Assembly: GCA_025059535.1 (NCBI GenBank) | Contig: JANXCX010000024.1 | Location: 23,425-87,424, forward strand | From: Bacteroidia bacterium | Lineage (GTDB): Bacteria; Bacteroidota; Bacteroidia; SpSt-205 | DNA: 64,000 nucleotides | Direction: 5' to 3' | Shown here: positions 1 through 64,000 of the stretch, piece by piece | Layout: each line of letters begins with the position of its first letter | How positions within the stretch are numbered: position 1 is the first letter of the stretch | Notes under the pieces: model-generated | Database searches by the model: none | The model's input: only the letters and a program-made list of their open reading frames with translations | What the model was told of the DNA's origin: nothing | Program-made: the position numbers and the translations under genes

Positions 1-2
1 TC

Positions 3-1169
3 GTTATCCTAGGGCTTGGTTTAGCTATTTCCTCTCATCCGGCTGGGGCGGAGCCTCATCACCACACGGCCCCCTGGCTCAGCCGCCTAGCTGCCAATGC
101 CCTAATTGCAAGTATGTACCTCACGGGAATCAGTATCCTTTCGCTCTTCTTTCTTGCCGTGGGCTATGCGGCTAACGCCAGCTGGTACATTATGCTCCAG
201 AGACTGCCGCAGACATTTGCCCGTTTTCTGCCTTGGGCCGCTTTGCTCTTAGCCTTGGTAATTATAGGCTTTTCTGGCATATTGTATGAATGGACCCACG
301 CCGAAGCAGTAGCTAAAGACCCTATCCTGCAACACAAGCGCTCCTACCTAAATCTTCCTTTCTTCCTGACGCGGCTGGGTATAATTTTAGGCGCCTGGTT
401 ACTTTTTTGGCGCGGCTTTGTACGGAATTGGGAGCGGCTGGACGAAACAGGCGAAATCCGAGCCTTCCATAACCTGCGTCGCCTGAGCGGAGGCTTCATC
501 GTAGTCTTTGCCCTCACGTGGTCAGTAGCGAGTTGGGATTGGCTCATGAGCACTTCCCCTCACTGGTTCAGCACGATGTTTGCGGTGTATAACTTCGCCA
601 ACCTCTGGATTACTACCCTCTGCCTGATTACCTTTGCCGCTGCTCTACTTAAGATTCACGGCTACCTCTCTGGCGTAAATGACAGCCACCTCCACGACCT
701 GGGTAAGTTTGTTTTTGCCTTCAGCATCTTTTGGACCTACATCTTCTATGGGCAGTTTATGCTGATTTGGTATGCTAATATTCCTGAAGAAACCTTCTGG
801 TTCTATGAGCGCATACGGGCCCATGTGAATCCCCAATACGTGCCGATTTTCTACCTAACCCTGGTACTCAATTTTATCTTTCCTCTACTTGGCCTCATGA
901 GTGCCAGCATCAAGCGAAATAAGCGGTGGCTCCTTTTCGTAACGGGCGTGCTTCTTTTGACCCACTGGCTGGATACTTTTATGGTTGTGATGCCTTCGGT
1001 AGCTGGTAAGCATGGGGGCTTTGGGCCGATGGAGCTGGGATTCTTCCTTCTTAGCTTAGGAGGGCTGGGCTGGTGGGCCGCGCGTCGGTTAGAACAGGCC
1101 CCCGCCCTCTTGCCACGCCATCATCCTTATCTGGAAGAAAGCGCGCTCCATAGTTACGAACCGATTTGA
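3..1169 (+). CDS. Polytopic membrane protein, 5' partial; possibly the NrfD/PsrC-family quinol-binding subunit of a quinol:cytochrome c oxidoreductase (alternative complex III, ActC/ActF-like)
   Basis: The frame is open from the window edge (VILGLGLAISSHPAGAEPHHHTAPW... precedes the first Met at 114). There are at least 8 hydrophobic helices and aromatic-rich segments such as FWTYIFYGQFMLIWYANIPEE. The family call is by resemblance only. Confidence 0.4.
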   Translation, partial: VILGLGLAISSHPAGAEPHHHTAPWLSRLAANALIASMYLTGISILSLFFLAVGYAANASWYIMLQRLPQTFARFLPWAALLLALVIIGFSGILYEWTHAEAVAKDPILQHKRSYLNLPFFLTRLGIILGAWLLFWRGFVRNWERLDETGEIRAFHNLRRLSGGFIVVFALTWSVASWDWLMSTSPHWFSTMFAVYNFANLWITTLCLITFAAALLKIHGYLSGVNDSHLHDLGKFVFAFSIFWTYIFYGQFMLIWYANIPEETFWFYERIRAHVNPQYVPIFYLTLVLNFIFPLLGLMSASIKRNKRWLLFVTGVLLLTHWLDTFMVVMPSVAGKHGGFGPMELGFFLLSLGGLGWWAARRLEQAPALLPRHHPYLEESALHSYEPI

Positions 1170-1194
1170 AAATTTATTATCTTTGCCCCGCCCT

Positions 1195-1443
1195 ATGACG
1201 ACGGAAACGGAAAAAGTGGATGCAATTGAGCTAGAAGCGCAGCTACGGTATGCCCGCCGAGTCCTCATGTTGGAGCTCAACCGCTTTAAAGTAACGGGTA
1301 AGAGCAGCCTCTCCGAAATGGAGATTCAACGCAGCTTAGACACGCTATGGTATTTGGAACGTAAGGGGCTGCGTCGACTGGACTATGCGGATTTAGCTTC
1401 GCTCCAACGCATCCTTTGCCGGCTTCCGAGCTCACAGAATTGA
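1195..1443 (+). CDS. Small helical hypothetical protein
   Basis: ORF of 86 aa (from 1183). The internal ATG at 1195 (MTTETEK...) is the likelier start. No recognisable motif. It is convergent with the RNase H-like gene. Confidence 0.3.
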   Translation: MTTETEKVDAIELEAQLRYARRVLMLELNRFKVTGKSSLSEMEIQRSLDTLWYLERKGLRRLDYADLASLQRILCRLPSSQN

Positions 1444-1447
1444 GCGT

Positions 1448-1888
1448 CTAACCCAAGCTACGCCAATCCCCTCGTGCGAGCGCATCGGCCAGCTCATTCC
1501 AATGCCAGCCGGCATGGGCTGGCACTTTTACCCACTTTATAATAATAGGTAGGCGCTGGAGGAAATTTACATACCGCTGGGTGAGAGGCGTACGGGCACG
1601 CCATCTACCTTCTGCCCAGTGCGCTAACCCCACATAGTCATAGTAAATCGTACAAGTTTCAACTTTATGCCTATAGCACCAGCGGAGGGCTTGGACGACC
1701 GCGTAAATCTCACCCCCTACTTGGCGATGGAGATGTAGCCCTGAGTCAGTTTTAGGTACAATACCGCCCTCTAAGTAGATCCCGTTCCCATCGCGCCGAA
1801 TAACTAGCCCGTACCCTATTTCCCCTTCGGCCCGATACGCTCCATCCACATCTATTTCTATGCCTTCGTTGCGATACACCCTACTCAC
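1448..1888 (-). CDS. Ribonuclease H type 1 (short RNase HI-like form)
   Basis: The DEDD catalytic pattern is present: DVDGA, GGEIYAV, YYDY, and the C-terminal motif KVPAHAGWHWNELADALAR (matching H-x-G-x-x-N-E-x-AD-x-LA). Length 146 aa. Confidence 0.7.
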   Translation of the reverse strand: MSRVYRNEGIEIDVDGAYRAEGEIGYGLVIRRDGNGIYLEGGIVPKTDSGLHLHRQVGGEIYAVVQALRWCYRHKVETCTIYYDYVGLAHWAEGRWRARTPLTQRYVNFLQRLPIIIKWVKVPAHAGWHWNELADALARGDWRSLG

Positions 1889-2697
1889 CTTTTAGGTAAG
1901 GGGGGGCGCGGCGGTTTCCTAAAAGCGGTATCCACCAATTCCTCCAGGCTCAGTAGGTCCTCATCCACCGCAGGGATATCCATAATAAGTTCGTCTAAGT
2001 TAGGCTCTTCCAGCTTGATATCCTGTTCTAAGTCTTCTTCTAAGTTGAGTTCAGCATCTAAGTCAATAGGTTCATCTTCTGCAACTACTTCCAATTGCCG
2101 CTCGGAGAGGGAGATGCCTTCTTGAAGCTCGGAGGGACCCAATACCAAAAGGTTAGTTGTATCAGGAAGGCCTGGCACAATGCAACAGGGCGATAAAATT
2201 GGGTCGTCGCTAATCTGCTCGCCTACCTCATACCCATGGGCTAATAGGACCCGAAACAAGGTATCCAGGCGGACCCTTTGGCTGTCTAACTCTATGATAA
2301 TCTGATTCTGGAGGCTGTCATACTGCACGTTGAATATCCCCTGGGCAAAAAAGGCGTGGAGGATGGAGTCTATACGCTGGATAGGACAGGTGGCACATTC
2401 GCCGACGTAGTCAAGGCGCACGCGCAGGTTGGGCTCTGAGCCGCTGCCGCAGTGGGTTAGTAGGCCTCCGAGTAGGAGTAGGCTAAGGCCGGCGGCATGA
2501 TTAGAGGCTTTTCGCTGGCGAAGTAGCTGGTACACACTCAATCCAGCTCGCCCTATGCCATATATCAGCATGAAAACAGGCAAGCCTTGAGCGGCCCAAG
2601 CAGGCAAATTCGCTACGGGTGAAACATAAAGATATACGCCCATTCCAATGATTATAAGCCCTGTGAAAAGGCCTACATAGGAGGTCCAGGGTACCAT
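1885..2697 (-). CDS. Membrane-anchored heavy-metal-associated (HMA)-fold protein with an acidic low-complexity tail
   Basis: Three N-terminal TM helices. Then VRLDYVGECATCPIQRIDSILHAFFAQGIFNVQYDSLQNQIIIELDSQRVRLDTLFRVLLAHGYEV, which fits the HMA consensus (a C-x-x-C metal site and a terminal aGYe). The C-terminus is a D/E/L-rich tail ending PPRPPLPKR. It overlaps the RNase H gene by 4 bp and lies 2 bp from the E1 gene. Confidence 0.5.
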   Translation of the reverse strand: MVPWTSYVGLFTGLIIIGMGVYLYVSPVANLPAWAAQGLPVFMLIYGIGRAGLSVYQLLRQRKASNHAAGLSLLLLGGLLTHCGSGSEPNLRVRLDYVGECATCPIQRIDSILHAFFAQGIFNVQYDSLQNQIIIELDSQRVRLDTLFRVLLAHGYEVGEQISDDPILSPCCIVPGLPDTTNLLVLGPSELQEGISLSERQLEVVAEDEPIDLDAELNLEEDLEQDIKLEEPNLDELIMDIPAVDEDLLSLEELVDTAFRKPPRPPLPKR

Positions 2698-2698
2698 T

Positions 2699-4711
2699 TT
2701 AGTAGCTTAGAAGTTTTTCAACGGCTTGGCGCAAGCGCTGCCAAGGTAAAAAGGCGGCCTCTAAGCGCGTATTGAAAGGCACGGGTGTGTCTAGAGCGCC
2801 CAGGCGAAAGACAGGGGCATCCAGCCACTCAAAAAGGTGCTCGCTTACCCAGGCCGCTATCTCAGCGCCTACCCCACCCGTATAGGTTCCCTCGTAAAGG
2901 ACAAGCACCCGATGGGTTTTTCGGACCGATTGCGCTACGGTTTCTTTATCCCAAGGCAGAAGGGTACGCAAGTCTACAACTTCAATATCCATATCCGGAA
3001 AGTTTTCGGCTAATTTGAGAGCCTCTACTACACCCATGCCGTAAGTGAGAATAGAGAGAGCCTTACCCGGACGGACTATGCGGGCTACCCCAAGAGGTAA
3101 ATTGTAGTAGGGTTCAGGTACAAGGTCTTGTACGCTACGATAGAGTGCTTTGTGCTCAAAAAATAGCACAGGATTAGGATCACGGAGGGCTGTGGTAAGA
3201 AGGCCTTTAGCCTCATAGGCGGTGGAAGGATAGACTATCTTAAGGCCTGGCACATGGAGGAAAATACCTTCTAAACTTTGTGAGTGGAAGGGGCCAGCCC
3301 CTACGCCGGCCCCTGTAGGTAGACGCACCACCACTTTAGGCGGGACACCCCAGCGGTAGTAGTTTTTGGCCAGGTTATTTACTATTTGCGTGAAGCCATA
3401 GCTTACAAAATCGGCAAACTGCATCTCTACCATACTGGAAAAACCCCGCAGCCCTAGCCCCAGGCTTATACCTAAAATGGCGGACTCACACAGGGGGGTA
3501 TTTCGGACGCGGACTTTCCCGAAGCGCTTGACTAGACCTTCGGTAACCTTGAATACCCCCCCATACTCAGCGATATCCTGGCCCATGAGGATGAGCTTGG
3601 GGTCATATTCCATGGCTTGGCTTAAGGCCTCCCTAATCGCATCCACAAAGCGCAGCGGACGCGCGGGCATCTCGGGCGTAGGCTCAACTAAGGGTTCCGT
3701 AAAAGGGGCATATACGGCGGCCTCTTCCCGGCGGGGGTCTGGCTCTGGATCGGGCTCGGCTAAAACCGGCCGAATCTCAGCCTCTATATGGGCTTTTAGG
3801 GTGCGGCGCAGCTCTTGCACCTCGGGCTCTGTTAAGTAGCCTGTGAGAAGCAAAAAGCGCTCGTAATTCTCCACAGGATCTCGTTGGGCCCAAGTTTCCA
3901 GAAGCTTTTTGGGCACGTACTTCGTGCCAGAGGCTTCCTCGTGGCCGCGCATGCGGAAGGTTATAGCCTCTATAAGATAAGGGCGCTGCTCTCGGCGCAC
4001 CTGCTCAGCTACTTGCCGGATAGTGTGATAGACCTCTAAAACATTATTGCCTTCTATAGTTTTTCCTTCTATGCCGTAACCTATAGCCCTATCCGCCAGA
4101 GTCTTACAGGCATATTGTTCGGTGGTGGGGGTAGAAAGGCCATAACCGTTATTCTCTATGAGAAATATCACGGGCACTTGCCATACGCTGGCTACATTGA
4201 GCGCTTCGTGGAAGTCGCCTTCGCTCGTGCCACCATCCCCAATAAAGGCCAGGGCTATGTAGGGCTCTCCCTCTAGCTGAGCGGCTAAAGCGACGCCTAC
4301 CGCTACGGGAAGCATGGCCCCTAAGTGCGAGATCATGCCAATCACACGGTACTCTGGCGCCCCGAAGTGGAACGAACGCTCCCGCCCCTGCGTAAAGCCG
4401 GAAGCTTTACCTTGCCACTGCGCAAAGAGCCGCCGCAAAGGCATCCCGCGCGCCGTAAAGACACCCAAGTTCCGATGAAGAGGGAAAATATAATCCTCTG
4501 GCCGAAGGGCTAAGGTAGCCCCTACGGCGATAGCCTCTTGGCCGATACCCGAGAACCATTTGCTGACTTTGCCCTGGCGCAGGAGGAGAAGCATTTTCTC
4601 CTCTATCAAACGGGCATAGAGCATCTCCGTATAAAGCCGCTTGAGCACTTCCGCTGGAAGGCCTCGCGGATCATAGGTAAAAGCAAGGTCGGATGAAAGA
4701 GTCTTCTGCAT
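2699..4711 (-). CDS. 2-oxoacid (branched-chain/pyruvate-type) dehydrogenase E1 component, fused alpha-beta subunits, TPP-dependent
   Basis: 670 aa. The N-terminal half has the E1-alpha TPP-binding region (GDGGTSEGDFHEALN, IENNGYG). The C-terminal half is E1-beta/transketolase-like (MGQDIAEYGGVFKVTEGL ..., a Pyr domain and a C-terminal domain). Confidence 0.85.
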   Translation of the reverse strand: MQKTLSSDLAFTYDPRGLPAEVLKRLYTEMLYARLIEEKMLLLLRQGKVSKWFSGIGQEAIAVGATLALRPEDYIFPLHRNLGVFTARGMPLRRLFAQWQGKASGFTQGRERSFHFGAPEYRVIGMISHLGAMLPVAVGVALAAQLEGEPYIALAFIGDGGTSEGDFHEALNVASVWQVPVIFLIENNGYGLSTPTTEQYACKTLADRAIGYGIEGKTIEGNNVLEVYHTIRQVAEQVRREQRPYLIEAITFRMRGHEEASGTKYVPKKLLETWAQRDPVENYERFLLLTGYLTEPEVQELRRTLKAHIEAEIRPVLAEPDPEPDPRREEAAVYAPFTEPLVEPTPEMPARPLRFVDAIREALSQAMEYDPKLILMGQDIAEYGGVFKVTEGLVKRFGKVRVRNTPLCESAILGISLGLGLRGFSSMVEMQFADFVSYGFTQIVNNLAKNYYRWGVPPKVVVRLPTGAGVGAGPFHSQSLEGIFLHVPGLKIVYPSTAYEAKGLLTTALRDPNPVLFFEHKALYRSVQDLVPEPYYNLPLGVARIVRPGKALSILTYGMGVVEALKLAENFPDMDIEVVDLRTLLPWDKETVAQSVRKTHRVLVLYEGTYTGGVGAEIAAWVSEHLFEWLDAPVFRLGALDTPVPFNTRLEAAFLPWQRLRQAVEKLLSY

Positions 4712-4714
4712 AGG

Positions 4715-5047
4715 CTATTTAGGTGGTTGAGGCGCAGGTGAGGACGGAGGGGGCAGATTCCCTATTACTTCAGCCGTGCGCGTCTTCAGGCCAGCGCCCT
4801 CTCGCATGGCGCTATGCACGGCATGAATAAGCAGGGTAAGCCCCACCAGGACGCCGGTAAGCGTCCAAGTGGCCTTTTCGGCGAAGTCGGCGGCATGCCG
4901 CACGCCCAAAAGCTGGGAAGCCTGCGCTACCCCCCGAATATCCGTAGCCAGTCCCCCACCCCGCCCCTGCTGTATCAGCACCAGCAAAGTCAGCAAAATC
5001 GCATCCACTACAAGAAGGAAAATAAGTAGCCCCAATAGCCAGCTCAT
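4715..5047 (-). CDS. secG: Preprotein translocase subunit SecG
   Basis: A TM helix is followed by LIQQGRGGGL, matching the SecG LLQQGKG motif, then a second TM. The ORF extends to 5083; the start is probably the internal Met (MSWLLGLL...). Confidence 0.65.
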   Translation of the reverse strand: MSWLLGLLIFLLVVDAILLTLLVLIQQGRGGGLATDIRGVAQASQLLGVRHAADFAEKATWTLTGVLVGLTLLIHAVHSAMREGAGLKTRTAEVIGNLPPPSSPAPQPPK

Positions 5048-5102
5048 CCCTAGCAAAGGTAAGATAAGAAAGGGATTGCCCATAAACTCCTATACTTGTA
5101 CT

Positions 5103-5480
5103 ATGGAGCGCCTTTACCCCAAACACCCCCCTGCTATTGGACCCTATAGCCCAGCGGTGAAGGTAGGCCCATGGGTATTCATTGCAGGTCAGATCGCCCT
5201 GAAGCCAGACGGCACTGTAGAAACAAGCTCCATAGAACAGGAGACCCAGAGAGTCCTAGAAAACCTCAAAGCCGTTTTAGACGCAGCAGGAGCTCAGCCT
5301 CATAACCTAGTAAAAGTTACTATTTTTCTCACCGATATGGCTTTCTTACCGAAGGTTAATGCCATATACCAGGCATTTTTTCCGGACAATGCCTATCCAG
5401 CTCGGGAAACCGTTGCGGTAGCTGCCCTACCGCGCGGCGCACGTATAGAAATATCTGGTATAGCCTACCTGGGTGAATGA
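5103..5480 (+). CDS. RidA/YjgF/TdcF family reactive-intermediate deaminase
   Basis: MERLYPKHPPAIGPYSPAVKVGPWVFIAGQIAL...ARETVAVAALPRGARIEI, the typical RidA signature, about 125 aa. The start is set at the internal ATG of ORF 4869..5480. Confidence 0.85.
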   Translation: MERLYPKHPPAIGPYSPAVKVGPWVFIAGQIALKPDGTVETSSIEQETQRVLENLKAVLDAAGAQPHNLVKVTIFLTDMAFLPKVNAIYQAFFPDNAYPARETVAVAALPRGARIEISGIAYLGE

Positions 5481-7132
5481 GCCTAAATCGGAGCTGGCCC
5501 ATCTATCTGTTTCTCTCGGGGGCCCTAGCGCAGGATAGCCTGGGCCAGTCTACCCTAAACGATAGCAGCTATCCCTTCATCAGATTGGCGGAGAATCGCC
5601 TGCTTTTTGCTCGGTACTTAGAGCGCTTATGGATAAAGCTTCATCAGCGGCAGGCGCCGGTCCGAATACTCCATATCACGGACCAGCTAGAAGCTGTAAG
5701 CCAAGTGCCCCACGCCGTGGCTCAAGCTTTAGCTCAGAAAGGTTTGCAGGGTAATGGGGGATTTATCTTTCCGTATGTGCTGTTTGGTTGGCGAAATGCT
5801 GGGAATTTTATTACGTTAGCTCGGGGTCCTTGGTTGGTAGGTAAGGTAGGTGAAAGGATGGGCTCTCCTTTACCTTGCACCGCCACGGGCATAGGCGGTG
5901 CCCCGCAAGACCCCACGGCTGACTGGGAAATACGTTGGCCACCCCATGCCGCAGCCCTTTCGGCAGGAAGCCAGCTCCAAATCTTCGTGCGGGCCTTAGA
6001 GCCCAATTTAGTGGCCCAGGTAGTTATAAATGATACCTTACGCTTACGCCAACCCCTTCCCAATGGTCTAGCGCTCCTTTCCTTCTCCTTGCCTTGTCCG
6101 CTCTACGCTATCAAGGGCAGCTTCCCTAACGCTTCCCCCGGCTCTATTGAACTTCATGGGGTTTTCTTGGAGGCCAAAAATGCTACCCTTCACTGGCACA
6201 CGCTGGCCGTGGAAAACTTACGCCTGCGGGACTGGTTCAGCCTACCTCTCTGGCAGGAAAGCCTGCAGCGTTTGGCTCCTGATCTCCTCATTGTGGATTT
6301 AGGCCGCCAGGACCTCTACGAAACAGCTGACCGGTCCGACTCGCTGGAAACCCTCTTGCCGCTCTACATGGAGCGCCTTCGTGAAGCCTTACCTGGCGCA
6401 GATGTGCTTTGGGTAGTACCACAGGAATTCTATTGGCGTCTAAGGCCCGTAGCTAGCCTGGAGCGGTGGCGCCTGCAGCTTATTCGCTTTGCCTATCAGA
6501 AAGGCCAAGCCGTATGGGATAGCTATACAAGCTTAGGAAGCATGCGCAACTGGCGCCTATGGGGCCTAGCAGAGGCGGATCTTTATCGCCTATCGCCTAA
6601 GGGGCTTCGGGTTAAAGCGCAAATGCTTCTAGAAGCCCTATGGCGTAGCTATGAAGGTTTTGTGGCGGACAGCCTGCCAGAGCCGGCTAGCGATTATGCT
6701 CAATTGCGCCCGGGGGAAGTTATGTTCGCGGTCAGTCTGACGCCTTCTTTAGCCTTAGTTGCGCCTCCGGCTTCCCCTTCTCTGTCCTCGCCTTCCGCTA
6801 CTACCACCGCACAGCCTTATAAGGTTCATAGGGTTCGCCCTGGGGAAACCCTTCTTCTTATTGCCCAGCGGTATGGGGTCTCTTTGCAAGTCCTCATGTC
6901 GGCGAATAATCTGGCTAATGAACGCATCTATGTTGGTCAGATGCTGCGGATTCCCTCTGTGGGGTCGGAACCTTCTCCTATGCGGAAGGCACGCTGGCAT
7001 GTAGTTCAGCCGGGGGAGTCGCTCTGGCAGATCGCTCGGAGGTATGGCACGAGTGTGGGGACGCTTTGCCAGCTTAATGGCCTTTCGTCGCGCGCCTCTT
7101 TACGCCCCGGCCAAAAGCTGCGCCTACCATAG
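5477..7132 (+). CDS. Secreted protein with an SGNH/GDSL-like hydrolase-like region and two C-terminal LysM peptidoglycan-binding domains
   Basis: Signal-like N-terminus. Two LysM repeats: YKVHRVRPGETLLLIAQRYGVSLQVLMSANNL...GQMLRIP and HVVQPGESLWQIARRYGTSVGTLCQLNGL...GQKLRLP. The middle region (LLIVDLGRQDLYE...VLWVVPQ) is esterase-like. Confidence 0.6.
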   Translation: MSLNRSWPIYLFLSGALAQDSLGQSTLNDSSYPFIRLAENRLLFARYLERLWIKLHQRQAPVRILHITDQLEAVSQVPHAVAQALAQKGLQGNGGFIFPYVLFGWRNAGNFITLARGPWLVGKVGERMGSPLPCTATGIGGAPQDPTADWEIRWPPHAAALSAGSQLQIFVRALEPNLVAQVVINDTLRLRQPLPNGLALLSFSLPCPLYAIKGSFPNASPGSIELHGVFLEAKNATLHWHTLAVENLRLRDWFSLPLWQESLQRLAPDLLIVDLGRQDLYETADRSDSLETLLPLYMERLREALPGADVLWVVPQEFYWRLRPVASLERWRLQLIRFAYQKGQAVWDSYTSLGSMRNWRLWGLAEADLYRLSPKGLRVKAQMLLEALWRSYEGFVADSLPEPASDYAQLRPGEVMFAVSLTPSLALVAPPASPSLSSPSATTTAQPYKVHRVRPGETLLLIAQRYGVSLQVLMSANNLANERIYVGQMLRIPSVGSEPSPMRKARWHVVQPGESLWQIARRYGTSVGTLCQLNGLSSRASLRPGQKLRLP

Positions 7133-7136
7133 GTCC

Positions 7137-7802
7137 TCAAGCTGGCTCACCCCATTTGCGCAAAGGCACAAATCGGAAGTAGCCTTTGGTCTCCCGATGG
7201 ATTTGGCCGTTGCGTTTGCTATACACCGTCATTTGCTGGGTGCCGTCTGGTCGGCCTATTGGTGCTACCAAGCGACCACCTTCGGCTAGTTGGTCAAATA
7301 GCCCTGGCGGCACGCTCTCGGCCGCCGCCGTAAGGAGAATGCGATCAAAGGGCGCATAGGTAGGCCAGCCCAATCGTCCATCCCCCCAACGCAAATAAAC
7401 TACATATCCTAGCCCCTCCAGGAGGGCTCGCGCCCGCTCATACAGTTCCCGCTCCAATTCCACGGAATATACCTCTGCCCCCAGCTCGCACAGAATAGCC
7501 GTCTGATAACCCGAGCCGGTACCAATTTCTAGGACGCGCTGCCGAGGCGCCACCTCTAAAAGACTGGTCTGATAGGCTACCGTGAAAGGCTGGCTAATCG
7601 TCTGTCCGCAAGCGATAGGTAAGGCTTTATCCTCATAGGCATGTTCTATAAAAGTAGGCTCTACGAAGAGATGGCGCGGCACGCGACCTATCGCCGCCAG
7701 CACAGCGGGGTCTTGTATGCCTTTCTGAATTAGACTTTCTACCAGCTGGCGACGCTGCCCCTGATAGCGCGGCGGATCCCACTCAAGCGGCAATCGCTTC
7801 AC
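7137..7802 (-). CDS. pcm: Protein-L-isoaspartate O-methyltransferase
   Basis: RQLVESLIQKGIQDPAVLAAIGRVPRHLFV, then a SAM-binding motif VLEIGTGSGYQTAIL and DRILLTAAA. The likely start is the GTG at 7802, which overlaps the TGA of the upstream gene in a GTGA arrangement. The ORF track extends it to 7928. Confidence 0.8.
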   Translation of the reverse strand: MKRLPLEWDPPRYQGQRRQLVESLIQKGIQDPAVLAAIGRVPRHLFVEPTFIEHAYEDKALPIACGQTISQPFTVAYQTSLLEVAPRQRVLEIGTGSGYQTAILCELGAEVYSVELERELYERARALLEGLGYVVYLRWGDGRLGWPTYAPFDRILLTAAAESVPPGLFDQLAEGGRLVAPIGRPDGTQQMTVYSKRNGQIHRETKGYFRFVPLRKWGEPA

Positions 7803-8542
7803 AAAGCCGAAGCCGAGAAAGAAGTAGAATGCACCGGAGAAACTGATGATCCTGGGGTCGTATAACCAAAGAAATATATCCCCACCTGTAAGGGATGGAC
7901 ATTGGCTGGTCCGCGCCCGCCACTCCACAGCGGCGATAAATTATACGAAGCAAAAAGCCCTATACTTCTATAGCCTATGCGGGCACCTAAGCCATACTGC
8001 AAAATATCCGTATGCACCACGTCGTTGCCGTATGAAATAAAGCGGGCTAGTTCCCCATTCTGCGCGTATTTGCGTTTGTGTTTGCTCCACAGTAAAAGCT
8101 CCCCAAATCCATATAGGGCAAAGTTAAAGGCCCCTTTTAGAAGACCCAACTCCACAGGCACCCGCAGGTAACCCAGCTGCAGTTTGCTTTTAGCCATTAC
8201 GGAAGAAGGCAGATTTTCTACTAAGTAGCCTAGTTTATTGTCTGGAGTACTGAAAAGTCGCACTATTTTAGCGAAGCGTACTTCACGGATGGTAAGGCCT
8301 AAACCCGCCCCCATATAAAAGGGGCCTAGGCGGAAAAAGGGGAGTGTAGCGAAGTTAACCTTGATGGAGCCTGCACCTCGTAGGGAGCCCTGTAAAGTTT
8401 CAGGAATACCTAAGAAGCGATTATACCCGATTTCAAAGTAAGTCTGCCAGCCCCAACGGGACTTTCGGACCATTTCTGGGGGCGTTTGTTGGGCCCATAA
8501 CATGGCGCCTGTGAGGCCTACCAGCGCTGGGCGAAGGCTCAT
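7799..8542 (-). CDS. Outer-membrane beta-barrel protein (porin-like, OmpA/OmpW-type barrel)
   Basis: Signal peptide MSLRPALVGLTGAMLWAQQ. Alternating hydrophobic/aromatic beta-strand pattern with Y/F/G-rich turns. Confidence 0.45.
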   Translation of the reverse strand: MSLRPALVGLTGAMLWAQQTPPEMVRKSRWGWQTYFEIGYNRFLGIPETLQGSLRGAGSIKVNFATLPFFRLGPFYMGAGLGLTIREVRFAKIVRLFSTPDNKLGYLVENLPSSVMAKSKLQLGYLRVPVELGLLKGAFNFALYGFGELLLWSKHKRKYAQNGELARFISYGNDVVHTDILQYGLGARIGYRSIGLFASYNLSPLWSGGRGPANVHPLQVGIYFFGYTTPGSSVSPVHSTSFSASAL

Positions 8543-8559
8543 TTAGCAAAAGTACAACT

Positions 8560-9219
8560 TCAGCTAGTATGGAGAGGGGAGGCTTGACGCAAGAGGGCTA
8601 TGACCTGCGCGGGGTCAGGAGCTTGGAAAATGCTGGAGCCCGCTACAAGCACATCGGCTTCCTGTAAAAGCGGGGCTATTTGGGGGCTGACACCGCCATC
8701 CACTTCTATAAGCACTGGGGCGCGCAGCTCAGCACGCAGGGCACTGAGGCGCTGGAGCTTCTGAGGGATGTGCGGTAAAAAGGCTTGCCCGCCAAAACCC
8801 GGATTTACGCTCATAACGCATACTAGATCCACGAAAGGCAAGATATCTCGGAGTACTTCTACAGGGGTGGCCGGATTAAGGGCGATGCCAGCGCGTTTGC
8901 CCAGCTGGTGGATGCGGCGTACCACCCTATCCGCATGCGGCGCAGCCTCCCAATGAAAGGTAATAATATCGGCCCCAGCCTCTGCAAAGGCCTCAATATA
9001 ACGCTCAGGCTCTATAATCATAAGATGTACATCTAATGGAAGGCGGCTATAGCGGCGAATCGCCGCTACTACGGGCAAGCCAAAAGAAATATTAGGTACG
9101 AAGTGGCCGTCCATAATATCGCAATGGAGCCAATCGGCCCCAGCGGCTTCCACCGCTTGGATTTGCGCCGCCAGGTGGCCAAAGTCTGCCGCCAAAAGCG
9201 AAGGCGCTACCCGCCGCAT
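8560..9219 (-). CDS. rpe: Ribulose-phosphate 3-epimerase
   Basis: LHCDIMDGHFVPNISFG, VHLMI, MSVNPGFGGQ and VDGGV are the canonical Rpe motifs. Confidence 0.9.
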   Translation of the reverse strand: MRRVAPSLLAADFGHLAAQIQAVEAAGADWLHCDIMDGHFVPNISFGLPVVAAIRRYSRLPLDVHLMIIEPERYIEAFAEAGADIITFHWEAAPHADRVVRRIHQLGKRAGIALNPATPVEVLRDILPFVDLVCVMSVNPGFGGQAFLPHIPQKLQRLSALRAELRAPVLIEVDGGVSPQIAPLLQEADVLVAGSSIFQAPDPAQVIALLRQASPLHTS

Positions 9220-9255
9220 ACGGCCAAATTTCGCCTATTTGCTTGGGTATTTTGC

Positions 9256-9263
9256 TAATTTTG
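9256..9263 (+). promoter_or_regulatory. Bacteroidota-type -7 element (TAATTTTG, matching TAnnTTTG) upstream of the usp gene
   Basis: The motif matches the σA -7 consensus of Bacteroidetes and lies 8 nt before the ATG at 9271, in a 51-bp divergent region shared with rpe. Confidence 0.3.
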
Positions 9264-9270
9264 CCCTGAA

Positions 9271-10134
9271 ATGAAAGCCCTGTTGCACCTTACAGATTTT
9301 TCCGAAACCGCAAAGGCAGCCTATGCCTATGCCGTTGAACTGGCGCGCCACCTGGGGAGTGCGCTGCATATAGCTCACGTATACGATCGCCCTTATGCCA
9401 GTATCGCTTATCAGGGTGGACTCTCCGCCATACTGGATAGCGAGCTGGATCGTAAGCTCCGGGAAGAGCTGCGCGCCTACCTGCGGGAATATGCGGCTTC
9501 CGTACCCCATGAGGGCCTGCACCTCTTCCTTCACCTCTTAGGGGATAAAACCGTATGGCGGCCGGATGAGTACTTAGAGGCAATGCCCGATGTGGGGCTT
9601 ATCGTAATGGGTACTCGGGGCGCCACTAGTTTATGGCACGGCGGACTCTTTGGCACTAATACGGCCCGCCTTATCCGCCACAGCCCTATCCCCGTTCTAG
9701 CCCTCCACCGCCAAAATACCTACAAGCCCTACCAAAAAGTCCTACTCCCCCTAGATATCTTTGAAGAAGAAGCCATGCTGTGGATGGTAAAGCAAGCGGT
9801 AGAGTTTCTGCGGCCATGGCCTAACGCTCAGCTCATCCTGCTAGTGATCAATACGCCCTATGTATTCTACGACACGCCTTCCATTGACCGCTTCGTAGGG
9901 CAGATTAAGGCCGAGGTTACCTACCCTGCTTTAGAATTGCGCATTTATAACGACATTTCCGTAGAAGAAGGGCTGAATCAGGCCATGCAGCGCGAGCAGG
10001 GGGATCTCCTAGTTATGGGCACGCATGCGCGCAAGGGCTTAGCTCAGCTTCTTTTTGGCAGCATTACGGAGAATGTAGCGCAGCATTTGACCTATCCCCT
10101 TCTCGCTTTCCCTCTGCCCAAATCGGGCAAGTAA
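9271..10134 (+). CDS. Universal stress protein, tandem UspA domains
   Basis: Two Usp modules. The first has LHIAHVYD...VMGTRGATSLWHGGLFGTNTARLIRHSPIPVLAL; the second has LLVMGTHARKGLAQLLFGSITENVAQHLTYPLLAF. Confidence 0.85.
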   Translation: MKALLHLTDFSETAKAAYAYAVELARHLGSALHIAHVYDRPYASIAYQGGLSAILDSELDRKLREELRAYLREYAASVPHEGLHLFLHLLGDKTVWRPDEYLEAMPDVGLIVMGTRGATSLWHGGLFGTNTARLIRHSPIPVLALHRQNTYKPYQKVLLPLDIFEEEAMLWMVKQAVEFLRPWPNAQLILLVINTPYVFYDTPSIDRFVGQIKAEVTYPALELRIYNDISVEEGLNQAMQREQGDLLVMGTHARKGLAQLLFGSITENVAQHLTYPLLAFPLPKSGK

Positions 10135-10151
10135 AAGCGCGGCATTTTTCT

Positions 10152-10159
10152 TACCTTTG
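10152..10159 (+). promoter_or_regulatory. TAccTTTG -7-like element immediately upstream of the tRNA
   Basis: TACCTTTG lies 7 nt before the first tRNA base. Candidate only. Confidence 0.3.
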
Positions 10160-10166
10160 GGGGCAT

Positions 10167-10240
10167 CGGGGAGTAGCTCAGCCCGGTAGAGCACTAGTTT
10201 AGGGGACTAGGGGTCGTGGGTTCAAATCCCGCCTCCCCGA
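10167..10240 (+). tRNA. tRNA-Pro-like (anticodon loop TTAGGGG; canonical positions 34-36 read AGG)
   Basis: Hand-folded cloverleaf: acceptor CGGGGAG/CTCCCCG with discriminator A, D-arm GCTC-AGCCCGGTA-GAGC, anticodon stem CTAGT/ACTAG, variable loop GGGTC, and T-arm GTGGG-TTCAAAT-CCCGC. The acceptor and D-arm closely resemble bacterial tRNA-Pro. No CCA is encoded. Confidence 0.75.
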
Positions 10241-10277
10241 CATTACGTGCACCTTTATCTACCTTTGTGGGTGCGCT

Positions 10278-11192
10278 ATGGCCCCAGCAAAGGTGGCTTC
10301 TCCCAAGCCTATCTTTGGACGCGCGGCGACATGGGCGGAAGCTCCTCTAGTCCTTATCGCCGTACCTTGGGAAGGTGGGGTGTCCTTTCGTCGGGGCACC
10401 GCCCAAGCCCCAGAGCTTATCCGTCAAGTATCGGCCCAAATAGACTATTACCGATCTGAGTCTCCTGCCATCACTCAACTCCCCATCCACTGGGTAGAAC
10501 CGCCTTGGGACTTTCCCGCTTCGGCCGAAAAGGCCTACGAAACCACCGTGCTTCCCTACGTAATGGAGCGGGTCAGGCAAGCTGTAGAGGCTGGCAAAGT
10601 GTGGGGGCTGGTAGGCGGGGATCACAGCATCGCCTTAGGCGGCCACTACGTGTTAGACCAAATAGCCCCCGGTTACGGTCTGCTTCACCTAGATGGGCAT
10701 GCAGATCTACGCCCTACCTACGAAGGCAACCCCTATTCCCATGCTACGATTCTCTATCATGCGGCTCATCTCAAAGGCATTGAGAGCCTTGTGGCGGTGG
10801 GCATTCGGGATTGGGCGGCGGAAGAGGCGCAGCTAGCTCAGCAGCTAGCCCCGCGGCTCACCCTCTTTGAGATGCGGCGCCTACGCCACGCCCTCTACCA
10901 CGGTCGCACTTGGGCCGAATTAGTCGGCGAAATCCTTAGCCCCCTGCCCGAAAGGGTTTATGTTAGCCTCGACGTAGATGTCCTTGAACCAGGCTACGTA
11001 CCCCACACGGGCACCCCTGTACCAGGCGGCTTCCAATATGAAGAAGTGTTCTTTCTCCTAGAAGCTATTGTACGATCCGGCCGAAAAATTATAGCCTTTG
11101 ACGTGTGTGAGACGGGAGGTATGGAGCTGGATGCTATTATTGCGGCCCATTTACTCTATCGTCTGTGTGCCCTCGCCATAGGTTTAGCCTAG
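10278..11192 (+). CDS. Arginase/agmatinase/formiminoglutamase (ureohydrolase) family protein
   Basis: The Mn-binding motifs GGDHSIA, DGHADL and SLDVDVLEP place it in the ureohydrolase family. Confidence 0.8.
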   Translation: MAPAKVASPKPIFGRAATWAEAPLVLIAVPWEGGVSFRRGTAQAPELIRQVSAQIDYYRSESPAITQLPIHWVEPPWDFPASAEKAYETTVLPYVMERVRQAVEAGKVWGLVGGDHSIALGGHYVLDQIAPGYGLLHLDGHADLRPTYEGNPYSHATILYHAAHLKGIESLVAVGIRDWAAEEAQLAQQLAPRLTLFEMRRLRHALYHGRTWAELVGEILSPLPERVYVSLDVDVLEPGYVPHTGTPVPGGFQYEEVFFLLEAIVRSGRKIIAFDVCETGGMELDAIIAAHLLYRLCALAIGLA

Positions 11193-11197
11193 GCTAT

Positions 11198-12865
11198 ATG
11201 GGCAAAAGGCTATTTGGGCTATGCGCTGGGCTAATGCCTCTGACAGCCTGCGCCCAAAAGGAGGTTTCAGCCATATTCCACGGCCGCCCCACCTATACGC
11301 GCGCCGATACCCTATTAGGTAGCCTTAACCCCTACCGAAGCTGCTACGATGTCGTGCATTATGACCTTAACTTACGCCTTTCGCCCGCTCGCCCTTATGT
11401 AGAAGGCGAAGTAACCTGTACTTTTCGCTGGCTAGGCGGGGCCGACACCCTCCAGATAGACCTACTGGAATCTTTCAAGGTACAGGGCGTATGGCTAGAA
11501 GGGCAATCCCTGCCTTTTCAGCGGGTACGCGGCACACGGGCGATCTGGATACCCCTTTCAAGGGTCAAGGCTCAGCTTCAAAAGGGCCAGCTGTATAGGT
11601 GGAAGGTAGCGTATGCGGGGCGGCTCCAGCTGGCGCCGCGGCCGCCCTGGGAGGGCGGCTTCGTACGCGACAAAACGCCCTCTGGGGAACCATGGCTGGG
11701 CTTTGCCTGCCAGGGCCTCGGCGCCAGCATCTGGTGGCCCCTCAAAGACCACCTCTCCGATAAACCCGATAGCGCCCAGCTCACCTTCTGCCTACCTCCG
11801 CCCTTCCGTGTCATCGCTAATGGGATCTACCAGCGCCATTTCCCCCGCAAAAAGGATACCTGCTTCACCTACCGCGTAAGCCATCCGATTAACACCTATA
11901 ATATCACTTTTTATGCCGCCCCAGCCTATCTAATTCATGAGGATACCTTTCAGTCCGCTAGTGGAAGGACTTTGCCTCTGCGCTTCGCTGTACTTCCTGT
12001 TCATGCTTCTAAGATACCCTACCTGGTGCAGCATGCCCATAGGGTACTGCGCGCAATGGAGCACTTCTTCGGGCCTTTCCCCCATCAGCAAGACGGCTAT
12101 GGGCTAGTGGAGGCGCCCTACTACGGCATGGAACACCAGAGCGCCATCGCCTATGGTAATCAGTTTAGGACCGACCCACAATGGGGATTTGACTACATTA
12201 TTCTCCACGAGTCGGGGCATGAGTGGTGGGGCAATCATGTCAGCGCCAGCGATAACGCCGACCTGTGGATTCAAGAAGGATTCTGCACATATGCCGAAGC
12301 GCTCTACTTAGAGTATTACCAAGGTGCGCAAGCCGCTCAGCGCTACCTCAATCAGCAGCGCACCCTTATTCAAAATCGCCTGACTATCCAAGGACCACCC
12401 GGCGTAAATGCCGACCAAACGCACAATACCGATATCTACTACAAAATGGCCTGGGTGCTCCACACCCTGCGCAGCCGCCTGGCAAATGACTCGCTATGGT
12501 TTGCCTGCCTGCGCGCTATCCAGCAGCACTTCGCCTACCAGGCTATTACGGGAAGCGAGCTGATTCGGTTCATGAGTAATTTCTTAGGCGAAGATTTGGA
12601 GCCTTTCTTTAGGGCTTATCTAAATTATTTGCGTCCCCCGCTTATTTCCTTCAAGGTGGTGCGGGAGGAGGGGCAGGCTTATCTCGTGGCGCGCTGGATT
12701 ACGGAGGAGCCAAATTTCGCGGGGCCCATGGAGTTCTTAGTAGATGGCCAACGGCTGCGCGTCTTTCTCACCCAGACGGCTACCAAGATACCATTGCTTG
12801 CAAAGGCGGAAGTAGTGATACCCGACCGAAATAGGTATCTGGTTATACCCGTAGCGGAGCCATGA
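11198..12865 (+). CDS. M1-family (gluzincin) zinc aminopeptidase-like lipoprotein
   Basis: Lipoprotein signal MGKRLFGLCAGLMPLTAC. A GMEH (GAMEN-like) motif, then HESGHEWWGN...QEGF, i.e. HExxH-(18)-E. The ORF track starts at an upstream GTG at 11165. Confidence 0.7.
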   Translation: MGKRLFGLCAGLMPLTACAQKEVSAIFHGRPTYTRADTLLGSLNPYRSCYDVVHYDLNLRLSPARPYVEGEVTCTFRWLGGADTLQIDLLESFKVQGVWLEGQSLPFQRVRGTRAIWIPLSRVKAQLQKGQLYRWKVAYAGRLQLAPRPPWEGGFVRDKTPSGEPWLGFACQGLGASIWWPLKDHLSDKPDSAQLTFCLPPPFRVIANGIYQRHFPRKKDTCFTYRVSHPINTYNITFYAAPAYLIHEDTFQSASGRTLPLRFAVLPVHASKIPYLVQHAHRVLRAMEHFFGPFPHQQDGYGLVEAPYYGMEHQSAIAYGNQFRTDPQWGFDYIILHESGHEWWGNHVSASDNADLWIQEGFCTYAEALYLEYYQGAQAAQRYLNQQRTLIQNRLTIQGPPGVNADQTHNTDIYYKMAWVLHTLRSRLANDSLWFACLRAIQQHFAYQAITGSELIRFMSNFLGEDLEPFFRAYLNYLRPPLISFKVVREEGQAYLVARWITEEPNFAGPMEFLVDGQRLRVFLTQTATKIPLLAKAEVVIPDRNRYLVIPVAEP

Positions 12866-13395
12866 GTGCCGTATGGGAAGCCATGGCGGTAACCCCATGG
12901 CAAGTGGAGGATTTAGATAGATGGACCCAACAGGCGGTAGCGCGTGGGGCTACGGCGGTGGTACTTCGGCTAGCGCATCCCCCTACGGGCGAGGTTTTAT
13001 GGCACTGGGCGCGCCGCTGGGAGGGGCTCCCTTGGCTCGTACATGCACGTTGGGCTACTCAGCCTATGGGATGGGGCATGCATTTTCCGGCGCCGCCCCT
13101 TCCGCCAGGTCCAAAACCCCACCCTACTTACCTCTGGGGCCAATCCTGCCATAGCCCAGAAGAAGTGGGTCAGGCGGCCCCTTGGGCTTCCTACGTGTGG
13201 CTTAGCGGCTTTTTCCCCACGCCTAGTCACCCCAGCCACCCGCCCCGCTTTGAACTAAAAGACCTAGCCGAGATCTGCCAGCGCTTCGCCCCACTTCCTA
13301 TCGTAGTTATAGGCGGGGTAACCACCCAAGCCCAAATTGAGCTTATACGCCAGGCCGGCGCGGCCGGTTTCGCCGCTATCCGATACTTCCTTTGA
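12862..13395 (+). CDS. Thiamine-phosphate synthase (ThiE/TenI family)-like protein
   Basis: AVVLRLAHPPTGE..., GQSCHSPEEV, YVWLSGFFPTPSHP and PIVVIGGVTTQAQIELIRQAGAAGFAAI match the ThiE/TenI barrel signature. It is shorter than usual at 177 aa. Confidence 0.5.
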   Translation: MSAVWEAMAVTPWQVEDLDRWTQQAVARGATAVVLRLAHPPTGEVLWHWARRWEGLPWLVHARWATQPMGWGMHFPAPPLPPGPKPHPTYLWGQSCHSPEEVGQAAPWASYVWLSGFFPTPSHPSHPPRFELKDLAEICQRFAPLPIVVIGGVTTQAQIELIRQAGAAGFAAIRYFL

Positions 13396-14515
13396 ACTGC
13401 CGGCCACTCCGCTCTGCCCGCGCAATCAGAAGAAACTCCGCTATATTCTCCACCTCTACAATCCCCAAAAGGCGCCCATTTTGAACTACTAAAAGAAAGG
13501 GCTTTTGGGTCTCCTGCAGAAGCCGAAATCCCTCTTGAAGCGGGAGGGTAGGTACTACGCTTATGAGCTCCCTATCCATAACCTCATGCAGAGGTGTGGC
13601 ACGCGGTTTCCCTTCCCCTAATGCCTCTATAATCTGCTCCCGTGAGAGGCTGCCTACCGGTAGACCTAAGGGATCCACAACTAAGAAAGCTTTTGCCTGA
13701 GAAGCTAAAAGGGCCTGAATCGCATCCCCCAAAGTATAGTGCACGGAAAGCGTAGGCACCTCACGCAAGAGTACATCCCTCACCGTAAAGCCTTCCATAG
13801 AACTGCGCTGCTCCACTTGGCTGCGCTCCTGCCAAGCCGCTATAAATACAAAAAATCCTACCAAGAAAAGCGAGGGTGTGCCATAAAGGCCAAGAATTAC
13901 AAATAGTATGGCAAAGCCTTGGCCTATATAGGCAGCAATTTGCGTGGCTCGCACATAGGAAAGCCGCGTGGCTAATAAGGCTCGCAGCACGCGTCCCCCA
14001 TCCATAGGAAAAGCGGGAATGAGATTAAAGAGGCCCAAGACTAAATTCATTACCAGAAAGGTGCGCAGAAACATAGGGAGAGAAGGTAACTCGCTAAGCG
14101 AGCGGGTAAGTTCCCCTTTCCCCAGTAGCAGCGGCGCTTCTAAGAGAACAAGGCCCAAGTAAGTCAGACCGATGAGCAGGAAATTTACTGCAGGACCGGC
14201 CAAGGCTACGAGGAGTTCATGAAAGGGCTTTTCAGGAAGGCGCACTAAAGAAGCGACGCCGCCAAAAGGGTACATGGTAATGTCGCGCGTTTGGATGCCA
14301 AAGGCCTGCGCCGCAAAGGCATGCCCCAGCTCGTGTAGGATCACGCTGGCCACCAGCCCCCCCAGAAGTATAAGCCGCGCCGCTAAAAGGGCCAGGCTAA
14401 AATAAGGCGATAAAAAGGTCTCCACCGCTATCCAAAGCAGGAGAAGCCAGAAGCTCCAGTGAAGGTAAATCGGAATACCCCTCACCACCGCCAAACGCAG
14501 GGTAAAGCGATCCAT
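13376..14515 (-). CDS. Site-2 protease family (M50) membrane metalloprotease with tandem CBS domains
   Basis: HELGHAF, the HExxH motif, sits within a TM region, followed by MYPFGGV and then two CBS-like repeats. Confidence 0.8.
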   Translation of the reverse strand: MDRFTLRLAVVRGIPIYLHWSFWLLLLWIAVETFLSPYFSLALLAARLILLGGLVASVILHELGHAFAAQAFGIQTRDITMYPFGGVASLVRLPEKPFHELLVALAGPAVNFLLIGLTYLGLVLLEAPLLLGKGELTRSLSELPSLPMFLRTFLVMNLVLGLFNLIPAFPMDGGRVLRALLATRLSYVRATQIAAYIGQGFAILFVILGLYGTPSLFLVGFFVFIAAWQERSQVEQRSSMEGFTVRDVLLREVPTLSVHYTLGDAIQALLASQAKAFLVVDPLGLPVGSLSREQIIEALGEGKPRATPLHEVMDRELISVVPTLPLQEGFRLLQETQKPFLLVVQNGRLLGIVEVENIAEFLLIARAERSGRQFKGSIG

Positions 14516-14576
14516 TCTGCATAAAGTTAGGCTTTTTAGGTGGCGCGAGATAAGGGCGAGCGCCTATCTTCGCCTT

Positions 14577-15632
14577 ATGCGCCGTGTATGGGTTACAGGT
14601 GGGGCAGGTTTCATCGGGAGTCACTTGGTGCGTTGGCTTGTCCGACACTACCCGCACTGGGCGATTCACACCTTAGACGCTCTTACTTACGCGGGGCATT
14701 TAGCTAATCTGGAAGACCTTCAAGGCGCTCCCAATCATCACTTTCATCAGGTAAATATCGCTGATCGGGCGGCTCTAGAGGCGCTTTGGGAGAGTGTGCC
14801 GCCGGATTGGATCTTCCATCTGGCGGCCGAAAGTCATGTAGACCGCAGCATTCTCTCTCCCCTGGACTTCGTGCATACTAACATTGTGGGTACTGCGGTG
14901 CTTCTAGAGCTAGCGCGCCATCGCTGGACTGACAAAACCGACAAGCTCTTTTATCACGTCTCTACGGATGAGGTTTATGGCAGCCTTGGGGAGGAGGGGT
15001 ATTTTACCGAAGAGACACCTTATGCACCGCGCAGCCCTTATGCCGCCTCCAAAGCGGCGGCCGACCATTTAGTGCGGGCCTACGGCCATACCTATGGCCT
15101 GCCTTATATCATCAGTAATTGCGGCAATAACTACGGCCCCTACCAATTTCCCGAAAAACTTATCCCCCTTACCATCATGAACCTGATAGAGCGTCAGCCT
15201 ATCCCCGTATATGGCAAAGGCGAAAATATGCGCGACTGGATCTATGTAGAGGATCATGTGCGGGCAATTATACGGCTGGCGGAGCAGGCCCCGCGCGGCC
15301 GCACCTACCTCATCAGCGCCCAAAATGTACGCCGCAATAGAGAAGTAGTTGAGCTCCTCTGTGATCTGTATGACGCGCTTAGAGGCACTAAGGACTCCCG
15401 TCGGCTTATTCGGTTTGTGCAGGATCGGCCTGGCCATGACTACCGCTACGCCCTCCAGCCCTCCTCTACCCTACTGGACCTAGGCTGGCAACCTGAAGTA
15501 GACTTCCATGAGGGCCTGCGCCAAACCCTTGAGTGGTATCAAACGCACCAGAGCTGGCTGAATGCCGTCCGAACAAGCGCCTACCACACCTACTATCAAA
15601 AGCAATATGCCCATAGACTATCCTCTTCCTAA
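14577..15632 (+). CDS. rfbB: dTDP-glucose 4,6-dehydratase
   Basis: GGAGFIGS Rossmann motif, YHVSTDEVYG, and YAASKAAADHLVRAY (the YxxxK catalytic motif). It aligns along its whole length with the RmlB pattern. Confidence 0.9.
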   Translation: MRRVWVTGGAGFIGSHLVRWLVRHYPHWAIHTLDALTYAGHLANLEDLQGAPNHHFHQVNIADRAALEALWESVPPDWIFHLAAESHVDRSILSPLDFVHTNIVGTAVLLELARHRWTDKTDKLFYHVSTDEVYGSLGEEGYFTEETPYAPRSPYAASKAAADHLVRAYGHTYGLPYIISNCGNNYGPYQFPEKLIPLTIMNLIERQPIPVYGKGENMRDWIYVEDHVRAIIRLAEQAPRGRTYLISAQNVRRNREVVELLCDLYDALRGTKDSRRLIRFVQDRPGHDYRYALQPSSTLLDLGWQPEVDFHEGLRQTLEWYQTHQSWLNAVRTSAYHTYYQKQYAHRLSSS

Positions 15633-15638
15633 ATTTGT

Positions 15639-16037
15639 ATGCCTATGCCAAAAAAGCGTATCCTCTGCGTAGACGATGAAAAGGTAGTGCTGAATACCCT
15701 CATGGGTCAGCTCTATCAGGCCTTCGGAAACCGCTACCTTTACGAATCTTTCACTAGCGCCGAGGAGGCGGAGGAATTCATAGACGAGGTCTATGCCGAA
15801 GGTGAAAATGTAGACCTCATCATTTGCGATTGGCTTATGCCGCGCATCAAGGGTGATGAATTCCTTGTGCGCGTCCGCAAGCGCTTCCCCGACTTAGCTC
15901 TAATTATGCTCTCAGGACAGGCTAATCCCGAAGCCATAGAACGTGCCAAGCAAGAAGCTAAAATTCTGGCCTTTGTTCAAAAACCTTGGGACAAGGATGA
16001 GCTAATGGGGCTAATTCAGAAGGCCCTGGAAGGATGA
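15639..16037 (+). CDS. Stand-alone response-regulator receiver (CheY-like), first of two
   Basis: The DD pair (CVDDE), the phospho-acceptor D in LIICDWLMP, and the K in FVQKPWD are present. 132 aa with no output domain. Confidence 0.85.
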   Translation: MPMPKKRILCVDDEKVVLNTLMGQLYQAFGNRYLYESFTSAEEAEEFIDEVYAEGENVDLIICDWLMPRIKGDEFLVRVRKRFPDLALIMLSGQANPEAIERAKQEAKILAFVQKPWDKDELMGLIQKALEG

Positions 16038-16444
16038 GCCGGCCCGTCTTACTTTTTGTAGATGATGAAAAATTCGTATTAGACACACTTTTAGTGCAGG
16101 TGCGCTCGGCCTTTGGGGAGCGGTATGACTATGAAGTGGCCCAAAGCGCCGAAGAAGCCTGGGAAATTCTCCATGAGTATAAGGAAAGCCAGCGGCGCAT
16201 CGTCCTCCTTATTAGCGATTGGCTCATGCCGCTTGAGAAAGGGGATAGCTTTCTCATACGCGTGGCAGAACGCTACCCGGATATCCGTCTGATTATGCTT
16301 TCGGCTTATGCGGATGAGGCAGCTATTGCGCGCGCCCAGCGCTACGCCAACCTCACCGCCTTCCTTCGTAAGCCTTGGGAGCGTCATCACCTCCTTCAAA
16401 CTATCCAAGAGGCCCTGACCGATGAAAAGCCTAAAATGGATTAA
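16034..16444 (+). CDS. Stand-alone response-regulator receiver (CheY-like), second of two
   Basis: FVDDE, LLISDWLMP and FLRKPWE. It overlaps the first receiver by 4 bp and is paralogous to it. Confidence 0.85.
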   Translation: MSRPVLLFVDDEKFVLDTLLVQVRSAFGERYDYEVAQSAEEAWEILHEYKESQRRIVLLISDWLMPLEKGDSFLIRVAERYPDIRLIMLSAYADEAAIARAQRYANLTAFLRKPWERHHLLQTIQEALTDEKPKMD

Positions 16445-16534
16445 GAGAGCTGCCCTCTTAGCTACTCTATTCTTCCTTATCAAGGGACTTTTTTGGCTTG
16501 CTTTAGCTGCAAGCACGCTCTATTTTTGTAGCCG

Positions 16535-18181
16535 GTGAAAGCCGAGGCTATCTCCTTAGCTCAGCTTACCTGGCATCCCGACGATACGCTAGCGCAGTGG
16601 AGTGGCCGATTTTTGCAACTCCTTCATAGTAGCTTACCTTTACTCTCGGCCGCCCTTTATGGGGAAGTAGCGGAGGGTACCTACGAATTCCTTGGCGGAT
16701 ATGCTCTCACCCAGCCATCCAAGCCGAGCTTTCAACTTTGCGAAGGCCTAATAGGAGAGGTAGCTTATACCCAAAGGCCAACCCTCCATCCCTTGGGAAA
16801 TACAACGCCTATGCCTGTAGGGTTTGGCCTTCTGGCCCCTCAATTCTACTGGGCTTACCCTTGGGTGTATCAGAATCGCACCGTCGCCGTGGTAGAGGCG
16901 TCCCTCTGGCGCCCTTTCTCCGAAGCCGAAACCACCTGGCTGGAAAGTAATTACTCCCTCCTCAGCATGCTGCTAAGTAGTACCCTTCAGCAGGAACGCA
17001 TCCAGCGGCTTCTGGCCGAACAACGCCGCCAGAATCAGCTTCTTCAGGAAAACCTCGCCCAGCTGGAACAAGTCAAAGCCGAACTGAGTACCCTAAACCT
17101 CTCCCTAGAGGCCCGCGTAGCCGAGCGTACGCAAGAATTGCGTAAAGCCTTAGACGACCTGCGCACAGCCCAAGAGCAGCTTATCCTCTCCGAAAAGATG
17201 GCGGCCTTAGGCCAACTTGTAGCCGGCGTAGCCCATGAGATCAATAGCCCCTTAGGGGCGATCAAAGGCTCCGCTGAAACGCTCTTAGAAGCCCTGCCGC
17301 GCCTGCTGGGGCTAATAGCCAAGCTAGGCACCGCCGACAGTGCCGCCCTCCATACGACCTTAAAGGGGCTGCAAAAGTACTTCCAGCGCGGCGACCGCCC
17401 CATCCTAACCTCCCGTGAGGAGCGCAGCTGGCGGCGCATTTATACCCAAAAGCTAGCCGAAGCGGGCCTAAATGACGCCGACGCCCTCGCCCGCCAACTT
17501 GTAGAATCAGGCCTCATTATGGAGGACCTCTCCGAACTCCTCCCCCTGCTAGCCTATCCAGAAGGCGGCGAGGTAATTTACCTTTTAGGCCAGCTCAAGC
17601 TGCAACTGGACAATATCGTCTTAGCGGCCAATCGCACCCGCAAAACCGTCTTTGCCCTCAAAAGTTACGCTCATACCTCCGACCATGCCCATCCCACACT
17701 TACCCGTCTGGACGAGTCTATCGAAACTATCCTTACCCTCTACCAAAATCAGCTCAAGCAAGGGATCACCGTGCATACCACCTACGACCCAGAGGTACCG
17801 CCTCTCTACCTCTTTGCCGATGAAGTAGGCCAAATATGGACCAATCTCTTACAGAATGCCATTCAGGCTATGCAGGGCCAGGGTAAAATTGAGATTAGGG
17901 TAAAACTTGAAAATACGCACGTGCGGATAGACTTTATGGACAACGGCCCAGGCATACCTCCAGAGATTCTACCACGCATCTTTGAGCCTTTCTTTACTAC
18001 TAAACCCAAAGGAGAGGGCACTGGCCTGGGTCTGGACATTTGCCGCCGCATCGTAGAAAAGCATAGAGGGCGCCTTACCGTCCAAAGTCAGCCCGGCCAA
18101 ACTACCTTTTCGGTATATTTTCCTTTGTCGCTGTCTCAGCCGAATTGGTACGCCCATGAACCTACTGCTGAAAGGGTTTGA
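16535..18181 (+). CDS. Soluble sensor histidine kinase (N-terminal GAF-like domain, coiled coil, HisKA, HATPase_c)
   Basis: GTG start. GAF-like N-terminus with no TM segments. H-box LVAGVAHEINSPLGAI, N-box QIWTNLLQNAIQAM, G1 DNGPGIP, G2 GEGTGLGLDICRRIV. About 150 aa are inserted between the H-box and the N-box. Confidence 0.85.
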   Translation: MKAEAISLAQLTWHPDDTLAQWSGRFLQLLHSSLPLLSAALYGEVAEGTYEFLGGYALTQPSKPSFQLCEGLIGEVAYTQRPTLHPLGNTTPMPVGFGLLAPQFYWAYPWVYQNRTVAVVEASLWRPFSEAETTWLESNYSLLSMLLSSTLQQERIQRLLAEQRRQNQLLQENLAQLEQVKAELSTLNLSLEARVAERTQELRKALDDLRTAQEQLILSEKMAALGQLVAGVAHEINSPLGAIKGSAETLLEALPRLLGLIAKLGTADSAALHTTLKGLQKYFQRGDRPILTSREERSWRRIYTQKLAEAGLNDADALARQLVESGLIMEDLSELLPLLAYPEGGEVIYLLGQLKLQLDNIVLAANRTRKTVFALKSYAHTSDHAHPTLTRLDESIETILTLYQNQLKQGITVHTTYDPEVPPLYLFADEVGQIWTNLLQNAIQAMQGQGKIEIRVKLENTHVRIDFMDNGPGIPPEILPRIFEPFFTTKPKGEGTGLGLDICRRIVEKHRGRLTVQSQPGQTTFSVYFPLSLSQPNWYAHEPTAERV

Positions 18182-18905
18182 AGATTTCGGCCAGTACCTT
18201 CTTCTCCTGCGTCGCAGCTTCACAGGACTTCTGCGGTTTCGGCTGTACTGGGAACTTTGGACCCACGAGCAAATCCACATGGGCCGCGATAGCCTTTTCC
18301 TTGTGGCCATTATTTCCCTCTTTGTTGGTGCGGTAACAACCGTTCAGACCGCCTACCAAATCGTTTCCCCCTTCATCCCTAAATCTACCATCGGCGCTAT
18401 TGTATCTACCTCCGCCATCTTAGAACTGGCTCCCACGGTTACCTCGTTGGTACTAGCGGGCCGAATAGGCTCCAGCATCGCTTCGCAAATCGGCTCCATG
18501 CGCGTCAGCGAACAGATAGACGCCTTAGAGGTAATGGGGATCAATTCCGCTACTTACCTAATTCTACCGAGGCTTTTTAGCGCTATCGTAGCCTTCCCTT
18601 TATTGGTCATTTATGCGTGCTTTATTGTACATGTTGGGGGGATTATTGCGGGAGCCTTCACGGGGGCTGTAAATCCCACCCAATTCGCCATAGGGGCCCG
18701 CAGCTTCTTTGAGGGCTTCCAGATTACCTTTATGCTTATCAAGGCCGTAACCTTCGGCTTTATTATCTCTACAGTTTCCGCCTATCAGGGCTACTTTGTA
18801 CGCGGTGGGGCCTTAGAGGTAGGTAAATCCAGCACGCGCGCCGTGGTAGTGAGCTGCCTTATGATACTGGTAGCCGACTACGTCTTAGCGCAGCTGCTTT
18901 TATGA
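18156..18905 (+). CDS. mlaE: ABC transporter permease, MlaE family
   Basis: MlaE/Ttg2B pattern: ...SMRVSEQIDALEVMGINSATYLILPRLFSAIVAFPLL... The ORF overlaps the kinase stop by 26 bp. Confidence 0.8.
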   Translation: MNLLLKGFEDFGQYLLLLRRSFTGLLRFRLYWELWTHEQIHMGRDSLFLVAIISLFVGAVTTVQTAYQIVSPFIPKSTIGAIVSTSAILELAPTVTSLVLAGRIGSSIASQIGSMRVSEQIDALEVMGINSATYLILPRLFSAIVAFPLLVIYACFIVHVGGIIAGAFTGAVNPTQFAIGARSFFEGFQITFMLIKAVTFGFIISTVSAYQGYFVRGGALEVGKSSTRAVVVSCLMILVADYVLAQLLL

Positions 18906-19651
18906 GCCTTTTGCGTATAGAAGGGATTTCTAAGTGGTTTGGAGCTACCCAAGTGCTTTACGATATCTCTTTCACCTTTTACCCAGGCCAGATTAACATG
19001 ATTATCGGGCCAAGCGGCTGCGGTAAAACAGTCCTGCTCAAGTGCATAGTAGGGCTTATACGCCCCGAAACGGGCAAGGTATTCTTTGGCGAGATAGATT
19101 TTCTAAAAGCCAGTTCTGAACAGAGGCGCAGCATACTGAAAAACTTGGGTATGCTTTTTCAATCCTCTGCGCTCTTTGACTCTATGACAGTAGGCGAAAA
19201 TGTGGCCTTTCCGTTGAGGGTATTCACGCGCCAGCCAGAAAAAGTTATTCAGGATCGCGTAGCCTACTGCTTGGAGCGGGTAGGTCTGGCAGGCCTACAG
19301 GCGAAATACCCCGCTGAGCTCTCTGGTGGCATGAAGCGGCGCGTGGGCTTAGCCCGGGCCATCGCCCTCACTCCTAAATACCTCTTCTGTGACGAGCCGA
19401 ATTCGGGCCTAGATCCCCTTACGGCCCGTCGCATAGACGAGCTCATTCAGGAAATTACCCAAGAATTCCAAACTACCACCGTCGTAGTTACCCATGACCT
19501 CAAAAGCATGTTGGATATGGGGCAGCGGATCCTCTTCTTATACCAAGGTCGGGCCGAATGGCAAGGCACTCGCACCCAACTTTTTCGGGAGCTGGAAGCA
19601 CTCCCCCCAAATCTTTCCAACTTCCTCCACGCTTCCGGCCTAATTAGATAA
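18902..19651 (+). CDS. mlaF: ABC transporter ATP-binding protein, MlaF family
   Basis: Walker A GPSGCGKT, signature LSGGMKRRVGLARA, Walker B LFCDEPNSGLDP. It overlaps mlaE by 4 bp. Confidence 0.8.
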   Translation: MSLLRIEGISKWFGATQVLYDISFTFYPGQINMIIGPSGCGKTVLLKCIVGLIRPETGKVFFGEIDFLKASSEQRRSILKNLGMLFQSSALFDSMTVGENVAFPLRVFTRQPEKVIQDRVAYCLERVGLAGLQAKYPAELSGGMKRRVGLARAIALTPKYLFCDEPNSGLDPLTARRIDELIQEITQEFQTTTVVVTHDLKSMLDMGQRILFLYQGRAEWQGTRTQLFRELEALPPNLSNFLHASGLIR

Positions 19652-19673
19652 AAGGCTGTAACTTCGCTTCTCT

Positions 19674-21053
19674 ATGAACTACCGTTTAGAATATGACACT
19701 TTAGGCGAAGTGCAAGTACCAGCCGATAAGCTGTGGGGAGCTCAGACCCAACGGTCCTTGGAAAATTTCCGCATCGGCGGGCATAAAATGCCTAAGGAAG
19801 TGATTTATGCGCTGGCTATAGCTAAGAAGGCCGCCGCCTTAGTCAATATGGAACTCGGCGTGCTCCCCCCAGAAAAAGCTCAGATTATTGCCGAAGTCTG
19901 CGATGAAATCCTCAGTGGAGCTCTGGATGAGCACTTCCCTTTAGTCGTGTGGCAAACTGGCTCAGGCACCCAAACTAATATGAACGTAAATGAGGTAATC
20001 GCCAATCGGGCCAATCAGCGGCTCAATCAGCCCCTCGGTTCTAAAAAGCCTATCCACCCAAACGACGATGTAAATCGCTCCCAATCCTCTAACGACGTTT
20101 TTCCCACGGCTATGCATATCGCCGCCTATAAGGCGGTGGTAGAAAGGCTTCTGCCGGCTCTGCGTAAGTTACACGGCGCTTTAGAAGCGAAAGCCCAGGC
20201 TTTTGAGGATATTATCAAGGTGGGCCGCACCCACCTTATGGATGCGGTACCGATGCGGCTAGGCCAGGAATTTTCGGGCTATGCCCAGCAAGTGGCCGAT
20301 AGCCTAGCGGATATAGAAAGGGTACTCCCCGAGGTAGCGCAGCTCGCCTTAGGAGGTACAGCGGTAGGAACCGGTCTAAATGCGCCCAAAGGCTTTGCGG
20401 AAAAAGTCGCGCAAAAAATAGCGGAGCTTACAGGCTATCCTTTTACCTCGGCGCCCAATAAGTTTGCGGCGCTGGCGGCGCATGACGCATTGGTGGCGCT
20501 TTCGGGGGCGCTGCGACGCACCGCTGTAGCCCTTATGAAGATTGCTAATGACATTCGCCTGCTGGGATCTGGGCCGCGGGCAGGTTTGGCTGAGCTCTTA
20601 CTGCCAGAAAACGAGCCCGGCTCCTCCATCATGCCCGGCAAAGTAAATCCCACCCAAAGCGAAGCCCTTACCATGGTGTGCTGCCAGGTAATTGGTAATG
20701 ACACCGCCATCACCTGTGGCGCCTTCCAAGGCCACCTAGAACTAAATGTTTTCAAACCCCTTATTATCTATAATCTCTTAGAGTCTATTCGCCTACTGGC
20801 GGATGCCGCTCACTCCTTTACGGACAATTGCGTCGTAGGGATTGAACCTAATCGCCCGGTCATCCAGCGGCACTTAGAGCGTAGCCTCATGCTGGTAACC
20901 GCTCTCAATCCAATTATTGGCTACGAAAAAGCCGCCAAAATCGCCCAAAAAGCCCATAAAGAAGACAAAACCCTCAAAGAAGCCGCCATAGAGCTGGGCT
21001 ATTTATCGGCAGAGGAGTTTGACCAGTACGTAAGGCCTGAAAAAATGCTCTGA
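19674..21053 (+). CDS. fumC: Fumarate hydratase class II
   Basis: [16 protein letters not shown] signature and full-length similarity (459 aa). Confidence 0.95.
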
Positions 21054-21056
21054 GCT

Positions 21057-22574
21057 ATGACCCAGCTTCCCCTAAGCCTGTGGGAAGCGGAGCCCATGCT
21101 ACAAAACCTCTCAGCGGTAGCAGACGAACTGGGCGTTAGGGCTTATATTGTAGGAGGCTGGGTGCGCGATTGGCTTCTCAAAGGGACCTTCCCGCTCGGC
21201 CTAGATGTAGTGGTTTTAGGCAACCCCACCCAATTCGCCGAAAAGCTGGCCCAACGCTTAGGTACTACCATAGCCGCGGAATACCAGCGCTTCTATGTGG
21301 CGCTTGTGCGACAGGGGGCCTACGAAATAGAAATAGCCGCGGCGCGCAAAGAAACTTACGTACCTGAATCCCGCAAGCCTTCGGTAGTGCCAGCTACGTT
21401 AGAGGAAGATTTCCAGCGACGGGATTTTACCATAAATGCCCTTTATGTAGGCTTACATGCGGCGGAACGCGGCGTACTAATAGACCCTTTTGGGGGCATT
21501 CGCGATCTGCATGAGTCGCTTATTCGCACGCCTACAGACCCGGTACGCACCTTTAGCGACGATCCCCTGCGTATGCTGCGGGCCGTGCGCTTCGCCGTCC
21601 GACTGGGCTTCCGGATTGAAGCCAAAACCTATGCCGCCCTCGGGACAGAAGCCCACCGGCTAAGTATTGTTTCACCCGAACGAATCACCGATGAGTTCCA
21701 TAAAATTCTTCTAAGTCCAGACCCCGTGCGAGGCCTAAAGATTTTAGAAGAAACAGGGCTACTGCAGCAGTTTCTACCTGAACTTGCTGCCCTCAAAGGC
21801 ACTGAAGTTCAGCAGGGCTACCAGCACAAGGACAACTTTCGGCATACCTTGAAGGTTTTAGCCCAGCTTTTAGCGCAGCGGCCAGAGGCTTCGGTGTGGC
21901 TGCGGTGGGCCGCCTTGCTGCACGATATTGGCAAAGCGCGCACTAAATCCTTTGACCCAAAGCTGGGATGGACCTTTCATCTGCATGAGGAGGTGGGAGC
22001 GGAGATGGTGGAGGCTATTTTTCGGCGATTGCGCCTTCCCTTGGACGAGCGGCTGCGCTATGTACAGCGTTTGGTTCGCCTGCATGGACGCCCCATCGCC
22101 CTCGCCCAAGAAGGTACAACCGATAGCGCTATCCGACGCCTAGCCGTTGAGGCTGGGGAGGATTTAGAAGACCTTATCCTTCTCTGCCGCAGCGATGTAA
22201 CTACCCGCAACCCTATCAAACGCCGCCAGTTTCTGGAAAATTTTGATCGGATAATGGCGCGCGTGCGGGAAGTGCAAGCAAAAGATCAGCTGGCGCGTTT
22301 CCAACCGCCCATCCGTGGCGAGGATATTATGAAGGCCTATAATCTCTCCCCTGGCCCGTTGGTAGGCAAGATTAAGGAAGCCATCCGTCAAGCCATTCTG
22401 GAGGGTAGAATTCCTAATACCTTTGAGGCCGCCTGGCGGTATATGGAGCAGATCGCCCCTGCCCTAATTGCGGGTGAGCCACTCCCACAACAGCTTGAGC
22501 AGGATACCCACCACAAAAAGGCTCAGCGAAATAAAGTTAGTTCGCCGCATGAAGAGAAGATTGAACCGGCTTGA
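21057..22574 (+). CDS. HD-domain tRNA nucleotidyltransferase (CCA-adding enzyme / poly(A) polymerase family)
   Basis: Pol-beta-type head GLDVVVLG...RRDFTINAL, followed by an HD domain (LHDIGK). Confidence 0.85.
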   Translation: MTQLPLSLWEAEPMLQNLSAVADELGVRAYIVGGWVRDWLLKGTFPLGLDVVVLGNPTQFAEKLAQRLGTTIAAEYQRFYVALVRQGAYEIEIAAARKETYVPESRKPSVVPATLEEDFQRRDFTINALYVGLHAAERGVLIDPFGGIRDLHESLIRTPTDPVRTFSDDPLRMLRAVRFAVRLGFRIEAKTYAALGTEAHRLSIVSPERITDEFHKILLSPDPVRGLKILEETGLLQQFLPELAALKGTEVQQGYQHKDNFRHTLKVLAQLLAQRPEASVWLRWAALLHDIGKARTKSFDPKLGWTFHLHEEVGAEMVEAIFRRLRLPLDERLRYVQRLVRLHGRPIALAQEGTTDSAIRRLAVEAGEDLEDLILLCRSDVTTRNPIKRRQFLENFDRIMARVREVQAKDQLARFQPPIRGEDIMKAYNLSPGPLVGKIKEAIRQAILEGRIPNTFEAAWRYMEQIAPALIAGEPLPQQLEQDTHHKKAQRNKVSSPHEEKIEPA

Positions 22575-22642
22575 GCCTGAAAGGTGCTGTACTTGTGAGG
22601 CACGGGGGTCAAAGGCCCGCCATAGCCGCCGTAGCATAACGC

Positions 22643-22684
22643 TAAAATAAAACAAAACTCCCCCACCCTCGTGTGAGGGGGGAG
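22643..22684 (-). terminator. Rho-independent terminator for the minus-strand TPR gene
   Basis: GC-rich hairpin CTCCCCCACCCTC-GTGT-GAGGGGGGAG at 22658..22684. On the minus strand it is followed by TTTTGTTTTATTTT (22643..22657). It lies between the convergent genes ending at 22574 (+) and 22710 (-). Confidence 0.5.
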
Positions 22685-22709
22685 AGGCAAGGGAGAAAAT
22701 CTAGGAACT

Positions 22710-24032
22710 CTAGCGTGCGGTAAGCTTGTCCGATTCTATTTTGGCTGCGGCTCGGAAGGCTCGGAAGGTAACCTTATCGAAGGCTTCACGCGCCTTATCG
22801 GTCTGACCTTTCTTGCGAGCCGAAAGGCCTATCAGAAAGTAGGCTTGGGAGCGGCGCATCTCATCATTAGCCAAAGCGGGTAAAAGCTGTTCCAAGGTAC
22901 TTATAGCTTCGTCGTACCGACCCATCAGATAGTAGGATTGGGCTTTGAGGAGCAGTACGTTGATGCCCGTGTTGGATTCTCTGGGGGTTCGGCGGAGGAT
23001 GCTATCGGCTGTATTTATGACGCCGCTATAATCCCCGGCATTATATTGAAGGCGGATAGCTCGGTTATAGAGCGCGGTCCGACGCTTCTCATCGGACTCA
23101 TTAGCTGCCGCCTCTAAAAAGCTGCGCGCCGCTTCCGCTACCCTCCCCTTTCGGAAGAGGATAGTGCCCTGAAGCATATATACCATATTGAGTCGATCCT
23201 TTGTCTTGAGAGCTTCATTTACATACTCCATTGCCTCGTCTAGAGCCCCCACACGGAAATAGGCGGAGGCAATGCTGAGGTTGCGTACGGCCCCGGATTG
23301 AGCTATGGTGCGCTGAAGTCTCTGCCTATACCGTGGATCCTGTATAAGCTTAGCATATTTTTCATATTCGGCCATGTTTCCAGCCTTATAGTGGGCTAAA
23401 GCGAGCCCAAATAGGAAACGCGCACTCTCAACCGGGGAGGTCTGCGTGATATCATAGCCGCTCTGAAACGCCGCTATAGCGCTCTGAGGATTATTGAGAT
23501 TGAGGTGAAGCTGACCTTCCGCAAAAAGTACATCTAAAGATTTGGCGCTATTGGGTATGTCCCGCTTGAGGTTAGCAAGTTCGGTAAAGGCTTCTTGGCT
23601 GCGACCTTGGGTGCCCAACAGGCGAATTGCATTCAACTTATACCGGATGCGCCGATCGGTATCGGTGTCACGCTGATAGCCTTGATTGTAAGCTTCTACA
23701 GCGGCGGCGTAGTTTTTCTGCTGGATGTGAATAGAAGCCATACGCGCATATACGCCTGGTAGGGAAGGATTGAGCTCGGCCGCTTTCTTGTAGGCTTCAA
23801 GCGCCTGATCATACCGCTTGAGAGCCGCCAGCACTTCGCCTTTGCGCATGTGCAATGGGGCCTTGGTCATGTCTAATTTTATCGCTTCCTCGTACTTTTG
23901 CAGGGCCTCTTCATACCGCCGCTCCTTTCGGAGCCTATCCCCCTCCTGAACCAGCGCTCTTATCCCGCCCTGCGCATACATCAGAGAACCCACGAAGCCC
24001 AGCGAGAGAAGCAAGGAGTGTAAGGTCTTCAT
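22710..24032 (-). CDS. Secreted tetratricopeptide-repeat (TPR) protein
   Basis: Signal peptide MKTLHSLLLSLGFVGSLMYAQG, taken from the internal Met. Many 34-residue TPR units of the A-x-x-x-Y-x-x-A-L type. Confidence 0.7.
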   Translation of the reverse strand: MKTLHSLLLSLGFVGSLMYAQGGIRALVQEGDRLRKERRYEEALQKYEEAIKLDMTKAPLHMRKGEVLAALKRYDQALEAYKKAAELNPSLPGVYARMASIHIQQKNYAAAVEAYNQGYQRDTDTDRRIRYKLNAIRLLGTQGRSQEAFTELANLKRDIPNSAKSLDVLFAEGQLHLNLNNPQSAIAAFQSGYDITQTSPVESARFLFGLALAHYKAGNMAEYEKYAKLIQDPRYRQRLQRTIAQSGAVRNLSIASAYFRVGALDEAMEYVNEALKTKDRLNMVYMLQGTILFRKGRVAEAARSFLEAAANESDEKRRTALYNRAIRLQYNAGDYSGVINTADSILRRTPRESNTGINVLLLKAQSYYLMGRYDEAISTLEQLLPALANDEMRRSQAYFLIGLSARKKGQTDKAREAFDKVTFRAFRAAAKIESDKLTAR

Positions 24033-24054
24033 AATCTCGGTTTTTTCATATTTT

Positions 24055-24735
24055 CTACGGCAGAGAGATAGAAGTAGGTTGCACTCGTGCATCTTGGCAA
24101 AGGTACGTAGGAGCAGGCATATCGCGCAAGTGCTGAAGGTTATGGGTAGCTAAAAGCACAGCGGTGCCCCAGCGGGCAATTTGGTGGAAAAGGGCTAGAA
24201 TTTGCTGGCCTACCTCTGGGTCAAGGTTACCCGTAGGTTCGTCCGCCAGGAGCACGATAGGTGCGCCTACCAAGGCGCGCGCAATACAAGTGCGCTGCTG
24301 CTCCCCGGCTGAAATCTGATGAGGGTAAGCATCCTTACGGGCTAAAAGCCCCACCTTGCCCAGAACCTCCAAGACAGCTTCCTTGATCTTCCTCTTATCC
24401 CGCCAGCCGCGCACCTCCAGGGTAAGCGCGACATTCTGCCAAACCGTCCGGTAGGGAAGAAGCTGAAAATCCTGAAAGACAATTCCCAATCGGCGACGCA
24501 GGTAAGGCAGTTCAGCGGGCCTGAGGGTATCTACGCGCATATCCCCCACCCATATTTCGCCGCGTAGGGGACGCAGATCGCCGTAGATGGCGCGCAGAAG
24601 GGTAGTTTTGCCTGCGCCCGTTCGGCCCGTAAGGTAAGCAAAATCACCCTTCTGAAGAACAAAGGTAACGCCTTCAAGCACAACTCTACTCCCGTACCCC
24701 AGGGTGACATTCCGCAGGGTTAGGGCTGCTGACAT
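24055..24735 (-). CDS. ftsE: Cell-division ABC ATPase FtsE-like
   Basis: Walker [10 protein letters not shown], signature [14 protein letters not shown], Walker [13 protein letters not shown]. The length of 226 aa is typical of FtsE. No ftsX is adjacent. Confidence 0.7.
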
Positions 24736-24974
24736 AGATTAAGGCATTGGGTTTCGGTGCACCACTCTACCGCCTGTACCTGCCCGTAAGGCAGCTGGGG
24801 AAGTAGAAGGCTGAGCTGCTCCAGGAAGCCGGCAGGTAGGCTGGTTTTTTTCTCTAAGCGGTCGCATCTAAGATAGCCTACGAGCGAAAACCGCTCATCC
24901 CGAATTTGAACATAGTCGGGAATTTTGGCTGTACCTTTGACCTTGAGTAAATAGTACCTCACCCCGCTACCCAT
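24720..24974 (-). CDS. Hypothetical small protein
   Basis: 84-aa ORF overlapping ftsE by 16 bp and the upstream ORF by 16 bp. No motif recognised. Confidence 0.25.
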   Translation of the reverse strand: MGSGVRYYLLKVKGTAKIPDYVQIRDERFSLVGYLRCDRLEKKTSLPAGFLEQLSLLLPQLPYGQVQAVEWCTETQCLNLCQQP

Positions 24975-25258
24975 CGCAGATGGGTGTAAATCCTTGCCAT
25001 ACCCGTGAAGGGGTCCGAGAGGCTAGAGTCAAGCCGGGCCGCCAGCCCGTAGTTTTTGAGCCCTTCTGCGCTCCGCCCAAGCGCGGCTGGCCGATGGCCT
25101 TTGCGCAGGTAAAGAATCGGCCCAAATGGATATAACCTTAGAGCATTTCCAAAGCCCAGAAAGAAGAAAAAGAAATAAACCGTCCCTATGAGGCCCACTT
25201 CTTTGCCCTTGTATTTTTTGGGCGAAGGAGCCGAAGCCTCCCTGCGCATCCTGAGCAA
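24959..25258 (-). CDS. Hypothetical small membrane protein (poly-Phe TM segment)
   Basis: 99-aa ORF. Basic N-terminus, then TM LIGTVYFFFFFLGFGNAL. No motif recognised. Confidence 0.25.
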   Translation of the reverse strand: MLRMRREASAPSPKKYKGKEVGLIGTVYFFFFFLGFGNALRLYPFGPILYLRKGHRPAALGRSAEGLKNYGLAARLDSSLSDPFTGMARIYTHLRWVAG

Positions 25259-25431
25259 AAATACATACTAATCAGGCCTCGTAGGCGCGGTTGAGGCCAA
25301 AAAAGCGGGTCTTAGCAAATAAGGTTTTTTACTCCCTTTAGGCAGGAGAAAAAGTCCGCTTATAGCGCTGATTGGTCTCTGACTTGCTAAAGGCGCCGCT
25401 TTAAGAGCGGAATTTTTCCTATTCGGCCTTA

Positions 25432-26817
25432 TTACCCCAGGAGCCATCGCAGAAGGCGCTGTTTGAGGCTCGTGTAAGGCGGATAGCGCAGGGGTAAGTC
25501 TAGCCAAGTAGGGGTTTTCACTACGGCGCGGGCATGGGAGAAGGTTTCAAAGGAATACCATCCGTGGTAGCGTCCAATACCGCTCTGGCGCACGCCCCCA
25601 AAGGGCAAACGCGGGGAAGCGATGTGGATGAGGGTATCATTTATGCAGGCCCCACCCGAGGGTAGCCGGTCTAGGTAATAGGCCTGCCACTCGGGCGATT
25701 CCGAAAACACATAGACGGCGAGGGGTGGAGGAAGCCGACGCACAAACGCCACGGCATCTTCGGGCTTGCTGTAGGGAATCACTGGCAGGAGTGGCCCAAA
25801 AATCTCCTCCTCTAGAAGCTCCCCGCGCGGTGAAAGTAAAACCGTGGGGCTTATGTAAAGGGCTTCGGCATCCACATGGCCCCCAAATACCACTTCGCCT
25901 TCTTGGAGGAGGCGCACCAGCCGATTATAGTGGTTAGCATGGATAATTCGGGCGTAATCGGCGGGGGGCCGCGTAAGGTCTGAGCCGTAGAATTGGTGGG
26001 TAGCCTCCTTTAGGGCCTGTAGGAAAGGCTCTAAGCGGCTTTCCTGCACTAGGACGTAATCGGGGGCAATGCAGGTTTGGCCGGCATTTAGCCATTTGCC
26101 CCAAGCGATTCGGCGTGCCGCTAAGGCTATAGCCGCGTCGGCCTCCACAATCGCCGGCGATTTCCCCCCTAGTTCTAGCGTATAGGGAATAAGGCGCTTA
26201 GCGGCAACTTCGGCTATTAGGCGTCCTATCCGCGTACTACCCGTAAAGAAAATATAATCCCACTCCTCCTCTACCAGCGCCGCCGCCACTTTAGCGTCAC
26301 CCTGTACTACGCGGACGTATTCTGGAGGAAACACCTCGTTTATAAGCGCCTCCACGACCTTAGCCGTGGCAGGGGCAAATTCAGAAGGCTTGAGTACAAC
26401 GACATTACCGGCGGCAATCGCCCCCACAAGCGGAGAAAGAAGCAGTTGAAAGGGATAGTTCCAGGGGCTGAGTATGAGTACCACGCCGCGCGGTTCGTAG
26501 CGCAGTTCGGTCTGCCCAGGCAGCTGGGCCAGGCTCGGCCAGAGGCGACGCGGCCGTACCCAGCTGGGCAAGTTCCGCCGAATATAACTCAGCTCATCCA
26601 ATACAAATCCTACCTCCGTTGCATACGCTTCAAACTGACTTTTGCCCAAGTCCTGCCTGAGTGCCTCAATAATCAGGGATTCCTTAGCTTGGATAGCCTT
26701 CTCTAAGGCTTCTAAGTACTGGAGCCGAACCTTGAGCGGGCGCGTACCCCCTTCATTGAAAAAAGTGCGCAGTGGAGTTATATCTAAGCTGGGTATAGGC
26801 GTTACGACCTGAGTCAT
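25432..26817 (-). CDS. Aldehyde dehydrogenase family protein (ALDH3/coniferyl-aldehyde dehydrogenase-like)
   Basis: LELGGKSP around the catalytic Glu, GQTCIAPDY with the catalytic Cys, and a FTGSTRIG NAD-binding region. 461 aa. Confidence 0.9.
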   Translation of the reverse strand: MTQVVTPIPSLDITPLRTFFNEGGTRPLKVRLQYLEALEKAIQAKESLIIEALRQDLGKSQFEAYATEVGFVLDELSYIRRNLPSWVRPRRLWPSLAQLPGQTELRYEPRGVVLILSPWNYPFQLLLSPLVGAIAAGNVVVLKPSEFAPATAKVVEALINEVFPPEYVRVVQGDAKVAAALVEEEWDYIFFTGSTRIGRLIAEVAAKRLIPYTLELGGKSPAIVEADAAIALAARRIAWGKWLNAGQTCIAPDYVLVQESRLEPFLQALKEATHQFYGSDLTRPPADYARIIHANHYNRLVRLLQEGEVVFGGHVDAEALYISPTVLLSPRGELLEEEIFGPLLPVIPYSKPEDAVAFVRRLPPPLAVYVFSESPEWQAYYLDRLPSGGACINDTLIHIASPRLPFGGVRQSGIGRYHGWYSFETFSHARAVVKTPTWLDLPLRYPPYTSLKQRLLRWLLG

Positions 26818-26863
26818 GGCACAAGTATAGCAAAAATTCAGGCTTTTAGCCTAACTTTGCTGC

Positions 26864-27517
26864 ATGCGTTGGCACACGGTTTTTATTTTAGCTACGACCA
26901 GCTTTCTAAGCTGGGCTTGTCGGGGCAAAGAAGGTCCAGCAGGTCCCCCTGGACGGGATTTGAGCCGTCCTCAGCAAGGCTTTGTGGAAGGTACAGCCCG
27001 CGGCAAAGATGAAGCCGGCAACCCGTTTGATATTCGTTTCCGTTATACCTACTATCCGCAAAACTCTGGCACTTGGCGGGTAGTGAGCGGCTCGGTGCGC
27101 GAGCTTACCTTCACCCGCCAAGATAGTCTGGGCATAGGGTCTATTACCTTTACCCTGCGCTACGACGCCTCTAACAATCAGGTAACTGTTACCGGTCTGA
27201 GCGGCGTAGCGGCCGATATTAGCCAAAAGCCCGTGCCCACCCACAGCTTCCAAATAATTCCCCGCCTAGACACTACGATTTTCGGCTTTCCTATACGCGT
27301 ACCAGGTACGACTCAGGAGGTATCCGATTTTACCTTTTCAGGGGACAATATTCAGGGGAAGTTTCGCTTCATACGTCCGCAATATGAGCGGCCCTCTGGC
27401 CTTCCGCCTCAGGCAGCTAACCTCCTCCCCCCTAATAACCAGCACCCCGATACCATAGTCGGTTCATTTTCTATCTCGCTTACTGAGGTCCGACCTTTCA
27501 ACCGCACAACGCCATAA
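26864..27517 (+). CDS. Hypothetical lipoprotein with a short collagen-like G-P-x triplet run
   Basis: Signal ending SWAC, then KEGPAGPPGRD (three G-x-y triplets). The remainder looks like a beta-rich domain of unknown function. Confidence 0.4.
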   Translation: MRWHTVFILATTSFLSWACRGKEGPAGPPGRDLSRPQQGFVEGTARGKDEAGNPFDIRFRYTYYPQNSGTWRVVSGSVRELTFTRQDSLGIGSITFTLRYDASNNQVTVTGLSGVAADISQKPVPTHSFQIIPRLDTTIFGFPIRVPGTTQEVSDFTFSGDNIQGKFRFIRPQYERPSGLPPQAANLLPPNNQHPDTIVGSFSISLTEVRPFNRTTP

Positions 27518-27537
27518 AAACCCTAAATAAAATACCT

Positions 27538-28956
27538 ATGGCTAGGTGGAAGAGCTTTTGGGTTTGGCTTGCTTTAGTGGCTTCCTTAGGCCTAGGGTGG
27601 GCGCAGCGCCTGCGCGCCGTTTTTGGCCTCTTTGAGGGAAATGCCAGCGGTAGCGGCACCATATCCCCTCATTTCTACGAGCTTAGAATAGAGCCGGGAG
27701 GTAGCCGCGGACAGCTCTTATTCGGGCTTTCCAGCAACCAGGGGGATGTAGAGCCCTACGGCACCGATTTAGCTTACGACACCCGCACTAAGTTTCTCTT
27801 CCTGATTGGCGGGGGCCCCACCCCAACTACCTGGTATGGCTCAGTCTATGGCCTAGATGTATGGCGCTCTCTCGTGTCTATATCCCTTCTACCCCGCATA
27901 GGGGCACGGCGCCTAGCGGTATGGGATAGCTTTCTCCTCGTTACACGCACGCGCGAGCCCTACCTAACCGCTTATAAGATTACCTACCAAGAGGCCACGC
28001 AGTCCGTTCGCTTAGACTCCGCGTGGTCGGTTACTCATCCGCTCCTGCGCGGGATTCCTGAAGGAATTGTGCTGATTCGGGACACGGCCTACCTCAGTAT
28101 CTCGGCCCGTCCTAGCGATAACCAGGCCGATAGCCTTGTGGTAGCTATTAACCTGCGCAGCCGAAGCGTCCTGCGCGCCTGGGAAGTTTATCGTAGGCCC
28201 GAGGAAATTTTCCGCATAGGGAATTTTCTGTATGTTTCCTGCCCCAGCGATCCCCCGGACAACTGGCGAATTGTGCGCATCGATCCCCAGACTATCACGG
28301 TGCAACGTATCAATACGGGTTATCGCCGAGAATGTGCGCCTACAGGAATTGCCACAGATGTAGTACGCCAGCGAGACAGCCTGATCTTCTGGGACCAGTT
28401 TGACAGCGTACGTGTGATGAATACAAGCACTATGCAGGTGGCTCCAGCCGCTTTCCGAGGGTTTGGTTTTAGAGCACCTGGCCTGAACGGCTATAGCCTT
28501 TTCTGGGCTGGGGATATGATCTTCTTTGGGCTGACCAATCGGCGTGATACGAGCCTCCTGATTATCTATGACCCCCCTTATATCCCTACACCGCCGCATT
28601 TGGACACTGCTTTCATCCGTAATGGAGAGGGAGGCGGGATTGATGTCCCCTCGTTGCGTCGGCTTATCTATGTAGAGGATGATACCACGCGGCAGGGACC
28701 TTCGCAAAGCCTAGCGGTAGCAAGCCAGGACAGCCGCCTGCGTGCGTGGGTAGCTCCAGGTACGGAGTGGCTTTCTTGGGAAAGCCCAGTAGCGCTTACC
28801 GAATTGCGCCTATACGACCTTCAGGGACGCCTACTGCGCCAATGGGGAGGTGGACCTTTGGCGTGTTATGTAGGGGATTTGTCCAGTGGATGCTACCTTC
28901 TGTGGGGGCGTAGCATTAGGGGGGAAATCCTCACGACGCGCTTCTGGAAGGAATAA
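27538..28956 (+). CDS. Secreted hypothetical protein with a T9SS C-terminal sorting domain
   Basis: Signal peptide MARWKSFWVWLALVASLGLGWAQ. The last ~80 aa (LRLYDLQGRLLRQW...GCYLLWGRSIRGEILTTRFWKE) fit the type IX secretion CTD pattern. Confidence 0.5.
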   Translation: MARWKSFWVWLALVASLGLGWAQRLRAVFGLFEGNASGSGTISPHFYELRIEPGGSRGQLLFGLSSNQGDVEPYGTDLAYDTRTKFLFLIGGGPTPTTWYGSVYGLDVWRSLVSISLLPRIGARRLAVWDSFLLVTRTREPYLTAYKITYQEATQSVRLDSAWSVTHPLLRGIPEGIVLIRDTAYLSISARPSDNQADSLVVAINLRSRSVLRAWEVYRRPEEIFRIGNFLYVSCPSDPPDNWRIVRIDPQTITVQRINTGYRRECAPTGIATDVVRQRDSLIFWDQFDSVRVMNTSTMQVAPAAFRGFGFRAPGLNGYSLFWAGDMIFFGLTNRRDTSLLIIYDPPYIPTPPHLDTAFIRNGEGGGIDVPSLRRLIYVEDDTTRQGPSQSLAVASQDSRLRAWVAPGTEWLSWESPVALTELRLYDLQGRLLRQWGGGPLACYVGDLSSGCYLLWGRSIRGEILTTRFWKE

Positions 28957-28962
28957 CGCTGG

Positions 28963-30309
28963 GTGGAAGACACTATTGCCGCTGTGGCTACGGCTTGGGC
29001 CCCGGCCGCTATCGGGGTACTTCGGCTCAGCGGCCCCCAAGCCTTGCCTATCGCCCTGCAGCTGGCCCGTCGCACAAAACCGCTCCGCCCCCGCTACGCT
29101 ACCCTCGCCACCCTCTACGAGGAGGATGGCCAGCCCTTAGACCAGGCTATTCTCCTCTACTTCCCCGCTCCCCGCTCCTATACGGGTGAGGACTTAGTGG
29201 AAATCTCCTGTCATGGCAGCCTTTACATCCTGCGGCGGCTGACGGAACTCTGCCTGAGCTATGGGGCTCGCTTAGCTCGGCCTGGTGAATTTACCCTGCG
29301 CGCCTATCTGCATCGCAAGCTTTCTTTAGAGCAGGCGGAGGCCGTAGCAGACCTCATCCAAGCTCGCAGTGCGGCGGCCCATCGCTTAGCGATGAGCCAA
29401 TTCAAAGGCGCTTATACTGAAAAGGTGCGCGCCTTCCGCCAGCAGCTCATAGAATTTCTGGCCCTTTTAGAGCTAGAGCTAGATTTTGCGGAAGAGGATG
29501 TGGAATTTGCCTCGCGCGCGCAGCTACACCAGCTCTTGGAAGCCCTGAAGGTTGAAATCGCGCGCCTTTTAGCCTCCTATCGGGCCGGGCGTGCCATACG
29601 CGAGGGGATTCCCATCGCCATCATCGGCCGCCCAAACGCCGGCAAATCCACTCTGCTCAATGCGCTTCTTGCCGAAGAACGCGCCATCGTATCCGAAATC
29701 CCTGGCACTACGCGCGACACTATAGAGGAGCGGCTTATTTTAGGCGGCTACGAGCTGCGGCTGATAGATACCGCGGGCCTGCGCGCTACCCCAGCCGATC
29801 CCGTGGAAGCGGAAGGCATTCGGCGCGCACGCCAAAAGCTCCAAGAAGCCTTTCTCCTACTCTATGTTTTTGACGCTAGTCAGGAATCCCTTTCCGAAGC
29901 CCAGAAAGCCGCTGGGCAGCTTGTAGGCGATACGCCACCGGCCCCTATTCTATGGGTAGCCAATAAAATAGACCTTCTGGATAAACCCCCTTTAGCCGAA
30001 GGGGCTATCCCCATATCGGCGCAGCACCGAATAGGCTTAGACCGCCTGGAGGAAGCCATCCTAGCCGAGCTAAACCGCCAAGGTCTAGGCGAGGAGGTAC
30101 TTTTGTCCCATCTACGTCACCAGGAGAGCTTCCTTCGAGCCCGAGAAGCTATTGAGAATGCCCTCCGCCTTTTGGAAGAGGGTAGCGGTACTGAGCTAAT
30201 CGCCGAGGAGCTGCGCGCCGCCCAAGCGGCTATCGGCGAGATAACGGGCGAAATCACCCCCGATGAGATTCTCGGGCACATCTTTGCATATTTTTGCATT
30301 GGCAAATGA
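28963..30309 (+). CDS. mnmE: tRNA modification GTPase MnmE
   Basis: GTPase G1 GRPNAGKST, TTRD, DTAG, and the diagnostic C-terminal FCIGK. Confidence 0.9.
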   Translation: MEDTIAAVATAWAPAAIGVLRLSGPQALPIALQLARRTKPLRPRYATLATLYEEDGQPLDQAILLYFPAPRSYTGEDLVEISCHGSLYILRRLTELCLSYGARLARPGEFTLRAYLHRKLSLEQAEAVADLIQARSAAAHRLAMSQFKGAYTEKVRAFRQQLIEFLALLELELDFAEEDVEFASRAQLHQLLEALKVEIARLLASYRAGRAIREGIPIAIIGRPNAGKSTLLNALLAEERAIVSEIPGTTRDTIEERLILGGYELRLIDTAGLRATPADPVEAEGIRRARQKLQEAFLLLYVFDASQESLSEAQKAAGQLVGDTPPAPILWVANKIDLLDKPPLAEGAIPISAQHRIGLDRLEEAILAELNRQGLGEEVLLSHLRHQESFLRAREAIENALRLLEEGSGTELIAEELRAAQAAIGEITGEITPDEILGHIFAYFCIGK

Positions 30310-32498
30310 AGGCGGCTCTTCTCCTACAGGTTTTAGGCTGGGTGTGGGGACAAAGCGTTTCAGGCTACCTTCTACGCGGGGCTAGGCCACTCGCTGGGGC
30401 TAAGGTTTGGTGGAGCGGTACCGACATAAGCACCCGCACCGGTACCACAGGCTTTTTCAGCCTACCTCTACCGCCTACTTGGCCCGCCTTTTTGCGTACC
30501 GATCAAAGCCCCGATAGCCTCTGGGTGCAGGACTCTACCGCCATGGTGCGCTGGGAACTGCCTCAGGAAGCGGTTTTAGACACTCAATTCATTACAGCGG
30601 CTGCCTCCTCGCCCCATCAATCGCCCGCGGCTACCCTAGTGTGGGACCGTGCGCGCCTAACGGCCGTCCCCTGCTGCAATCTCTCCGAAGCCTTTGAGGG
30701 CACGGCTTTAGTAGATGCCACTATCTCGGACGGTGCCCTAGGCCTGAGGCAACTGCGCCTTTTGGGCTTTGAGCCCGCCCATAGCCCCCTTTGGTATGAG
30801 AGTAAGCCTCTTAGCTTGGGTTTATACCGCCCTTGGGCCGCTCATTTCCTCCCCGCCCTATGGGTGCAAAGCCTAAAAATTACTAAGGGAATCGGCAGCG
30901 TCTTATACGGGTTTGATGGGCCGGCGGGACAGATTCAAGTGGAGTACCTTCCCGCCGAGCCACCAATCCAACCTAGAGCGGTAGAGCTGACCCTGCGCAG
31001 TATGGGAGAGGCTGTTCTGGCAGGGCGTTGGCTTCACTACCCTACACCTACTCGGGGCCTTCTTCTCCTGGGGAGTGCGGGCTGGACGCCCTTCCAGTCT
31101 GCCTTCCTTCAAGACCATAATCATGACGGCTTTTTAGATATACCTCTTTACCAGCAGGGGCAAGGCCTAGTAAAGCGCTTCTGGCGCGACACGCTGGGAA
31201 ATATGGGCGAGGTAGAGGGGCAATTTTTGTGGGATCGCCGTTGGGGCGGGGAGGTGGCCTTTCAACAGCCCGATCAAATTGCCCGACTGGAAGCCTGGGG
31301 CTTTTATCAAGAGGCCAGCTTAGGGCAGTTAGCCTGGCGGCGCGGCTGGACGCTTGGCCAGGGGCGCGGCCTTAGCCTTTTGGGCCAGCTGCGCAGCTGG
31401 CACCATAGGCTTCAGGCTGGCTTTAATGCCTACCGAGCCTTCCAACCTACGGGCTGGTTGCAGCTCGTGTATCGGCAGCCGCTAGGGGATACGCGCTGGC
31501 TCTGGCAGGGCGGCTTCTCCCTGCAAGCCGCTTACCTGGCGGAATCGCTGGTTACCTGGCATGGGTACGAGCGGCGCTGGCAACGGCCCGAAGCTATTCC
31601 CGGCCTTTTTTCGGAGCTTACTCTCACCCCTTCGCCAAAACTCAGCCTAGTAATTGGGGCTCGGGCAGACTGGCACTCTTACTGGGGATGGCAGCTTATT
31701 CCGCGCTTTCACCTACGGTGGATGTATGGCCAAGGCGGCCTCTTTCGCCTTTCGGGCGGGCGCGCCTGGCGCCTCCCCGACCCTCTAGCCGAAGCGCTTC
31801 CCTTCCTTTTCAGTAGCCGCCAGTGGGTCATAGACTTTGCCCTATGGCCCCCAATAGAGCACGCTTGGAGCTACGGGGTCTTCTGGCAGCAGAGTTTTCT
31901 CCTTGGCCCAGGCCTCTTACAGGCTGAAGTCAATGGCGTCCAGGCCCTTTTCCGAAGGCCCTTCCTCTGGGAGGTAGAGAAGCCCTGGGAGGTGCGGCTT
32001 TTTGCTGGCGCTCAGCCAGCCCGCTACACTACCCTTTATGCGGAGTTGTGCTACGAGGTACCCCAGCTCCTGCGCCTGCAAGCCAGCTACAAGTATCAGG
32101 CGATTTGGCAGCCGCTCGCCCTGGGCTATCAGCTACGGGTACTTCTGCCCCAGCATCGGGCCGCCCTATGGGCTAGCTGGCTGACACCTTCCGACCGCTG
32201 GCAAGCCGATGCAATCCTTAGCTGGACCGGACCACAGCGCCTTCCTTCCACCGAAGGCAAGCCTTTTCCCTACCAACGCCCTAGCCGAACGCCGCCCTAT
32301 CTCCTCCTTACGCTCCAGCTGACCTATCGGCAAAAGGGCTGGGAGCTCCAGCTGGCCGGTGAAAATCTCACAAACTTTCGGCAGCCTTTTCCCGTACTTA
32401 TGGCCGAGGCGCCTTTTTCGCCTTACTTTGATGCGGCACTGGTCTGGGGACCTATTATGGGCCGCTGGTTTAGTCTCACCTGGCGCTATAAGTGGTAA
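30294..32498 (+). CDS. TonB-dependent receptor-like outer-membrane protein (CarboxypepD_reg N-domain, plug, beta-barrel)
   Basis: Signal peptide, a carboxypeptidase-regulatory-like domain (GYLLRG...GFFSL), a plug-like region (EAFEGTALVDA...LRLLGFEP...GSVLYGFDG), and a W-terminal barrel (...SLTWRYKW). Confidence 0.55.
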   Translation: MHWQMKAALLLQVLGWVWGQSVSGYLLRGARPLAGAKVWWSGTDISTRTGTTGFFSLPLPPTWPAFLRTDQSPDSLWVQDSTAMVRWELPQEAVLDTQFITAAASSPHQSPAATLVWDRARLTAVPCCNLSEAFEGTALVDATISDGALGLRQLRLLGFEPAHSPLWYESKPLSLGLYRPWAAHFLPALWVQSLKITKGIGSVLYGFDGPAGQIQVEYLPAEPPIQPRAVELTLRSMGEAVLAGRWLHYPTPTRGLLLLGSAGWTPFQSAFLQDHNHDGFLDIPLYQQGQGLVKRFWRDTLGNMGEVEGQFLWDRRWGGEVAFQQPDQIARLEAWGFYQEASLGQLAWRRGWTLGQGRGLSLLGQLRSWHHRLQAGFNAYRAFQPTGWLQLVYRQPLGDTRWLWQGGFSLQAAYLAESLVTWHGYERRWQRPEAIPGLFSELTLTPSPKLSLVIGARADWHSYWGWQLIPRFHLRWMYGQGGLFRLSGGRAWRLPDPLAEALPFLFSSRQWVIDFALWPPIEHAWSYGVFWQQSFLLGPGLLQAEVNGVQALFRRPFLWEVEKPWEVRLFAGAQPARYTTLYAELCYEVPQLLRLQASYKYQAIWQPLALGYQLRVLLPQHRAALWASWLTPSDRWQADAILSWTGPQRLPSTEGKPFPYQRPSRTPPYLLLTLQLTYRQKGWELQLAGENLTNFRQPFPVLMAEAPFSPYFDAALVWGPIMGRWFSLTWRYKW

Positions 32499-32501
32499 AG
32501 G

Positions 32502-32954
32502 TTACCGAGCGGAGGGCGGCAGCTCTCGCACCAGCTGCGCTCCCCAAGGACAATACACCCGTACGCTACGCAGCCATTCCGCCAGGTTAGCCTCCACATA
32601 GGAGGGGCGCGCATCACACACCTCCATGGCAATCTCAGCAAATATTACGCTATCGGGATGAAAGTGCCAGCTCCACCGGTGTTCGCCGCAGCGATTAAAC
32701 CCCCCATCACCCTCATATAGGGGCCCTAAGGGAATAGTCCGACCTTCCTGCTGGGCTAGGATTCGGCGGGCCTCAGCAATCCGCACCGAATCGCGCAGCC
32801 GCAGAATAAAGCACTCCTCGCCCACGCGCACCTCAAAATCCACCGGCTCAGGTTTCGGCGGCGGTCCATTCGGCCTTTCTTCAGCCTCTCGCCGACACCC
32901 CAGAACTAAAAAGGCTAAGAAAAATACCCCCCTACTCCCTAATCCAGTTATCAT
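32502..32954 (-). CDS. Hypothetical lipoprotein
   Basis: Lipobox FLVLGC from the internal Met; the ORF track extends to a GTG at 32990. No domain recognised. Confidence 0.35.
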   Translation of the reverse strand: MITGLGSRGVFFLAFLVLGCRREAEERPNGPPPKPEPVDFEVRVGEECFILRLRDSVRIAEARRILAQQEGRTIPLGPLYEGDGGFNRCGEHRWSWHFHPDSVIFAEIAMEVCDARPSYVEANLAEWLRSVRVYCPWGAQLVRELPPSAR

Positions 32955-33065
32955 AACGGTAAATATACGCGCAAAGGACCGTGAATGCACAGAAGGAAGC
33001 TCAAAAATAAGTTCTACTGCGCACGGTGCAGGGAGACTATCTAACGCCTCTCACAGCCGAGGAGA

Positions 33066-33091
33066 TCACACCCTTTCGATAGAGGGTGTGA
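33066..33091. repeat. 9-bp perfect inverted repeat TCACACCCT-(8)-AGGGTGTGA
   Basis: Read directly in the 320-bp divergent intergenic region. No T-tract follows on either strand. Confidence 0.5.
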
Positions 33092-33202
33092 GAAAGCCGT
33101 AGTTCTACCTTGTGCTGCCTATCTACAAGGAGCCACCTCACTAACCTAACGACTAAATAGAGGGAGTAGCCTTTCCTGAATGGCATACGACACTTTATCT
33201 TT

Positions 33203-33216
33203 GGTAAGGCCTTACC
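33203..33216. promoter_or_regulatory. Perfect 14-bp palindrome GGTAAGGCCTTACC, candidate operator
   Basis: Read directly. It lies about 60 bp upstream of the YbjN-like start codon. Confidence 0.3.
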
Positions 33217-33277
33217 CTAATGCCAGGAAAAACCCATCCCCTTTGACTAAATCGGAGAGAATAGCTATTTTTACCTT

Positions 33278-33751
33278 ATGAAGAACGAATCGCCCCGCAA
33301 GCTGGGGCGCCGCATAGAGCGTTTTCTGCGCAGTGCCCGGCTGAAGTATATGGTAGACCAAGACGGCGACTATCATGTGGCCCTTCGCCTAGATGAGGAT
33401 AACCTGCGGATGCATATCATCTTCATGTGTGAGGGCCTGCGCGGAGAGATTCTTTCCATTCTTATTCGCTTTGAGGGTAAAATCCCCCAACTTTCACCCG
33501 AAGAGGCTCTTCAAAAGGCGAATGAATGGAATCTCACGCGCCGCTGGCCGCGCATTTACTGGAAAGAGGGCTATTTCTACGGAGACTTTCACTTAGATAC
33601 CGAGCTGAATATTTCGTACAAGGCACTGGCGCAGAATATTCTTCATGTTATCGTAGCCAGTGCGCAGTTCCTCATGTACATAACGGGTCGGGAAATAGGC
33701 CTGATTGAGGAGATTAAGCGACATATGGTAGCGATTCTGCGGCTGAATTAG
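33278..33751 (+). CDS. YbjN-like (putative sensory-transduction regulator / T3SS-chaperone-like fold) protein
   Basis: 157 aa. The pattern ...FLRSARLKYMVDQDGDYHVALRLD...IIFMCEGL...ILIRFEGKIP...EWNLTRRWPRIYW... resembles the YbjN family. GC is about 50%, lower than the surroundings. Confidence 0.35.
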   Translation: MKNESPRKLGRRIERFLRSARLKYMVDQDGDYHVALRLDEDNLRMHIIFMCEGLRGEILSILIRFEGKIPQLSPEEALQKANEWNLTRRWPRIYWKEGYFYGDFHLDTELNISYKALAQNILHVIVASAQFLMYITGREIGLIEEIKRHMVAILRLN

Positions 33752-35226
33752 AATTCGGACACCCACTCCAGTCGTACGAGGCTGCGGCGCCAGTCCCAGG
33801 GCGTACCTTGGCGACGGCCCGTCGCAAGGGTAAGGCGCAGAATGCCTGCGGCAAGCTGGGTTTGCAGCGCAAGGCCAAGAGTATAGTTGGGCAGACGGAT
33901 GGAGGGAAGAAGGAAAAGTTGTCCGCCCTCGGCGAAAACACTAAAATAGCCAGCCTCCTCGGTATGGAGACGCAGCTCGGTATAGCCTTGAAGCGCCGCT
34001 TGGGCTGGAAAGGTATTTTCGGGAAAGCCTCGCAGACCTACCTCCCCCCCTAAGCGGGGCAATTCATTTTCGTAGGAAGAGGTGCTAGTGTAGCGATAGA
34101 GGACCCCTCCCAGGCGTAGCGTAAGAAGCCGCCCTAAAGGAAGGAAGGCTTCACCCTGCCCATGAAACTCTTGAAAGGAAGCAGTACGCAGCGGAAGGTC
34201 TAAAGGCGGGAAGGGGAGGTAGGTAAGGCGCCCCTGCGTCCCAACTAAAAATAGGAAATACCCCCGATGGGGGGAGAGGCGCTGATCTAGCCGCTCATAT
34301 TCCCAGCCGATTTTTGCCCCTATGCGTTGAAAGCCGCGCAGCGGGCGCAGCGAAGAGAACGCCGAGCCTATGGGACGAGAAGCGCCGTGCCGCAGACCAA
34401 GAATACTACGCAGGGAAGGCGTAAGGCGCAAGCGGGTTTCGGCCTCCACCTCACGCTGGAGAAAGGCTGTATCCTGCCGCCAGAGGAGAAAGCGCCCGCG
34501 CAGCTCAAGAAAACCTTTCCACACATAGGGAAGGCCCAAAAAGAGCTGGAGGCGCTGGGCGTTATTGGGTAGCTGGGCATAGCGGGCTTCCAAACGCTCT
34601 CCGAGGCGGAAAGGGCTGAGGAGACTTACCTCTAGGCTGCCTATAACCTGCGCACGCTGGCTTGAAGTGGGCACAAGGGCCAGGGCGCCATCCACGCGAT
34701 TGCCCTGCTTAGGCTGTAGGGCAACCTCTACCCATGCAAGGTTAGGAAAAAGCCAGAGCTGTGGGGTATCCGTAGGGGAAGCATAGGGATTCTGACGGAG
34801 CTTGCGCGGGAGGGCCTCCCAATTCGGCAAGCGTAGAGGTTGCCCAGGTTGTAAGCCAGTGATTTGGTAGAAGGCGCGCCGGGGCGCTGGCCAACGCCCC
34901 CGTATCAAAATCGTATCTAGCCGCACAAGTGGCCCTGGGGTTACTTCTAATACGCCTCCGCAGTGTCCTCCCGTGCATCCAAAGCGCCGCCAAACCACCG
35001 CCGCATATAAATACCCTTCCTCTAAAAACAGCCGCTGTAGGCCAAGCGGAATTGCCCTGAGATTATCGGGCGTTACCTCTTTATTCTTCCAGCGCTGGAG
35101 GTAGGCTGCGCTTCGCTGGGCCAACTTACCCTCAGCGCCTACGCAGCGAAGCTCCTGAAAGGTAAGCCTCTCCGTCTTAGGCAGGTCGGAGCTGGTCAGT
35201 TGAAGCCATACCCAGAGGAGGTACAT
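33748..35226 (-). CDS. Omp85-family outer-membrane beta-barrel protein with an N-terminal POTRA-like domain (TpsB/TamA-like size)
   Basis: 492 aa. POTRA-like LTFQELRCVGAEG...LQRLFLEEGYLYAAVV. C-terminal amphipathic barrel strands ending ...LVRLEWVSEF with an aromatic terminus. It lies 12 bp downstream of the EEP gene. Confidence 0.5.
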   Translation of the reverse strand: MYLLWVWLQLTSSDLPKTERLTFQELRCVGAEGKLAQRSAAYLQRWKNKEVTPDNLRAIPLGLQRLFLEEGYLYAAVVWRRFGCTGGHCGGVLEVTPGPLVRLDTILIRGRWPAPRRAFYQITGLQPGQPLRLPNWEALPRKLRQNPYASPTDTPQLWLFPNLAWVEVALQPKQGNRVDGALALVPTSSQRAQVIGSLEVSLLSPFRLGERLEARYAQLPNNAQRLQLFLGLPYVWKGFLELRGRFLLWRQDTAFLQREVEAETRLRLTPSLRSILGLRHGASRPIGSAFSSLRPLRGFQRIGAKIGWEYERLDQRLSPHRGYFLFLVGTQGRLTYLPFPPLDLPLRTASFQEFHGQGEAFLPLGRLLTLRLGGVLYRYTSTSSYENELPRLGGEVGLRGFPENTFPAQAALQGYTELRLHTEEAGYFSVFAEGGQLFLLPSIRLPNYTLGLALQTQLAAGILRLTLATGRRQGTPWDWRRSLVRLEWVSEF

Positions 35227-35237
35227 CGGTACGGGCC

Positions 35238-36338
35238 TTATCGGCAGAAGCCATATAGCTTACCCGTTACAGGAGCATGATCGGAGAGGGGGAAAGTCTC
35301 CATGCCACCTTTGGTACTATCCTGATGCACAAGGCCATCCGTCCAATACGCATTGGTAAAAAGGTAATCTAAGCGGCGATTCCACCAGCCCCGGCTATTC
35401 ACGGTGTGGGAGTAGTAGGCGGCCTCGTTAGCCTGATACTTCTCTAAGGGTATAACCTCCCGATAGGCCGCATAGAAGGGCCGCAGCCAATCCACCTCCC
35501 GCGTATAGTCATCAGCTACAAAGGTGGGATCTACTTCTTTGCATTTATTGTCGTCAAAGTCTTTGAGTTTTCGGGTGCCCGGTGGTACAGTGTTCAAGTC
35601 GCCCCCAGCCACCCATACCGCACCGCTTCGGGTAAGGCTGTCTAAAAAGCGTTTGAAAATTTGAAGCTGGAAATAGCGGGTACTATCGGGCTCTGGCACA
35701 TAGGCTTCCAGGTGGGTATTGATTACCCAGAAGTTTGGCTGGCAGGGCAGGGGTATCCGCGCCGCTAGGATATTGCGACGCAGATAGAAGAAGCGATACC
35801 ACCAAGGGTAAGCCGCTACTAAAGGCAAGGGTAGGCGAAAAGCTGTATCTATAGGCCAGCGGGAGAAAATCGCATTGCCTGAATTAATCGGCCCAAGCCC
35901 CCGACTGGGTAAGTAACGCACATGCCATTGACTCGCATAGGCCGCGTAGGGCAGCCCAGTACTATCAGCTAAATACTTGAACATGTCAATTCCCGCCGAG
36001 CGGCGCGAGCCAATATCTAGCTCCTGCACCAGAAGAATATCGGGCTGCACCTGACGGATTTTTCGCAGAAGGCCAGCCAAATTGTGGAGCACCTCCTCCT
36101 GCGTCATGAGAACCCTATCGCCATAGCAGTCAAAAAAGAAATCTATGCGCGCACCACCAAACTTGATGTTCCAGGTCATGACTACTAGGGTATCGCGGAA
36201 AGGCGCCGGCGAGGCGCCAGGGGCTGTATAGCGCTGGGCTGGAGTAGGACGTTTATACTGCACGACCCACAGATCCGTGCCCAAAATAAGCGATACGCCT
36301 ATAAGTAGAAGCCCCACCACGCCGGCTACGACTCGCAT
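35238..36338 (-). CDS. Endonuclease/exonuclease/phosphatase (EEP) family hydrolase with an N-terminal signal anchor
   Basis: Signal anchor MRVVAGVVGLLLIGVSLILG. EEP motifs VVMTWNIKFG, DILLVQELD and the C-terminal SDHAPV. Confidence 0.8.
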   Translation of the reverse strand: MRVVAGVVGLLLIGVSLILGTDLWVVQYKRPTPAQRYTAPGASPAPFRDTLVVMTWNIKFGGARIDFFFDCYGDRVLMTQEEVLHNLAGLLRKIRQVQPDILLVQELDIGSRRSAGIDMFKYLADSTGLPYAAYASQWHVRYLPSRGLGPINSGNAIFSRWPIDTAFRLPLPLVAAYPWWYRFFYLRRNILAARIPLPCQPNFWVINTHLEAYVPEPDSTRYFQLQIFKRFLDSLTRSGAVWVAGGDLNTVPPGTRKLKDFDDNKCKEVDPTFVADDYTREVDWLRPFYAAYREVIPLEKYQANEAAYYSHTVNSRGWWNRRLDYLFTNAYWTDGLVHQDSTKGGMETFPLSDHAPVTGKLYGFCR

Positions 36339-36566
36339 GGCTCAAACTTACGGGATATATAGCTAACCGCTTGATTCCTGGGGCTTTGTCGGGCAGAGAA
36401 TAAGCGCTAGTAAGCAGGAGCTCTGGCCAGATAGCGTCCGTTAGGCCTACTAAGGCATCGCCCTAAGGAATTGAATAGGCGCCCCAAGCCATTTGAGCCT
36501 AAGAGGGGGGTGGCGCGGGAAAGCTTTTAGCTGCTCTTACGCAAGCTGGCGGACCAAACTTTCCAT

Positions 36567-37733
36567 TTAGCCTACTCTCAGGACGAATCCTTTTAGGTAT
36601 TCGCCCTGAGGGTGGAAAAAATCTATGGGGTGGTCGGGTGGTGCATGGAGGAAGTGTAAGATTTGGATGGGACGGTCAACGGCCATCGCCGCTTGGAAAA
36701 TCGCATCCCGAAAAAGCTGCGGCGTGATATGAGCCGAACAGGAGAAAGTAAAAAGGAGCCCGCCCGCTGGCAGGAGGCTTAGGGCTCTGCGGTGAATTTC
36801 GCGGTAGCCGCGCAGGGCTTGGGGTACCGCATCCTGATGGTGGGTGAAGGCAGGCGGGTCCAAAACGATAATATCCCATTTCCCTGCTTCCAACCGCTCC
36901 AGCGCCGCAAAGGCATCCTGACACCACACCTCATGAGGTACTTCGCCTAGCCCATTGAGCTGAAGGTTTTCCGGAATAAGCTGGGCCGGTTCGGGCATTA
37001 TTTCCACGGCAAGTAGGCGGGTGGCTCCTCCCGCCGCCGCATACACCGTAAAGCCTCCCGTATAGGCGAAAAAATCCGCTACGGCTTTGCCTTTGGCGTA
37101 GTGGCGCAGAAGCTGCCGGTTGTGGCGCTGATCTAGAAAAAAGCCGGTTTTCTGCCCTGTGGCTATAGAGACTTTGAAGTGAAGGCCATGCTCTTGGATG
37201 ATTACCATCGGCTGGGGCTGACCCCAAAGCCACTCGGAGGTAGCGGTACTTTCGCGCCGCAGATAGATCGCCTGAACCTGAAGGACTTCAGTGAGGAAAC
37301 GCACAAGGGCCGGCTGCAGTTTCTCAGCGCCGGGTGTGCGCAGTTGAAGTACCGCCACCCTGTCATAGATATCCGCAATTACGCCTGGTAGGCCATCGCC
37401 CTCGCTATTGAAGAGGCGGTAGGCGTTCGTATGGCTGAGTTCGGGGAGAGTTTGGCGCAGCTGGAGGGCTGCTTGGAAGCGCGCTTGCCAGAAGGACGAG
37501 GTAGGCTGGAGCTTCTTCCCCCCCCAGGCAAATACCCGACAGCGAATGGGATGCTGCGGATCCCAGAAGCCATAGCCGAGCGGGTTGCCGTATTCATCGC
37601 AGACGCAGACGGTTTGGCCCGCCTCAGCGAGGGCTTCGGGTGAAAAGGCCCCCGAGAAAAGCCAGGGATGGCGCTGCGACCGAATTTTAGCGGCTTTACC
37701 GGGGCGCAAGCGCACACGTGGGATAGGGTTCAT
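36567..37733 (-). CDS. rlmI: 23S rRNA (cytosine-C5) methyltransferase RlmI-like (PUA domain plus class I SAM methyltransferase)
   Basis: PUA-like N-terminus. LDLFAYTGGFTVYAA SAM motif and DIIVLDPPAF motif IV. Confidence 0.85.
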   Translation of the reverse strand: MNPIPRVRLRPGKAAKIRSQRHPWLFSGAFSPEALAEAGQTVCVCDEYGNPLGYGFWDPQHPIRCRVFAWGGKKLQPTSSFWQARFQAALQLRQTLPELSHTNAYRLFNSEGDGLPGVIADIYDRVAVLQLRTPGAEKLQPALVRFLTEVLQVQAIYLRRESTATSEWLWGQPQPMVIIQEHGLHFKVSIATGQKTGFFLDQRHNRQLLRHYAKGKAVADFFAYTGGFTVYAAAGGATRLLAVEIMPEPAQLIPENLQLNGLGEVPHEVWCQDAFAALERLEAGKWDIIVLDPPAFTHHQDAVPQALRGYREIHRRALSLLPAGGLLFTFSCSAHITPQLFRDAIFQAAMAVDRPIQILHFLHAPPDHPIDFFHPQGEYLKGFVLRVG

Positions 37734-38845
37734 TTGGCCCGCGCTTGGAGACGCTGCTGAAGGGAAGTAGAGCTTACGAAAGGCGGCTTTACCACCGTGA
37801 GGGGCCAGCGCTGGCCCCGCAGCTCAAAATATACAGTGTCGCCCAGCCGTACTTCGGCGGGCACGTAGCCCAGCGCAATCCCACACTGCAGCACAGGGCT
37901 AATAGAGCCAGAGGTAATGCGCCCAATAGGCTGACCTTCCGAATTTAGGAGGGGCATGCCATTTCGCGGCAGGGCCCGTGCCGACTCGCTACGCAGACCC
38001 ACGAGGCGACGCGGGAGGCTATGCGCTTTCTGGCGCAAGAGAGCCGCCTTGCCGATGAATTCCTCCTTATGCAGCTTTACCGCCCACTCTACCCCCGCTT
38101 CTAGGGGCGTCGTACTTTCATCTATATCCGTGCCATAGAGAAGGTACCCCATCTCTAGGCGCAGTGTATTACGGGCAGCTAAGCCCGCTGGGGGCACCCC
38201 CTGTGCCTGAAAAGCCTCCCACAAGGCGGCCCCATACTTGGCCCGAACAAAGAGTTCATAGGTCCATTCCCCCGTGTAGCCTGTAGTAGCGATAAGCACT
38301 TGGGGAATTCCCGCCACCTCAGCCTTGCGCACGGCATAATAGGGCATATCGGCTATCGGGGTCGGGGTAAGCCGCTCCAAAATCGCCGTACTCTCTGGCC
38401 CAGAAAGGGCCAGAAGTACTGTGTCTTCCGAAATATCCTCTAAGGTTACCCCCGACGCAGGTAGGTGCGCCTCCAGCCACGCCCGATCCTTAGCGGTAGT
38501 AGCTGCATTCACTACGAGTAAGTAAAGCTCCTCCTCCAGGCAGTATAAAATCAGGTCATCCAGAATACCGCCATCAGGGTTTAGGAGAAAGGTATATTGG
38601 GCGCGTCCAGGAGGAAGTTTGGCTGCGTCGTTGGAAAGCATTTTTTGAAGGAAGGCCTTAGCCTGAGGGCCGCGCACGAGAAATTCGCCCATATGAGAGA
38701 GGTCAAAGAGGGCAACCCGCGTGCGTACGGCCTGATGCTCGGCGAGTTCGCTGCGGTAGCGCAGGGGCATTTCCCATCCCGCAAAGGGAACTAAGGTCGC
38801 CCCAAGCTGCACATGTATGGTCTTGAGAGGTGTAGCCTTCAACAT
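37730..38845 (-). CDS. gcvT: Glycine cleavage system T protein (aminomethyltransferase)
   Basis: MLKATPLKTIHVQLGATLVPFAGWEMPLRY...ALFDLSHMGEF is canonical GcvT. The start is set at the internal ATG; the ORF track extends to 38938. Confidence 0.9.
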   Translation of the reverse strand: MLKATPLKTIHVQLGATLVPFAGWEMPLRYRSELAEHQAVRTRVALFDLSHMGEFLVRGPQAKAFLQKMLSNDAAKLPPGRAQYTFLLNPDGGILDDLILYCLEEELYLLVVNAATTAKDRAWLEAHLPASGVTLEDISEDTVLLALSGPESTAILERLTPTPIADMPYYAVRKAEVAGIPQVLIATTGYTGEWTYELFVRAKYGAALWEAFQAQGVPPAGLAARNTLRLEMGYLLYGTDIDESTTPLEAGVEWAVKLHKEEFIGKAALLRQKAHSLPRRLVGLRSESARALPRNGMPLLNSEGQPIGRITSGSISPVLQCGIALGYVPAEVRLGDTVYFELRGQRWPLTVVKPPFVSSTSLQQRLQARAK

Positions 38846-38889
38846 TACCCAAAGGTACAATTGCCTTATATTTGTACAAAGTGTGGCCC
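38846..38889. promoter_or_regulatory. Compact divergent promoter region: TAccTTTG (minus strand, for gcvT) and TAtaTTTG (plus strand, for the GT4 gene) flank a perfect palindrome TTTGTACAAA
   Basis: Both -7 consensus motifs (TAnnTTTG) lie within 44 bp. The palindrome 38871..38880 is shared between them. Confidence 0.35.
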
Positions 38890-39924
38890 ATGCTTGAATT
38901 GGGCGTCTTGTTGATAGGTTTTCTCTCTGCGTGGGCATGGAATGAGATTTTCTTACGCTTTGCGAAGCGACTGGGTGCTCTGAGCCAGGGCCTTCCCCAC
39001 CAGCGCCGATGGGATAGCAAGCGTAAGCCGATTATCGGGGGTATAGCCTTTTTTGTAATTGTTTTAGGGCTTGGGGCCTGGCAGCCCAATGGCGTGCCCC
39101 TCAGTCGGGCCTTCCTAGCTGGAGGCACTATCGCTTTCCTGACAGGCCTGGCGGATGACGCCTTTGTTTCCCTCCCCTACATGAAGCTACTAGGCCAAGT
39201 AGGGGCGGCCCTGGCCACGCTTATACTTGGAGGGGCTAAACTGGAAATAGGCCATCCCTTCCTCTCCTTAGTGCTAACCCTTTTCTGGTACGTGGCGGTC
39301 ATGAATGCCCTGAACCTCATGGACAATATGGATGGGGTTGCGGGAAGCCTCACGCTTGTTCTGCTGACGGGATCTTTCTTGCTTCTGGGTAAGAGCGATT
39401 ATTCGCTCCTTTATGCGGCCCTGATAGGAGCGATAGCGGCTTTTCTACTGCGCAACTGGTACCCTTCTCATTTGTATATGGGCGACAATGGAAGCCATTT
39501 TTTAGGGTATGCATTGGCCTATCTGGGTATCCAGCTATGGCATAGTCCACTCCTTAGCCCATGGGTCCCCTGGGAAAAGCTCCTATGGCTTGTCGGTATA
39601 TTTGCGCTCTTAGCGGCGGATACATTTTGGGTGATTATAAGCCGCCTTGTGGAGCAGCGCAGCCCTTTCAGCGGCGGTACGGACCACCTTACTCATCGGT
39701 TAGCCCAGCTTGGCCTCTCTGTACCCCAAATCGCCCTAAGCCTAGCAGGATGCCAAGGGGTTATTATTCTTTTTAGCTTTGCTGGGCTTCGGTGGGGTGA
39801 GTGGGTCTGGCCCGCTTTGGCTATCATAGGCGTCTGCGGTATAAGTGTAGGAGGGGTACATATCTATCTCCTCCGCTCCCTCCGGGCTAAGCCAATAGAG
39901 CGCCGAGCCCCTTCCCCCCCTTGA
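38890..39924 (+). CDS. Glycosyltransferase family 4 (MraY/WecA-like polyprenyl-phosphate N-acetylhexosamine-1-phosphate transferase)
   Basis: Polytopic membrane protein with VMNALNLMDNMDGVAGS (the NxxNxxDGxDGL motif) and a DDxxD-like loop (LADDAFV). Confidence 0.85.
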   Translation: MLELGVLLIGFLSAWAWNEIFLRFAKRLGALSQGLPHQRRWDSKRKPIIGGIAFFVIVLGLGAWQPNGVPLSRAFLAGGTIAFLTGLADDAFVSLPYMKLLGQVGAALATLILGGAKLEIGHPFLSLVLTLFWYVAVMNALNLMDNMDGVAGSLTLVLLTGSFLLLGKSDYSLLYAALIGAIAAFLLRNWYPSHLYMGDNGSHFLGYALAYLGIQLWHSPLLSPWVPWEKLLWLVGIFALLAADTFWVIISRLVEQRSPFSGGTDHLTHRLAQLGLSVPQIALSLAGCQGVIILFSFAGLRWGEWVWPALAIIGVCGISVGGVHIYLLRSLRAKPIERRAPSPP

Positions 39925-41087
39925 GGCTACTGTACTGGCAGTACTTTTTTACCCCGCCAGGCGGCTGGGGTAATCGTCGTAGTTATGACTTTCTACGGCT
40001 GTGGCGCCAAAGGCATGAAGTATGGATCTTAGCTGGCGGTACTTACTTCCCCCCAAACCGCTACAAGCGCCGTGCCTTCCGCTCTCCTGAGGGAATTCCG
40101 ATTGTATGGCTACCGGCCCCCTACCACCAACGGCTTGGCCTACTGAGCCGCCTAATAGGCTTTCTGCGATTTACCTTCTGGGGTCTTTACATTTTGTGGC
40201 GCCTTCGCCACCGAGGCCTTGGTATCATTGCTACCACGCCGCCGCCTACCCTTCCCCTGGCGGCTTGGGTATGGAAAATAGCCACGGGCCGACCCTATGC
40301 GGTCGAGCTATATGACGCCTGGCCTGAAATTCCCATCAAATTGGGAAAAATACCTCCGCCTTTTAGCTGGATCTTGCGCTGGGTAAGTATAAAGTCCTAT
40401 CGTGAGGCAGCGCTCTGCATAGCTCTCTCCCCCAGCATAGTTCAGCTTTTCTCCAAAGTACCCATGCACCTCAGTTATAATGGTACCCGCCCAGAGCTTT
40501 TTCGCCCGCGCGCTATACCCCCCTTTCTACCTTTCCGAGTCGTATATGCCGGTACTCTCGGCTGGGTAAACGGCGTAGGCTTTCTTTTAGAAGTCGCCCG
40601 CTTTTTGCAAAGTAGCCCGGGTATTGAATTTTGGATTATTGGGGATGGGAAGGAAAAGCCCGCCTTAGCGGCAGCAAGCCAACAGCTGCCCAACGTCAAA
40701 CTCTTTGCCCCTGTCCCTGTAGAAGAGCTCCCCTACTGGCTGTCTCAGACCCATATCGGCGTTTCTTTGGTCCGGCCCATTCAGATACTTGCCAGCAATA
40801 GCGCCAATAAATTTTACGATTACTTAGCGAATGGACTGGTAGTGGGCCTCAACTATGGCGGCTGGCAGGCTGAAGTTTTGCAGAAAAATGGGTGTGGGTT
40901 CAGCGCTACAACACCACAGGACTTTGCAGAGAGGATCTGGTACTACTACTACCAGCGGAGGGAGTGGGCCTATGCGGCTGCACGGGGTCGCCAGCTAGCC
41001 GAGCGCTTCTACGACCGTACGCAGCTGGCCCGCGAAGTGGAAGAGGCCCTGCTCAAAGCCTTTACCGCCTCTCAAGGCAAAAGGTAA
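39921..41087 (+). CDS. Glycosyltransferase, GT-B fold (group 1-like)
   Basis: Overlaps the GT4 gene by 4 bp. The C-terminal half has a GT1-like E-x7-E region (...VVYAGTLGWVNGVGFLLEVA...FWIIGDG...). Confidence 0.6.
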   Translation: MRLLYWQYFFTPPGGWGNRRSYDFLRLWRQRHEVWILAGGTYFPPNRYKRRAFRSPEGIPIVWLPAPYHQRLGLLSRLIGFLRFTFWGLYILWRLRHRGLGIIATTPPPTLPLAAWVWKIATGRPYAVELYDAWPEIPIKLGKIPPPFSWILRWVSIKSYREAALCIALSPSIVQLFSKVPMHLSYNGTRPELFRPRAIPPFLPFRVVYAGTLGWVNGVGFLLEVARFLQSSPGIEFWIIGDGKEKPALAAASQQLPNVKLFAPVPVEELPYWLSQTHIGVSLVRPIQILASNSANKFYDYLANGLVVGLNYGGWQAEVLQKNGCGFSATTPQDFAERIWYYYYQRREWAYAAARGRQLAERFYDRTQLAREVEEALLKAFTASQGKR

Positions 41088-44000
41088 AACAGCCGGCCCG
41101 TATGACCACCCACCTGCCAATGATAGACGCCCTCAGCCAATCCACTAGGTAGCTCATAAACCGCCCCTGCGGCGCGCAGCTCGGTCTCCCATACAAGGCG
41201 CCCCTGCACATCACGCAGTCGCAGGCGCCGATCCCCCAGGTTTTGGCTATATACTACGGTGAAGCGACCAGAAGTAGGATTGGGATAGATAGAAACGCTG
41301 GCCGATCCCGCCAGAAGCAAGGCTGCGGAGCCTTCTACCCGCACCGTCCATTCCTGCGTATGGCTGCAGCCCGTGTTAGGATCACGCCGATGGAGGCGCA
41401 CCCTATAAGACCCCGCCTGCTCAAAGGTGTGCTGAAATGTAGTCCCATTATATGAGACCCAACCATTGGAAGTTTCCACTTCCCAAGACATGACATAGGG
41501 CGCGCCGCTAGTCTCTTGCCCTGTAAGGGTCTGTCCTACTTGCAGATTAAGACCAGGTAGGAATTCAACTACAGCAGGGGCTAGCTCGCGCAGCGTAATT
41601 TCTACTTCATCGTAGCCCCAGCAGCCAGCTTCGTTGCGCGCTAATAGCCAGTAGCGGCCACTTTGCTCGGGATAAAGCACAGCCCCCGTGGTACCCGTTG
41701 ACCAAATAAGCTCCACAGCCCCTGGGACTTCGGCTCGTAGGCTATCCCCCCGACACAGAGCCCGATCGGGGCCTAAATCTACCCGCGGCGCGCTTAGCTG
41801 ACGCCAGCAGAGATACCACTGACGCGCCGCCTGCGCATTTTCCACTAGTTCGCTCAGACTTTGGCCCGCTACCAAAGCTAAGGCTATCGTATCTGTGGCC
41901 CCTGGGGCCATATTTATTCCCTGTACTCCAATCACCTCAAATACATCCCCTACAGTCAGGCTTCTATGACCAGCTTGCCGCAAAACCGCCAGATAGGCTG
42001 ACGCCGTGCCTCGGAAGGTATCCGTCAGGCCTATATGGAAATAGGGCGTATGGGCCGAAAGCAGCACCGCCCCTACAAACCGATTTGAGGCCGAATTGTA
42101 GGTGTAAATGAGGGGGAGGGAGGGCTCTACCCTGCCCCGGTCCTGCGTAGGGTTATCGCCTACATCAAAGTCTAGCCACCAACCCAAAGACAGGTCCGTA
42201 TAACCCGTGGAAGTGGGATTATGCACCCGATACACTATAGCTACGAAGGAATGCGGCAAAATCCGACGAGGGGCATAGGCCTGGGCTTGAATCCGAAGGC
42301 CTTTAGCCCCATGAGTACCGCCCGTATCGGTAAGTTCTACTCGGCCTATCTCGTAGGCCCCTTCCACCTCATGTGCCGCCGGCCCAGTGGGACGAAAGTG
42401 CGCATAAACGCGTCCCGAAGGCCCACGCGTACAGAGATGAGCACTGGTATCATTAGCTAGGTATAGGCCACCTTCTGCTAGCCAGGAGGTAGGCGCTTCG
42501 CCCCACCGAACACCCCGCCCAATCCGATAGAAGGGCGGATCATAATACCCTATGCGGCCATTCCCACCCAGCGTAGTGCGCAGGTAGGCCGAATCCAAAT
42601 GCACATAGCCCGGATTTAGCCCTTCCACTTCTATAATCTGATAGTCTCGGTACTGCTGCGCCGAACTCTCAAACTGGACCAGTAGGGGAAGGCGCGCATC
42701 TACAGGGCAAGAAGGCTGCACCTCAAGGGAAAAAGGCGCCGCTTGCGTATGGGTTTGAAGGGTGCCTAAGGCATCTATAGTATAGCTTCCGTTTCGCACG
42801 GTTAGGTGAGGCGTAAGGGAGTGCAGAGTGATTTGCAGATTTGTGGCCGGGGAGAGGTAGTTTTTGTAGGTAGGGCGGAGACTGAAGGTCTCCCCAGCGT
42901 GGGGCAGGGAATCAGGCGGGCCGAAGAGCGTCCAACTCTCCACTCGGCAGGCTGGCAGATTAAACGTACGCACGGCTCTTTCTAAGTTAGGTCGGCGACC
43001 TAACCGGTAATGCAGCTGGGAAGGATTATAAGGCTCTAAGGAGTCAGCCGTAACCCGAAGGAGTTCCACTACCTGACGCGCAGAGAGATCCGAGCGCCAG
43101 GCCCGCAGAAGGGCTAACGCCCCAGCCACCTGTGGCGCAGAAAACGAAGTGGGATGACCACCCAAAGTAGGATAGCTATTTCCATGGCCGATGGTCTTGC
43201 CTATACCCGAGCCGGCAAAGTCTATATGGTACCCTATCTGCTGTCCAGCCCACTGATCGGCTAAGGTTACAGAAGTAACCGCGCATACGCCTGGATAAGC
43301 GGCTGGGTAAAAAACAGCCGGCGTATCTGGCGGTACATTCCCCGCTGCGGCCACAATCACCGACCCATAATGCTGCTGGATAGCTGAGATAAATTCCTCA
43401 GCGGCTCGGCTATAAAAGGTAGAGCCCCAGGAGCAGTTAATGACGCTAGCCCCTTTCCGCGCCGCATAGAGGATCCCATCATAAGCTCCATAGAGTATCC
43501 AGCTATTATCTGGCGCAACCTTTACAGGCAGCACGCGACAGTTAAAGGCTGGTGCGGCTATCCCGCGCCCATTATTTGTGGTAGCGCCGGCATACCCTGC
43601 TACCCACGTGCCGTGGCCAGCTGTAGGGGCGCGTGGATCATTGTCAGGCGTGAAAGGGCCGCTCCCACTATACGAAGCTCCCACCACATCCCAACCCCGA
43701 AAATTATCCGTGTAGCCATCCCCATCGTTATCTTGGCCGTCAATAGGATCGGCCCAATTATAGGCTACATTCTCCACAAGGTCTTCATGGTCAAATTGCA
43801 CATCTGTATCCACTATGGCCACTACGACGTTTGTGTCGCCTTGAGTACTGTCCCAGGCGCCCAGAAGTCGGAAGTGGTTTATGGAGTAATTTTCTGGCTG
43901 GACATCGTTGGGGATGAAAGTCAGGCGCTCGGGTTCTAGGAGGGGCCGGGGCAGGGGCTCAGGTTCGGCATAGGCCACGGCTGGATGATGGCCCCATAAC

Positions 44001-44251
44001 TTAGCTACATAGGCCGGCGGAAGGTCGGCCTCGTACTCCAAAAGGTATATGGGATTCTTAAGGGGAAGCTCGGGGAAGCGCAGACGGACCTGACCGCGCA
44101 GCCATTGGCGAAGGGCCTCCAGATCAGCCGGCAGGTGCGCCTTTTCGCCCTCTTCTTGCCACCGAAATAAAATACGTTTAGGCCAAAACTCAGGCTGTCC
44201 CCACAGAAGTCCGAGAAGTAAGGCATACAAGGCAGTCACGCATTTCGTCAT
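41072..44251 (-). CDS. Subtilisin-like serine protease (S8 family) with a T9SS C-terminal sorting domain
   Basis: Catalytic D (VAIVDTDV), H (GHGTWVAGYAG) and S (GHPTSFSAPQVAG). The ~90-aa C-terminus (...YPNPTSGRFTVVYS...VYELPSGLAEGVYHWQVGG...FYLLP) is the por-secretion CTD. 1059 aa with a signal peptide. Confidence 0.85.
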   Translation of the reverse strand: MTKCVTALYALLLGLLWGQPEFWPKRILFRWQEEGEKAHLPADLEALRQWLRGQVRLRFPELPLKNPIYLLEYEADLPPAYVAKLWGHHPAVAYAEPEPLPRPLLEPERLTFIPNDVQPENYSINHFRLLGAWDSTQGDTNVVVAIVDTDVQFDHEDLVENVAYNWADPIDGQDNDGDGYTDNFRGWDVVGASYSGSGPFTPDNDPRAPTAGHGTWVAGYAGATTNNGRGIAAPAFNCRVLPVKVAPDNSWILYGAYDGILYAARKGASVINCSWGSTFYSRAAEEFISAIQQHYGSVIVAAAGNVPPDTPAVFYPAAYPGVCAVTSVTLADQWAGQQIGYHIDFAGSGIGKTIGHGNSYPTLGGHPTSFSAPQVAGALALLRAWRSDLSARQVVELLRVTADSLEPYNPSQLHYRLGRRPNLERAVRTFNLPACRVESWTLFGPPDSLPHAGETFSLRPTYKNYLSPATNLQITLHSLTPHLTVRNGSYTIDALGTLQTHTQAAPFSLEVQPSCPVDARLPLLVQFESSAQQYRDYQIIEVEGLNPGYVHLDSAYLRTTLGGNGRIGYYDPPFYRIGRGVRWGEAPTSWLAEGGLYLANDTSAHLCTRGPSGRVYAHFRPTGPAAHEVEGAYEIGRVELTDTGGTHGAKGLRIQAQAYAPRRILPHSFVAIVYRVHNPTSTGYTDLSLGWWLDFDVGDNPTQDRGRVEPSLPLIYTYNSASNRFVGAVLLSAHTPYFHIGLTDTFRGTASAYLAVLRQAGHRSLTVGDVFEVIGVQGINMAPGATDTIALALVAGQSLSELVENAQAARQWYLCWRQLSAPRVDLGPDRALCRGDSLRAEVPGAVELIWSTGTTGAVLYPEQSGRYWLLARNEAGCWGYDEVEITLRELAPAVVEFLPGLNLQVGQTLTGQETSGAPYVMSWEVETSNGWVSYNGTTFQHTFEQAGSYRVRLHRRDPNTGCSHTQEWTVRVEGSAALLLAGSASVSIYPNPTSGRFTVVYSQNLGDRRLRLRDVQGRLVWETELRAAGAVYELPSGLAEGVYHWQVGGHTGRLFYLLP

Positions 44252-44643
44252 GGCTCAAATATAAGCTCTAGGTCACTGCGCGTGAGCTCGGATAGACTAT
44301 ACATGCTCTCCGAGAATTCTTTACCTTCTCGGCTCATGCGTACAATGATAGTGTCGGCATGCTGGATAGCCATAGCGAAATTACCCTTGTCATCCGTGCG
44401 GGTCTCACCCAGAACGCGGCCAGAAGCTCTGTCCACGAACCATATACGCACGCTTTTCTGAGCTTCCCCTTTAGCACTTACCACTTTACCGCTTATCGTC
44501 TCCATGATCACTACTTCCTCTTGTTCAGGTGCTTGGGTGGCTGGACGGATGGGTGTGCGGCGTACCGGCACATTCGTATGGCTCCTTCCCTCCTCTTGCG
44601 CCCATAAAAGGGGTAGCGCTACGAAAGCCCACATGAGCCGTTT
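44248..44643 (-). CDS. Small secreted protein with a carboxypeptidase-regulatory-like (CarbopepD_reg) beta-sandwich domain
   Basis: Signal peptide MKRLMWAFVALPLLWAQ from the internal Met. ISGKVVSAKGE...VRIWFVD...TRTDDKGNFAM fits the CarbopepD_reg pattern. It overlaps the S8 protease gene by 4 bp. Confidence 0.4.
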   Translation of the reverse strand, partial: KRLMWAFVALPLLWAQEEGRSHTNVPVRRTPIRPATQAPEQEEVVIMETISGKVVSAKGEAQKSVRIWFVDRASGRVLGETRTDDKGNFAMAIQHADTIIVRMSREGKEFSESMYSLSELTRSDLELIFEP

Positions 44644-44670
44644 CATACAGGGGAGAAGGTAACAAAAATC

Positions 44671-46278
44671 TTGCCACAAGCGGCTCAGCTTAGCCTTTCT
44701 ACTTTTGCCCTATTTTTGCTTCAAGTGGATACACTCGTGGCCTTGTCTCTTAGCTTAGTGGCTGTTACGGTGCATCGGGAAGGAGCTATTTATCGCTATA
44801 CAGGCCTACTGCCTGTCCGAAAGGGCTATACGGAAGCGGTATGGTGGGAGCTTCCCCCCACGACCGATCCTGCCACGATTCGCATAAGTCTACTAGGCTC
44901 ATCCTCGGCAACGATTACACAAACGCGTGTGGAGAAGCTCTCGCCGATTCAGCGGCCTGATCCACCCGAAGTAAAAGTCCTACGCCAGCGCATAGATTCG
45001 CTGGAAGGCCTTCTGACACGCCTAAATAACCGCCTGGCCCTACTTCAGCTTCAAGAAAGTACTCTCTCCCAGAATATGCGCCTAGGCGGGGAAGAGAGCC
45101 CTACACACCCCGAAGAGGTGGAAAAATATTTGCTCCTATTAGAGCGCCACCTACCCCGTCTGCAGGAAGAACAGGCCCTAGTCCGAAAACGGCTAACAGC
45201 CCTCCAAGAGACCCTTAAGCACTGGCAGACGCTGTACCAAAACTACCAATCCGCCCGCCTGCAGCAGCGGGCTGTTTTATGGATAACCTGTTGGAGCAGC
45301 CGACCGGAAAATGTTTTACTGCGCGTGGAGCTAAGTGGGCCAAAGGCTGGCTGGGAGCTGCGCTACCGCCTGCGCGCCGTGCCCACCGAAGGCTGGTTGT
45401 ACCTCCAGCGCTGGGCCAGCGTAACCAACGCCAGTGGGGAAGATTGGAAAAATGTCCAGCTAACTCTTTCAACGGGCCAGCCGCAAATCAGCGGTGAACT
45501 GCCCCCTTTCCGACCCTGGTATGTGGATCTCCAGCCACCCATCCCTTGGAGCGAAGAAAGCCTTAGAGCTAAGGCCCTCCTGCACGTTGAGTCCGCCGAA
45601 GAAAAGAGGGGAGCCCCTGAAGAAGGGCCCTCTTCCCCTCCACCCCCTCCCCTCCCCAAAGCCCAGGACCAGATTCTTTCTCGCACCTATGAGCTAGGCA
45701 CCCAGACCCTTCCAGCGGCTTCCACACCCGTCCAATTTTTTCTAAGCACGGATACGCTTCCAGCTCTATTCCGATTTTTTATAAATGCCGCCGCCAGTGA
45801 TAAGGCGTATTTGCGCGCGGCTATTCCCTTAGAGGCTTTAAGGCTGTGGGAAAAAGCCCAAGCCGTCTTAGAAGTAGAGGGCCAAGAGGTAGGTCAGATC
45901 CCCTGGCCCCCTTACATAGAAGAAGACACCACATGGATAAGTTTAGGCTTGACTGAGCGCGTGAGCCTACAACGGCTATGCGTGCAGGACCACCGAGAAA
46001 GTAAGGCTATCTCTAATAAGACCGTACATCGGATGCGCTATCGGCTTCAGCTTGTTTCCAGCTACCCTCAGCCCATTTCGGTCACGCTATGGGATCGCAT
46101 ACCCGTAAGCCGCACCTCAGAAATCCAAGTGGAATTAGAAGAGGACGGCGGTGCTAGGCTAGAGGCGGATTCAGGTCGGCTGCGCTGGGATATTACCCTT
46201 CGGCCTAATGAGACCTGGCAGCGCCATTACACCTTTACCTTGAAGTATCCTAAAGGAAAGCGCGTTTGGGGTCTGTGA
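44671..46278 (+). CDS. DUF4140/DUF4139 (MuiA-like) family protein with a central coiled coil
   Basis: The N-terminal VAVTVHREGAIYRYTGLLPVRKGYTEAVWWELPPTTDPATIRISL resembles DUF4140. The C-terminal ...ISVTLWDRIPVSRTSEIQVEL... resembles DUF4139. A heptad-rich region lies between them. Confidence 0.45.
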   Translation: MPQAAQLSLSTFALFLLQVDTLVALSLSLVAVTVHREGAIYRYTGLLPVRKGYTEAVWWELPPTTDPATIRISLLGSSSATITQTRVEKLSPIQRPDPPEVKVLRQRIDSLEGLLTRLNNRLALLQLQESTLSQNMRLGGEESPTHPEEVEKYLLLLERHLPRLQEEQALVRKRLTALQETLKHWQTLYQNYQSARLQQRAVLWITCWSSRPENVLLRVELSGPKAGWELRYRLRAVPTEGWLYLQRWASVTNASGEDWKNVQLTLSTGQPQISGELPPFRPWYVDLQPPIPWSEESLRAKALLHVESAEEKRGAPEEGPSSPPPPPLPKAQDQILSRTYELGTQTLPAASTPVQFFLSTDTLPALFRFFINAAASDKAYLRAAIPLEALRLWEKAQAVLEVEGQEVGQIPWPPYIEEDTTWISLGLTERVSLQRLCVQDHRESKAISNKTVHRMRYRLQLVSSYPQPISVTLWDRIPVSRTSEIQVELEEDGGARLEADSGRLRWDITLRPNETWQRHYTFTLKYPKGKRVWGL

Positions 46279-47825
46279 GGCGGGTGGCTTTATTGGGCGT
46301 GGGACGCTGGGGCGAAAAGCTCCTGCGCCTTTTGGAAGCCAAGGGGGCTTTGGCCAAAGTCTGGACCCGCACCCCCGCTAATTACCCTGGCTTAATGGCC
46401 TCCTATGCCCATGTCCCATGGACAGCTAATTTGGAAGAGGTATGGAATGATCCCAGCCTTACGGCGGTCTGTATAGCCACACCGGCTGCTACCCACCCTC
46501 AGCTTATCCGCCAAGCTTTAGAAGCAGGAAAAGATGTGTTTTGTGAAAAGCCGCTGGCCTTCTCCGCCAGTGAGCTAAAAGCGCTTATAGCCCTTGCGGA
46601 AAAGCGGGGCCTAATCCTCATGGGCGGACATGTGCTGCATTACCATCCCGCCGTGCTTCTCATCCAAAGCTGGATAAAGGCCGGAAAACTGGGGCGCCTT
46701 TTAGGCCTATGGTCAGAGCGGGCTAGTTTCGGTCGCTTTCCCCTCCAAGAAGATGCCCTGTGGGGGCTAGCCATCCATGATCTAGGCCTATTTTATTTTC
46801 TTCTGGAAAGCGAGCCCGTTAGCAGTGAGATTCGGGCGGAGCGCCACTGGGGCCAAGCCTGGGAGAGCGTGCGGATTGCGTTGCGGTTTAGTTGGGGCGC
46901 AGAAGGGCATATTTTCGCCAGCTGGATAGCGCCCGAACGGCGCCGCCGGCTTAGTGTGATAGGAAGCGAAGGCATGCTCACCTTTAGCGAGGAGGGCGAG
47001 AAGCCCACGCTCGTCTATTATCCCATTCGTACCGTATGGCAGAAGGGCTGGGTAGCTACACCTGCGTTAGAGGGTCAGGAAGTGCTACCCCTGCCAGCCG
47101 TAGAGCCGCTCGCAGCGGAGATAGAAGACTTTCTGCAGGCCTTAGACACGCGCCAGCCGCCCCGCACCGAGGCTAAAGCCCTCCTACCCGCCGTAGCTTT
47201 AGCCGAGCACTTGGCTCGCCAGCTGCAGCCCTCCCCCCTAAATTACTTCGTACACCCCACAGCCCTTATTGATGAGGAGGTAGAAATCGGAGAAGGCACA
47301 AAAATCTGGCACTTCAGCCACGTCCTGCGCGGCAGCCGAATCGGCAAAAACTGCGTCTTAGGCCAAAATGTGGTAGTCGGCCCCTATGTGCGCGTAGGCG
47401 ATAACTGCAAAATTCAGAATAACGTCTCCCTCTACTATGGGGTAGAGCTGGAGGATGGCGTGCTGTGCGGCCCTTCCTGCGTATTCACTAACGACAAGTA
47501 TCCGAGGGCTTTTATAGAACGACGAAATGAGTTTCTCCCCACGCGCGTGCGCCAAGGGGCTACTATCGGCGCGAACGCGACCATTATGTGCGGCGTTACT
47601 ATAGGGCGCTTTGCCATGGTAGGGGCAGGGTCCGTAGTAGTGCATGATGTACCAGATTTTGCGCTGGTATTAGGTAATCCTGCGCGCCTAGTGGGCTGGG
47701 TATGCCGCTGTGGGGAAACTCTCCAAGAATGCGAAGCCGACACCCTATATTACTGTAGCCGCTGCAACCTGCACTACCGCCGCACGCTCAAAGGCCTAGA
47801 AGAAGTTCCCCTTCAGAAGGGGTAG
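46266..47825 (+). CDS. Bifunctional fusion: Gfo/Idh/MocA NAD-dependent oxidoreductase plus left-handed beta-helix (hexapeptide-repeat) N-acetyltransferase (WbpB/WbpD-like)
   Basis: Residues 1-310 have the Rossmann fold VALLGVGRWGEK...CEKPLA.. of the Gfo/Idh/MocA family. Residues 320-519 carry repeated [LIV]G-x-x-x-x hexapeptides (IGEGTKIWHFSHVLRGSRIGKNCVLGQNVVVGPYVRVGDNCKIQNNV...). Confidence 0.75.
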   Translation: MGSVRRVALLGVGRWGEKLLRLLEAKGALAKVWTRTPANYPGLMASYAHVPWTANLEEVWNDPSLTAVCIATPAATHPQLIRQALEAGKDVFCEKPLAFSASELKALIALAEKRGLILMGGHVLHYHPAVLLIQSWIKAGKLGRLLGLWSERASFGRFPLQEDALWGLAIHDLGLFYFLLESEPVSSEIRAERHWGQAWESVRIALRFSWGAEGHIFASWIAPERRRRLSVIGSEGMLTFSEEGEKPTLVYYPIRTVWQKGWVATPALEGQEVLPLPAVEPLAAEIEDFLQALDTRQPPRTEAKALLPAVALAEHLARQLQPSPLNYFVHPTALIDEEVEIGEGTKIWHFSHVLRGSRIGKNCVLGQNVVVGPYVRVGDNCKIQNNVSLYYGVELEDGVLCGPSCVFTNDKYPRAFIERRNEFLPTRVRQGATIGANATIMCGVTIGRFAMVGAGSVVVHDVPDFALVLGNPARLVGWVCRCGETLQECEADTLYYCSRCNLHYRRTLKGLEEVPLQKG

Positions 47826-50242
47826 CCCACGGCAAATACATACTGGGCATGGGCCCCCCCAATCGGAAAAGCCTGACCCACCCAACCCATAGAGGGATTG
47901 TAGATTTGCTGCGCTAGGTCTAAGCGTATCACCAGCACGGAGAAGTCCCAGCGAAGTCCAATCCCTGCCCCTATACCTGGGTAAGGATTCTTTCGGAAAA
48001 TCCCCCGCGCATCCTCAAAAAGTGTAGAGACGATGAACCATACATTGCCTACATCTACAAATGGCGCAACCTGAAGGCCTTTGTAGAGGAATTGGCGCAA
48101 TTCGGCATTCGCTTCAAACAGTAGCGTACCGCCTGGGATGAGGAAGAGGTTTTGAGGGAAGGCATAGCGGCCAGGACCTAATGACCCAAACTGCCAGGCC
48201 CGCATGCTATTAGGTCCGCCTACAAAGAAGCGATTTTCAAAGGGCAAGTCCTGCGTGTAGTAAAGGGCCTGACCTATACCCAAGCGGCCGCGCAGATAAA
48301 GCTGCTGGGCTGGCGAAAGAAGCGCCTGCCGCCAGCGCCCCTCTAAGAGGAAACGCACAAAAACGCCATAGCGGAAACGATTAAGGAGCCGATTATCCCG
48401 ATAGGTGCTATCCAAGGAAGGCCAGCCCAGTACCAACACATGCTCCAAAAAGAAAGGCACTACCCCCCCCAATTCTACTAGCAAAGCCGAGTAATCCCCC
48501 TTGCCCTTTTCTTGAGAGACGAAGTAGTTGCGATGAGAGGCTACCTGCCAGGCCGTAATCTGGGTAAGTCGCGGCAAATAGTCCAAAAGAATAAGGCTGC
48601 GCACCAGAGGAGAAAGGAGTTCTATCTGAGCCTCAAAACCCCTTGAGAATCGGCTGTCTATGAAGGTCAGGCTAAAGGGCGTCCATACCTGCTCTTCTTG
48701 GCGTTTATCTTGGAGGAGGTAGCGGGTGGTATGGCTCCAAGAGAAAGTAGCATAGCGCCGCAAGAAATCTACCTGCTCAATATCCTGGTAAGCCAGAAGG
48801 AAGGTTGTATGGAACTGGCTAACCGTACCTGTGAGGGGGTGGGGCGCAGCCTGCCGGGGGCGAAAGGTGGCTTGCGGTAAGGTAAGAGCCACCTCACCAG
48901 CGAGGTTATACAAAGGGAGAGGCGGCTCATCGGCGCGTCGGCGAAAATAGCTCAGGGCCGCTTGAGCCCGCAGGCGTAAAGGCCAGCCCCGCCGAAAAAG
49001 CGAAAGATGGGTGAAACGTAAATTCGCACTTGCGCCGGGAAGAGGTAAGCTCCCCACAAGCGGTTGAGTAGATTGAAAGCCCTCTAGACCTACCATCACA
49101 TCCAGTGGAGGACGAAGAAGGATATCGTAATTTACATGGATACGATTCAGGGAATCCTCTTGAAAGACAGGATTGACCCATTGGACTACCTCCAGGCCTT
49201 GCATAGCGCGCTGAGAAGTCTGAATGGCACGCAGGTCATACCGCCCACTTTGGGGATAGTAAAGGCGATTTACAAATACGCGACTGTCAATTATGCGGTC
49301 GGCGCGCGGTTCAGTATAGAGAGGAATAGTCGCCTGGTGCCGCCAAAGGACAGGAGTACGCTCAGACGTACGTACACTAATACTGGGGATGCCCATAGCA
49401 TAGCGCGGATAGCCGCTGGGGAGTTGCAGGACAACCTTACAGGTAGGTTTGGCTTCGGCCTCAAACCAGCGCTCCCAGAAAAAACGGGGCTGGCGCCCTT
49501 GCTCCGGCGTATTTGTCGTATCCACCTCCCAAATAAGCTGGCTTAGAGGCAAGCCATAATACCCTTCACTAAGCAGCATAGTGTAGGTAGCTTCCCGTAG
49601 CGCATCAAGCTGCGCTAGCTGATAGGGAGCCCCTATGGGTAGTTTTTGACGCGCCCAGAAACTATCTACTAAGGCTACCATTTCGCTATCGGGGCCAATC
49701 ACATCTAGCGCACGTATGTACCAGCGGCGCCCAGGGCGGATACGGTAGGTTACCTGCACTTCCCGCTCGGTAAGGGGAAGGATGTGGGGCTGAATAACGG
49801 TTTCAAAATATCCTTCTTGCAGGTAAGCGTCTTCAAGGAGGCGCAGGTCGCGCTCTATGTTTCGGTTGGAGAGGAGGGCTGGGGGCTCGCCTATTTGGTC
49901 GCGCAGAGCCCGGCCAAGGGCATGAGTATAGTAGCGCAGCTTAGGGAAGCGGCGCAGATAGCGCCAAGGCACCCCTTGACTTTCCAAGAGCACGCGTCCG
50001 GCCCAGTGGAGCTGGAGTCGGACACGCAGCCCAAAAAAACGCATGTTGCTGTGGGTATAAAGAGGAGGCGTCTCTTCAAGTACGTGGCCACGCAAAATTG
50101 GCCCACGAAAAACGAGGCGCTCTCCGGGTGCAAGAAAGTAGGCAGGGGCGCATCCACTAGCGCCCAGCAGGCTAAGCAAACACCACCGGCTGGCCCGCTG
50201 GGCTACCACAGAAGTACCCGCGCCAAAAGCTGAGCTCGCCAT
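47813..50242 (-). CDS. Omp85-superfamily outer-membrane protein (BamA/TamA-like, POTRA plus beta-barrel)
   Basis: POTRA-like NIERDLRLLEDAYLQEGYFETVIQP...EVQVTYRIRPGRRWYI. Long C-terminal barrel ending ...QYVFAVGYPF. Possible lipobox LLGASGC near the N-terminus. 809 aa. Confidence 0.5.
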   Translation of the reverse strand: MASSAFGAGTSVVAQRASRWCLLSLLGASGCAPAYFLAPGERLVFRGPILRGHVLEETPPLYTHSNMRFFGLRVRLQLHWAGRVLLESQGVPWRYLRRFPKLRYYTHALGRALRDQIGEPPALLSNRNIERDLRLLEDAYLQEGYFETVIQPHILPLTEREVQVTYRIRPGRRWYIRALDVIGPDSEMVALVDSFWARQKLPIGAPYQLAQLDALREATYTMLLSEGYYGLPLSQLIWEVDTTNTPEQGRQPRFFWERWFEAEAKPTCKVVLQLPSGYPRYAMGIPSISVRTSERTPVLWRHQATIPLYTEPRADRIIDSRVFVNRLYYPQSGRYDLRAIQTSQRAMQGLEVVQWVNPVFQEDSLNRIHVNYDILLRPPLDVMVGLEGFQSTQPLVGSLPLPGASANLRFTHLSLFRRGWPLRLRAQAALSYFRRRADEPPLPLYNLAGEVALTLPQATFRPRQAAPHPLTGTVSQFHTTFLLAYQDIEQVDFLRRYATFSWSHTTRYLLQDKRQEEQVWTPFSLTFIDSRFSRGFEAQIELLSPLVRSLILLDYLPRLTQITAWQVASHRNYFVSQEKGKGDYSALLVELGGVVPFFLEHVLVLGWPSLDSTYRDNRLLNRFRYGVFVRFLLEGRWRQALLSPAQQLYLRGRLGIGQALYYTQDLPFENRFFVGGPNSMRAWQFGSLGPGRYAFPQNLFLIPGGTLLFEANAELRQFLYKGLQVAPFVDVGNVWFIVSTLFEDARGIFRKNPYPGIGAGIGLRWDFSVLVIRLDLAQQIYNPSMGWVGQAFPIGGAHAQYVFAVGYPF

Positions 50243-51503
50243 TCACCCAAACGGCTTGCACTTCTCCCGCTAAGGTACGGCCTTCAAGGGGCGACCATGC
50301 GCAGCGGGTATAGTGGTAAGGGCTGCCCGCCGGTGGCACCTGCGTTTGGCCCATCGGATTGAATAGGACGGCATCCGCCCAATACCCCTCCTGAATAGGC
50401 CCGCGCGCCTGAAGGCGCCACAGACGAGCCGGCGCATATACCATTTTCTCCACCCAGAAGTTTAAGCCCACCCCCCAGGCACCTCCGATTGTCCATAGCC
50501 AGGGCAGAAGGTAGCCGTGGGCAGGCACACCCGCCGGGGCAGCTTCATAAGGCTGGTGCTTTTCCGCCCACGTGTGGGGCGCATGGTCGGTACCTACCAC
50601 TTCTAATACGCCTTCCCGCAAACCTTCCCAGAGCGCGCGGCGATCCCCCTCCGACTTCAGAGCAGGATTACACTTGAGAAGGTTGCGGTAATGCGGAAAA
50701 TCCCCCGCACTCCAAGTAAGATACACGGGGCAGGTCTCAGCCGAAACGTTAGGAGGCCGCTGCCGTAGAAGCTCTACCTCACCAGCGGTAGTGATATGAA
50801 GGAGGTGGAAGGGCACGGCGCTTTGGGTAGCTAGCCCTAGAAGCCAGCGCGTACTGGCTATGCAGGCCTCTGGCGGCCGCCGGCGTAAATGAAGGTCTGG
50901 TACCTCTTCCCAATCCTTGCCCCTCCACTGCGCTGCGGCAGCTTCTATAATCGCCTGCCGCTCACTGTGAAATACCAACCGCACGGGGCTAACCCGTGCT
51001 AGATGCTCTATCACGGCCTCAGAATCCACCAGTAAATCGCCTGTAGAGGATGCTAAAAAAACCTTTACCCCAGGGACCTGTTTGGGGTCAAGGCGCGCAA
51101 TCTCCGCAGCATTATCCAAAGTAGCACCAAAGTAGAGGGCAAAATTGACCCAACTTCGGCCAAGGATTTGCTGTTTTTTTGCCTCCCAGCGCGCAAGGGT
51201 GGTAGTAGGAGGGAGGGTATTGGGCATATCAAAAACTGTGGTAACCCCCCCTGCCAGCGCAGCCCGGCTTTCGGTGTAAAAATTGCCCTTATGGGTAAGG
51301 CCTGGCTCGCGAAAATGCACGTGGGTATCTATAAGGCCGGGCAAAAGATAGGCTCCTTTACCCTCTAAGTTGAGGCCACGCGCCCTATCGGGTACGCGGC
51401 CGATAGCGGCCCAACGCCCCTTATCAATCCATGCATCGCCTTCCTGCTCACCTTCCGCTAGCAGGAGGCGCACATTCCGAAGAATCCAGCTTACACCCGC
51501 CAT
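50172..51503 (-). CDS. Cyclic amidohydrolase (dihydroorotase-like)
   Basis: PGLIDTHVHFREPG, the HxH metal motif. Overall DHOase/allantoinase architecture, 443 aa. It overlaps queA by 13 bp. Confidence 0.75.
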   Translation of the reverse strand: MAGVSWILRNVRLLLAEGEQEGDAWIDKGRWAAIGRVPDRARGLNLEGKGAYLLPGLIDTHVHFREPGLTHKGNFYTESRAALAGGVTTVFDMPNTLPPTTTLARWEAKKQQILGRSWVNFALYFGATLDNAAEIARLDPKQVPGVKVFLASSTGDLLVDSEAVIEHLARVSPVRLVFHSERQAIIEAAAAQWRGKDWEEVPDLHLRRRPPEACIASTRWLLGLATQSAVPFHLLHITTAGEVELLRQRPPNVSAETCPVYLTWSAGDFPHYRNLLKCNPALKSEGDRRALWEGLREGVLEVVGTDHAPHTWAEKHQPYEAAPAGVPAHGYLLPWLWTIGGAWGVGLNFWVEKMVYAPARLWRLQARGPIQEGYWADAVLFNPMGQTQVPPAGSPYHYTRCAWSPLEGRTLAGEVQAVWVNGELSFWRGYFCGSPAGQPVVFA

Positions 51504-52621
51504 AGCAGCGAAGTATCCCCATAGCTTAGAAACCGAAAGCCGGCCTTGAGGGCGTAGGTATAGACGGCTTCTATAGCCGCCCGCCCGATAAAAGCCTCTA
51601 CCAGGGCCAGTAGCGTGCTGCCAGGCTGATGAAAGTTAGTGATGAGGCCGTGAGCTATCTGAAAGGGATAGCCTGGGAGAATGTAGAGGGCCGTATGCCC
51701 GCTGAGCGGCGGCCGAAGAGCCTCTAAAGCTACGCGGGGGGCAGGTAAGGGCCCTGGGTCCTCCCATACAAATTGAGGCAGCACGGCCGGCCTCGTCCCG
51801 CGCAAAGCCAGCATCCCCAGCCAATATAGGCTCTCTACTACACGCAAGGTAGTGGTGCCCACGCATACTACAGGGCCTTGGGTAGTTCGGAGCGCCTCTA
51901 AGGTTTCGGCTGAGACGGAGAACCACTCGGCATGCATGGTATGAGCCTCAGGCCGCTCCGGCTCCCGCAAAGGGAGAAAAGTCCCTGGGCCTACATGCAG
52001 CGTGATGGGATAGCGACGTATGCCTTTTTGCGCAAGGCTGGCCCATACCGCTTCGGTGAAGTGCAGCCCAGCGGTCGGCGCCGCAATGGAGCCCGGCACG
52101 ACCCCATGAAGGGTTTGATAGCGCTCCTTATCCAACGCCTCTGCGGGCCGCTTGAGGTAAGGGGGAATAGGCATTTCACCCACTTTCTCCAGAACCTGTA
52201 TGGCCGTAAGCTCGGCGGGCTGCCATTCGGCTTGGAAGAAACCCTGACCTTCTGGGGCAGGGCCCTCCCAGCTGAGGGTGAGGGTTAGGCTGCCCTCGGC
52301 TGTCCATTGGAGGTATCCGCCCCGACGCCAGAAGCGAGCCGGCCGAAAAAGGCCGCGCCACCGCTGAGGCCCGCCTTTCTCCCAGCCACCCTCCACTATC
52401 TCGGTAATTAGTACTTCGCTTTTCCCTTGGCGCAGGCGAGCCGGAATCACGCGGCTGTCATTGTAAAGCACCAGGGTATCTGAGGGTAGAAACTCGGCAA
52501 GCTGCCTGAAGCGGCCCTCGGTAATCCTACCCTGGGCATAAACCAGGAGGCGCGCGGCATCCCGCTGCGCCAGGGGATATAGCGCTATGCGGTCGGCAGG
52601 CAGCTCATAGGACCAGAGCAC
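51491..52621 (-). CDS. queA: S-adenosylmethionine:tRNA ribosyltransferase-isomerase
   Basis: MLWSYELPADRIALYPLAQRDAARLL...YNDSRVIPARL...TLHVGPGTF is canonical QueA. Confidence 0.9.
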   Translation of the reverse strand: MLWSYELPADRIALYPLAQRDAARLLVYAQGRITEGRFRQLAEFLPSDTLVLYNDSRVIPARLRQGKSEVLITEIVEGGWEKGGPQRWRGLFRPARFWRRGGYLQWTAEGSLTLTLSWEGPAPEGQGFFQAEWQPAELTAIQVLEKVGEMPIPPYLKRPAEALDKERYQTLHGVVPGSIAAPTAGLHFTEAVWASLAQKGIRRYPITLHVGPGTFLPLREPERPEAHTMHAEWFSVSAETLEALRTTQGPVVCVGTTTLRVVESLYWLGMLALRGTRPAVLPQFVWEDPGPLPAPRVALEALRPPLSGHTALYILPGYPFQIAHGLITNFHQPGSTLLALVEAFIGRAAIEAVYTYALKAGFRFLSYGDTSLLWRV

Positions 52622-52649
52622 CGGTCAAAATTAGCCAAGTTTAGGCACC

Positions 52650-52657
52650 TATCTTTG
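52650..52657 (+). promoter_or_regulatory. TAtcTTTG -7 element upstream of argS
   Basis: It matches the Bacteroidota TAnnTTTG motif and lies 5 nt before the ATG at 52662, in a 40-bp divergent region shared with queA. Confidence 0.3.
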
Positions 52658-52661
52658 CGCA

Positions 52662-54416
52662 ATGGCCTTCTGGCATGCCCTACTGGCTAATTGGCAAAGC
52701 GCCTGGAAAGCGCGCGGCCTAGAGCCGCTTCCGCGCGTAAGCCTAACACCCCCAGACCAAAAAGGTAACCTCACCCTAAATATTTTTCCCCTTCTAAAGG
52801 CCTTCCAAAACAACCCGCAAAAAGCCGCCCAAGCCGTACTTGAGCCTATACCCCATATAGCCCAAGTAGAGGTTGTGCGCGGCTTCATAAACCTCACTTT
52901 TACGCCCGCTTTTTGGCAGGAATTCTTGGCCGAAGCTCTGCAGGCCCCCCATAGGGGTTACACCCGCCTCAGCCTAGCCGAAGGGCAAAAAATCATGGTA
53001 GAATTCCTTTCCCCCAATACGAATAAGCCGCTCCATTTGGGGCACTTGCGTAACCTTTTCTTGGGCGAATCGGTTTGCCGGCTTTGGGAAAGGTTAGGCG
53101 CTCAGGTCATCCGGGCTAATCTTCTCAATGATAGGGGCATCCACATCTGCAAGTCCATGGTAGGCTGGAAGCGTTTCTTTGCTCCTCGGAAGCCGGCCGA
53201 AGTGGGTAAAAAGGGGGATCACTTTGTAGGCGATTGTTATGTGGCCTTTGAAAAAGCCTATAAGGCCCAGGTGGACCAGCTTAAGAGCCAAGGTGTGCCC
53301 GAAGAAGAGGCCCTTGTCCAGGCGCCTTTGTTTCAGGAAGCTCAGGCGCTGTTGCGCGCCTGGGAGGCACATGAGCCAGAGGCGCGCCAGCTCTGGCAGG
53401 AAATGAATAGTTGGGTGTATGAGGGCTTTGAGGCTACGCTGAGACGATTAGGGGTGCGGTTTGACCGCCTGTACTATGAGTCCGAAACCTACACCCTGGG
53501 TAAAGCCCTCGTAGAAAAGGGCCTTTCCAAAGGTATCTTTTTTCAAGCCGAGGACGGTTCGGTATGGGCTGATCTAAGTACAGTAGGCCTTGGCCGAAAA
53601 CTCCTCCTGCGGCGCGATGGAACCTCCGTATACATTACCCAAGACCTTGGCACGGCCCACCGGAAATTCAGCGAATACCCGGACCTTACCCGGTCCATTT
53701 ATGTGATTGGCGATGAGCAGGATCACCATATGCGCGTGCTAAAAGCCCTCCTGGCCCAGCTGGACCTGCCCTATGCGGAAAAAATCTACCACCTCTCCTA
53801 TGCGATGGTAGAACTCCCTACGGGCCGCATGAAAACGCGCGAGGGTACCGTAGTGGATGCGGACGATTTACTGGATGAGATGCATGCGCAGGCCTATGCG
53901 CTTACAGAAAGTAGCCTACCTGAGAATGAACGCCATACTATCGCCGAAATGGTAGCACAAGCCGCTATCCGCTTTTACCTTTTGCGCAGCGACCCCAAGA
54001 AACCTATTCTTTTTGATCCAGCAGAATCTATAGACCTAAAAGGGTTTACAGGGCCTTTCTTGCAATATGGCTATGTGCGGGCCAAAAGGCTGCTTGAAAA
54101 AGCGGCAGAGCAGGGAATAGAATATAGCCCCAATATGGCGCTTCCGCCCCTTCAGCCAGCTGAGGAAGCGCTTCTTCAGCAGCTTTATGGGCTGCCAAGC
54201 TTCTTAGAGGGGGCGGCGCGCGGGTTAGATCCTTCTATCTTAGCCCATTATGGGTATGAGCTGACGCGCCGGTACAATGAGCTCTATCAGACGCTGCCGG
54301 TGCTGATGGCGCCTGAGCCTGAGCGGAATCTGCGATTAGGCCTTACGCTAGTTTTTTTAGAGGCGCTGGGTGCGGTATTGGAGACGCTGGGAATAGGGGT
54401 ACCGGCGCGGATGTGA
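52662..54416 (+). CDS. argS: Arginine--tRNA ligase
   Basis: SPNTNKPLHLGHLRN (the HIGH region) and full-length class I ArgRS architecture, 584 aa. Confidence 0.95.
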   Translation: MAFWHALLANWQSAWKARGLEPLPRVSLTPPDQKGNLTLNIFPLLKAFQNNPQKAAQAVLEPIPHIAQVEVVRGFINLTFTPAFWQEFLAEALQAPHRGYTRLSLAEGQKIMVEFLSPNTNKPLHLGHLRNLFLGESVCRLWERLGAQVIRANLLNDRGIHICKSMVGWKRFFAPRKPAEVGKKGDHFVGDCYVAFEKAYKAQVDQLKSQGVPEEEALVQAPLFQEAQALLRAWEAHEPEARQLWQEMNSWVYEGFEATLRRLGVRFDRLYYESETYTLGKALVEKGLSKGIFFQAEDGSVWADLSTVGLGRKLLLRRDGTSVYITQDLGTAHRKFSEYPDLTRSIYVIGDEQDHHMRVLKALLAQLDLPYAEKIYHLSYAMVELPTGRMKTREGTVVDADDLLDEMHAQAYALTESSLPENERHTIAEMVAQAAIRFYLLRSDPKKPILFDPAESIDLKGFTGPFLQYGYVRAKRLLEKAAEQGIEYSPNMALPPLQPAEEALLQQLYGLPSFLEGAARGLDPSILAHYGYELTRRYNELYQTLPVLMAPEPERNLRLGLTLVFLEALGAVLETLGIGVPARM

Positions 54417-54483
54417 GGGGAGGTTTTTAAAGTTTTGGGCGGCGCAGCCCACAGGGGCTGCGCCGCCCCCGAAAATCCCTCCC

Positions 54484-55865
54484 TCACGGAAGCACCAGCA
54501 GCCGCTGCTGCCCAGCCCCAACCTGCAAGAGATAAACCCCCGCCACCGACGGCAGCGTAACCCAGCCCCCGCCCGCCGGCAGCTCGCCCTGTAGCACTAC
54601 CTGCCCACTCACGGTCAGCACGCGATAAGCCTGCGCCCTCTCCACCGCTACAAACACTCGCTCTCCACCCCGCACCGGCGAAGGCACAAACCACGCCCTA
54701 GATACCCCTTCCTGGCCCGCACCCTCCAGCGAACCCGGCGCCGAACCACGGCGGTACACATAACGCTCACGGAGCTCTGGACGAGGCGTGCAGCTGCTCG
54801 CCATACATGTATCCTGCTGCGCTACCGCCACATTACCACTATTGGAGTCATACGTATAGCGCCGCACCGTAACCGAGACCTCCGAGGGCTGATTATTCTC
54901 ATCATACTCGCGCACCTCAAGGCTATCCTTGAAAGGAAGGGTAGCATTCCCACTGTACAGGTAAAATTTTGTACCTCCCTCGTAGAAACTACCAAGGAAT
55001 GTAGTTGCTTCTGTCGTATCCTGCCGACGCACCAACCGATTGCTGGCATCGTAGAAGTATTTCTGACTTTTCCCGAGAATTACAAGGAAAAGATAATTCA
55101 CGTAAAGATATATGGAATCCAAACGCCCATTACGATGGTAACACTCTACGGTTAACACCCTTTCCCAACGGGGCGGCTCAGCATCGGCATTCCAAATATA
55201 TGCTTTCAAGCTATCAAAAAGAATGCATAGAGGTTCAAAATTTTCCGCATGAGGCTGTTGCAGTACCCAAGGATTTTCTACGCCAAGGAAACGATTACGC
55301 GTGGTCCAACCTTCAATACGTGCGACATCACCCTCGAGGACAGCCCAGTTATTTCCCCGTCTAACGCTATCATACACCTCTACCTTGATGCGTCCACCAC
55401 CTAAATCTTGATAGGTATAGGTCTGCTTACCTGAAGGCTGATCTTGGGATGGCGCATAGCCTAGCCGCACAGAATCTAAATCACGCCACTGGCCTGTACG
55501 GTAGTAGAAATTCTGAAAGGAAGTATCCAGCTCCCACGCTGAGCCCGCCCTTACGAAGAGGCTCTCGGACTGGGGAAGATTATTAGGATAATACCGAAAG
55601 ATGGTCAGCTCAACTGGGTCCCAACTGCCTCCGCTGGCATCAAGCGTATCTTTAAAAGGCTATCTACGAGCCATACATTCGCTACGCGCGCCTGAGATGG
55701 TACTACCTTGCCCAGCGTGCGGGAAAGGTACTTACTCAAACTTTGGATAAAGGTTTGGACCTCTCTGGAGCGTACTTGCGCAAAGCCTGCCCCTGCAAAC
55801 AGCAGGCTCAGTCCAATCCACCGCAGTATCATGCCGCAAAGGTGCAAAATTTGGTCAATCTGCAA
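54484..55865 (-). pseudogene. T9SS cargo protein gene interrupted by a single-base frameshift (signal-peptide ORF 55605..55865 plus body/CTD ORF 54484..55470)
   Basis: The 86-aa ORF has only a signal peptide (MILRWIGLSLLFAGAGFAQ). The 328-aa ORF has no signal peptide but ends in a T9SS CTD (...GVYLLQVGAGQQRLLVLP). Its frame stays open another 62 codons upstream, to a TAG inside the 86-aa ORF. One extra T in the coding-strand TTTTAAA run at about 55651..55660 fuses the two frames into a protein of roughly 460 aa. Confidence 0.5.
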
Positions 55866-55896
55866 GGGAAGCTAACCTGAAAATCTATTTGCGTTT

Positions 55897-56907
55897 TTAC
55901 CCCTGAGGAGTGGAGGGCTGACACAGGGCCTTCCATAGCTCCGCTTGATAGTAGCTCCAGTACAGCTGAGGAGAGTGGTGGCGCTGATAGCGTGCCCAGA
56001 AGGCGTCCCAAATAAGGCTCTGCTTTTTAGGATAAACTATGGGCAGATTCAAGGCCGCGGCCTCATAAAACTTCCCGAAAAGGCGTCCTACTAAATGGGG
56101 AAGCGGGGTATAAGGCGCATACAGGTAGCTAGCATAGCGCTGAAGATTTTGAATAACCGGGTACGGCACAAATCGGCTGCGCACCCAGAGCCAGCGGGGA
56201 TGGGCCTGAAGGGCCTCTGCAATGAACTGGGCTATAGCCTGAGACTTGAGGCTACCAGCCAGCACAAAAGGCTCATGCGGCCTAGCCAGCGCTTCCTGAA
56301 GGACTTCTCGGAGGCCCCAAGCCGGGGCGATATTCCCCGTGTAAAGGGCGTAGGCCCCTCGCAAACTAGGTAGGAGAGGCGGTAAATCTTCCACGGGCAC
56401 AAAGGCATTAGGTAGGAAAAAGCTGCGTTCAGGTGGAGTAAGGCCAGCGTAGGCATATTCCGCTAGGGTAAAAGCGCGTGGCCAGCGGCGTAGGGGGGCC
56501 AAGCCAGCCCAGAGCAGGCGGCGCACCCATCGCTGAAAGGGGGTGTAGATAGGGTCCCAGGTGTAATTTGCCGCATAGGGCTCCCACACGTCCCACAGAT
56601 GCGGCCGCACACCCAGCAGCGCCGCATAGGCCAGACCCAGTGGATCACACACAATCAGTCTCCCTTGCGGCCGAGGGGGCAAAAAATGGAGGTAATGTAC
56701 GGTTATGTTAGGCGTTTTAGGTACTTCACAAAGGGCCTGCCAAATAGAAGGCTCTACCTCCGAACGCAAAGGGCCTTCTAGCGCTGAGGGCGGCATGGGA
56801 CGACCCCATACTTCTACCTCGTAGCGTTGGGCCAGGGTGCGGGCTAAACGATAGTACCCACGGGGATGGTAGGCCACATCCCGCATCAGCCATATCACAA
56901 ACCGCAT
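55897..56907 (-). CDS. Hypothetical protein, possibly a GT-B-fold glycosyltransferase
   Basis: The C-terminal half (...PFVLAGSLKSQAIAQFIAEALQAHP...NLPIVYPKK) resembles the donor-binding half of a GT-B glycosyltransferase. The start is set at Met48, because the longer ORF would overlap the conserved macro-domain N-terminus. Confidence 0.3.
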   Translation of the reverse strand: MRFVIWLMRDVAYHPRGYYRLARTLAQRYEVEVWGRPMPPSALEGPLRSEVEPSIWQALCEVPKTPNITVHYLHFLPPRPQGRLIVCDPLGLAYAALLGVRPHLWDVWEPYAANYTWDPIYTPFQRWVRRLLWAGLAPLRRWPRAFTLAEYAYAGLTPPERSFFLPNAFVPVEDLPPLLPSLRGAYALYTGNIAPAWGLREVLQEALARPHEPFVLAGSLKSQAIAQFIAEALQAHPRWLWVRSRFVPYPVIQNLQRYASYLYAPYTPLPHLVGRLFGKFYEAAALNLPIVYPKKQSLIWDAFWARYQRHHSPQLYWSYYQAELWKALCQPSTPQG

Positions 56908-56925
56908 GACTAAATCCACGTAGTT

Positions 56926-57441
56926 TTGAAGGGCATGGGGAAGGTAGAGGTTGTGCGCGGCGATATTACGCAAATGGCCGTAGAGGCGATTGTAAATGCG
57001 GCTAATGAGCAGCTCCTGCCGGGTGGCGGCGTGTCGGGGGCGATCCATAGAGCGGCTGGGCCTGAATTAGCCGAAGCTTGCCGAAAGGTAGCCCCTTGCC
57101 CCACAGGCGAAGCACGGATTACGCCCGGCTTCGCCCTGCCAGCCAAGTATGTAATTCATGCCGTAGGCCCTGTCTGGCGCGGCGGAGAAGCAAACGAGCC
57201 AGCCCTTTTGGAAAAAACCTACCGCAGCGCGCTAGCCTTAGCCCGAGCCCATCAAATTCGCACGGTGGCCTTTCCTTCTATCAGTACGGGAATCTATGGC
57301 TTCCCTCTGGAAAAAGCTGCCCCTATAGCCCTGCGCGTGCTTCTCCAAGAAGCGCCGCACTTTGAAGCGCTCTTTCTCGTAGCCTTTGACGAAAAAACCT
57401 ACGAAGCCTATACCCAAGCCCTACGGCAGCTTGCCCCTTAG
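56926..57441 (+). CDS. Macro-domain protein (O-acetyl-ADP-ribose deacetylase / ADP-ribose-binding, YmdB-like)
   Basis: VVRGDITQMAVEAIVNAANEQLLPGGGVSGAIHRAAG...VIHAVGPVW...FPSISTGIYGFP carries the canonical macro motifs. 171 aa. Confidence 0.85.
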   Translation: MKGMGKVEVVRGDITQMAVEAIVNAANEQLLPGGGVSGAIHRAAGPELAEACRKVAPCPTGEARITPGFALPAKYVIHAVGPVWRGGEANEPALLEKTYRSALALARAHQIRTVAFPSISTGIYGFPLEKAAPIALRVLLQEAPHFEALFLVAFDEKTYEAYTQALRQLAP

Positions 57442-57476
57442 CTCTAATAGGTTTAGCGTATCTTTAAGGCGCCTGT

Positions 57477-57872
57477 ATGACCCTTCATCTCTCCCCTACC
57501 CTTCACACGCCAGAAGTCATAGCCACTTTAACGCCCCTGCGAATCGTCCTTAGAGGCATATGCTTCCCAAATGATAGCTCAAGTTTTTTTGAAAATATTC
57601 AAAAATTCATTGAAGATTCTGCGCCTACCTTGAAAGGAAGTACTTTAGAAATTCACTTAGAGCTTGAATACATAAATTCATCCAGCCAGCGTGAGCTTTT
57701 CAATCTCATCCGCGGCCTCGTGAATCATAAGATAAATGTGCGCCTTATATGCTACGAAGGACAAGAGGAAGAATTTGATGATCTTAGGCATTTACTCATG
57801 GCGCTTGAGGGTTTATCGGGCGTAGAAATAGAGAGGCGGGCGGGGTACTATCAGGCCGATTCATCGGCTTAG
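57477..57872 (+). CDS. SiaC-like (DUF1987) partner-switch-type regulatory protein
   Basis: 131 aa. TPEV...LRIVLRGICFPNDSSSFFENI...LEIHLELEYINSSSQRELFNLI...VNVRLICYEGQEEEFDD parallels the SiaC/DUF1987 pattern (TPEV, PEN loop, YxNTSS, WYY-D/E). GC is about 44% against about 58% locally. It lies 36 bp downstream of the macro-domain gene. Confidence 0.5.
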   Translation: MTLHLSPTLHTPEVIATLTPLRIVLRGICFPNDSSSFFENIQKFIEDSAPTLKGSTLEIHLELEYINSSSQRELFNLIRGLVNHKINVRLICYEGQEEEFDDLRHLLMALEGLSGVEIERRAGYYQADSSA

Positions 57873-59141
57873 GAAGCGCCGCCAGGTAAAAGCCAGCGAA
57901 GGCCGCCCCTTATAGAGCCACCCTATTCCTTGGCCTTCCCAGGTGACCCAAGCTACTTCGGCGGCGAGGGGAAAGGTCTGGCCGCGCAGATAGGCGGGAA
58001 AAGTTTCGGGCGTGAGGGAAATTTGAGGAAAATGGGTATAGGCAACCCCACTGAGGAGGGCAGCGGCGTGGGCAGGCCGATGGTAACGCCAAAGAGGGAA
58101 AGCCTCCCAAGTTTCTTTTTCCCAGCCAGGTAGGACAAGCTGCGCGGCCGCCTCGGTCAGGGCATAAAGCGTATCTCCTCGTGCTACCGCTCGGAGAGGT
58201 AAGGGCACCCAATTGGGCAGCCTTTGCCAAGGAAGCGCGCCATACCGAAGCTTAGGGGTGCCCTCCCGCTGCCAGACTGAAAGGAAAAAGCCCTCTCCTG
58301 GCCCCCGATGGGGAAAGAAGTAATAGCCCTTGCCACCAGCCCCATAGGAGACTTCCTGAACAGCCTTTGGGGGGTTGGACCACCCTACTGGGATCCAGCC
58401 TTTCGCTTGAGCGAATACGGCCGTGAGATTCTCTTCGTTTTCCTCTGGGGCGAAAGTACAGGTGGCGTAGATAAGCCGGCCGCCTGGCGCTACAAGGGCC
58501 TGCGCCGCATAAAGCAAGTTACGCTGGAGGCGACATAACTGGCGTATTTGGCTAGGATGCCACTGGGTTATAGCCGCAGGGTGGCGGCGCCAGAGTCCTT
58601 CGCCCGAACAGGGCGCATCCAGTACCACTACATCAAAACTTTCGGGATAGCGCTGGGCCCAATACTGCGGGTGCCGGCCGGTTACAAAGTAGGCGGGAAT
58701 CCCCCAGCGGGCTAAATTTTCCGCAAGGGCCAAGCGGCGTGCGGGATGGGGGTCGTTAGCTATGAGGAGGCCGCCCTGAAAGCCGAGTTCGCCCAGGAGA
58801 AGGGTAGCCTTACCCCCAGGGGCCGCACTAAGGTCTATAACCCGAAGGGGGCGCCGTTCTGGCAGAAATACGGCTAGGCTCATGCCAGAGGCTTCCTGCA
58901 CATAATAGGCCCCTGCATGCCAAAAGGGCTCGTTAGCAAAGTTTAGGCGACTGGGTAAAATGCGACCGAGCGGGTGCCAGGGCACCCGCGGAGCATCTGG
59001 GTAAAGGTCAGCCCCTTTTTGAGGGTGGAGGCGGATAACCGTCTGGGGCGGCTGACCTAAAGCGGCTACAAAAGCCTCCCACTCGGGGCCTAGCCGCCGC
59101 CGCATCCGCTCTACAAAAGCCTCTGGCAAGCTTAGCGCCAT
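57861..59141 (-). CDS. rRNA (cytosine-C5) methyltransferase, RsmB/RsmF (NOL1/NOP2/Sun) family
   Basis: VIDLSAAPGGKAT SAM motif. DVVVLDAPCSGEG and ATCTFAPEENE carry the two catalytic Cys residues. Confidence 0.85.
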   Translation of the reverse strand: MALSLPEAFVERMRRRLGPEWEAFVAALGQPPQTVIRLHPQKGADLYPDAPRVPWHPLGRILPSRLNFANEPFWHAGAYYVQEASGMSLAVFLPERRPLRVIDLSAAPGGKATLLLGELGFQGGLLIANDPHPARRLALAENLARWGIPAYFVTGRHPQYWAQRYPESFDVVVLDAPCSGEGLWRRHPAAITQWHPSQIRQLCRLQRNLLYAAQALVAPGGRLIYATCTFAPEENEENLTAVFAQAKGWIPVGWSNPPKAVQEVSYGAGGKGYYFFPHRGPGEGFFLSVWQREGTPKLRYGALPWQRLPNWVPLPLRAVARGDTLYALTEAAAQLVLPGWEKETWEAFPLWRYHRPAHAAALLSGVAYTHFPQISLTPETFPAYLRGQTFPLAAEVAWVTWEGQGIGWLYKGRPSLAFTWRRFLSR

Positions 59142-60544
59142 GAAAAACTTTGATACACGCGCCGCCCCTCGGCATCTATGCCCTCTATCTGAAGCCGCCC
59201 CCTTATTCCCAAGAGGATCTCCTCCAGTTCCTGGGGTGATTTGGGGGTGTAGCCGTTTATGCTGAGAAGGATAAATCCTTCGCTAAGACCTAATCGGCTC
59301 AGGAGACCGCCGCCGCGCAGATTTTGCAGGCGGAAGCCGCCCTTTACGCCCAGCTCTTCCTGCTCCCGCTGGCCTAAAGGCACGATATCTGCCCCAAGCT
59401 TTTCCGAGTGATATAGGCGCTTTCGCAGCAATACAGGCTCCCCTTCTTCGTTATTGAGGGTGGCTACCGTTTCGTAGAGGCGCCCGCCACGCTTATAGAG
59501 GATCTTAACCTTATCCCCAGGGCGATGCTGAGCGAGCCGCTCTAGGAGCTCGGCTTGGGTCTGCACGATCTGGCCTTCTACTGCGATGATGCGGTCTCCT
59601 ACCCGCAAGCCGGCTTTAGCGCCAGCGCCTCCGGGTCGTACCCGCCCTACATACACCCCTTCCAAATCCGCCTGGGCGCCTTCGCGCTCCTCCGCTAAAT
59701 CAGCTACCTCTACATCTAAAAAGGCCCGCTGCACTAAACCATACTGACGCAGGTCCTCCACTACCTTGCGTACGATATTCACTGGAATAGCAAATCCATA
59801 CCCTACATAGGAACCTGTGCGCGAGGCGATGGCGGTATTGATGCCTACTAACCGTCCCTTTAAGTCCACTAAGGCCCCGCCGCTGTTGCCCGGATTGATA
59901 GCCGCGTCGGTCTGAAGGAAAGATTCTATCTGATAGGGCCCTTGGAGGAGGTTGAGGTTACGGCCACGTGCGCTGATGATGCCCGCCGTAACCGTATAGG
60001 TGAGATTATAAGGGTTACCAATGGCTAATACCCATTCTCCAATCTGAACCGAATCCGAATTAGCCAAAGGAAGGGGGGTAAGGTTAGAGGCGGGCACCTT
60101 CAAAAGGGCAATATCTACCCCTACATCGGCTCCGATCACTTCGGCTCGGAGGGTGCGTTTATCCGAAAAGGTGACCCGAATCTCTGACGCATCCCGAATA
60201 ACGTGGAAGTTGGTAACGATATACCCATCGGCGCTCCATACTACGCCCGAGCCGGCGCTGAAAACGCGTTCAGTGCGGGGTAGCCACCAGCCCCACGTCC
60301 AGAAATCATCTTCTACGGTCCTTTCGCCGTACCCTCGGATAAAAACGACTGAGGGCAGAGCTTTGCGCGCCGCTTCCACAAAGCCCGCACCGCCCTTAGT
60401 ATCTTCCCATCGCACCGAACGCAAAGGAATAAATACGGGTTGGGCAGGTGAAGCAGCCCGCTTTTGCAAAAGCCAATAGGCCAGTCCCCCTCCTACGCCC
60501 CCTGCCACGAGGGCCACAAGTAGGAGAGGTACATACCGACGCAT
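59132..60544 (-). CDS. Periplasmic serine endoprotease DegP/HtrA family (trypsin-like, two PDZ domains)
   Basis: Catalytic triad context TNFHVI, DIALLKV and GNSGGAL, then two PDZ-like regions. N-terminal signal anchor. Confidence 0.9.
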   Translation of the reverse strand: MRRYVPLLLVALVAGGVGGGLAYWLLQKRAASPAQPVFIPLRSVRWEDTKGGAGFVEAARKALPSVVFIRGYGERTVEDDFWTWGWWLPRTERVFSAGSGVVWSADGYIVTNFHVIRDASEIRVTFSDKRTLRAEVIGADVGVDIALLKVPASNLTPLPLANSDSVQIGEWVLAIGNPYNLTYTVTAGIISARGRNLNLLQGPYQIESFLQTDAAINPGNSGGALVDLKGRLVGINTAIASRTGSYVGYGFAIPVNIVRKVVEDLRQYGLVQRAFLDVEVADLAEEREGAQADLEGVYVGRVRPGGAGAKAGLRVGDRIIAVEGQIVQTQAELLERLAQHRPGDKVKILYKRGGRLYETVATLNNEEGEPVLLRKRLYHSEKLGADIVPLGQREQEELGVKGGFRLQNLRGGGLLSRLGLSEGFILLSINGYTPKSPQELEEILLGIRGRLQIEGIDAEGRRVYQSFSWR

Positions 60545-60561
60545 CTAGCAAATTTACGGCC

Positions 60562-62895
60562 TTATTCCTCTTGTACGGGGAGCTCACGCGCGGCTTTACG
60601 CCGGGTAGGTGTAGCGGGGGAGGGGCTAGGAGGGGTAGCGCGTGAAGCTAAGCGGCCCCGAAAACGTGGCTGTTGTGTCGTGCCGCCGACATAAATGGCC
60701 AATCGCAAACGATCCCCTTCGGTTTCCTCTACAAGGTCTTTTACCCGCGCCATGCTTTTATCTAAGAGTACGCGCGGCACTTCTACAAGCAAGTCGTAGG
60801 CGATTTCACCACGCAGCGTATGGGCACCTGCTATGCGCATGCGCCAGCGATTAGCCTGAAGCCAAGTGGTATCCAGCCGCACCACCCCCTCCGCCAGAGA
60901 CAGGCGCGCCGTAACATCACCAACCACGATTCGGCGAAAGTCGGTCAGGGGCACTAAAGCGAAAAGTTCGTAGGTATAAGGGCTTTCTACGACCACAAAG
61001 TTTTCCAGCCTGAGGGCCAGCTGGGCGCGGGCGCTGCTCCAGCGCGGCGCACCTCGGTGTAAGGGGATGAAGGCCTCCAATTCACCCGAAACACGCCCTT
61101 GTAGATGGGGCAAAAGCGGAAAGAGGGTATCCAGCTCCGGTAGCTCGGCGTGAAGCGCTTCAAGCTGAAGGCCTTGAAAAAGGCCGGCAATTTCCCAGCT
61201 TTCTGGGTGATAGGCCCCTCGGCCTTGGAGACTACCCCGCCCCAGCCCTTGAAGGCTAAACCGGGGAAAGCGCCAGCCCAAAGAGTCCTTCTCCGCTACA
61301 ATCTCCGCTGGACCATAAAAGTTTTGGCGCCAACGCAAGGTATCCACGGTAAGGTGGAGACGCCCCTGTAAAGGAGGCAAAGGTGCAGGGCTCTCTGAAG
61401 TCGGCGCCGGCGCTAAAAAGGCCTCCAACGGCAAAAAAGGGCAGTGAATCCGCCCCTCTACTTCTACCGGCCCTCGGTAAGTAGAGTCTTGAAAGGCTAG
61501 GTAAGGGCACAGGGACAGATGGGCTACATTTAGGGTAAGGTCGGCATAGCGTATCGTCGCCTCCCGCACGAAAAGGCACTCAGGCGATAGGCTGAAGTAG
61601 CCTTTGGCTACATAGAGCCGAGGAAGATAAGCGTCGGTAAGGATACCCTGACCCTGAACTTGCCACCTACCCTCAGTATAGGTACAGTGGAGCGTGGCCT
61701 GAAGCCGCCCTGCTATACTGTCCGCATAGGGTACCGACCAGACACGCAGGGCTTCTAGGCGCACACTTCCTTGGAGGGTAGCTTGGCCTTGGGTTTTGGC
61801 AAAGGTATAGACCCCCTGAGCCCTCAGCGTATCCCCGATCCCACCAATGAGCCAAAGGCTATCTATCTCCAACCTACTGAAGGCTGGATAGTCAAAGTCC
61901 CACTTTATTCCCCCGCTTACATAAAGCTGCTCAATGTTATAGCCCCTTGTAGAGAAGCTTTTTGTAAGTAAGGCATTGCCTTTGAGCTTAAGGCGGGGCA
62001 GTCTGCCGCGTCCGGCCAAACCCACAATCTCGCCCGCTACAGTTAGCTTGAGCGGCATATCTTGAAGTTCAGGTGGCTGCTGGGGCCACCAGGTGCGCAT
62101 TTCGTCCCAGTCCAGCGCTACCTCTCGTAAGCGCAGCGAAACGCGCGGTGGATCGGCTTCTATCTGAATGCCGCCTTCTAAGTCGGCTTTTAGGCCCCCT
62201 ACTCGGCCTTCAAGCCTTTGGGTGAGTAGCCATCCCCCCTCATATACTAAGGGTCCGCGTAGGGTGAAGGGCTTTTGAGTTAGCCAAAGAGTACCTCTGT
62301 AGGAAAAGCTTTGGACTTCACCTACCACCTGCCCTATAACTTCCCACTGGCCAGCCCGATAGGCCCAGTGAGCTTCCATCGCCTTTACCCGGAGTTGCGC
62401 TTGGACGCGCAGGGCTTTGTCCTCATAAATAAGCCGCCCCCCCCTTACCTCAAGCCGCTCCAGCACCCACGAGGTCTCAGCCGAATCCTTAGTGGAATTA
62501 AACAGCCTACTCCAGGGGGTACGGCCATACCTATCGTACCGAATCCATAGGGTAGGCGCTTCCAAACGAAGGGCCCAAATGCGATATTTTTCTTCAATCA
62601 GGGCTTCCCAAAAGTTTAGGTAGAGAAAGGCGCGCGCCGCAACAAAAAGGCTCTCGCCTCGGGCGGTGCATAGAGAAAGGTCAATGACCTCTAAGGCCAA
62701 ATAGGGCAAGGTACGCAGCCCACTAAGGCGAATCTCCTGAAAGGTTAGCTCTGCGGAAAACTGGCGCCGGAGCTCAGCTTTAGCCCATTCAAGGAGCCGC
62801 GCGCGATTGAAGTAAATAAACCCTACCAATATGGCTATGCCTCCTAAAATTCCTAAAGCCAATCCGCTTAGAATTTGGAGAAACTTTTTGATCAT
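60562..62895 (-). CDS. AsmA-family protein (TamB-like outer-membrane biogenesis / lipid transport family)
   Basis: N-terminal TM anchor MIKKFLQILSGLALGILGGIAILVGFIYF, then about 750 aa of repetitive beta-rich sequence typical of AsmA-like proteins. Confidence 0.55.
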   Translation of the reverse strand: MIKKFLQILSGLALGILGGIAILVGFIYFNRARLLEWAKAELRRQFSAELTFQEIRLSGLRTLPYLALEVIDLSLCTARGESLFVAARAFLYLNFWEALIEEKYRIWALRLEAPTLWIRYDRYGRTPWSRLFNSTKDSAETSWVLERLEVRGGRLIYEDKALRVQAQLRVKAMEAHWAYRAGQWEVIGQVVGEVQSFSYRGTLWLTQKPFTLRGPLVYEGGWLLTQRLEGRVGGLKADLEGGIQIEADPPRVSLRLREVALDWDEMRTWWPQQPPELQDMPLKLTVAGEIVGLAGRGRLPRLKLKGNALLTKSFSTRGYNIEQLYVSGGIKWDFDYPAFSRLEIDSLWLIGGIGDTLRAQGVYTFAKTQGQATLQGSVRLEALRVWSVPYADSIAGRLQATLHCTYTEGRWQVQGQGILTDAYLPRLYVAKGYFSLSPECLFVREATIRYADLTLNVAHLSLCPYLAFQDSTYRGPVEVEGRIHCPFLPLEAFLAPAPTSESPAPLPPLQGRLHLTVDTLRWRQNFYGPAEIVAEKDSLGWRFPRFSLQGLGRGSLQGRGAYHPESWEIAGLFQGLQLEALHAELPELDTLFPLLPHLQGRVSGELEAFIPLHRGAPRWSSARAQLALRLENFVVVESPYTYELFALVPLTDFRRIVVGDVTARLSLAEGVVRLDTTWLQANRWRMRIAGAHTLRGEIAYDLLVEVPRVLLDKSMARVKDLVEETEGDRLRLAIYVGGTTQQPRFRGRLASRATPPSPSPATPTRRKAARELPVQEE

Positions 62896-64000
62896 TTAGG
62901 TAGGGTATGGCGCGCGTTCCAGGCCTCCCCTGTAAGGCAGACGCCCTGAGGCGTTAGGGTCTCCACAGAGTCGCGCGGGAGGTAGTGCTGAGCCACTAAG
63001 TAGTAAGCTATGGTGCGAAAATGCCCCGCCAAGGAAGGGAGCGCACACCCCGTAGTTTTATCTATAAAGTTCTGATAAGCATTGGGCATTGGCAGGATAA
63101 GCCCCAAAAAGATAGCCTCAGGCATCGTGAGATCACTAGGCGATTTATTGAAGTAAAACTGCGCCGCTTCGGTAAGGCCATAGATGTTGGGCCCCCATTC
63201 TACCATATTGAAGTAAAGCTCAGCGATTCGTTCCTTGGAGAGTAGACGAAAGCGCTCAATAATGGCCGTAAGGAGAATTTCTTCCAATTTCCGTGCAAGG
63301 GTCTTTTCTCGGCTAAGCAGAAGGTTGCGCACAAGTTGCATGGTGAGAGTGCCTGCGCCGCGGCGAAAGCACCGGCAGCGCCAATTCTCCACTAAAGCCT
63401 GTAAGAACCGTTCTTTCTGAAAGCCTTTGTGATAGAAAAAGAGTCCGTCTTCGCTGTGGAGAACGGCCTGAAGCGCATAGGGCGTAATCTCATGAAGGAG
63501 AAGGTATTTTGGATTTTCAGGGCCCAGCCATATCTGACGAAAGGAGCGCGGCGGCTCATATAGGAAGGATTCCCGCAGCGTAAGGGGATGGCGCCCCTGC
63601 CAGCTAAGGATAGCGAAATTTTTAGGCTGCCAATCTATCTGAAGGTCTAAAGTATCCGAACGGGTGGGATCATAATGCGCCTGTAGGGTAAAAGCCGAAG
63701 TGCCACCGAAGCGCGCTTGGCTAAGGCACGTAAAAAACCCTGTGGGAAAAAAGCGTACGAAACTATCATGCGGCTGTTCGGGTACTTGGAGGGTAAGATA
63801 GACGGCGGGGGTATCTGTGCGCCAGCGCAGGTGCAAGCCGAAATCCAAGGCCATATGACGCGGAGTCAGAGAAAGAGCGTTAGGTTCCAGTGTGAGAAAG
63901 AAGCCTGCGCGGTTGTAGTTTAGCGGCCGGCCCGCTAGGCGGAAATAATATCCCCTTAGGTTATGCCCTCCGGCTTGTAAAGTCAGAAGCTCCGCAGTGT
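62892..64000 (-). CDS. Peptidoglycan glycosyltransferase (GT51 transglycosylase) domain protein with an N-terminal extension; 5' partial
   Basis: GT51 motifs HSEDGLFFYHKGF, GAGTLTMQLVRNLL (GGSTITQQL-like), RKLEEILLTAIIERF and ELYFNMVEWGPNIYG. The frame is open past the track's Met at 63854 all the way to the window end. The stop overlaps the AsmA gene start by 4 bp. Confidence 0.7.
   Translation of the reverse strand, partial: TAELLTLQAGGHNLRGYYFRLAGRPLNYNRAGFFLTLEPNALSLTPRHMALDFGLHLRWRTDTPAVYLTLQVPEQPHDSFVRFFPTGFFTCLSQARFGGTSAFTLQAHYDPTRSDTLDLQIDWQPKNFAILSWQGRHPLTLRESFLYEPPRSFRQIWLGPENPKYLLLHEITPYALQAVLHSEDGLFFYHKGFQKERFLQALVENWRCRCFRRGAGTLTMQLVRNLLLSREKTLARKLEEILLTAIIERFRLLSKERIAELYFNMVEWGPNIYGLTEAAQFYFNKSPSDLTMPEAIFLGLILPMPNAYQNFIDKTTGCALPSLAGHFRTIAYYLVAQHYLPRDSVETLTPQGVCLTGEAWNARHTLPK

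Follow-up and report, generated by a model that had tools for sequence, protein, structure and literature searches.

Why a set of two-component signalling genes that encodes no output domain should lie in overlapping frames with the permease and ATPase genes of an Mla-type lipid transporter, and whether the two are functionally connected, is the question raised by a short gene cluster in an uncultured member of the Bacteroidia (GCA_025059535.1, contig JANXCX010000024.1). The window analysed here is the whole stretch of 64,000 nucleotides that contains this cluster. An initial annotation of it had described two receiver-only response regulators and a GAF histidine kinase followed by mlaE and mlaF, and had suggested a phosphorelay or phosphate-sink arrangement co-transcribed with the Mla genes.

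Gene order and expression signals

Six genes follow one another on the forward strand: two stand-alone CheY-like receivers, RR1 (15645 to 16037, 130 aa) and RR2 (16034 to 16444, 136 aa), a single-pass membrane mini-protein of 38 aa (16422 to 16538, MKSLKWIKRAALLATLFFLIKGLFWLALAASTLYFCSR), a soluble histidine kinase of 548 aa with a GTG start (HK, 16535 to 18181), an MlaE-family ABC permease (mlaE, 18156 to 18905, 249 aa) and an mlaF-like ABC ATPase (mlaF, 18902 to 19651, 249 aa). Successive genes overlap by 4, 23, 4, 26 and 4 nt, and no junction is without overlap. The overlaps reported in the initial annotation could all be reproduced: the two receiver ORFs (15639 to 16037 and 16034 to 16444) share an ATGA, the ATG at 18156, which is the sole start codon before the conserved MlaE N-terminus, lies 26 nt within the kinase gene, and mlaF (from 18902) overlaps the end of mlaE (18905) by 4 nt. 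The receiver start given at 15639 is indeed that of the longest ORF, but RR1 most likely begins at 15645, because all orthologues begin with MPKK and a conserved TAnnTTTG box lies 7 nt upstream. On either side, rfbB ends 6 nt 5′ of the RR1 ORF and fumC starts 22 nt 3′ of mlaF. Since this organism packs its genes tightly, in a compact genome with many short intergenic gaps, the overlaps alone are no sign of functional coupling.

The mini-protein gene starts 23 nt within RR2 and its stop codon overlaps the kinase GTG (GTGA). The encoded protein, with a Kyte-Doolittle maximum of 2.15, is conserved in the orthologous loci L001, L090, L170, L169 and L004, where the codons for conserved residues differ by many synonymous changes, and is missing in one subclade (L003, L006, L086-L089 and L091) that retains the rest of the cassette. 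It belongs to a very conserved cross-phylum family (1,989 matches, members of 44-85 aa), whose relatives in other phyla are encoded by a stand-alone gene that has nothing to do with signalling or Mla. The mini-protein resembles no family in Pfam or NCBIfam, and a literature search on its motif returned nothing relevant. The 90-nt "spacer" between RR2 and HK was also considered as a non-coding promoter region, which was rejected since the synonymous-codon variation and the large protein family indicate that it is coding. The gene list of the initial annotation did not include the mini-protein gene.

For promoters, the Bacteroidota -7 box was used in place of the sigma-70 model. The motif TAnnTTTG is over-represented in the window, with 46 copies where 29.5 would be expected and none of 100 shuffles reaching 46, and one copy, TAAATTTG (15630 to 15637, forward strand), is located 7 nt 5′ of the RR1 start codon, where it overlaps the rfbB stop codon. 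The motif starts 14-15 nt before the RR1 ATG in L001, L004, L087, L090 and L091, and the box 5′ of RR1 is a putative promoter element. In the window, another copy (16521-16528) precedes the kinase GTG by 6 nt, so that HK-mlaEF might be transcribed apart from the receivers; this copy is not conserved in L001. No further TAnnTTTG occurs on the forward strand between 16528 and 20459. The two-box pattern TTTG-N17-21-TAnnTTTG was not enriched, a sigma-70 promoter scan was uninformative here (2 sites against 6.6 expected), and terminator-like sites were at chance level (14 against 13.3).

The three signalling genes had been described as GC-poor, at about 50%. This applies to the two receiver genes (RR1 49.4%, RR2 51.8%) but neither to the kinase gene (54.5%) nor to the block as a whole, whose GC content of 53.0% is unremarkable at about the 10th percentile of equal-sized stretches (window mean 55.1%, sd 1.7%). 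Horizontal transfer on the grounds of low GC was rejected, since the block lies within the normal range of the window.

Recurrence of the cassette in related Bacteroidia

Neither the window kinase nor the cluster representative that is 100% identical to it could be traced to a contig by exact look-up, and gene context was taken from orthologous loci. Among the matches listed, at least one close orthologue of the kinase was found in the genome scan and at least seven in the metagenome scan, both of which were dominated by paralogous kinases, and no orthologous kinase lacked the cassette. The synteny analysis covers about a dozen loci and is not a census. The cassette is present in the window, L001, L003, L004, L006, L086-L090 and L170, with partial copies in L091 and L092, and the order RR1-RR2-(mini-protein)-HK-MlaE-MlaF was observed in every orthologous locus recovered with enough flanking sequence. 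The block thus recurs, as the initial annotation had proposed to verify, in at least three different flanking contexts: the upstream neighbour is rfbB, iPGM or a divergent Por_Secre_tail gene, and the downstream neighbour is fumC, a convergent peptidase or an aldehyde dehydrogenase. The overlap between HK and mlaE is 26-29 nt in the loci checked (L001, L003, L004 and L170). One contig of GCA_017880035.1 appeared to carry a duplicated cassette; as one copy (L169) has fragmented genes whereas the other (L170) is intact, the cause seems to be faulty assembly or mixed strains, and no duplication was counted.

In every related locus mlaF adjoins mlaE. In sister Bacteroidia, mlaE and mlaF form a plain pair that is not preceded by two-component genes (MlaE identity 65% and 59%), and the literature search found no report of a link between receivers and Mla; the association that had been called unusual is accordingly both lineage-specific and absent from the papers found. 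We infer that RR1, RR2, the mini-protein, the GAF kinase, MlaE and MlaF are encoded in one operon specific to one lineage of uncultured Bacteroidia. Judged from the sequences, the signalling genes and mlaEF are one tightly coupled unit that is passed on as a block.

The cassette proteins differ in their identity between loci, which is highest for RR1 (77-92%), followed by MlaE (73-89%), RR2 (60-84%) and the whole kinase (46-62%), whose GAF domain is the fastest-evolving part of the cassette (30-47%). The top conservation of RR1, compared with MlaE and HK, is consistent with constraint by several binding partners.

Domain features of the encoded proteins and their paralogues

Response_reg is the sole Pfam match in both RR1 (63 bits) and RR2 (47 bits), in agreement with their description as receivers without an output domain. 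They are paralogues with 47% identity. RR1 contains all key residues, including the DD pair, the phospho-acceptor D (CDWLMP), S (LSGQ), K (KPW) and the aromatic switch F, and the catalytic residues of RR2 are likewise all present (DD, SDWLMP, LSAY and KPW). The DD pair, xDWLMP, LS(G/A), KPW and F at K-3 are kept in RR1, RR2 and all their orthologues. By their residues, then, RR1 and RR2 are complete phospho-acceptors that carry no output domain.

The kinase has the domain order GAF, coiled coil, DHp with a tip insert, and catalytic domain, an architecture read from models with pLDDT 84 and 93 (mean pLDDT of the AlphaFold kinase model, 84). Its core is of the NtrB/AtoS/ZraS type according to Pfam and NCBIfam, and its best NCBIfam and PDB matches include AtoS, ZraS, NtrB, ThkA and the ZraS structure 9jfj. 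As described previously, it is cytoplasmic: the highest Kyte-Doolittle 19-residue mean is 1.27 and no transmembrane segment was found. The GAF assignment also stands, albeit for a divergent member. In the Pfam check that had been recommended, the HATPase_c match was strong (105 bits), HisKA partial and GAF_2 weak, the last with E = 0.005 for the single kinase sequence, which is below the cut-off; however, a family profile of the kinase N-terminus searched against the PDB matched GAF structures only (such as 3trc, 5w10 and 4g3v; best E = 7e-6), and the model of this region (about aa 10-130, 16562 to 16924) has an alpha/beta fold with pLDDT > 90. The catalytic ATP-binding domain (aa 386-535, 17690 to 18139) superposes on those of ThkA and CckA at 1.6-2.5 Å, and a fold search with the full kinase model retrieved ordinary kinases only. 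H234 lies within the AHEINSPL H-box, and N437/N441, D469-G471-G473, F483/F486 and G495-G499 (the N, G1, F and G2 boxes) do not vary among 51 homologues, so that by its residues the kinase is catalytically complete.

A contiguous hairpin of about 66 residues was not recovered by HisKA (PF00512), whose match covers profile positions 2-30 of 66 (27.7 bits), because the DHp domain is interrupted by a helical insert of about 107 aa. In the comparison with ZraS (9jfj), query residues 211-255 align with chain residues 10-54 and residues 366-535 with 74-239, which places the insert (aa 256-362, 17300 to 17620) at the hairpin tip, between the first and the second DHp helix. The insert noted earlier between the H-box and N-box is therefore real, but it comprises approximately 100-107 rather than 150 aa and, being a family trait, is not an oddity of this kinase. 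It is characterized by the motifs RPxLTS[RK]EERxLR, ARxLVEAG and GQLxLQLEN; no model in Pfam or NCBIfam corresponds to it, it has neither a histidine-phosphotransfer signature nor an HPt fold match, and a literature search on DHp insertions found nothing relevant. Kinases with the same insert form a family of about 1,000-1,800 sequence clusters, and a profile of the insert only, with the window kinase as its first row, gave full-length matches to 1,002 clusters at E <= 1e-10. This insert-bearing kinase family is undescribed.

The permease is of the MlaE family according to PF02405 (217.6 bits against a Pfam cut-off of 22.5), with a TIGR00056 score of 170 bits that is under the cut-off of 212. 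For mlaF, ABC_tran scored 113 bits and the NCBIfam MlaF equivalog NF008809 174 bits against a cut-off of 441, which corresponds to a generic ABC ATPase. MlaF and MlaE of the cassette (249 and 249 aa) are similar in length to those of the sister lineages (246 and 246 aa) and have no extra domain. No MlaD/MCE, MlaB, MlaC or MlaA was found in the cassette or among ten candidate ORFs of the window that were scanned.

The nearest paralogues of the kinase occur in modules in which an insert-bearing HK, usually with a GAF domain before the kinase core as in the cassette, is followed by a stand-alone receiver and then by a receiver fused to an effector, namely an adenylate/guanylate cyclase, PP2C, PAS-GGDEF-EAL or another HK. 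More distant pairs consist of an insert-bearing HK and a fusion of a receiver to a thioredoxin-reductase-like protein. The stand-alone receivers of the modules are 47% and 46% identical to RR1 and RR2, respectively, compared with 38% and 37% for the effector receivers. These modules differ from the cassette in that HK comes first, a receiver-effector fusion is present, no mini-protein was seen in the loci scanned, and the paralogous kinases never adjoin mlaEF. Conversely, no cassette locus contains a receiver fused to a cyclase, PP2C, GGDEF or kinase; a second stand-alone receiver replaces the effector gene, and mlaEF is adjacent.

Possible output and relation to known systems

Because RR1 and RR2 are receiver-only proteins, the output of receivers of this kind must be a protein-protein contact, and since they have no DNA-binding or enzymatic output and the effector of the nearest paralogous modules is encoded adjacently, they would most likely act by binding MlaF/MlaE. 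The best reading, which we hold tentatively and consider possible rather than probable, is phospho-dependent protein-protein control of MlaFE by RR1/RR2, a coupling that is inferred from gene order alone. The GAF domain would take up a cytoplasmic cue, upon which the kinase would autophosphorylate on H234 and pass the phosphate to RR1 and RR2; the phosphorylated receivers would then bind the co-encoded MlaF/MlaE complex and tune its assembly or ATPase activity, a role like that of the STAS protein MlaB for E. coli MlaF. Of the two receivers, one could serve as the effector while the other competes with it for phosphate, and the mini-protein may tether either a receiver or the soluble kinase to the membrane beside MlaE. 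A more specific version, in which RR1 and/or RR2 are phosphorylation-switched MlaFE subunits that replace MlaB, the GAF kinase directly gates the pump and the mini-protein serves as a tether, is rather unlikely.

Other explanations of the same gene order have to be weighed. The targets of the receivers might lie elsewhere (for example, in motility, secretion or metabolic enzymes) within a branched or phosphate-sink system, with mlaEF being co-expressed but not regulated. The partners on which stand-alone receivers usually act are diverse and often unlinked, and one kinase with two receivers, as encoded here, is the classic layout of a sink (CheY1/CheY2 type); the kinase family is elsewhere paired with cyclases, PP2C phosphatases, GGDEF-EAL proteins, REC-kinases and REC-thioredoxin-reductase-like fusions, none of which concerns lipid transport, and the short intergenic gaps of this genome also speak for this explanation. 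We nevertheless regard it as somewhat unlikely, given that the cassette is intact in all recovered orthologous loci and keeps the HK/mlaE overlap where checked even as its flanks change, and that the paralogous modules always encode an effector beside the kinase and stand-alone receiver, which therefore favours local partners. A quite improbable explanation is that the signalling genes and mlaEF are functionally unrelated and adjacent by historical accident in a compact-genome lineage. All cassette loci do come from one related group of uncultured Bacteroidia, with sister lineages carrying mlaEF without signalling genes and paralogous kinases located away from it, but the cassette has persisted in approximately eight diverged lineages, among which kinase identity falls as low as 46% and the neighbours on both sides have been replaced, and the overlapping frames at all junctions imply co-translation and would make separation costly.

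The direction of signalling could also be reversed, such that MlaFE, possibly with the mini-protein, is the sensor, a docked kinase reads its activity or lipid load, and RR1/RR2 signal to unlinked targets. Transporter-coupled kinases are an established principle, as BceS reads BceAB, and BceS is among the weak PDB matches of the kinase, which itself contains neither a membrane nor a periplasmic sensor yet is translationally coupled to a membrane transporter and preceded by the mini-protein; in addition, its GAF domain evolves fast, as if it had no universal ligand. We consider this improbable, since the Bce-type traits (intramembrane kinase, OmpR-type regulator and FtsX-type permease) are missing, the mini-protein is dispensable in one subclade, the GAF domain is a plausible sensor of the kinase itself, and no output was identified. 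As for the phosphorelay originally suggested, a His-Asp-His-Asp route from one receiver through an HPt protein to the second receiver would account for one kinase beside two receiver-only proteins. This is highly improbable: neither the cassette nor its conserved neighbours encode an HPt or Spo0B-like protein, such a domain is also missing from both receivers, the DHp insert shows no resemblance to one, and the stand-alone receivers of the paralogous modules resemble RR1 and RR2 to the same degree.

What makes the locus important is that a complete, output-less phospho-signalling set is joined to mlaEF and has been kept joined across diverged lineages. If the receivers are MlaFE subunits, this would be the first two-component system with an MCE/Mla-type ABC transporter as its output and would show in nature the kind of phospho-regulation that for MlaB is no more than a hypothesis; if the link is one of co-expression only, it is just an unusual operon of uncultured bacteria. 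The cassette, with four small soluble or single-pass proteins plus MlaFE, offers a concrete and cheap test system for Mla regulation, and it includes two undescribed elements, namely the DHp insert, which spans about 107 aa and occurs in over 1,000 kinase clusters, and the very conserved cross-phylum membrane mini-protein, which is typically about 45-50 aa long.

Among known systems, the cassette kinase resembles NtrB/AtoS/ZraS-type HisKA kinases in its AHEIxxPL H-box and its N, G1, F and G2 boxes, whereas it has Ser (HEINS) where NtrB-type kinases have Asn (HEIxN), a split DHp domain, and output-less receivers instead of NtrC-type sigma-54 activators as partners. BceRS-BceAB similarly combines signalling genes with an ABC transporter, but its kinase is intramembrane (two transmembrane helices), its regulator of the OmpR type and its permease of the FtsX type, as opposed to the soluble kinase, the lack of a DNA-binding domain and the MlaE-type permease of the cassette. 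CheY-FliM, DivK and CpdR are single-domain response regulators that work by protein binding and, like RR1 and RR2, are receiver-only with complete phospho-acceptor and switch residues. No precedent for a receiver acting on MlaFE or an MCE-type ABC transporter was found in the literature. The single-domain receiver EpsW activates a membrane phosphoglycosyl transferase by direct binding (PMC12802240). Mce1N, a membrane protein, blocks assembly of a related MCE transporter (PMC10517005), and the cassette mini-protein is comparable as a small membrane protein that may modulate a transporter complex. In E. coli, MlaF depends on its binding partner MlaB for association with MlaE, and a phospho-switch at Thr52 has been put forward, though not demonstrated, as a control of the MlaB-MlaF contact (PMC7367683). 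Compared with E. coli MlaFEDB, the cassette has no adjacent mlaD, mlaC or mlaB and its MlaF scores under the NCBIfam equivalog cut-off; both operons encode an MlaE permease, an MlaF-type ATPase and a small cytoplasmic accessory protein, which is the STAS protein MlaB in E. coli, whereas the cassette has no STAS gene and carries two receivers with their own kinase instead.

Gene order and conservation of the cassette

In this stretch of the Bacteroidia genome, two stand-alone receivers (RR1 and RR2), a 38-aa mini-protein, and a soluble histidine kinase are encoded ahead of mlaE and mlaF, and the coupling of these signalling genes to mlaEF is tight and conserved. All five ORFs of the initial annotation are present in the window, and the overlaps that it described from the kinase stop through mlaE to mlaF are borne out: mlaE (18156-18905, + strand; PF02405, 218 bits) has just one possible start codon, located 26 nt within the kinase gene, and mlaF (18902-19651, + strand) overlaps mlaE by 4 nt. 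In the loci checked, the kinase and mlaE genes overlap by 26-29 nt. The three signalling genes had also been described as having about 50% GC, which holds for the receiver genes (49% and 52%) and not for the kinase (54.5%); the block as a whole (53.0%) shows no anomaly against the window (55.1%, sd 1.7% for equal-sized stretches).

Apart from the mini-protein, which is not present in all of them, the cassette is complete in other-genome loci L001/L002, L003, L004/L005, L006, L086-L090, and L170, and partial in the truncated L091 and L092. The proposed check of RR-RR-HK-mlaEF synteny in relatives showed that the block recurs in about a dozen loci, representing roughly eight lineages among the matches listed in the collection scans, with differing flanks: rfbB, iPGM, or a divergent Por_Secre_tail gene upstream, and fumC, a convergent peptidase, or an aldehyde dehydrogenase downstream. 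No orthologous kinase without the cassette was found among these dozen or so listed loci. So far, the listed matches place the cassette in uncultured Bacteroidia MAGs only, and record names such as KatS3mg025 suggest a hot-spring origin for several of these samples. Across nine orthologous loci, identity to the window protein was highest for RR1 (77-92%), with 60-84% for RR2, 46-62% for the whole kinase (30-47% for its GAF domain), 73-89% for MlaE, and 61-79% for MlaF.

The rfbB gene (dTDP-glucose 4,6-dehydratase; TIGR01181, 431 bits; 14577-15632) stops 6 nt ahead of the RR1 ORF and also precedes the cassette in at least six further loci (L001, L090, L170, L087, L006, and L089), with L003 and L004 as exceptions. 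As a second envelope-related gene, it has often remained beside the cassette. On one 2.7-Mb contig (JAEDZT010001272.1, GCA_017880035.1), the rfbB-to-cca region occurs twice, as L169 (450931-463596) and as the intact L170 (2677274-2690023). A true duplication was considered and set aside, strain mixing or an assembly artefact being the probable origin; the L169 genes are fragmented (kinase of 210 aa, MlaE of 221 aa, split fumC).

A scan for sigma-70 promoters was uninformative. By contrast with expectation (29.5 copies), the window has 46 copies of the Bacteroidota -7 box TAnnTTTG, an enrichment for which 0 of 100 shuffles reached 46, with examples at 9256-9263, 10260-10267, 26852-26859, and 52650-52657 on the + strand and at 8547-8554, 24098-24105, 36343-36350, 44256-44263, 52626-52633, and 60549-60556 on the - strand. 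When box and ORF positions were combined, about 15 copies were found to end 4-11 nt ahead of a start codon, a spacing that suggests leaderless or near-leaderless mRNAs for many of the organism's genes. One box (15630-15637, + strand) lies 7 nt ahead of the RR1 start, at an equal distance in five other loci, and a second, not conserved in L001, lies 6 nt ahead of the kinase GTG. The + strand carries no copy between 16528 and 20459; mlaE and mlaF would therefore lack a dedicated promoter of this type. At the sequence level, this placement favours a common transcript for HK, mlaE, and mlaF at the least, and probably for the entire block.

Receivers, kinase, and DHp insert

The description of two output-less receivers overlapping by 4 bp was confirmed: the receiver domain is the sole Pfam match of both RR1 (15639-16037, + strand; 63 bits) and RR2 (16034-16444, + strand; 47 bits), and the genes overlap by ATGA. 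Since all RR1 orthologues begin at MPKK, which corresponds to the second ATG of the window ORF (15645), this is the predicted true start, giving a protein of 130 aa. RR1 and RR2 are 47% identical and share an HD-GYP-type regulator receiver as top NCBIfam match; the acidic pair, acceptor Asp (xDWLMP), Ser, Lys (KPW), and aromatic switch residue are kept in every orthologue of both.

The kinase (16535 (GTG)-18181, + strand; 548 aa) has a HATPase_c match of 105 bits and a HisKA match spanning profile positions 2-30 of 66 only. Its reading as a soluble GAF kinase also stands: it has no transmembrane segment, and its N-terminal domain is a divergent GAF, as the family profile matched GAF structures exclusively (best E = 7e-6), the match of the single sequence being weak (E = 0.005). 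In the AlphaFold model (pLDDT 84), an alpha/beta domain (residues 1-125) is followed by a long coiled coil (130-194), DHp helix 1 (202-267), short insert helices (269-284, 293-309, 315-324, and 336-339), DHp helix 2 (344-380), and the catalytic domain (388-535). The H-box AHEINSPL contains HEINS (17234-17248), whereas NtrB/AtoS/ZraS-type kinases have HEIxN; the H-box position usually implicated in phosphatase activity is Asn/Thr, and is here a Ser that is invariant in orthologues.

An unusual insert of about 150 aa had been noted in this kinase. The insert itself is real, and its length is about 100-107 aa according to an alignment with ZraS (9jfj), in which kinase residues 211-255 and 366-535 correspond to chain positions 10-54 and 74-239. 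It is predicted to extend both DHp helices and to cap them with a small helical bundle (pLDDT 93 when residues 205-385 were modelled separately), carries the conserved motifs RPxLTS[RK]EERxLR, ARxLVEAG, and GQLxLQLEN, and is not covered by any Pfam or NCBIfam model. An insert-only profile searched against 1.84 billion representatives matched 1,815 clusters at E <= 1e-3 and 1,002 at E <= 1e-10, and nearly all of the best 150 matches aligned over almost the whole profile. Therefore, as judged from these profile matches, the insert is a family trait, uncommon and undescribed, and not specific to this gene.

A mini-protein gene between RR2 and the kinase

Reading of the RR2-kinase junction revealed that an apparent 90-nt spacer is a sixth gene (16422-16538, + strand) encoding MKSLKWIKRAALLATLFFLIKGLFWLALAASTLYFCSR, a product with a single strongly hydrophobic segment (Kyte-Doolittle 2.15). 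The gene begins with an ATG 23 nt within RR2 and ends in a TGA that shares bases with the kinase GTG (GTGA). An ORF occurs at the equivalent position in L001, L090, L170, L169, and L004, with conserved residues mostly encoded by different synonymous codons between loci; compared with L001, 30 codons comprise 6 identical, 11 synonymous, and 13 with amino-acid changes, which are mostly conservative and largely inside the hydrophobic segment. The gene is annotated in three NCBI assemblies, and a profile search with a limit of E <= 1 retrieved 1,989 small proteins, among which the top 120 all have E <= 1e-10 and lengths of 44-85 aa; the family core WLKRFGVxGFLFFLIKGLLWLIVPAL is near-invariant, Acidobacteria included. 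Positional conservation, codon pattern, annotation, and large family together show that the mini-protein gene is real.

Statements on its role are limited by several facts. Its Acidobacteria counterparts are stand-alone genes that diverge from a neighbouring peptidase_M15/transpeptidase gene, and no signalling or Mla genes were found near these loci; no Pfam or NCBIfam model matches it, and a literature search gave no paper with the motif; and it has been lost in one cassette subclade (L003, L006, L086-L089, and L091). The family is large, cross-phylum, and single-pass membrane (other members at L171 5001-5138 and L174 5001-5141), and some of its NCBI records carry the wrong name 'alanyl-tRNA synthetase'.

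Origin, possible targets, and comparison with known systems

The nearest paralogous kinases also bear the insert (38-47% identity over residues 173-535) and belong to modules of a kinase, a stand-alone REC, and a REC-effector fusion, the effector being an adenylate/guanylate cyclase, a PP2C phosphatase, a PAS-GGDEF-EAL protein, or a kinase. In these modules the effector is encoded next door and mlaEF is absent, whereas in the cassette mlaEF adjoins. RR1 and RR2 resemble the stand-alone REC (47% and 46%) more closely than they do the effector REC (38% and 37%). In distant family members from Actinobacteria, Chloroflexi, Bacteroidota, and Verrucomicrobia, the partner is a REC-thioredoxin-reductase-like fusion, and mlaEF was absent from all paralogous and distant insert-kinase loci compared. 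These FAD oxidoreductase (Pyr_redox_2) partners are about 560 aa long (L011 5936-7615, L012 2766-4565, L017 5985-7667, and L033 2883-4550), and their pairing with insert kinases in Actinobacteria, Bacteroidota, and Verrucomicrobia recurs and is apparently uncharacterised.

MlaE identity declines smoothly from 73-100% in the cassette clade to 65% and 59% in sister Bacteroidia, in which mlaEF stands as a simple gene pair lacking upstream signalling genes; thus, as judged from the loci listed, one lineage added the signalling genes ahead of a housekeeping-type mlaEF and has since retained them. In one sister locus (L166), which has no signalling genes beside mlaEF, the gene for a 133-aa STAS-domain protein that may be an MlaB-like partner (8520-8921, - strand) lies three genes downstream of mlaF. 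In another (L167), about 1.7 kb upstream of mlaE (3290-5001) contains no called gene, and its translation gives repeated peptides in several frames, PGFRLGVSWPEAWPPQASGLGYPGP among them, an indication of a tandem DNA repeat.

By sequence, the cassette contains a complete soluble two-component set, and neither an output domain nor an HPt protein was found in it. In a tentative model, to which we give slightly less than even confidence, the kinase would sense a cue via GAF, autophosphorylate on H234, and pass the phosphate to RR1 and RR2, which would then work through protein binding. The co-encoded MlaFE complex would be the most economical target, because paralogous modules encode their effector adjacently and RR1 is more constrained than the transporter. 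An output located elsewhere, with mlaEF merely co-expressed, sits less easily with those adjacent effectors; we regard it as possible though doubtful. MlaFE could also act as a sensor for the kinase, which the same gene order would accommodate, and this is unlikely for a kinase with a GAF domain of its own. Accidental adjacency agrees with the mlaEF-free insert-kinase loci and is at odds with a block that recurs between changing neighbours, and it seems quite improbable. The phosphorelay proposed initially would suit a kinase encoded with two receivers; the absence of an HPt protein from the cassette speaks against it, and we consider it very improbable.

The gene-order evidence is solid, and a functional link between the kinase or receivers and MlaFE is a hypothesis that a few small proteins would suffice to test directly. 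In a literature search, no account was found of the DHp insert, the mini-protein, or a two-component system within an mlaEF operon; the cassette components are each of a known kind, and their combination is new. Precedents exist: in E. coli, the small cytoplasmic MlaB is needed for MlaF-MlaE association, for which phospho-regulation has been proposed and never shown (PMC7367683), Mce1N prevents a related transporter from assembling (PMC10517005), and a single-domain receiver directly activates a membrane enzyme (PMC12802240).

Follow-up and report, generated by a model that had tools for sequence, protein, structure and literature searches.

A predicted extracytoplasmic EEP phosphoesterase gene beside a divergent Omp85-family gene in a Bacteroidia lineage: probable juxtaposition of two envelope genes

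Several described systems associate a barrel of the Omp85 family with another protein. In the TpsB/TpsA type (type Vb; FhaC/FHA and CdiB/CdiA), a TpsB protein with two POTRA units and a 16-strand barrel is encoded next to a TpsA protein whose N-terminus carries a TPS (haemagglutination activity) domain, while in the PlpD type (type Vd) an enzyme, a lipase, is fused N-terminally to POTRA and barrel. Similarly, the ‘Metallo’ subfamily of Omp85 carries a PF00149 domain fused to the barrel (PMC4104836). A metallophosphoesterase of Riemerella, considered as a further precedent for an Omp85 partner, is a T9SS effector instead. Since PF00149 is the calcineurin-like metallophosphoesterase family, the association of a phosphoesterase with Omp85 has precedent, and our literature search found no paper combining Omp85 with an enzyme of the endonuclease/exonuclease/phosphatase (EEP) fold. 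This fold, a four-layer alpha/beta sandwich, is shared with its catalytic motifs by ExoIII/APE1, TDP2, CCR4/nocturnin and the neutral and bacterial sphingomyelinases. Other Omp85 classes have been described as stand-alone proteins. For instance, the ‘BamA-like’ subfamily has one to three POTRA and is always additional to BamA (Heinz and Lithgow 2014, PMC4104836), and ‘noNterm’ Omp85 proteins, with DUF5982 (PF19412) at the N-terminus and no POTRA units, are found in Leptospira (LIC12252/12254/12258) and Cytophagales (PMC11358297).

The window considered here is a stretch of 64,000 nucleotides from a ‘Bacteroidia bacterium’ metagenome-assembled genome (MAG). On its minus strand, a 366-aa EEP-fold phosphoesterase gene (35238..36338) lies directly upstream of a gene for a 492-aa Omp85-like protein (33748..35226), and the original prediction was that the former is the cargo of the latter, acting as a dedicated exporter. 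The order described there is correct, but the spacing was given as 12 bp, whereas reading the sequence gives the EEP stop codon TAA, 11 nt (ggcccgtaccg; 35227..35237, minus strand) and then the Omp85-like ATG. Both ORFs are called genes in the MAG and their dN/dS values against a sister genome (locus L022) are 0.03 (EEP) and 0.125 (Omp85-like), so they are not chance ORFs. Direct reading of the 228-bp intergenic region upstream of EEP revealed a candidate promoter element, TAAGTTTG (36343..36350, minus strand), 4 nt before the EEP ATG, that fits TAnnTTTG, the -7 promoter consensus of Bacteroidota. A scan for sigma-70 promoters and terminators, which is uninformative for a Bacteroidota genome, placed all its same-strand terminator-like matches inside coding regions and none between EEP and the Omp85-like gene. 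Thus, judging from the arrangement of the sequence, the two genes are probably on one transcript, which would start from the putative promoter upstream of EEP.

The original description of the upstream product as an EEP enzyme with a hydrophobic N-terminal anchor was borne out. The protein matches Pfam Exo_endo_phos (PF03372) at 55.4 bits, above the curated cutoff of 24.5, and this is its sole Pfam match (catalytic domain, aa 54-354; 35277..36179, minus strand). Its AF2 model (pLDDT 93) has a helix at residues 2-20 (36279..36335, minus strand) followed by the EEP fold, residues 1-53 consisting of that helix and a short linker. The helix includes an 18-residue hydrophobic stretch typical of an anchor, and would serve either as a signal anchor or as a long signal peptide. 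In an alignment of 56 homologues, N57, E106, D247, N249, D353 and H354 are invariant, which covers all the motif positions of the EEP superfamily (N, E, D-x-N and D-H); we read these residues as catalytic from the standard EEP motifs. C71 and C266 are also invariant, which suggests a periplasmic disulfide. Additionally, at the position where the window protein has ILGT-D, the Myxococcota homologues have a lipobox, LxGC-D. The N-terminal helix and this lipobox together point to a catalytic domain located outside the cytoplasm. The enzyme is, therefore, probably an extracytoplasmic, metal-dependent phosphoesterase, which would be tethered to the membrane by its N-terminal helix, while the Myxococcota homologues would be lipoproteins instead.

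Within the superfamily, no subfamily is nearer to this enzyme than the others. A single-sequence search of the PDB gave no matches, and EEP structures were reached by profile alone. With the model, Foldseek matched 4ruw (the best PDB match, 6e-16, which is uncharacterised), TDP2, CNOT6L, nocturnin, nSMase2 and ExoIII, the subfamilies all being at about 1e-11. Human nSMase (8j2f) ranks 13th, with 1.3e-11, and the match of the EEP profile to the Bacillus SMase 2ddr (E=0.005) is weaker than those to 4ruw or ExoIII. The family has features of its own, namely an invariant insert (KFGGxRIDFFFDC), the conserved pair of cysteines and the membrane tether, and, with about 50% identity across phyla, it is a strongly conserved and uncharacterised family.

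The downstream protein, which ends in EWVSEF, had been described as a stand-alone Omp85 with POTRA, and this description is upheld by a profile search and by structure prediction, while the direct domain searches proposed to check it gave little. In fact, the protein scores 18.7 bits with Pfam Omp85 (PF01103), whose cutoff is 24, and 19.8 bits with NCBIfam Omp85_fam, whose cutoff is 200; there was no POTRA match in Pfam, no match to ShlB (PF03865) or POTRA_2 (PF08479) at E<=0.01, and an exact-sequence look-up returned no record. By contrast, a profile of the protein and its relatives (22 rows, two of them themselves annotated as POTRA+Omp85 proteins) matched 2342 cluster representatives at E<=1e-30. 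Among ten of these more distant homologues that were sampled, nine pass the Pfam Omp85 threshold, six of which also have POTRA, and one has no Pfam match at all; two of the ten carry three POTRA stretches. Some of the closer relatives also pass the PF01103 threshold.

The AF2 model (pLDDT 83) consists of two beta-alpha-alpha-beta-beta units and a barrel of about 16 strands. The first POTRA-like unit spans aa 22-96 (34939..35163; E22-29, H34-44, H53-69, E76-85, E88-96) and the second aa 102-160 (34747..34923; E102-110, H116-123, H133-144, E149-151, E156-160); the barrel covers aa 163-491 (33754..34740) and includes an LRGF motif in loop 6 (34024-34035), all on the minus strand. Hence, the protein has the features expected of an Omp85, namely a 16-strand barrel, a (V/L)RG(F/Y) motif in L6 and preceding POTRA units, and its Omp85 nature is, from profile and model, a firm assignment despite the sub-threshold Pfam score. 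Specifically, it belongs, as a divergent member, to a large family of Bacteroidota Omp85 paralogues of about 570-600 aa that stand alone and combine POTRA with a barrel, a family of the class that Heinz and Lithgow call ‘BamA-like’. Like the members of that class, it stands alone with fewer POTRA, a 16-strand barrel and the (L/V)RG(F/Y) motif, in a genome with other Omp85 paralogues, but it is very divergent, lies below the Pfam Omp85 threshold and has a deletion of about 33 aa at the N-terminus, a remnant of the first POTRA having been deleted in the lineage of the window. It is not BamA, which has five POTRA, about 800 or more residues and a match to the OM_YaeT model (TIGR03303), to which this protein gives no match. 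Likewise, it does not match PF19412, and its two POTRA-like units set it apart from the DUF5982 noNterm type. Most likely, the protein would have an accessory role, inserting or translocating outer-membrane clients.

If the two proteins were exporter and cargo, their genes would be expected to remain together in relatives. However, when 79 genome loci carrying a member of the EEP family are compared, the arrangement recurs only in L022, from one sister MAG (DT_Bin_56); with that exception, the Omp85 type of the window is absent from all the 78 other loci. The two MAGs share 97% identity in EEP and 89% in the Omp85-like protein, and the 11-bp same-strand spacing has been retained over a dS of about 0.4-0.5, with both genes under purifying selection. 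In the next relatives, identity is about 80% for EEP versus about 50% for the Omp85-like protein. Viewed from the Omp85 side, none of the 22 loci with closer relatives (L007-L010 and L090-L107, including a few near-duplicates) contains an EEP, p260 (see below) or DUF5982 gene within 5-6 kb; these relatives, of about 535-548 aa and 42-54% identity, were treated as orthologues. In 17 of these 22, the Omp85-like gene is followed by a gene for a protein of about 510 aa; as this protein is all-helical, lacks a signal peptide, is probably cytoplasmic and is absent from the window, we regard it as a synteny marker and not as an Omp85 partner. In assembly SKW77, EEP (L016) and a 535-aa Omp85-like relative (L007) are on different contigs, 10 and 4 respectively, and more distant members of the Omp85 family (L111 and L113) stand alone amid housekeeping genes.

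The EEP family does have a usual neighbour, which is not an Omp85. Directly downstream of EEP, in 45 of the 79 loci and in several phyla (Myxococcota, Bacteroidota, Fibrobacterota and other groups), there is a gene for a protein of about 260 aa, here called p260, which is predicted from its sequence to be an outer-membrane barrel. In 24 loci the two genes overlap by 4 bp (ATGA), and EEP and p260 are translationally coupled. The p260 proteins carry a signal peptide and share a motif, LPxxDxxxx[F/W], at the C-terminus, 30 of 45 ending in F, W or Y; sequence searches of Pfam, NCBIfam and the PDB with p260, extended to E<=10, returned nothing. Homology to Omp85 barrels was considered and discarded (hhalign probability 2%). 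An adjacent p260 is missing throughout the thermophilic clade to which the window belongs. Within this clade, in a monophyletic group of five sister species, the orthologous EEP is preceded, at a distance of 15 bp, by a DUF5982 noNterm Omp85 gene and followed by a variable gene, while in other members no barrel gene adjoins EEP, whose neighbours there are a thioredoxin-like gene, CCG/Fer4 genes or the gene of a polytopic membrane protein. The sister genome DT_Bin_56 has, besides the L022 pair, a DUF5982-Omp85 gene adjoining an M28 peptidase (L109). Searches of the window (tblastn and HMM for DUF5982-Omp85) found no hidden DUF5982-Omp85 or p260 gene; a weak tblastn match at 8264-8536 belongs to an unrelated 247-aa ORF.

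In favour of the Omp85-like protein being a translocase dedicated to EEP secretion through the outer membrane, in the style of types Vb or Vd, are its TpsB-sized architecture of two POTRA units and a 16-strand barrel, the presence of FhaC and CdiB among its structural matches, and its same-strand adjacency to an enzyme that is putatively extracytoplasmic; moreover, PlpD and the ‘Metallo’ subfamily show that Omp85 barrels can be fused to enzymes. Nevertheless, BamA and TamA match the model at least as well as FhaC, the ShlB and POTRA_2 signatures are lacking, and EEP has no TPS domain and carries an anchor-type helix, a lipobox being present in the Myxococcota homologues. Membership of the TpsB/TpsA or PlpD systems is ruled out by domain content, as there is no neighbouring TpsA and no fusion, with a stop codon and 11 nt lying between the two ORFs. 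Furthermore, gene order is not conserved (none of the 22 loci carries EEP), and an adjacency confined to the lineage of the window makes an exporter-cargo pair unlikely. Consequently, we consider the originally predicted export improbable. Less probable still is a housekeeping role for the 492-aa protein as the orthologue of TamA or of TamL, a lipoprotein in Bacteroidota, the partner TamB then being encoded at another place in the genome. The protein resembles TamA in length, TamA is among its top structural matches, and the POTRA repeats and barrel of the wider family are the TamA layout, but it has no TamA or TamL match in NCBIfam, there is no adjacent TamB/DUF490 gene in the six relatives' loci with Pfam-annotated gene lists, and a different ORF of the same window (47813-50242, minus strand) encodes an 809-aa Omp85 lipoprotein, with a lipobox, that matches NCBIfam lipo_TamL over its full length (252 bits). 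Thus, of the two findings that were originally said to count against export, the lack of synteny between EEP and Omp85 in relatives is observed, while identity with TamA is not.

The explanation that we find the likeliest is a lineage-specific juxtaposition, in which a rearrangement would have brought together two functional envelope genes that are now probably co-transcribed and would work independently, with no dedicated exporter-cargo system. Some observations sit uneasily with it, namely the conservation of the 11-bp spacing between the window and L022, the coincidence of the N-terminal deletion in the Omp85-like protein with the new adjacency to EEP, and the different Omp85 next to EEP in the five sister species. 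A rough calculation, which takes Omp85 genes as about 0.2% of all genes and counts about 13 distinct contexts that lack p260, predicts about 0.05 neighbours of the Omp85 type, versus the two independent cases observed (p about 1e-3, rising to about 0.05 once the triggering case is set aside). These cases might be accommodated by a different proposal, in which members of the EEP family depend on a barrel in the outer membrane, p260 in most lineages, for tethering or displaying the enzyme or for bringing in or taking away its substrate; the thermophilic Bacteroidia clade, after loss of the linkage to p260, would have recruited Omp85 barrels instead, a DUF5982 noNterm in one branch and a two-POTRA Omp85 in that of the window. 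The widespread EEP-p260 pairing, the outer-membrane features of p260, its absence from beside EEP in the whole thermophilic clade, the two independent Omp85 adjacencies within it and the purifying selection on the conserved pair of the window would all agree with such a replacement. On the other hand, both Omp85 paralogues coexist in a genome whichever of them adjoins EEP (as in SKW77, with L007 and L016, and DT_Bin_56, with L022 and L109), EEP lies beside non-barrel genes in other members of the clade, p260 is not homologous to Omp85 and was called a barrel from its sequence. We therefore regard barrel replacement as possible but clearly less probable than juxtaposition. A looser link between the EEP family and outer-membrane barrels is nonetheless plausible, given p260 in 45 of 79 loci and the DUF5982 Omp85 beside EEP in the sister clade.

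The meaning of the locus depends on which of these explanations holds. If the adjacency is juxtaposition only, the window adds just two divergent members to known superfamilies. In the more tentative case, the pair would be the working unit of a two-component envelope module, formed by a periplasm-facing EEP phosphoesterase and an interchangeable outer-membrane barrel that could display or tether the enzyme or supply it with a substrate, either a lipid of the outer membrane or an imported phosphoester. Our full-text literature search found no description of an EEP family coupled with a predicted outer-membrane barrel of about 260 aa. If the module is real and its barrel replaceable, a new periplasm-to-outer-membrane enzyme system would be defined, and, if Omp85 paralogues do replace that barrel, a role would be provided for orphan noNterm and BamA-like Omp85 paralogues.

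According to the ORF list, the genes for the endonuclease/exonuclease/phosphatase-fold enzyme (EEP; 35238-36338, minus strand, 366 aa) and the Omp85-like protein (33748-35226, minus strand, 492 aa) follow each other on the same strand at the positions originally predicted; the gap, given then as 12 bp, is 11 nt when read in the sequence from the EEP stop codon to the next ATG. The two genes are probably co-transcribed, as suggested by this short spacer, by a scan in which nothing terminator-like was reported between the two genes and by a motif, TAAGTTTG (36343-36350, minus strand), that fits TAnnTTTG and lies 4 nt 5′ of the EEP ATG. TAnnTTTG is the Bacteroidota -7 promoter consensus, and its use so close to the start codon would imply a leaderless or very-short-leader transcript. 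At its 3′ end, the Omp85-like gene overlaps by 4 nt a convergent YbjN-like gene (33278-33751, plus strand), which is followed by a BP74_N-domain gene (32502-32990, minus strand) and, beyond it, a TonB-dependent receptor gene; this block is syntenic with the sister MAG DT_Bin_56 (L022).

The G+C content of the region is even throughout. A protein from a 'Bacteroidia bacterium' MAG matches the 492-aa protein at 100% identity, and the closest EEP on record, from the sister MAG, shows 97% identity. Between the window and L022, dS is about 0.4-0.5 and dN/dS is 0.03 for EEP and 0.125 for the Omp85-like gene, with similar values in neighbouring genes. Both genes are thus under purifying selection, and the pair is intact and functional but limited to one shallow lineage.

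The 492-aa protein is an Omp85 despite its sub-threshold Pfam score (18.7 bits, threshold 24). In the HMM search proposed originally, Pfam gave no POTRA or ShlB match. A family profile, which includes two distant POTRA+Omp85 proteins, matched 2342 cluster representatives (E<=1e-30; typical length 570-600 aa) and, in a sample of ten, nine exceeded the Pfam Omp85 threshold, six had POTRA matches too and two carried three POTRA stretches. Additionally, the AlphaFold2 model (pLDDT 83) contains two units of beta-alpha-alpha-beta-beta topology and a barrel of about 16 strands, and the sequence has LRGF as its L6 motif and ends in phenylalanine; together, profile and model bear out the predicted Omp85 with POTRA units. 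Closer relatives (42-54% identity, ~535-548 aa) were treated as orthologues, and more distant ones are ~580-aa POTRA+Omp85 proteins. A short loop and ~33 residues just past the N-terminal hydrophobic segment, present in relatives, are missing from the window protein and its sister copy; the ~33 residues are read as a putative remnant of a first POTRA.

Heinz and Lithgow described a 'BamA-like' class, whose members have 1-3 POTRA units and always occur in addition to BamA, and a 'Metallo' or 'Omp85-metalloprotease' subfamily with an N-terminal PF00149 domain (PMC4104836). The 492-aa protein fits the definition of the former, while the latter and PlpD are the closest precedents for an enzyme-Omp85 association. 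In both precedents, however, the enzyme is fused to the barrel and has no EEP fold, whereas the window encodes an EEP enzyme in a separate ORF. We take PF00149 to be the calcineurin-like metallophosphoesterase family, in which case the 'Omp85-metalloprotease' would be a phosphoesterase rather than a protease fusion. Within the literature that could be searched, no paper links Omp85 with an EEP enzyme.

The 492-aa protein is ruled out as the TAM paralogue, since a separate 809-aa lipoprotein Omp85 (47813-50242, minus strand; lipobox LLGASGC, Pfam POTRA and Omp85 matches) aligns with NCBIfam lipo_TamL from one end to the other (252 bits, cutoff 400) and is probably the TamL/TamA-type paralogue of this genome. 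A dihydroorotase gene lies directly upstream of it. Elsewhere in the window, a 777-aa ORF (60562-62895, minus strand) matches DUF748, presumably a member of the AsmA-like clan, below threshold (34 bits, cutoff 50) and is possibly an AsmA/TamB-like envelope protein.

The EEP protein matches Pfam Exo_endo_phos (55 bits), and a 56-sequence alignment shows that N57, E106, D247, N249, D353 and H354, which would be the standard EEP catalytic motifs, are invariant in its family, as are C71, C266 and a family-specific insert, KFGGxRIDFFFDC. In its AlphaFold2 model (pLDDT 93), a helix (residues 2-20) precedes the EEP fold. The best Foldseek match is the uncharacterised actinobacterial EEP 4ruw, followed by TDP2, CNOT6L, nocturnin, neutral sphingomyelinase and ExoIII, all at about 1e-11, and a profile search of the PDB was no more specific; with matches of equal strength across subfamilies, the substrate is not readable from similarity. 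As the position aligned with T21 is a lipobox cysteine (LxGC-D) in Myxococcota homologues, the catalytic domain would be extracytoplasmic in every lineage, membrane-tethered or possibly cleaved.

The EEP-Omp85 pairing is not conserved. No EEP gene was found within 5-6 kb of closer Omp85-like relatives in 22 loci, four from genomes or assemblies (L007-L010) and 18 from metagenomes (L090-L107), and two more distant family members stand alone amid housekeeping genes. Seventeen of the 22 have downstream a gene, absent from the window, for an all-helical protein of ~510 aa that matches nothing in Pfam (L007:7628-9157, L009:7640-9181, L010:7687-9201 and 14 of L090-L107); a tRNA U5-methyltransferase gene comes next in L007, L009 and L010. 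From the EEP side, the arrangement recurs only in L022 among 79 species-representative genome loci. In assembly SKW77, EEP (L016) and a 535-aa Omp85-like relative (L007) are on different contigs.

The usual neighbour of EEP is the gene for p260, a protein of ~260 aa, which comes next downstream in 45 of the 79 loci (within L026-L089; e.g., L050:7038-7835, L071:1552-2328, L059:3774-4589); in 24 of these, its start and the EEP stop share 4 bp (ATGA). Such pairs occur in Myxococcota, Bradymonadales, Saprospiraceae and other Bacteroidota, Rhodothermales, Fibrobacterota and Raymondbacteria. With a signal peptide, a conserved RxGxGGxLP loop, a C-terminal LPxxDxxxx[F/W] and F, W or Y as last residue in 30/45, p260 is read as a predicted small outer-membrane beta-barrel; it has no sequence match in Pfam, NCBIfam or PDB and no profile similarity to Omp85, and looks like an undescribed barrel partner of EEP. 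A 247-aa window ORF (7799-8542, minus strand), whose N-terminus resembles a signal peptide and which neither Pfam nor NCBIfam matches, may encode a small outer-membrane protein; the p260 HMM does not match it, and it is unrelated.

Across the clade of thermophilic Bacteroidia to which the window belongs, no p260 adjoins EEP. In five species on one branch of the EEP tree, a DUF5982+Omp85 gene (L011:4601-5965, L012:2609-3976, L013:4537-5967, L014:4537-5967, L016:4531-5895; NCBIfam Omp85_fam, 221 bits) lies 15 bp upstream of EEP, overlapping it in L011 by longest-ORF call, and the downstream neighbour varies. Such 'noNterm' proteins have been described from Leptospira and Cytophagales (PMC11358297). 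The DT_Bin_56 copy (L109) is on a separate contig beside an M28 peptidase instead of EEP, and another (L108) has no EEP neighbour. In other clade members, EEP adjoins a thioredoxin-like gene, CCG/Fer4 genes or, in three species, a gene for a polytopic membrane protein of 450-583 aa (L019:6993-8744, L020:3607-4959, L021:992-2596). The sole family signal of the latter, a very weak NCBIfam arabinofuranosyltransferase (GT-C-like) match, may point to chemistry on glycolipids or glycans of the envelope.

It was originally proposed that Omp85 exports EEP, as in TpsB/TpsA or PlpD. This is very improbable, as it failed on domains (ShlB and POTRA_2 signatures, a TPS domain and a fusion are all missing), synteny (the pairing is not kept in relatives) and topology (the EEP N-terminus resembles a tether). 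The observation of a gene pair is borne out, and the original interpretation as a whole is only partly supported. As for the refutation envisaged then, EEP synteny is indeed missing in relatives, but the protein is not the TamA orthologue. On balance, the more likely reading is that two envelope genes with independent roles came to lie side by side in this lineage, where they are probably co-transcribed. A genuine functional unit of EEP and barrel is less likely but plausible: the EEP family has a strong tie to a single barrel, p260, and lies beside an Omp85 paralogue twice, independently, within a dozen p260-less contexts, where chance would give about 0.05 Omp85 neighbours (p about 1e-3, or about 0.05 once the prompting case is discounted; both rough estimates). 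A true partner swap is made less likely by the fact that the two Omp85 paralogues both stay in the genomes whichever adjoins EEP.

In the window itself, the pair adds new members to known superfamilies; of more general note are the module of EEP and p260, so far undescribed, and the recurrence of barrels next to EEP.

Follow-up and report, generated by a model that had tools for sequence, protein, structure and literature searches.

A single open reading frame in the 64-kb window (the whole stretch of DNA that we analysed) was predicted to encode a Gfo/Idh/MocA oxidoreductase joined to a hexapeptide-repeat N-acetyltransferase. Is this a genuine fusion, which reactions would its two halves catalyse, and does its overlap with a DUF4139 gene point to an amino-sugar route of its own? 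The relevant features are given below; domain and residue positions follow the 519-aa numbering (TTG start).

44725..46278, + strand: upstream operon partner, DUF4140+DUF4139 protein (TIGR02231, "MuiA family"), 517 aa, without signal peptide (Pfam, NCBIfam)
46275..46278, + strand: GTGA start/stop overlap of the DUF4139 gene and the fusion gene (sequence; same junction in relatives)
46275..47825, + strand: fusion gene, predicted GnnA-like 3-dehydrogenase and WlbB/WbpD-like 3-N-acetyltransferase (ORF and translation, conserved GTGA junction, shared architecture)
46281..47222, + strand: Gfo/Idh/MocA NAD-dependent dehydrogenase domain, aa 6-319 (PF01408 and PF22725, profile, Foldseek)
47223..47246, + strand: interdomain linker, aa 320-327 (alignment gaps at columns ~341-352; pLDDT dip)
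47247..47699, + strand: left-handed beta-helix (hexapeptide-repeat) N-acetyltransferase domain of the WlbB/WbpD type, aa 328-478 (Pfam Hexapep, WlbB match, Foldseek)
47700..47807, + strand: C-terminal beta-hairpin tail with CxC...CxxC (C480, C482, C497, C500) (alignment, model)

Extent and distribution of the fusion gene

The original prediction of a 519-aa polypeptide was right in that 46266..47825 (+) is one unbroken ORF of 519 codons counted from a TTG, but the sequence suggests that the real start is most likely the GTG at 46275, giving 516 aa, rather than the TTG at 46266. We favour the GTG because its GTGA overlap with the upstream TGA is kept in relatives (the junction is conserved in six related loci, with five identical cases listed) and because the NCBI gene call is of 516 aa. 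In GCA_033581135.1, a 516-aa gene is called at the equivalent position, and the DUF4139 protein is 100% identical to that of the window. The overlap with the end of the DUF4139 gene, correctly anticipated, implies translational coupling of the two genes. Within the ORF, Pfam places GFO_IDH_MocA (aa 6-122, E=8e-24), GFO_IDH_MocA_C3 (aa 133-238) and Hexapep/Hexapep_2 (from about aa 330, E=8e-22) in this order. These matches, together with the similarity to WlbB described below, confirm that both domains lie on one polypeptide.

There is almost no probability that two adjacent genes look fused in this MAG-derived sequence because a stop codon was lost or the frame was shifted. At least the best 120 homologous protein clusters, which stem from independent assemblies, have the same fused architecture (453-606 aa), and in the 80 species with the best matches, which span more than 15 phyla, both domains are covered on one reading frame. 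In the loci that we fetched, mostly from a one-genome-per-species collection, 76 ORFs of the fusion family were called, and 67 of them are full-length fusions. The fusion is unbroken in five independent assemblies of the Bacteroidia clade discussed below, and in the finished genome of Desulfobacca acetoxidans (CP002629). The listed homologues have 85-100% query coverage (one has no figure) and identical Pfam strings, and an alignment of 22 diverse fusions is collinear over both domains, with a mean column identity of 61%. The one observation in favour of an artefact comes from seven loci with an in-frame stop in the linker, a region whose length differs among homologues. There, the second ORF starts in the same frame a few codons on, so that split and fused states are one mutation apart. 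These seven loci therefore indicate that the fusion equals two adjacent pathway genes. The fusion is not rare, and we regard it as ordinary because the same architecture occurs across many bacterial phyla. Public records name the fused protein only "Gfo/Idh/MocA family oxidoreductase" or (JGI) [quoted passage not shown].

Relatives of the two domains

The N-terminal domain has the two-domain Gfo/Idh/MocA fold, with a Rossmann NAD-binding part and the EKP motif (PF01408, PF22725). The motifs GxGxxG (G11, G13, G16), EKP (94-96), GH..YHP (121-128) and HD (171-172) are all present, and they are invariant in the dehydrogenase half of the 22 aligned fusions. Judged by sequence profile and predicted fold, the closest characterised enzyme is GnnA, a UDP-GlcNAc 3-dehydrogenase (EC 1.1.1.374). 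In the profile search against the PDB, the domain matched 3C1A (1e-41) and GnnA (7BVJ, 1e-38 over the full length), whereas WlbA (3Q2K, 2e-19) came at rank 46, on a par with generic family members. GnnA also occupied ranks 1-4 of the Foldseek search with the predicted fold (TM 0.86-0.88). No entry named WbpB or WlbA was found among the best 60 of 80 single-sequence matches or the 50 listed Foldseek matches. On the profile and Foldseek results, we rejected a close relationship of this domain to WbpB/WlbA; of the proposed "WbpB/WbpD-like" label, only the WbpD part stood. None of the specific NCBIfam models gives the domain a score above its curated cutoff. The best match is the archaeal UDP-GlcNAc 3-dehydrogenase model NF040723, which we take to be of the MMP0352 type, and because this score (93.3 bits) is under the cutoff of 450 we call the domain GnnA-like rather than a GnnA member.

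The C-terminal half matches residues 6-164 of WlbB (3MQG) with ~64% identity over 159 residues without gaps (E=5e-61), and its AF2 model superposes on 3MQG with a TM of 0.89 (Foldseek). The second-best PDB match is FdtD (4MZU, E=4e-38), and weaker families include QdtC (1e-15), serine acetyltransferases (~1e-9) and LpxA (~1e-7). The domain is thus best read as a sugar N-acetyltransferase, and not as the serine acetyltransferase or LpxA-like domain envisaged as the main alternative, because the WlbB match is far ahead of both. N409 aligns with the asparagine of the WlbB FTN motif and is invariant across the 22 fusions; we take this residue to be the active-site Asn84 described by Thoden & Holden 2010. 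An assignment to the NeuD/PglB/VioB acetyltransferases (TIGR03570) was rejected (100.6 bits against a cutoff of 160.8, in two short stretches only). The tail is modelled as beta-hairpins (pLDDT ~90). Its CxC...CxxC cysteines are invariant in all 22 aligned fusions and found in 45 of 75 family members, and they form a probable structural zinc site.

Since the nearest characterised relative of the dehydrogenase is an enzyme of the lipid A pathway to 2,3-diamino-2,3-dideoxyglucose (GlcN3N), one might propose that a GnnA-type dehydrogenase is joined here to an LpxA/LpxD-like acyltransferase for GlcN3N lipid A. The hexapeptide repeats indeed give sub-threshold NCBIfam matches to LpxD and LpxA (69 and 66 bits). 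Yet these span aa 314-410 only and lie well under the cutoffs of 207-242 bits, and LpxA and LpxD reach ~1e-7 to 1e-9, far behind WlbB. The surroundings of the family are of the O-antigen/EPS type (Wzz, Wzx, GTs, 2-epimerase, 6-dehydrogenase), without lpx genes. Such a role in lipid A synthesis is therefore very unlikely.

Gene neighbourhoods and the DUF4139 partner

The usual setting of the fusion family is a canonical Wbp/Wlb-type cluster. Among the 81 fusion loci outside the Bacteroidia clade, 48 have a DegT aminotransferase within 10 kb (mostly at +1, -1 or +2), 23 a UDP-sugar 6-dehydrogenase (mostly at -1), 15 a UDP-GlcNAc 2-epimerase and 12 an Asn-synthase-like amidotransferase. Other genes around these fusions encode Wzz, PglF-like and GT proteins. 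A frequent order is 6-dehydrogenase, fusion, DegT, 2-epimerase. This presumably matches the wlbA-B-C-D order of Bordetella, where we also take the adjacency and order of wlbA and wlbB to match the domain order of the fusion. The neighbouring 6-dehydrogenase (23 loci) is compatible with a uronate substrate without proving it.

The prediction that no aminotransferase gene adjoins the fusion was borne out over the whole window. Of the 45 ORFs with 180 aa or more, 29 were scanned with Pfam, among them every one in the usual length range of DegT proteins, and none has a DegT/DnrJ/EryC1 domain; tblastn of the 64 kb with a DegT protein gave no match either. No 6-dehydrogenase or 2-epimerase gene was seen among the scanned ORFs of the window. 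None of the seven loci of the Bacteroidia clade has a DegT gene within 10 kb, i.e., the absence of a nearby aminotransferase is a trait of one Bacteroidia lineage. In Porphyromonas gingivalis, the Wbp genes are dispersed on the chromosome (PGN_0613, 0168, 1236, 0002; PMC4031482) and required for A-LPS and T9SS cargo anchoring (PMC4031482, PMC7468200). Such dispersal of Wbp genes is normal in Bacteroidota (PMC4031482).

The upstream protein is a clear member of TIGR02231 (154.3 bits against a cutoff of 112.6), with DUF4140 (E=5e-14) and DUF4139 (E=2.5e-39) matches. Its 517-aa span is 100% identical to the homologue P0121, and the DUF4139 gene occupies the same position in seven fetched loci. 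The coupling to DUF4139 is genuine and has been kept in evolution, although it is confined to a single Bacteroidia lineage. MuiA had been invoked as a polysaccharide-associated protein, but it is induced by envelope stress, influences alginate promoter activity and is no polysaccharide enzyme (PMC10418997).

Could the diverged fusion have acquired a new function together with the DUF4139 protein, as two components of one specialised system in which the dehydrogenase has a new substrate or a scaffolding role, on a route apart from the canonical Wbp/Wlb one? Several traits of the lineage would fit, in addition to the missing DegT neighbour. Every clade member that we sampled, at identities between 93% and 57%, retains the DUF4139-fusion pair with its GTGA overlap, whereas the rest of the neighbourhood varies. 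A comparison of the two homologue lists shows that the DUF4139 subfamily and the fusion clade are co-distributed. A comparison of N-termini shows a signal peptide in distant members of the DUF4139 family but none in the clade proteins. The clade N-domain is only 33% identical to that of other fusions, where 53% would be expected, against 63% for the C-domain. The dehydrogenase domain of this lineage has thus diverged unusually fast, much faster than the C-domain, and a changed substrate or role is conceivable. Nevertheless, the clade keeps every catalytic and cofactor motif in either domain. The acetyltransferase domain is ~90% identical within the clade, besides its 63% to canonical fusions, which argues that the amino-sugar substrate is unchanged. 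The more distant DUF4139 genes of other lineages (32% and 24% identity) do not adjoin such an enzyme, and dispersed Wbp genes are usual in Bacteroidota. We consider a new function of this kind, which is in essence what the original prediction proposed, unlikely. The claim that the pair may define a distinct amino-sugar route is not supported, given that the family normally lies in Wbp/Wlb clusters beside DegT and that dispersal is common (PMC4031482).

A more specific idea, still rather improbable, is that in this one, possibly thermophilic, Bacteroidia lineage the MuiA-family protein became an obligate coupled partner, after which the dehydrogenase evolved fast. The DUF4139 protein (beta-sandwich domains and a long coiled-coil hairpin) might serve as a scaffold or a regulator: it would bring in the aminotransferase encoded at another locus, or tie production of the di-N-acetylated sugar to the assembly of the envelope or the T9SS anchor. 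If true, this would give the first functional handle on the widespread, uncharacterised DUF4139 family.

Proposed function and known systems

We consider it likely that the gene product is a cytoplasmic bifunctional enzyme acting toward a UDP-2,3-diacetamido-2,3-dideoxy-hexose or its uronate, UDP-GlcNAc3NAc(A). The N-terminal domain would oxidise UDP-GlcNAc or UDP-GlcNAcA at C-3, with NAD+, to a 3-keto sugar. The keto group would be converted to an amine by a PLP-dependent aminotransferase of the DegT class (WbpE/WlbC/PorR type), a separate protein whose gene presumably lies at another place in the genome, and the left-handed beta-helix domain would then transfer acetyl from acetyl-CoA onto this 3-amino group. 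Fusing the two steps around the aminotransferase probably fixes their stoichiometry, and may also help to pull the thermodynamically unfavourable oxidation forward. In the Bacteroidia lineage, the fusion gene forms a two-gene operon with that of the cytoplasmic DUF4139 protein. The sugar might be destined for LPS, exopolysaccharide or the T9SS cargo-anchoring glycan of Bacteroidota; this recipient polymer is inferred rather than observed, and so are the oligomeric state, possible channelling and the choice between a uronate and another substrate.

For the window itself, the finding is a known kind of fusion and largely ordinary. Its wider interest is an annotation problem: records name one activity, and the protein most likely performs two non-consecutive steps toward UDP-GlcNAc3NAc(A). 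We found no enzymology of any member of the fused family in the searchable literature, so that thousands of genes could be annotated from the enzymology of a single member, which would also decide between UDP-GlcNAc and the uronate as substrate of the GnnA-like lineage. What stands out as unexplained is the operon with a cytoplasmic DUF4139 protein, restricted to one lineage, along with the fast-evolving N-domain. Such an operon could offer an initial hint at what the DUF4139 family does.

The UDP-GlcNAcA 3-dehydrogenases (EC 1.1.1.335) WbpB (Pseudomonas aeruginosa) and WlbA (Bordetella pertussis, 3Q2K) belong to the same superfamily as the N-domain and take the same predicted step, ahead of a DegT aminotransferase and WbpD/WlbB. 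Recycling of tightly bound NAD(H) coupled to alpha-ketoglutarate has been described for them. WbpB and WbpD bracket the aminotransferase, as the original prediction had it, but they are steps 2 and 4 of a five-step pathway and not the first and last (PMC10622841). GnnA of Acidithiobacillus ferrooxidans (7BVJ) has the same size as the N-domain (~310-320 aa) and shares its EKP and IHDL motifs, with only ~25% identity. GnnA acts as a separate protein, together with GnnB, in the lipid A pathway, whereas the fused domain carries an N-acetyltransferase and its family lies in O-antigen/EPS-type clusters. WlbB (Bordetella petrii, 3MQG/3MQH) and WbpD (P. aeruginosa), 3-N-acetyltransferases (EC 2.3.1.201) that form trimers and acetylate UDP-GlcNAc3N(A) with acetyl-CoA, have the left-handed beta-helix and C-terminal hairpins of the C-domain, and the FTN asparagine and its surroundings are kept. 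However, WlbB is a stand-alone protein of ~190 aa, here matched by the C-terminal half of a 516-aa protein, and has S-R-H at the first cysteine pair of the Cys4 motif.

Closer in taxonomy, the Wbp/Vim pathway of P. gingivalis and Tannerella forsythia (T9SS cargo-linking sugar, A-LPS) is found in the same class, Bacteroidia, with the same WbpB/E/D chemistry. In P. gingivalis, WbpB (PGN_0168) and WbpD (PGN_0002) are encoded by separate genes, unlike the two domains here. No vimA, vimE or porR homologue was seen among the Pfam-scanned ORFs of the 64-kb window. A probable S8 protease of the T9SS type, whose sorting-domain match is under the cutoff, is encoded nearby in the window. A link of the fusion to the T9SS in this organism is only conjecture.

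A precedent for the arrangement is FdtD of Shewanella denitrificans (4MZU; cited in PMC8040287), a bifunctional N-acetyltransferase/3,4-ketoisomerase. It differs from our fusion by its cupin isomerase partner, its domain order and its dTDP-sugar substrates. Nonetheless, it too joins a left-handed beta-helix sugar N-acetyltransferase to the enzyme just before the aminotransferase, placing two non-consecutive steps around a PLP enzyme on one polypeptide.

The two domains of the fused enzyme

An uninterrupted ORF at 46266..47825 (+), 519 codons counted from a TTG, and Pfam hits for both of its halves confirmed the original prediction of a two-domain fusion on one reading frame. Three codons past the TTG at 46266, a GTG at 46275 overlaps the TGA that closes the upstream DUF4139 gene (GTGA), in line with the overlap proposed earlier. 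This junction is also found in five related loci, and a 516-aa gene is annotated at the matching position in the NCBI record of GCA_033581135.1 (contig JAVQTT010000002.1), whose DUF4139 protein is 100% identical to that of the window. We therefore took the gene to start at the GTG. An exact-sequence database look-up of the 519-aa TTG-start protein gave no match because the databases use the GTG start. The two genes are:

46275..47825 (+), fusion of a Gfo/Idh/MocA N-domain and a hexapeptide-repeat (LbH) C-domain (residues in 519-aa numbering)
44725..46278 (+), DUF4140+DUF4139 gene (TIGR02231 "MuiA family"), hereafter the DUF4139 gene

Pfam places GFO_IDH_MocA at aa 6-122 (E=8e-24) and GFO_IDH_MocA_C3 at aa 133-238; the hexapeptide repeats begin near aa 330 (E=8e-22). 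The AlphaFold2 model of the fusion has a mean pLDDT of 85. Between 44100 and 48100 no sigma-70-like promoter site turned up, in keeping with Bacteroidota, and the seven terminator-like hairpins there were not clearly above the 3.9 ± 2.3 expected from shuffling.

The C-domain is, as judged from its sequence, a WbpD/WlbB-type sugar N-acetyltransferase. Residues 321-519 matched WlbB of Bordetella petrii (3MQG/3MQH) with E=5e-61 and about 64% identity over 159 ungapped residues, and WlbB was also the leading Foldseek match of the modelled C-domain (TM 0.89). FdtD (4MZU, 4e-38) and QdtC (1e-15) scored lower. The possibility that this half is unrelated to sugar N-acetylation was thus discarded: serine acetyltransferases (about 1e-9) and LpxA (about 1e-7) are ruled out by the far better match to WlbB. 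The core of the LbH domain is invariant in an alignment of 22 fusions. Four cysteines (C480, C482, C497, C500; window 47700-47807, +) make up a CxC...CxxC motif in the hairpins at the C-terminus, a probable site for structural zinc. The motif is invariant among the closest 22 fusions; across the fusion family it occurs in 45 of 75 members, and it is missing from other subfamilies and from WlbB.

The N-terminal half matches many Gfo/Idh/MocA proteins. A profile made from the N-domains of 13 diverse fusions ranked the uncharacterised protein 3C1A (1e-41) and 7BVJ (1e-38, full length) high, whereas WlbA of B. pertussis (3Q2K, 2e-19) came at rank 46, among generic family members. According to its Foldseek description, 7BVJ is GnnA, the UDP-GlcNAc 3-dehydrogenase of Acidithiobacillus ferrooxidans, and it was also the top Foldseek match of the modelled N-domain (TM 0.86-0.88, 25% identity). 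The best NCBIfam match was the archaeal UDP-GlcNAc 3-dehydrogenase model, at 93 bits far below its cutoff of 450. The GxGxxG, EKP, GH..YHP and HD motifs are invariant in the 22-sequence alignment. Since GnnA was best by profile and fold, the N-domain is predicted very probably to catalyse the WbpB-type step, i.e., C-3 oxidation of a UDP-GlcNAc-type sugar. The proposal of a WbpB-like oxidoreductase thereby very probably stands for the reaction and falls for the lineage, as the same matches place the domain in a GnnA-like lineage and not among the orthologues of WbpB/WlbA.

Distribution and gene neighbourhoods of the family

We searched 5.8 billion protein clusters and obtained 7267 matches (E<=1e-10). 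The best 120 listed, whose architectures we compared, measured 453-606 aa (most around 520), shared the same Pfam architecture, and came from Bacteroidia, WOR-3, Desulfobacca acetoxidans, Caldatribacteriaceae, Actinobacteria and others. Scanning a collection with a single genome for each species gave at least 600 pattern matches; the best 80 all spanned both domains and represented over 15 phyla, among them Planctomycetota, Nitrospirota, Acidobacteriota, Verrucomicrobiota, Desulfobacterota, Chloroflexota, Firmicutes and Myxococcota, as well as Alpha- and Gammaproteobacteria. Our own ORF calling on the fetched loci returned 67 full-length fused genes. Together, these three sets rule out an assembly artefact, and with it the concern that the fusion arose from a missing stop codon. 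Public automatic annotation names these proteins "Gfo/Idh/MocA family oxidoreductase" or [quoted passage not shown], and literature searches found no description or characterisation of the fused enzyme. The family is abundant in databases; its chemistry is familiar, as are the two domain families.

Seven loci carry a stop codon (TAA, TGA or TAG) in the linker between the domains (aa 320-327 in the window's protein), after which the LbH ORF resumes, in frame, at a distance of 0-24 nt. These split forms are scattered across the family in a neighbour-joining tree, which points to repeated fusion or fission. An eighth candidate, L031, was rejected: the frame changes across a gap of 86 nt, and the LbH gene next to it appears unrelated. 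The seven in-frame split forms, by position, are:

L061:1672-1677
L065:7372-7380
L066:10982-10990
L073:9918-9929
L076:2634-2654
L078:11000-11014
L084:10934-10963

All ORFs of 88 loci were grouped by clustering, and Pfam was used to identify the clusters that recurred.

Table. Recurrent neighbours of the fusion gene.
DegT/DnrJ/EryC1 aminotransferase: 48 loci; mostly at +1 (20), -1 (11) and +2 (9)
UDP-glucose/GDP-mannose-family 6-dehydrogenase: 23 loci; mostly at -1
UDP-GlcNAc 2-epimerase: 15 loci
Asparagine-synthase-like amidotransferase: 12 loci
Other common neighbours: SDR epimerases, PglF-like dehydratases, Wzz, glycosyltransferases

The recurrent order is 6-dehydrogenase, fusion, DegT, 2-epimerase, which we take to be also that of Bordetella wlbA-B-C-D. 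It matches the order of the canonical five-enzyme UDP-ManNAc3NAcA pathway, WbpA/B/E/D/I (PMC10622841, PMC4031482). In Desulfobacca acetoxidans (L003/L004:343-13122), the fusion follows a UDP-sugar 6-dehydrogenase within an exosortase (EpsH/EpsI) exopolysaccharide cluster that also encodes Bac_transf, DegT, a FemAB/VimA-like acyltransferase and a PglD-like acetyltransferase, echoing the Wbp/Vim-sortase association proposed in PMC7468200. Given these Wbp/Wlb-type neighbourhoods, the fusion is, family-wide, two ordinary pathway genes joined. The suggestion of a distinct amino-sugar route therefore finds no support in the family-wide data, either in the 48 loci with DegT or in the recurrent gene order.

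The Bacteroidia clade and its DUF4139 partner

We compared the window with seven relatives from Bacteroidia (L001, L002, L005-L008 and L088; identity 93% down to 57%). The DUF4139 gene always precedes the fusion in these loci, with the GTGA overlap, and the other neighbours differ. None of the seven clade loci has DegT within 10 kb, versus 48 of the 81 elsewhere. The close DUF4139 subfamily comprises 27 clusters (at least 41% identity), and every source name given is a Bacteroidia MAG. Contigs of the same sizes (70978, 19935, 10632, 11239, 160264, 118408, 48318 and 22548) occur in the match lists of this subfamily and of the fusion subclade, so the two genes are inherited together. More distant DUF4139 genes (32% and 24% identity) have no such fusion enzyme adjoining.

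The clade DUF4140/DUF4139 proteins lack a signal peptide, their MDTL... start running directly into the first beta-strand; classical signal peptides occur in distant family members (P0149-P0160, P0166-P0172). The AlphaFold2 model consists of beta-sandwich domains, which have no solved relative, and a coiled-coil hairpin of roughly 100 residues. Next to nothing has been published on DUF4139. MuiA had been called polysaccharide-associated, which does not make it a polysaccharide enzyme: MuiA of P. aeruginosa is sigma-SbrI-controlled, envelope-stress-induced and affects alginate promoter activity (PMC10418997).

Table. Amino-acid identity between fusions for the N-domain, window 46281-47222, and the C-domain, window 47247-47699.
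Bacteroidia clade versus other fusions: N-domain 33%; C-domain 63%
Other fusions versus each other: N-domain 52%; C-domain 62%
Within the Bacteroidia clade: N-domain 48.5%; C-domain 90%

Other pairs with C-domain identity of 58-70% have N-domain identity of about 53%. At 33%, the clade's dehydrogenase domain is therefore evolving fast, with its motif residues intact, and the sequences suggest that selection on it is relaxed or altered. This rapid divergence and the lineage-specific DUF4139 operon would favour a specialised function of the fusion in the clade, which we nonetheless consider improbable. The coupling to DUF4139 is the only part that seems worth following up.

Other genes in the window and its relatives, by position, are:

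14577-15632 (+), GDP-mannose 4,6-dehydratase/NAD-dependent epimerase family gene (PF16363, E=5e-83); apart from the fusion, no further sugar-nucleotide enzyme was detected in the window
38872-41087 (+), WecA/MraY-family Glycos_transf_4 gene, then a GT4-type glycosyltransferase (WcaI-like, weak match), some 5 kb before the operon and kept only in the closest relatives (L001, L002, L088)
41072-44251 (-), S8 subtilase of 1059 aa with PKD domains, upstream of the operon
44248-44679 (-), small CarboxypepD_reg-like ORF adjoining the subtilase, both divergent from the operon
47813-50242 (-), TamL-like gene for an Omp85/POTRA protein of the outer membrane (NF052279, 252 bits against a cutoff of 400), converging on the fusion gene with a 13-nt overlap of the 3' ends
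L005:7242-8441 (-), in a 65%-identical relative, class I/II aminotransferase (PF00155, 399 aa), divergent, just upstream of the DUF4139-fusion pair

The subtilase and CarboxypepD_reg-like pair is also upstream in L001, L002, L088 and the 57%-identical L007, and not in L005, L006 or L008. The subtilase is a probable T9SS-type protease, its T9SS C-terminal sorting domain being sub-threshold (22 bits, cutoff 27). The annotated length of the TamL-like protein varies (809 aa in L001, 798 aa in L002, 743 aa in L088). The Glycos_transf_4 and GT4 pair may serve the glycan pathway in which the fusion acts. The PF00155 gene is probably coincidental, because the other clade members have no such gene in that place.

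The proposed pathway and comparison with known systems

The best-supported reading, which we regard as likely, is a putative bifunctional UDP-GlcNAc(A) 3-dehydrogenase and UDP-GlcNAc3N(A) 3-N-acetyltransferase. With a trimeric LbH domain joined to a dimeric Gfo/Idh/MocA domain, the protein may build a larger oligomer. As to the substrate, the N-domain resembles a UDP-GlcNAc enzyme, GnnA, and the C-domain a uronate enzyme, WlbB; the 6-dehydrogenase genes adjoining fusions fit either order of steps. The aminotransferase step between the two would be encoded elsewhere. The noted lack of an adjacent aminotransferase gene extends to the 64-kb window, where tblastn and Pfam, the latter on 29 of the 45 ORFs of 180 aa or more and on every one of typical DegT length, found no DegT. 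The Pfam scan also found no 2-epimerase, UDPG dehydrogenase or VimA/VimE-like protein, and tblastn with the DegT, UDP-sugar dehydrogenase, PglD, PglF and Bac_transf of Desulfobacca matched only the SDR epimerase/dehydratase at 14577-15632.

In this the organism would resemble P. gingivalis, whose wbpA, wbpB, porR and wbpD genes lie apart from one another (PMC4031482). There, the Wbp product goes into the A-LPS/T9SS cargo-linking sugar (PMC7468200). A T9SS link for the fusion, based on the nearby probable T9SS-type S8 protease and TamL-like gene in a Bacteroidia genome, is conjecture. For the architecture itself, FdtD (4MZU; cited in PMC8040287) offers a precedent for an LbH N-acetyltransferase fused to the enzyme preceding the aminotransferase.
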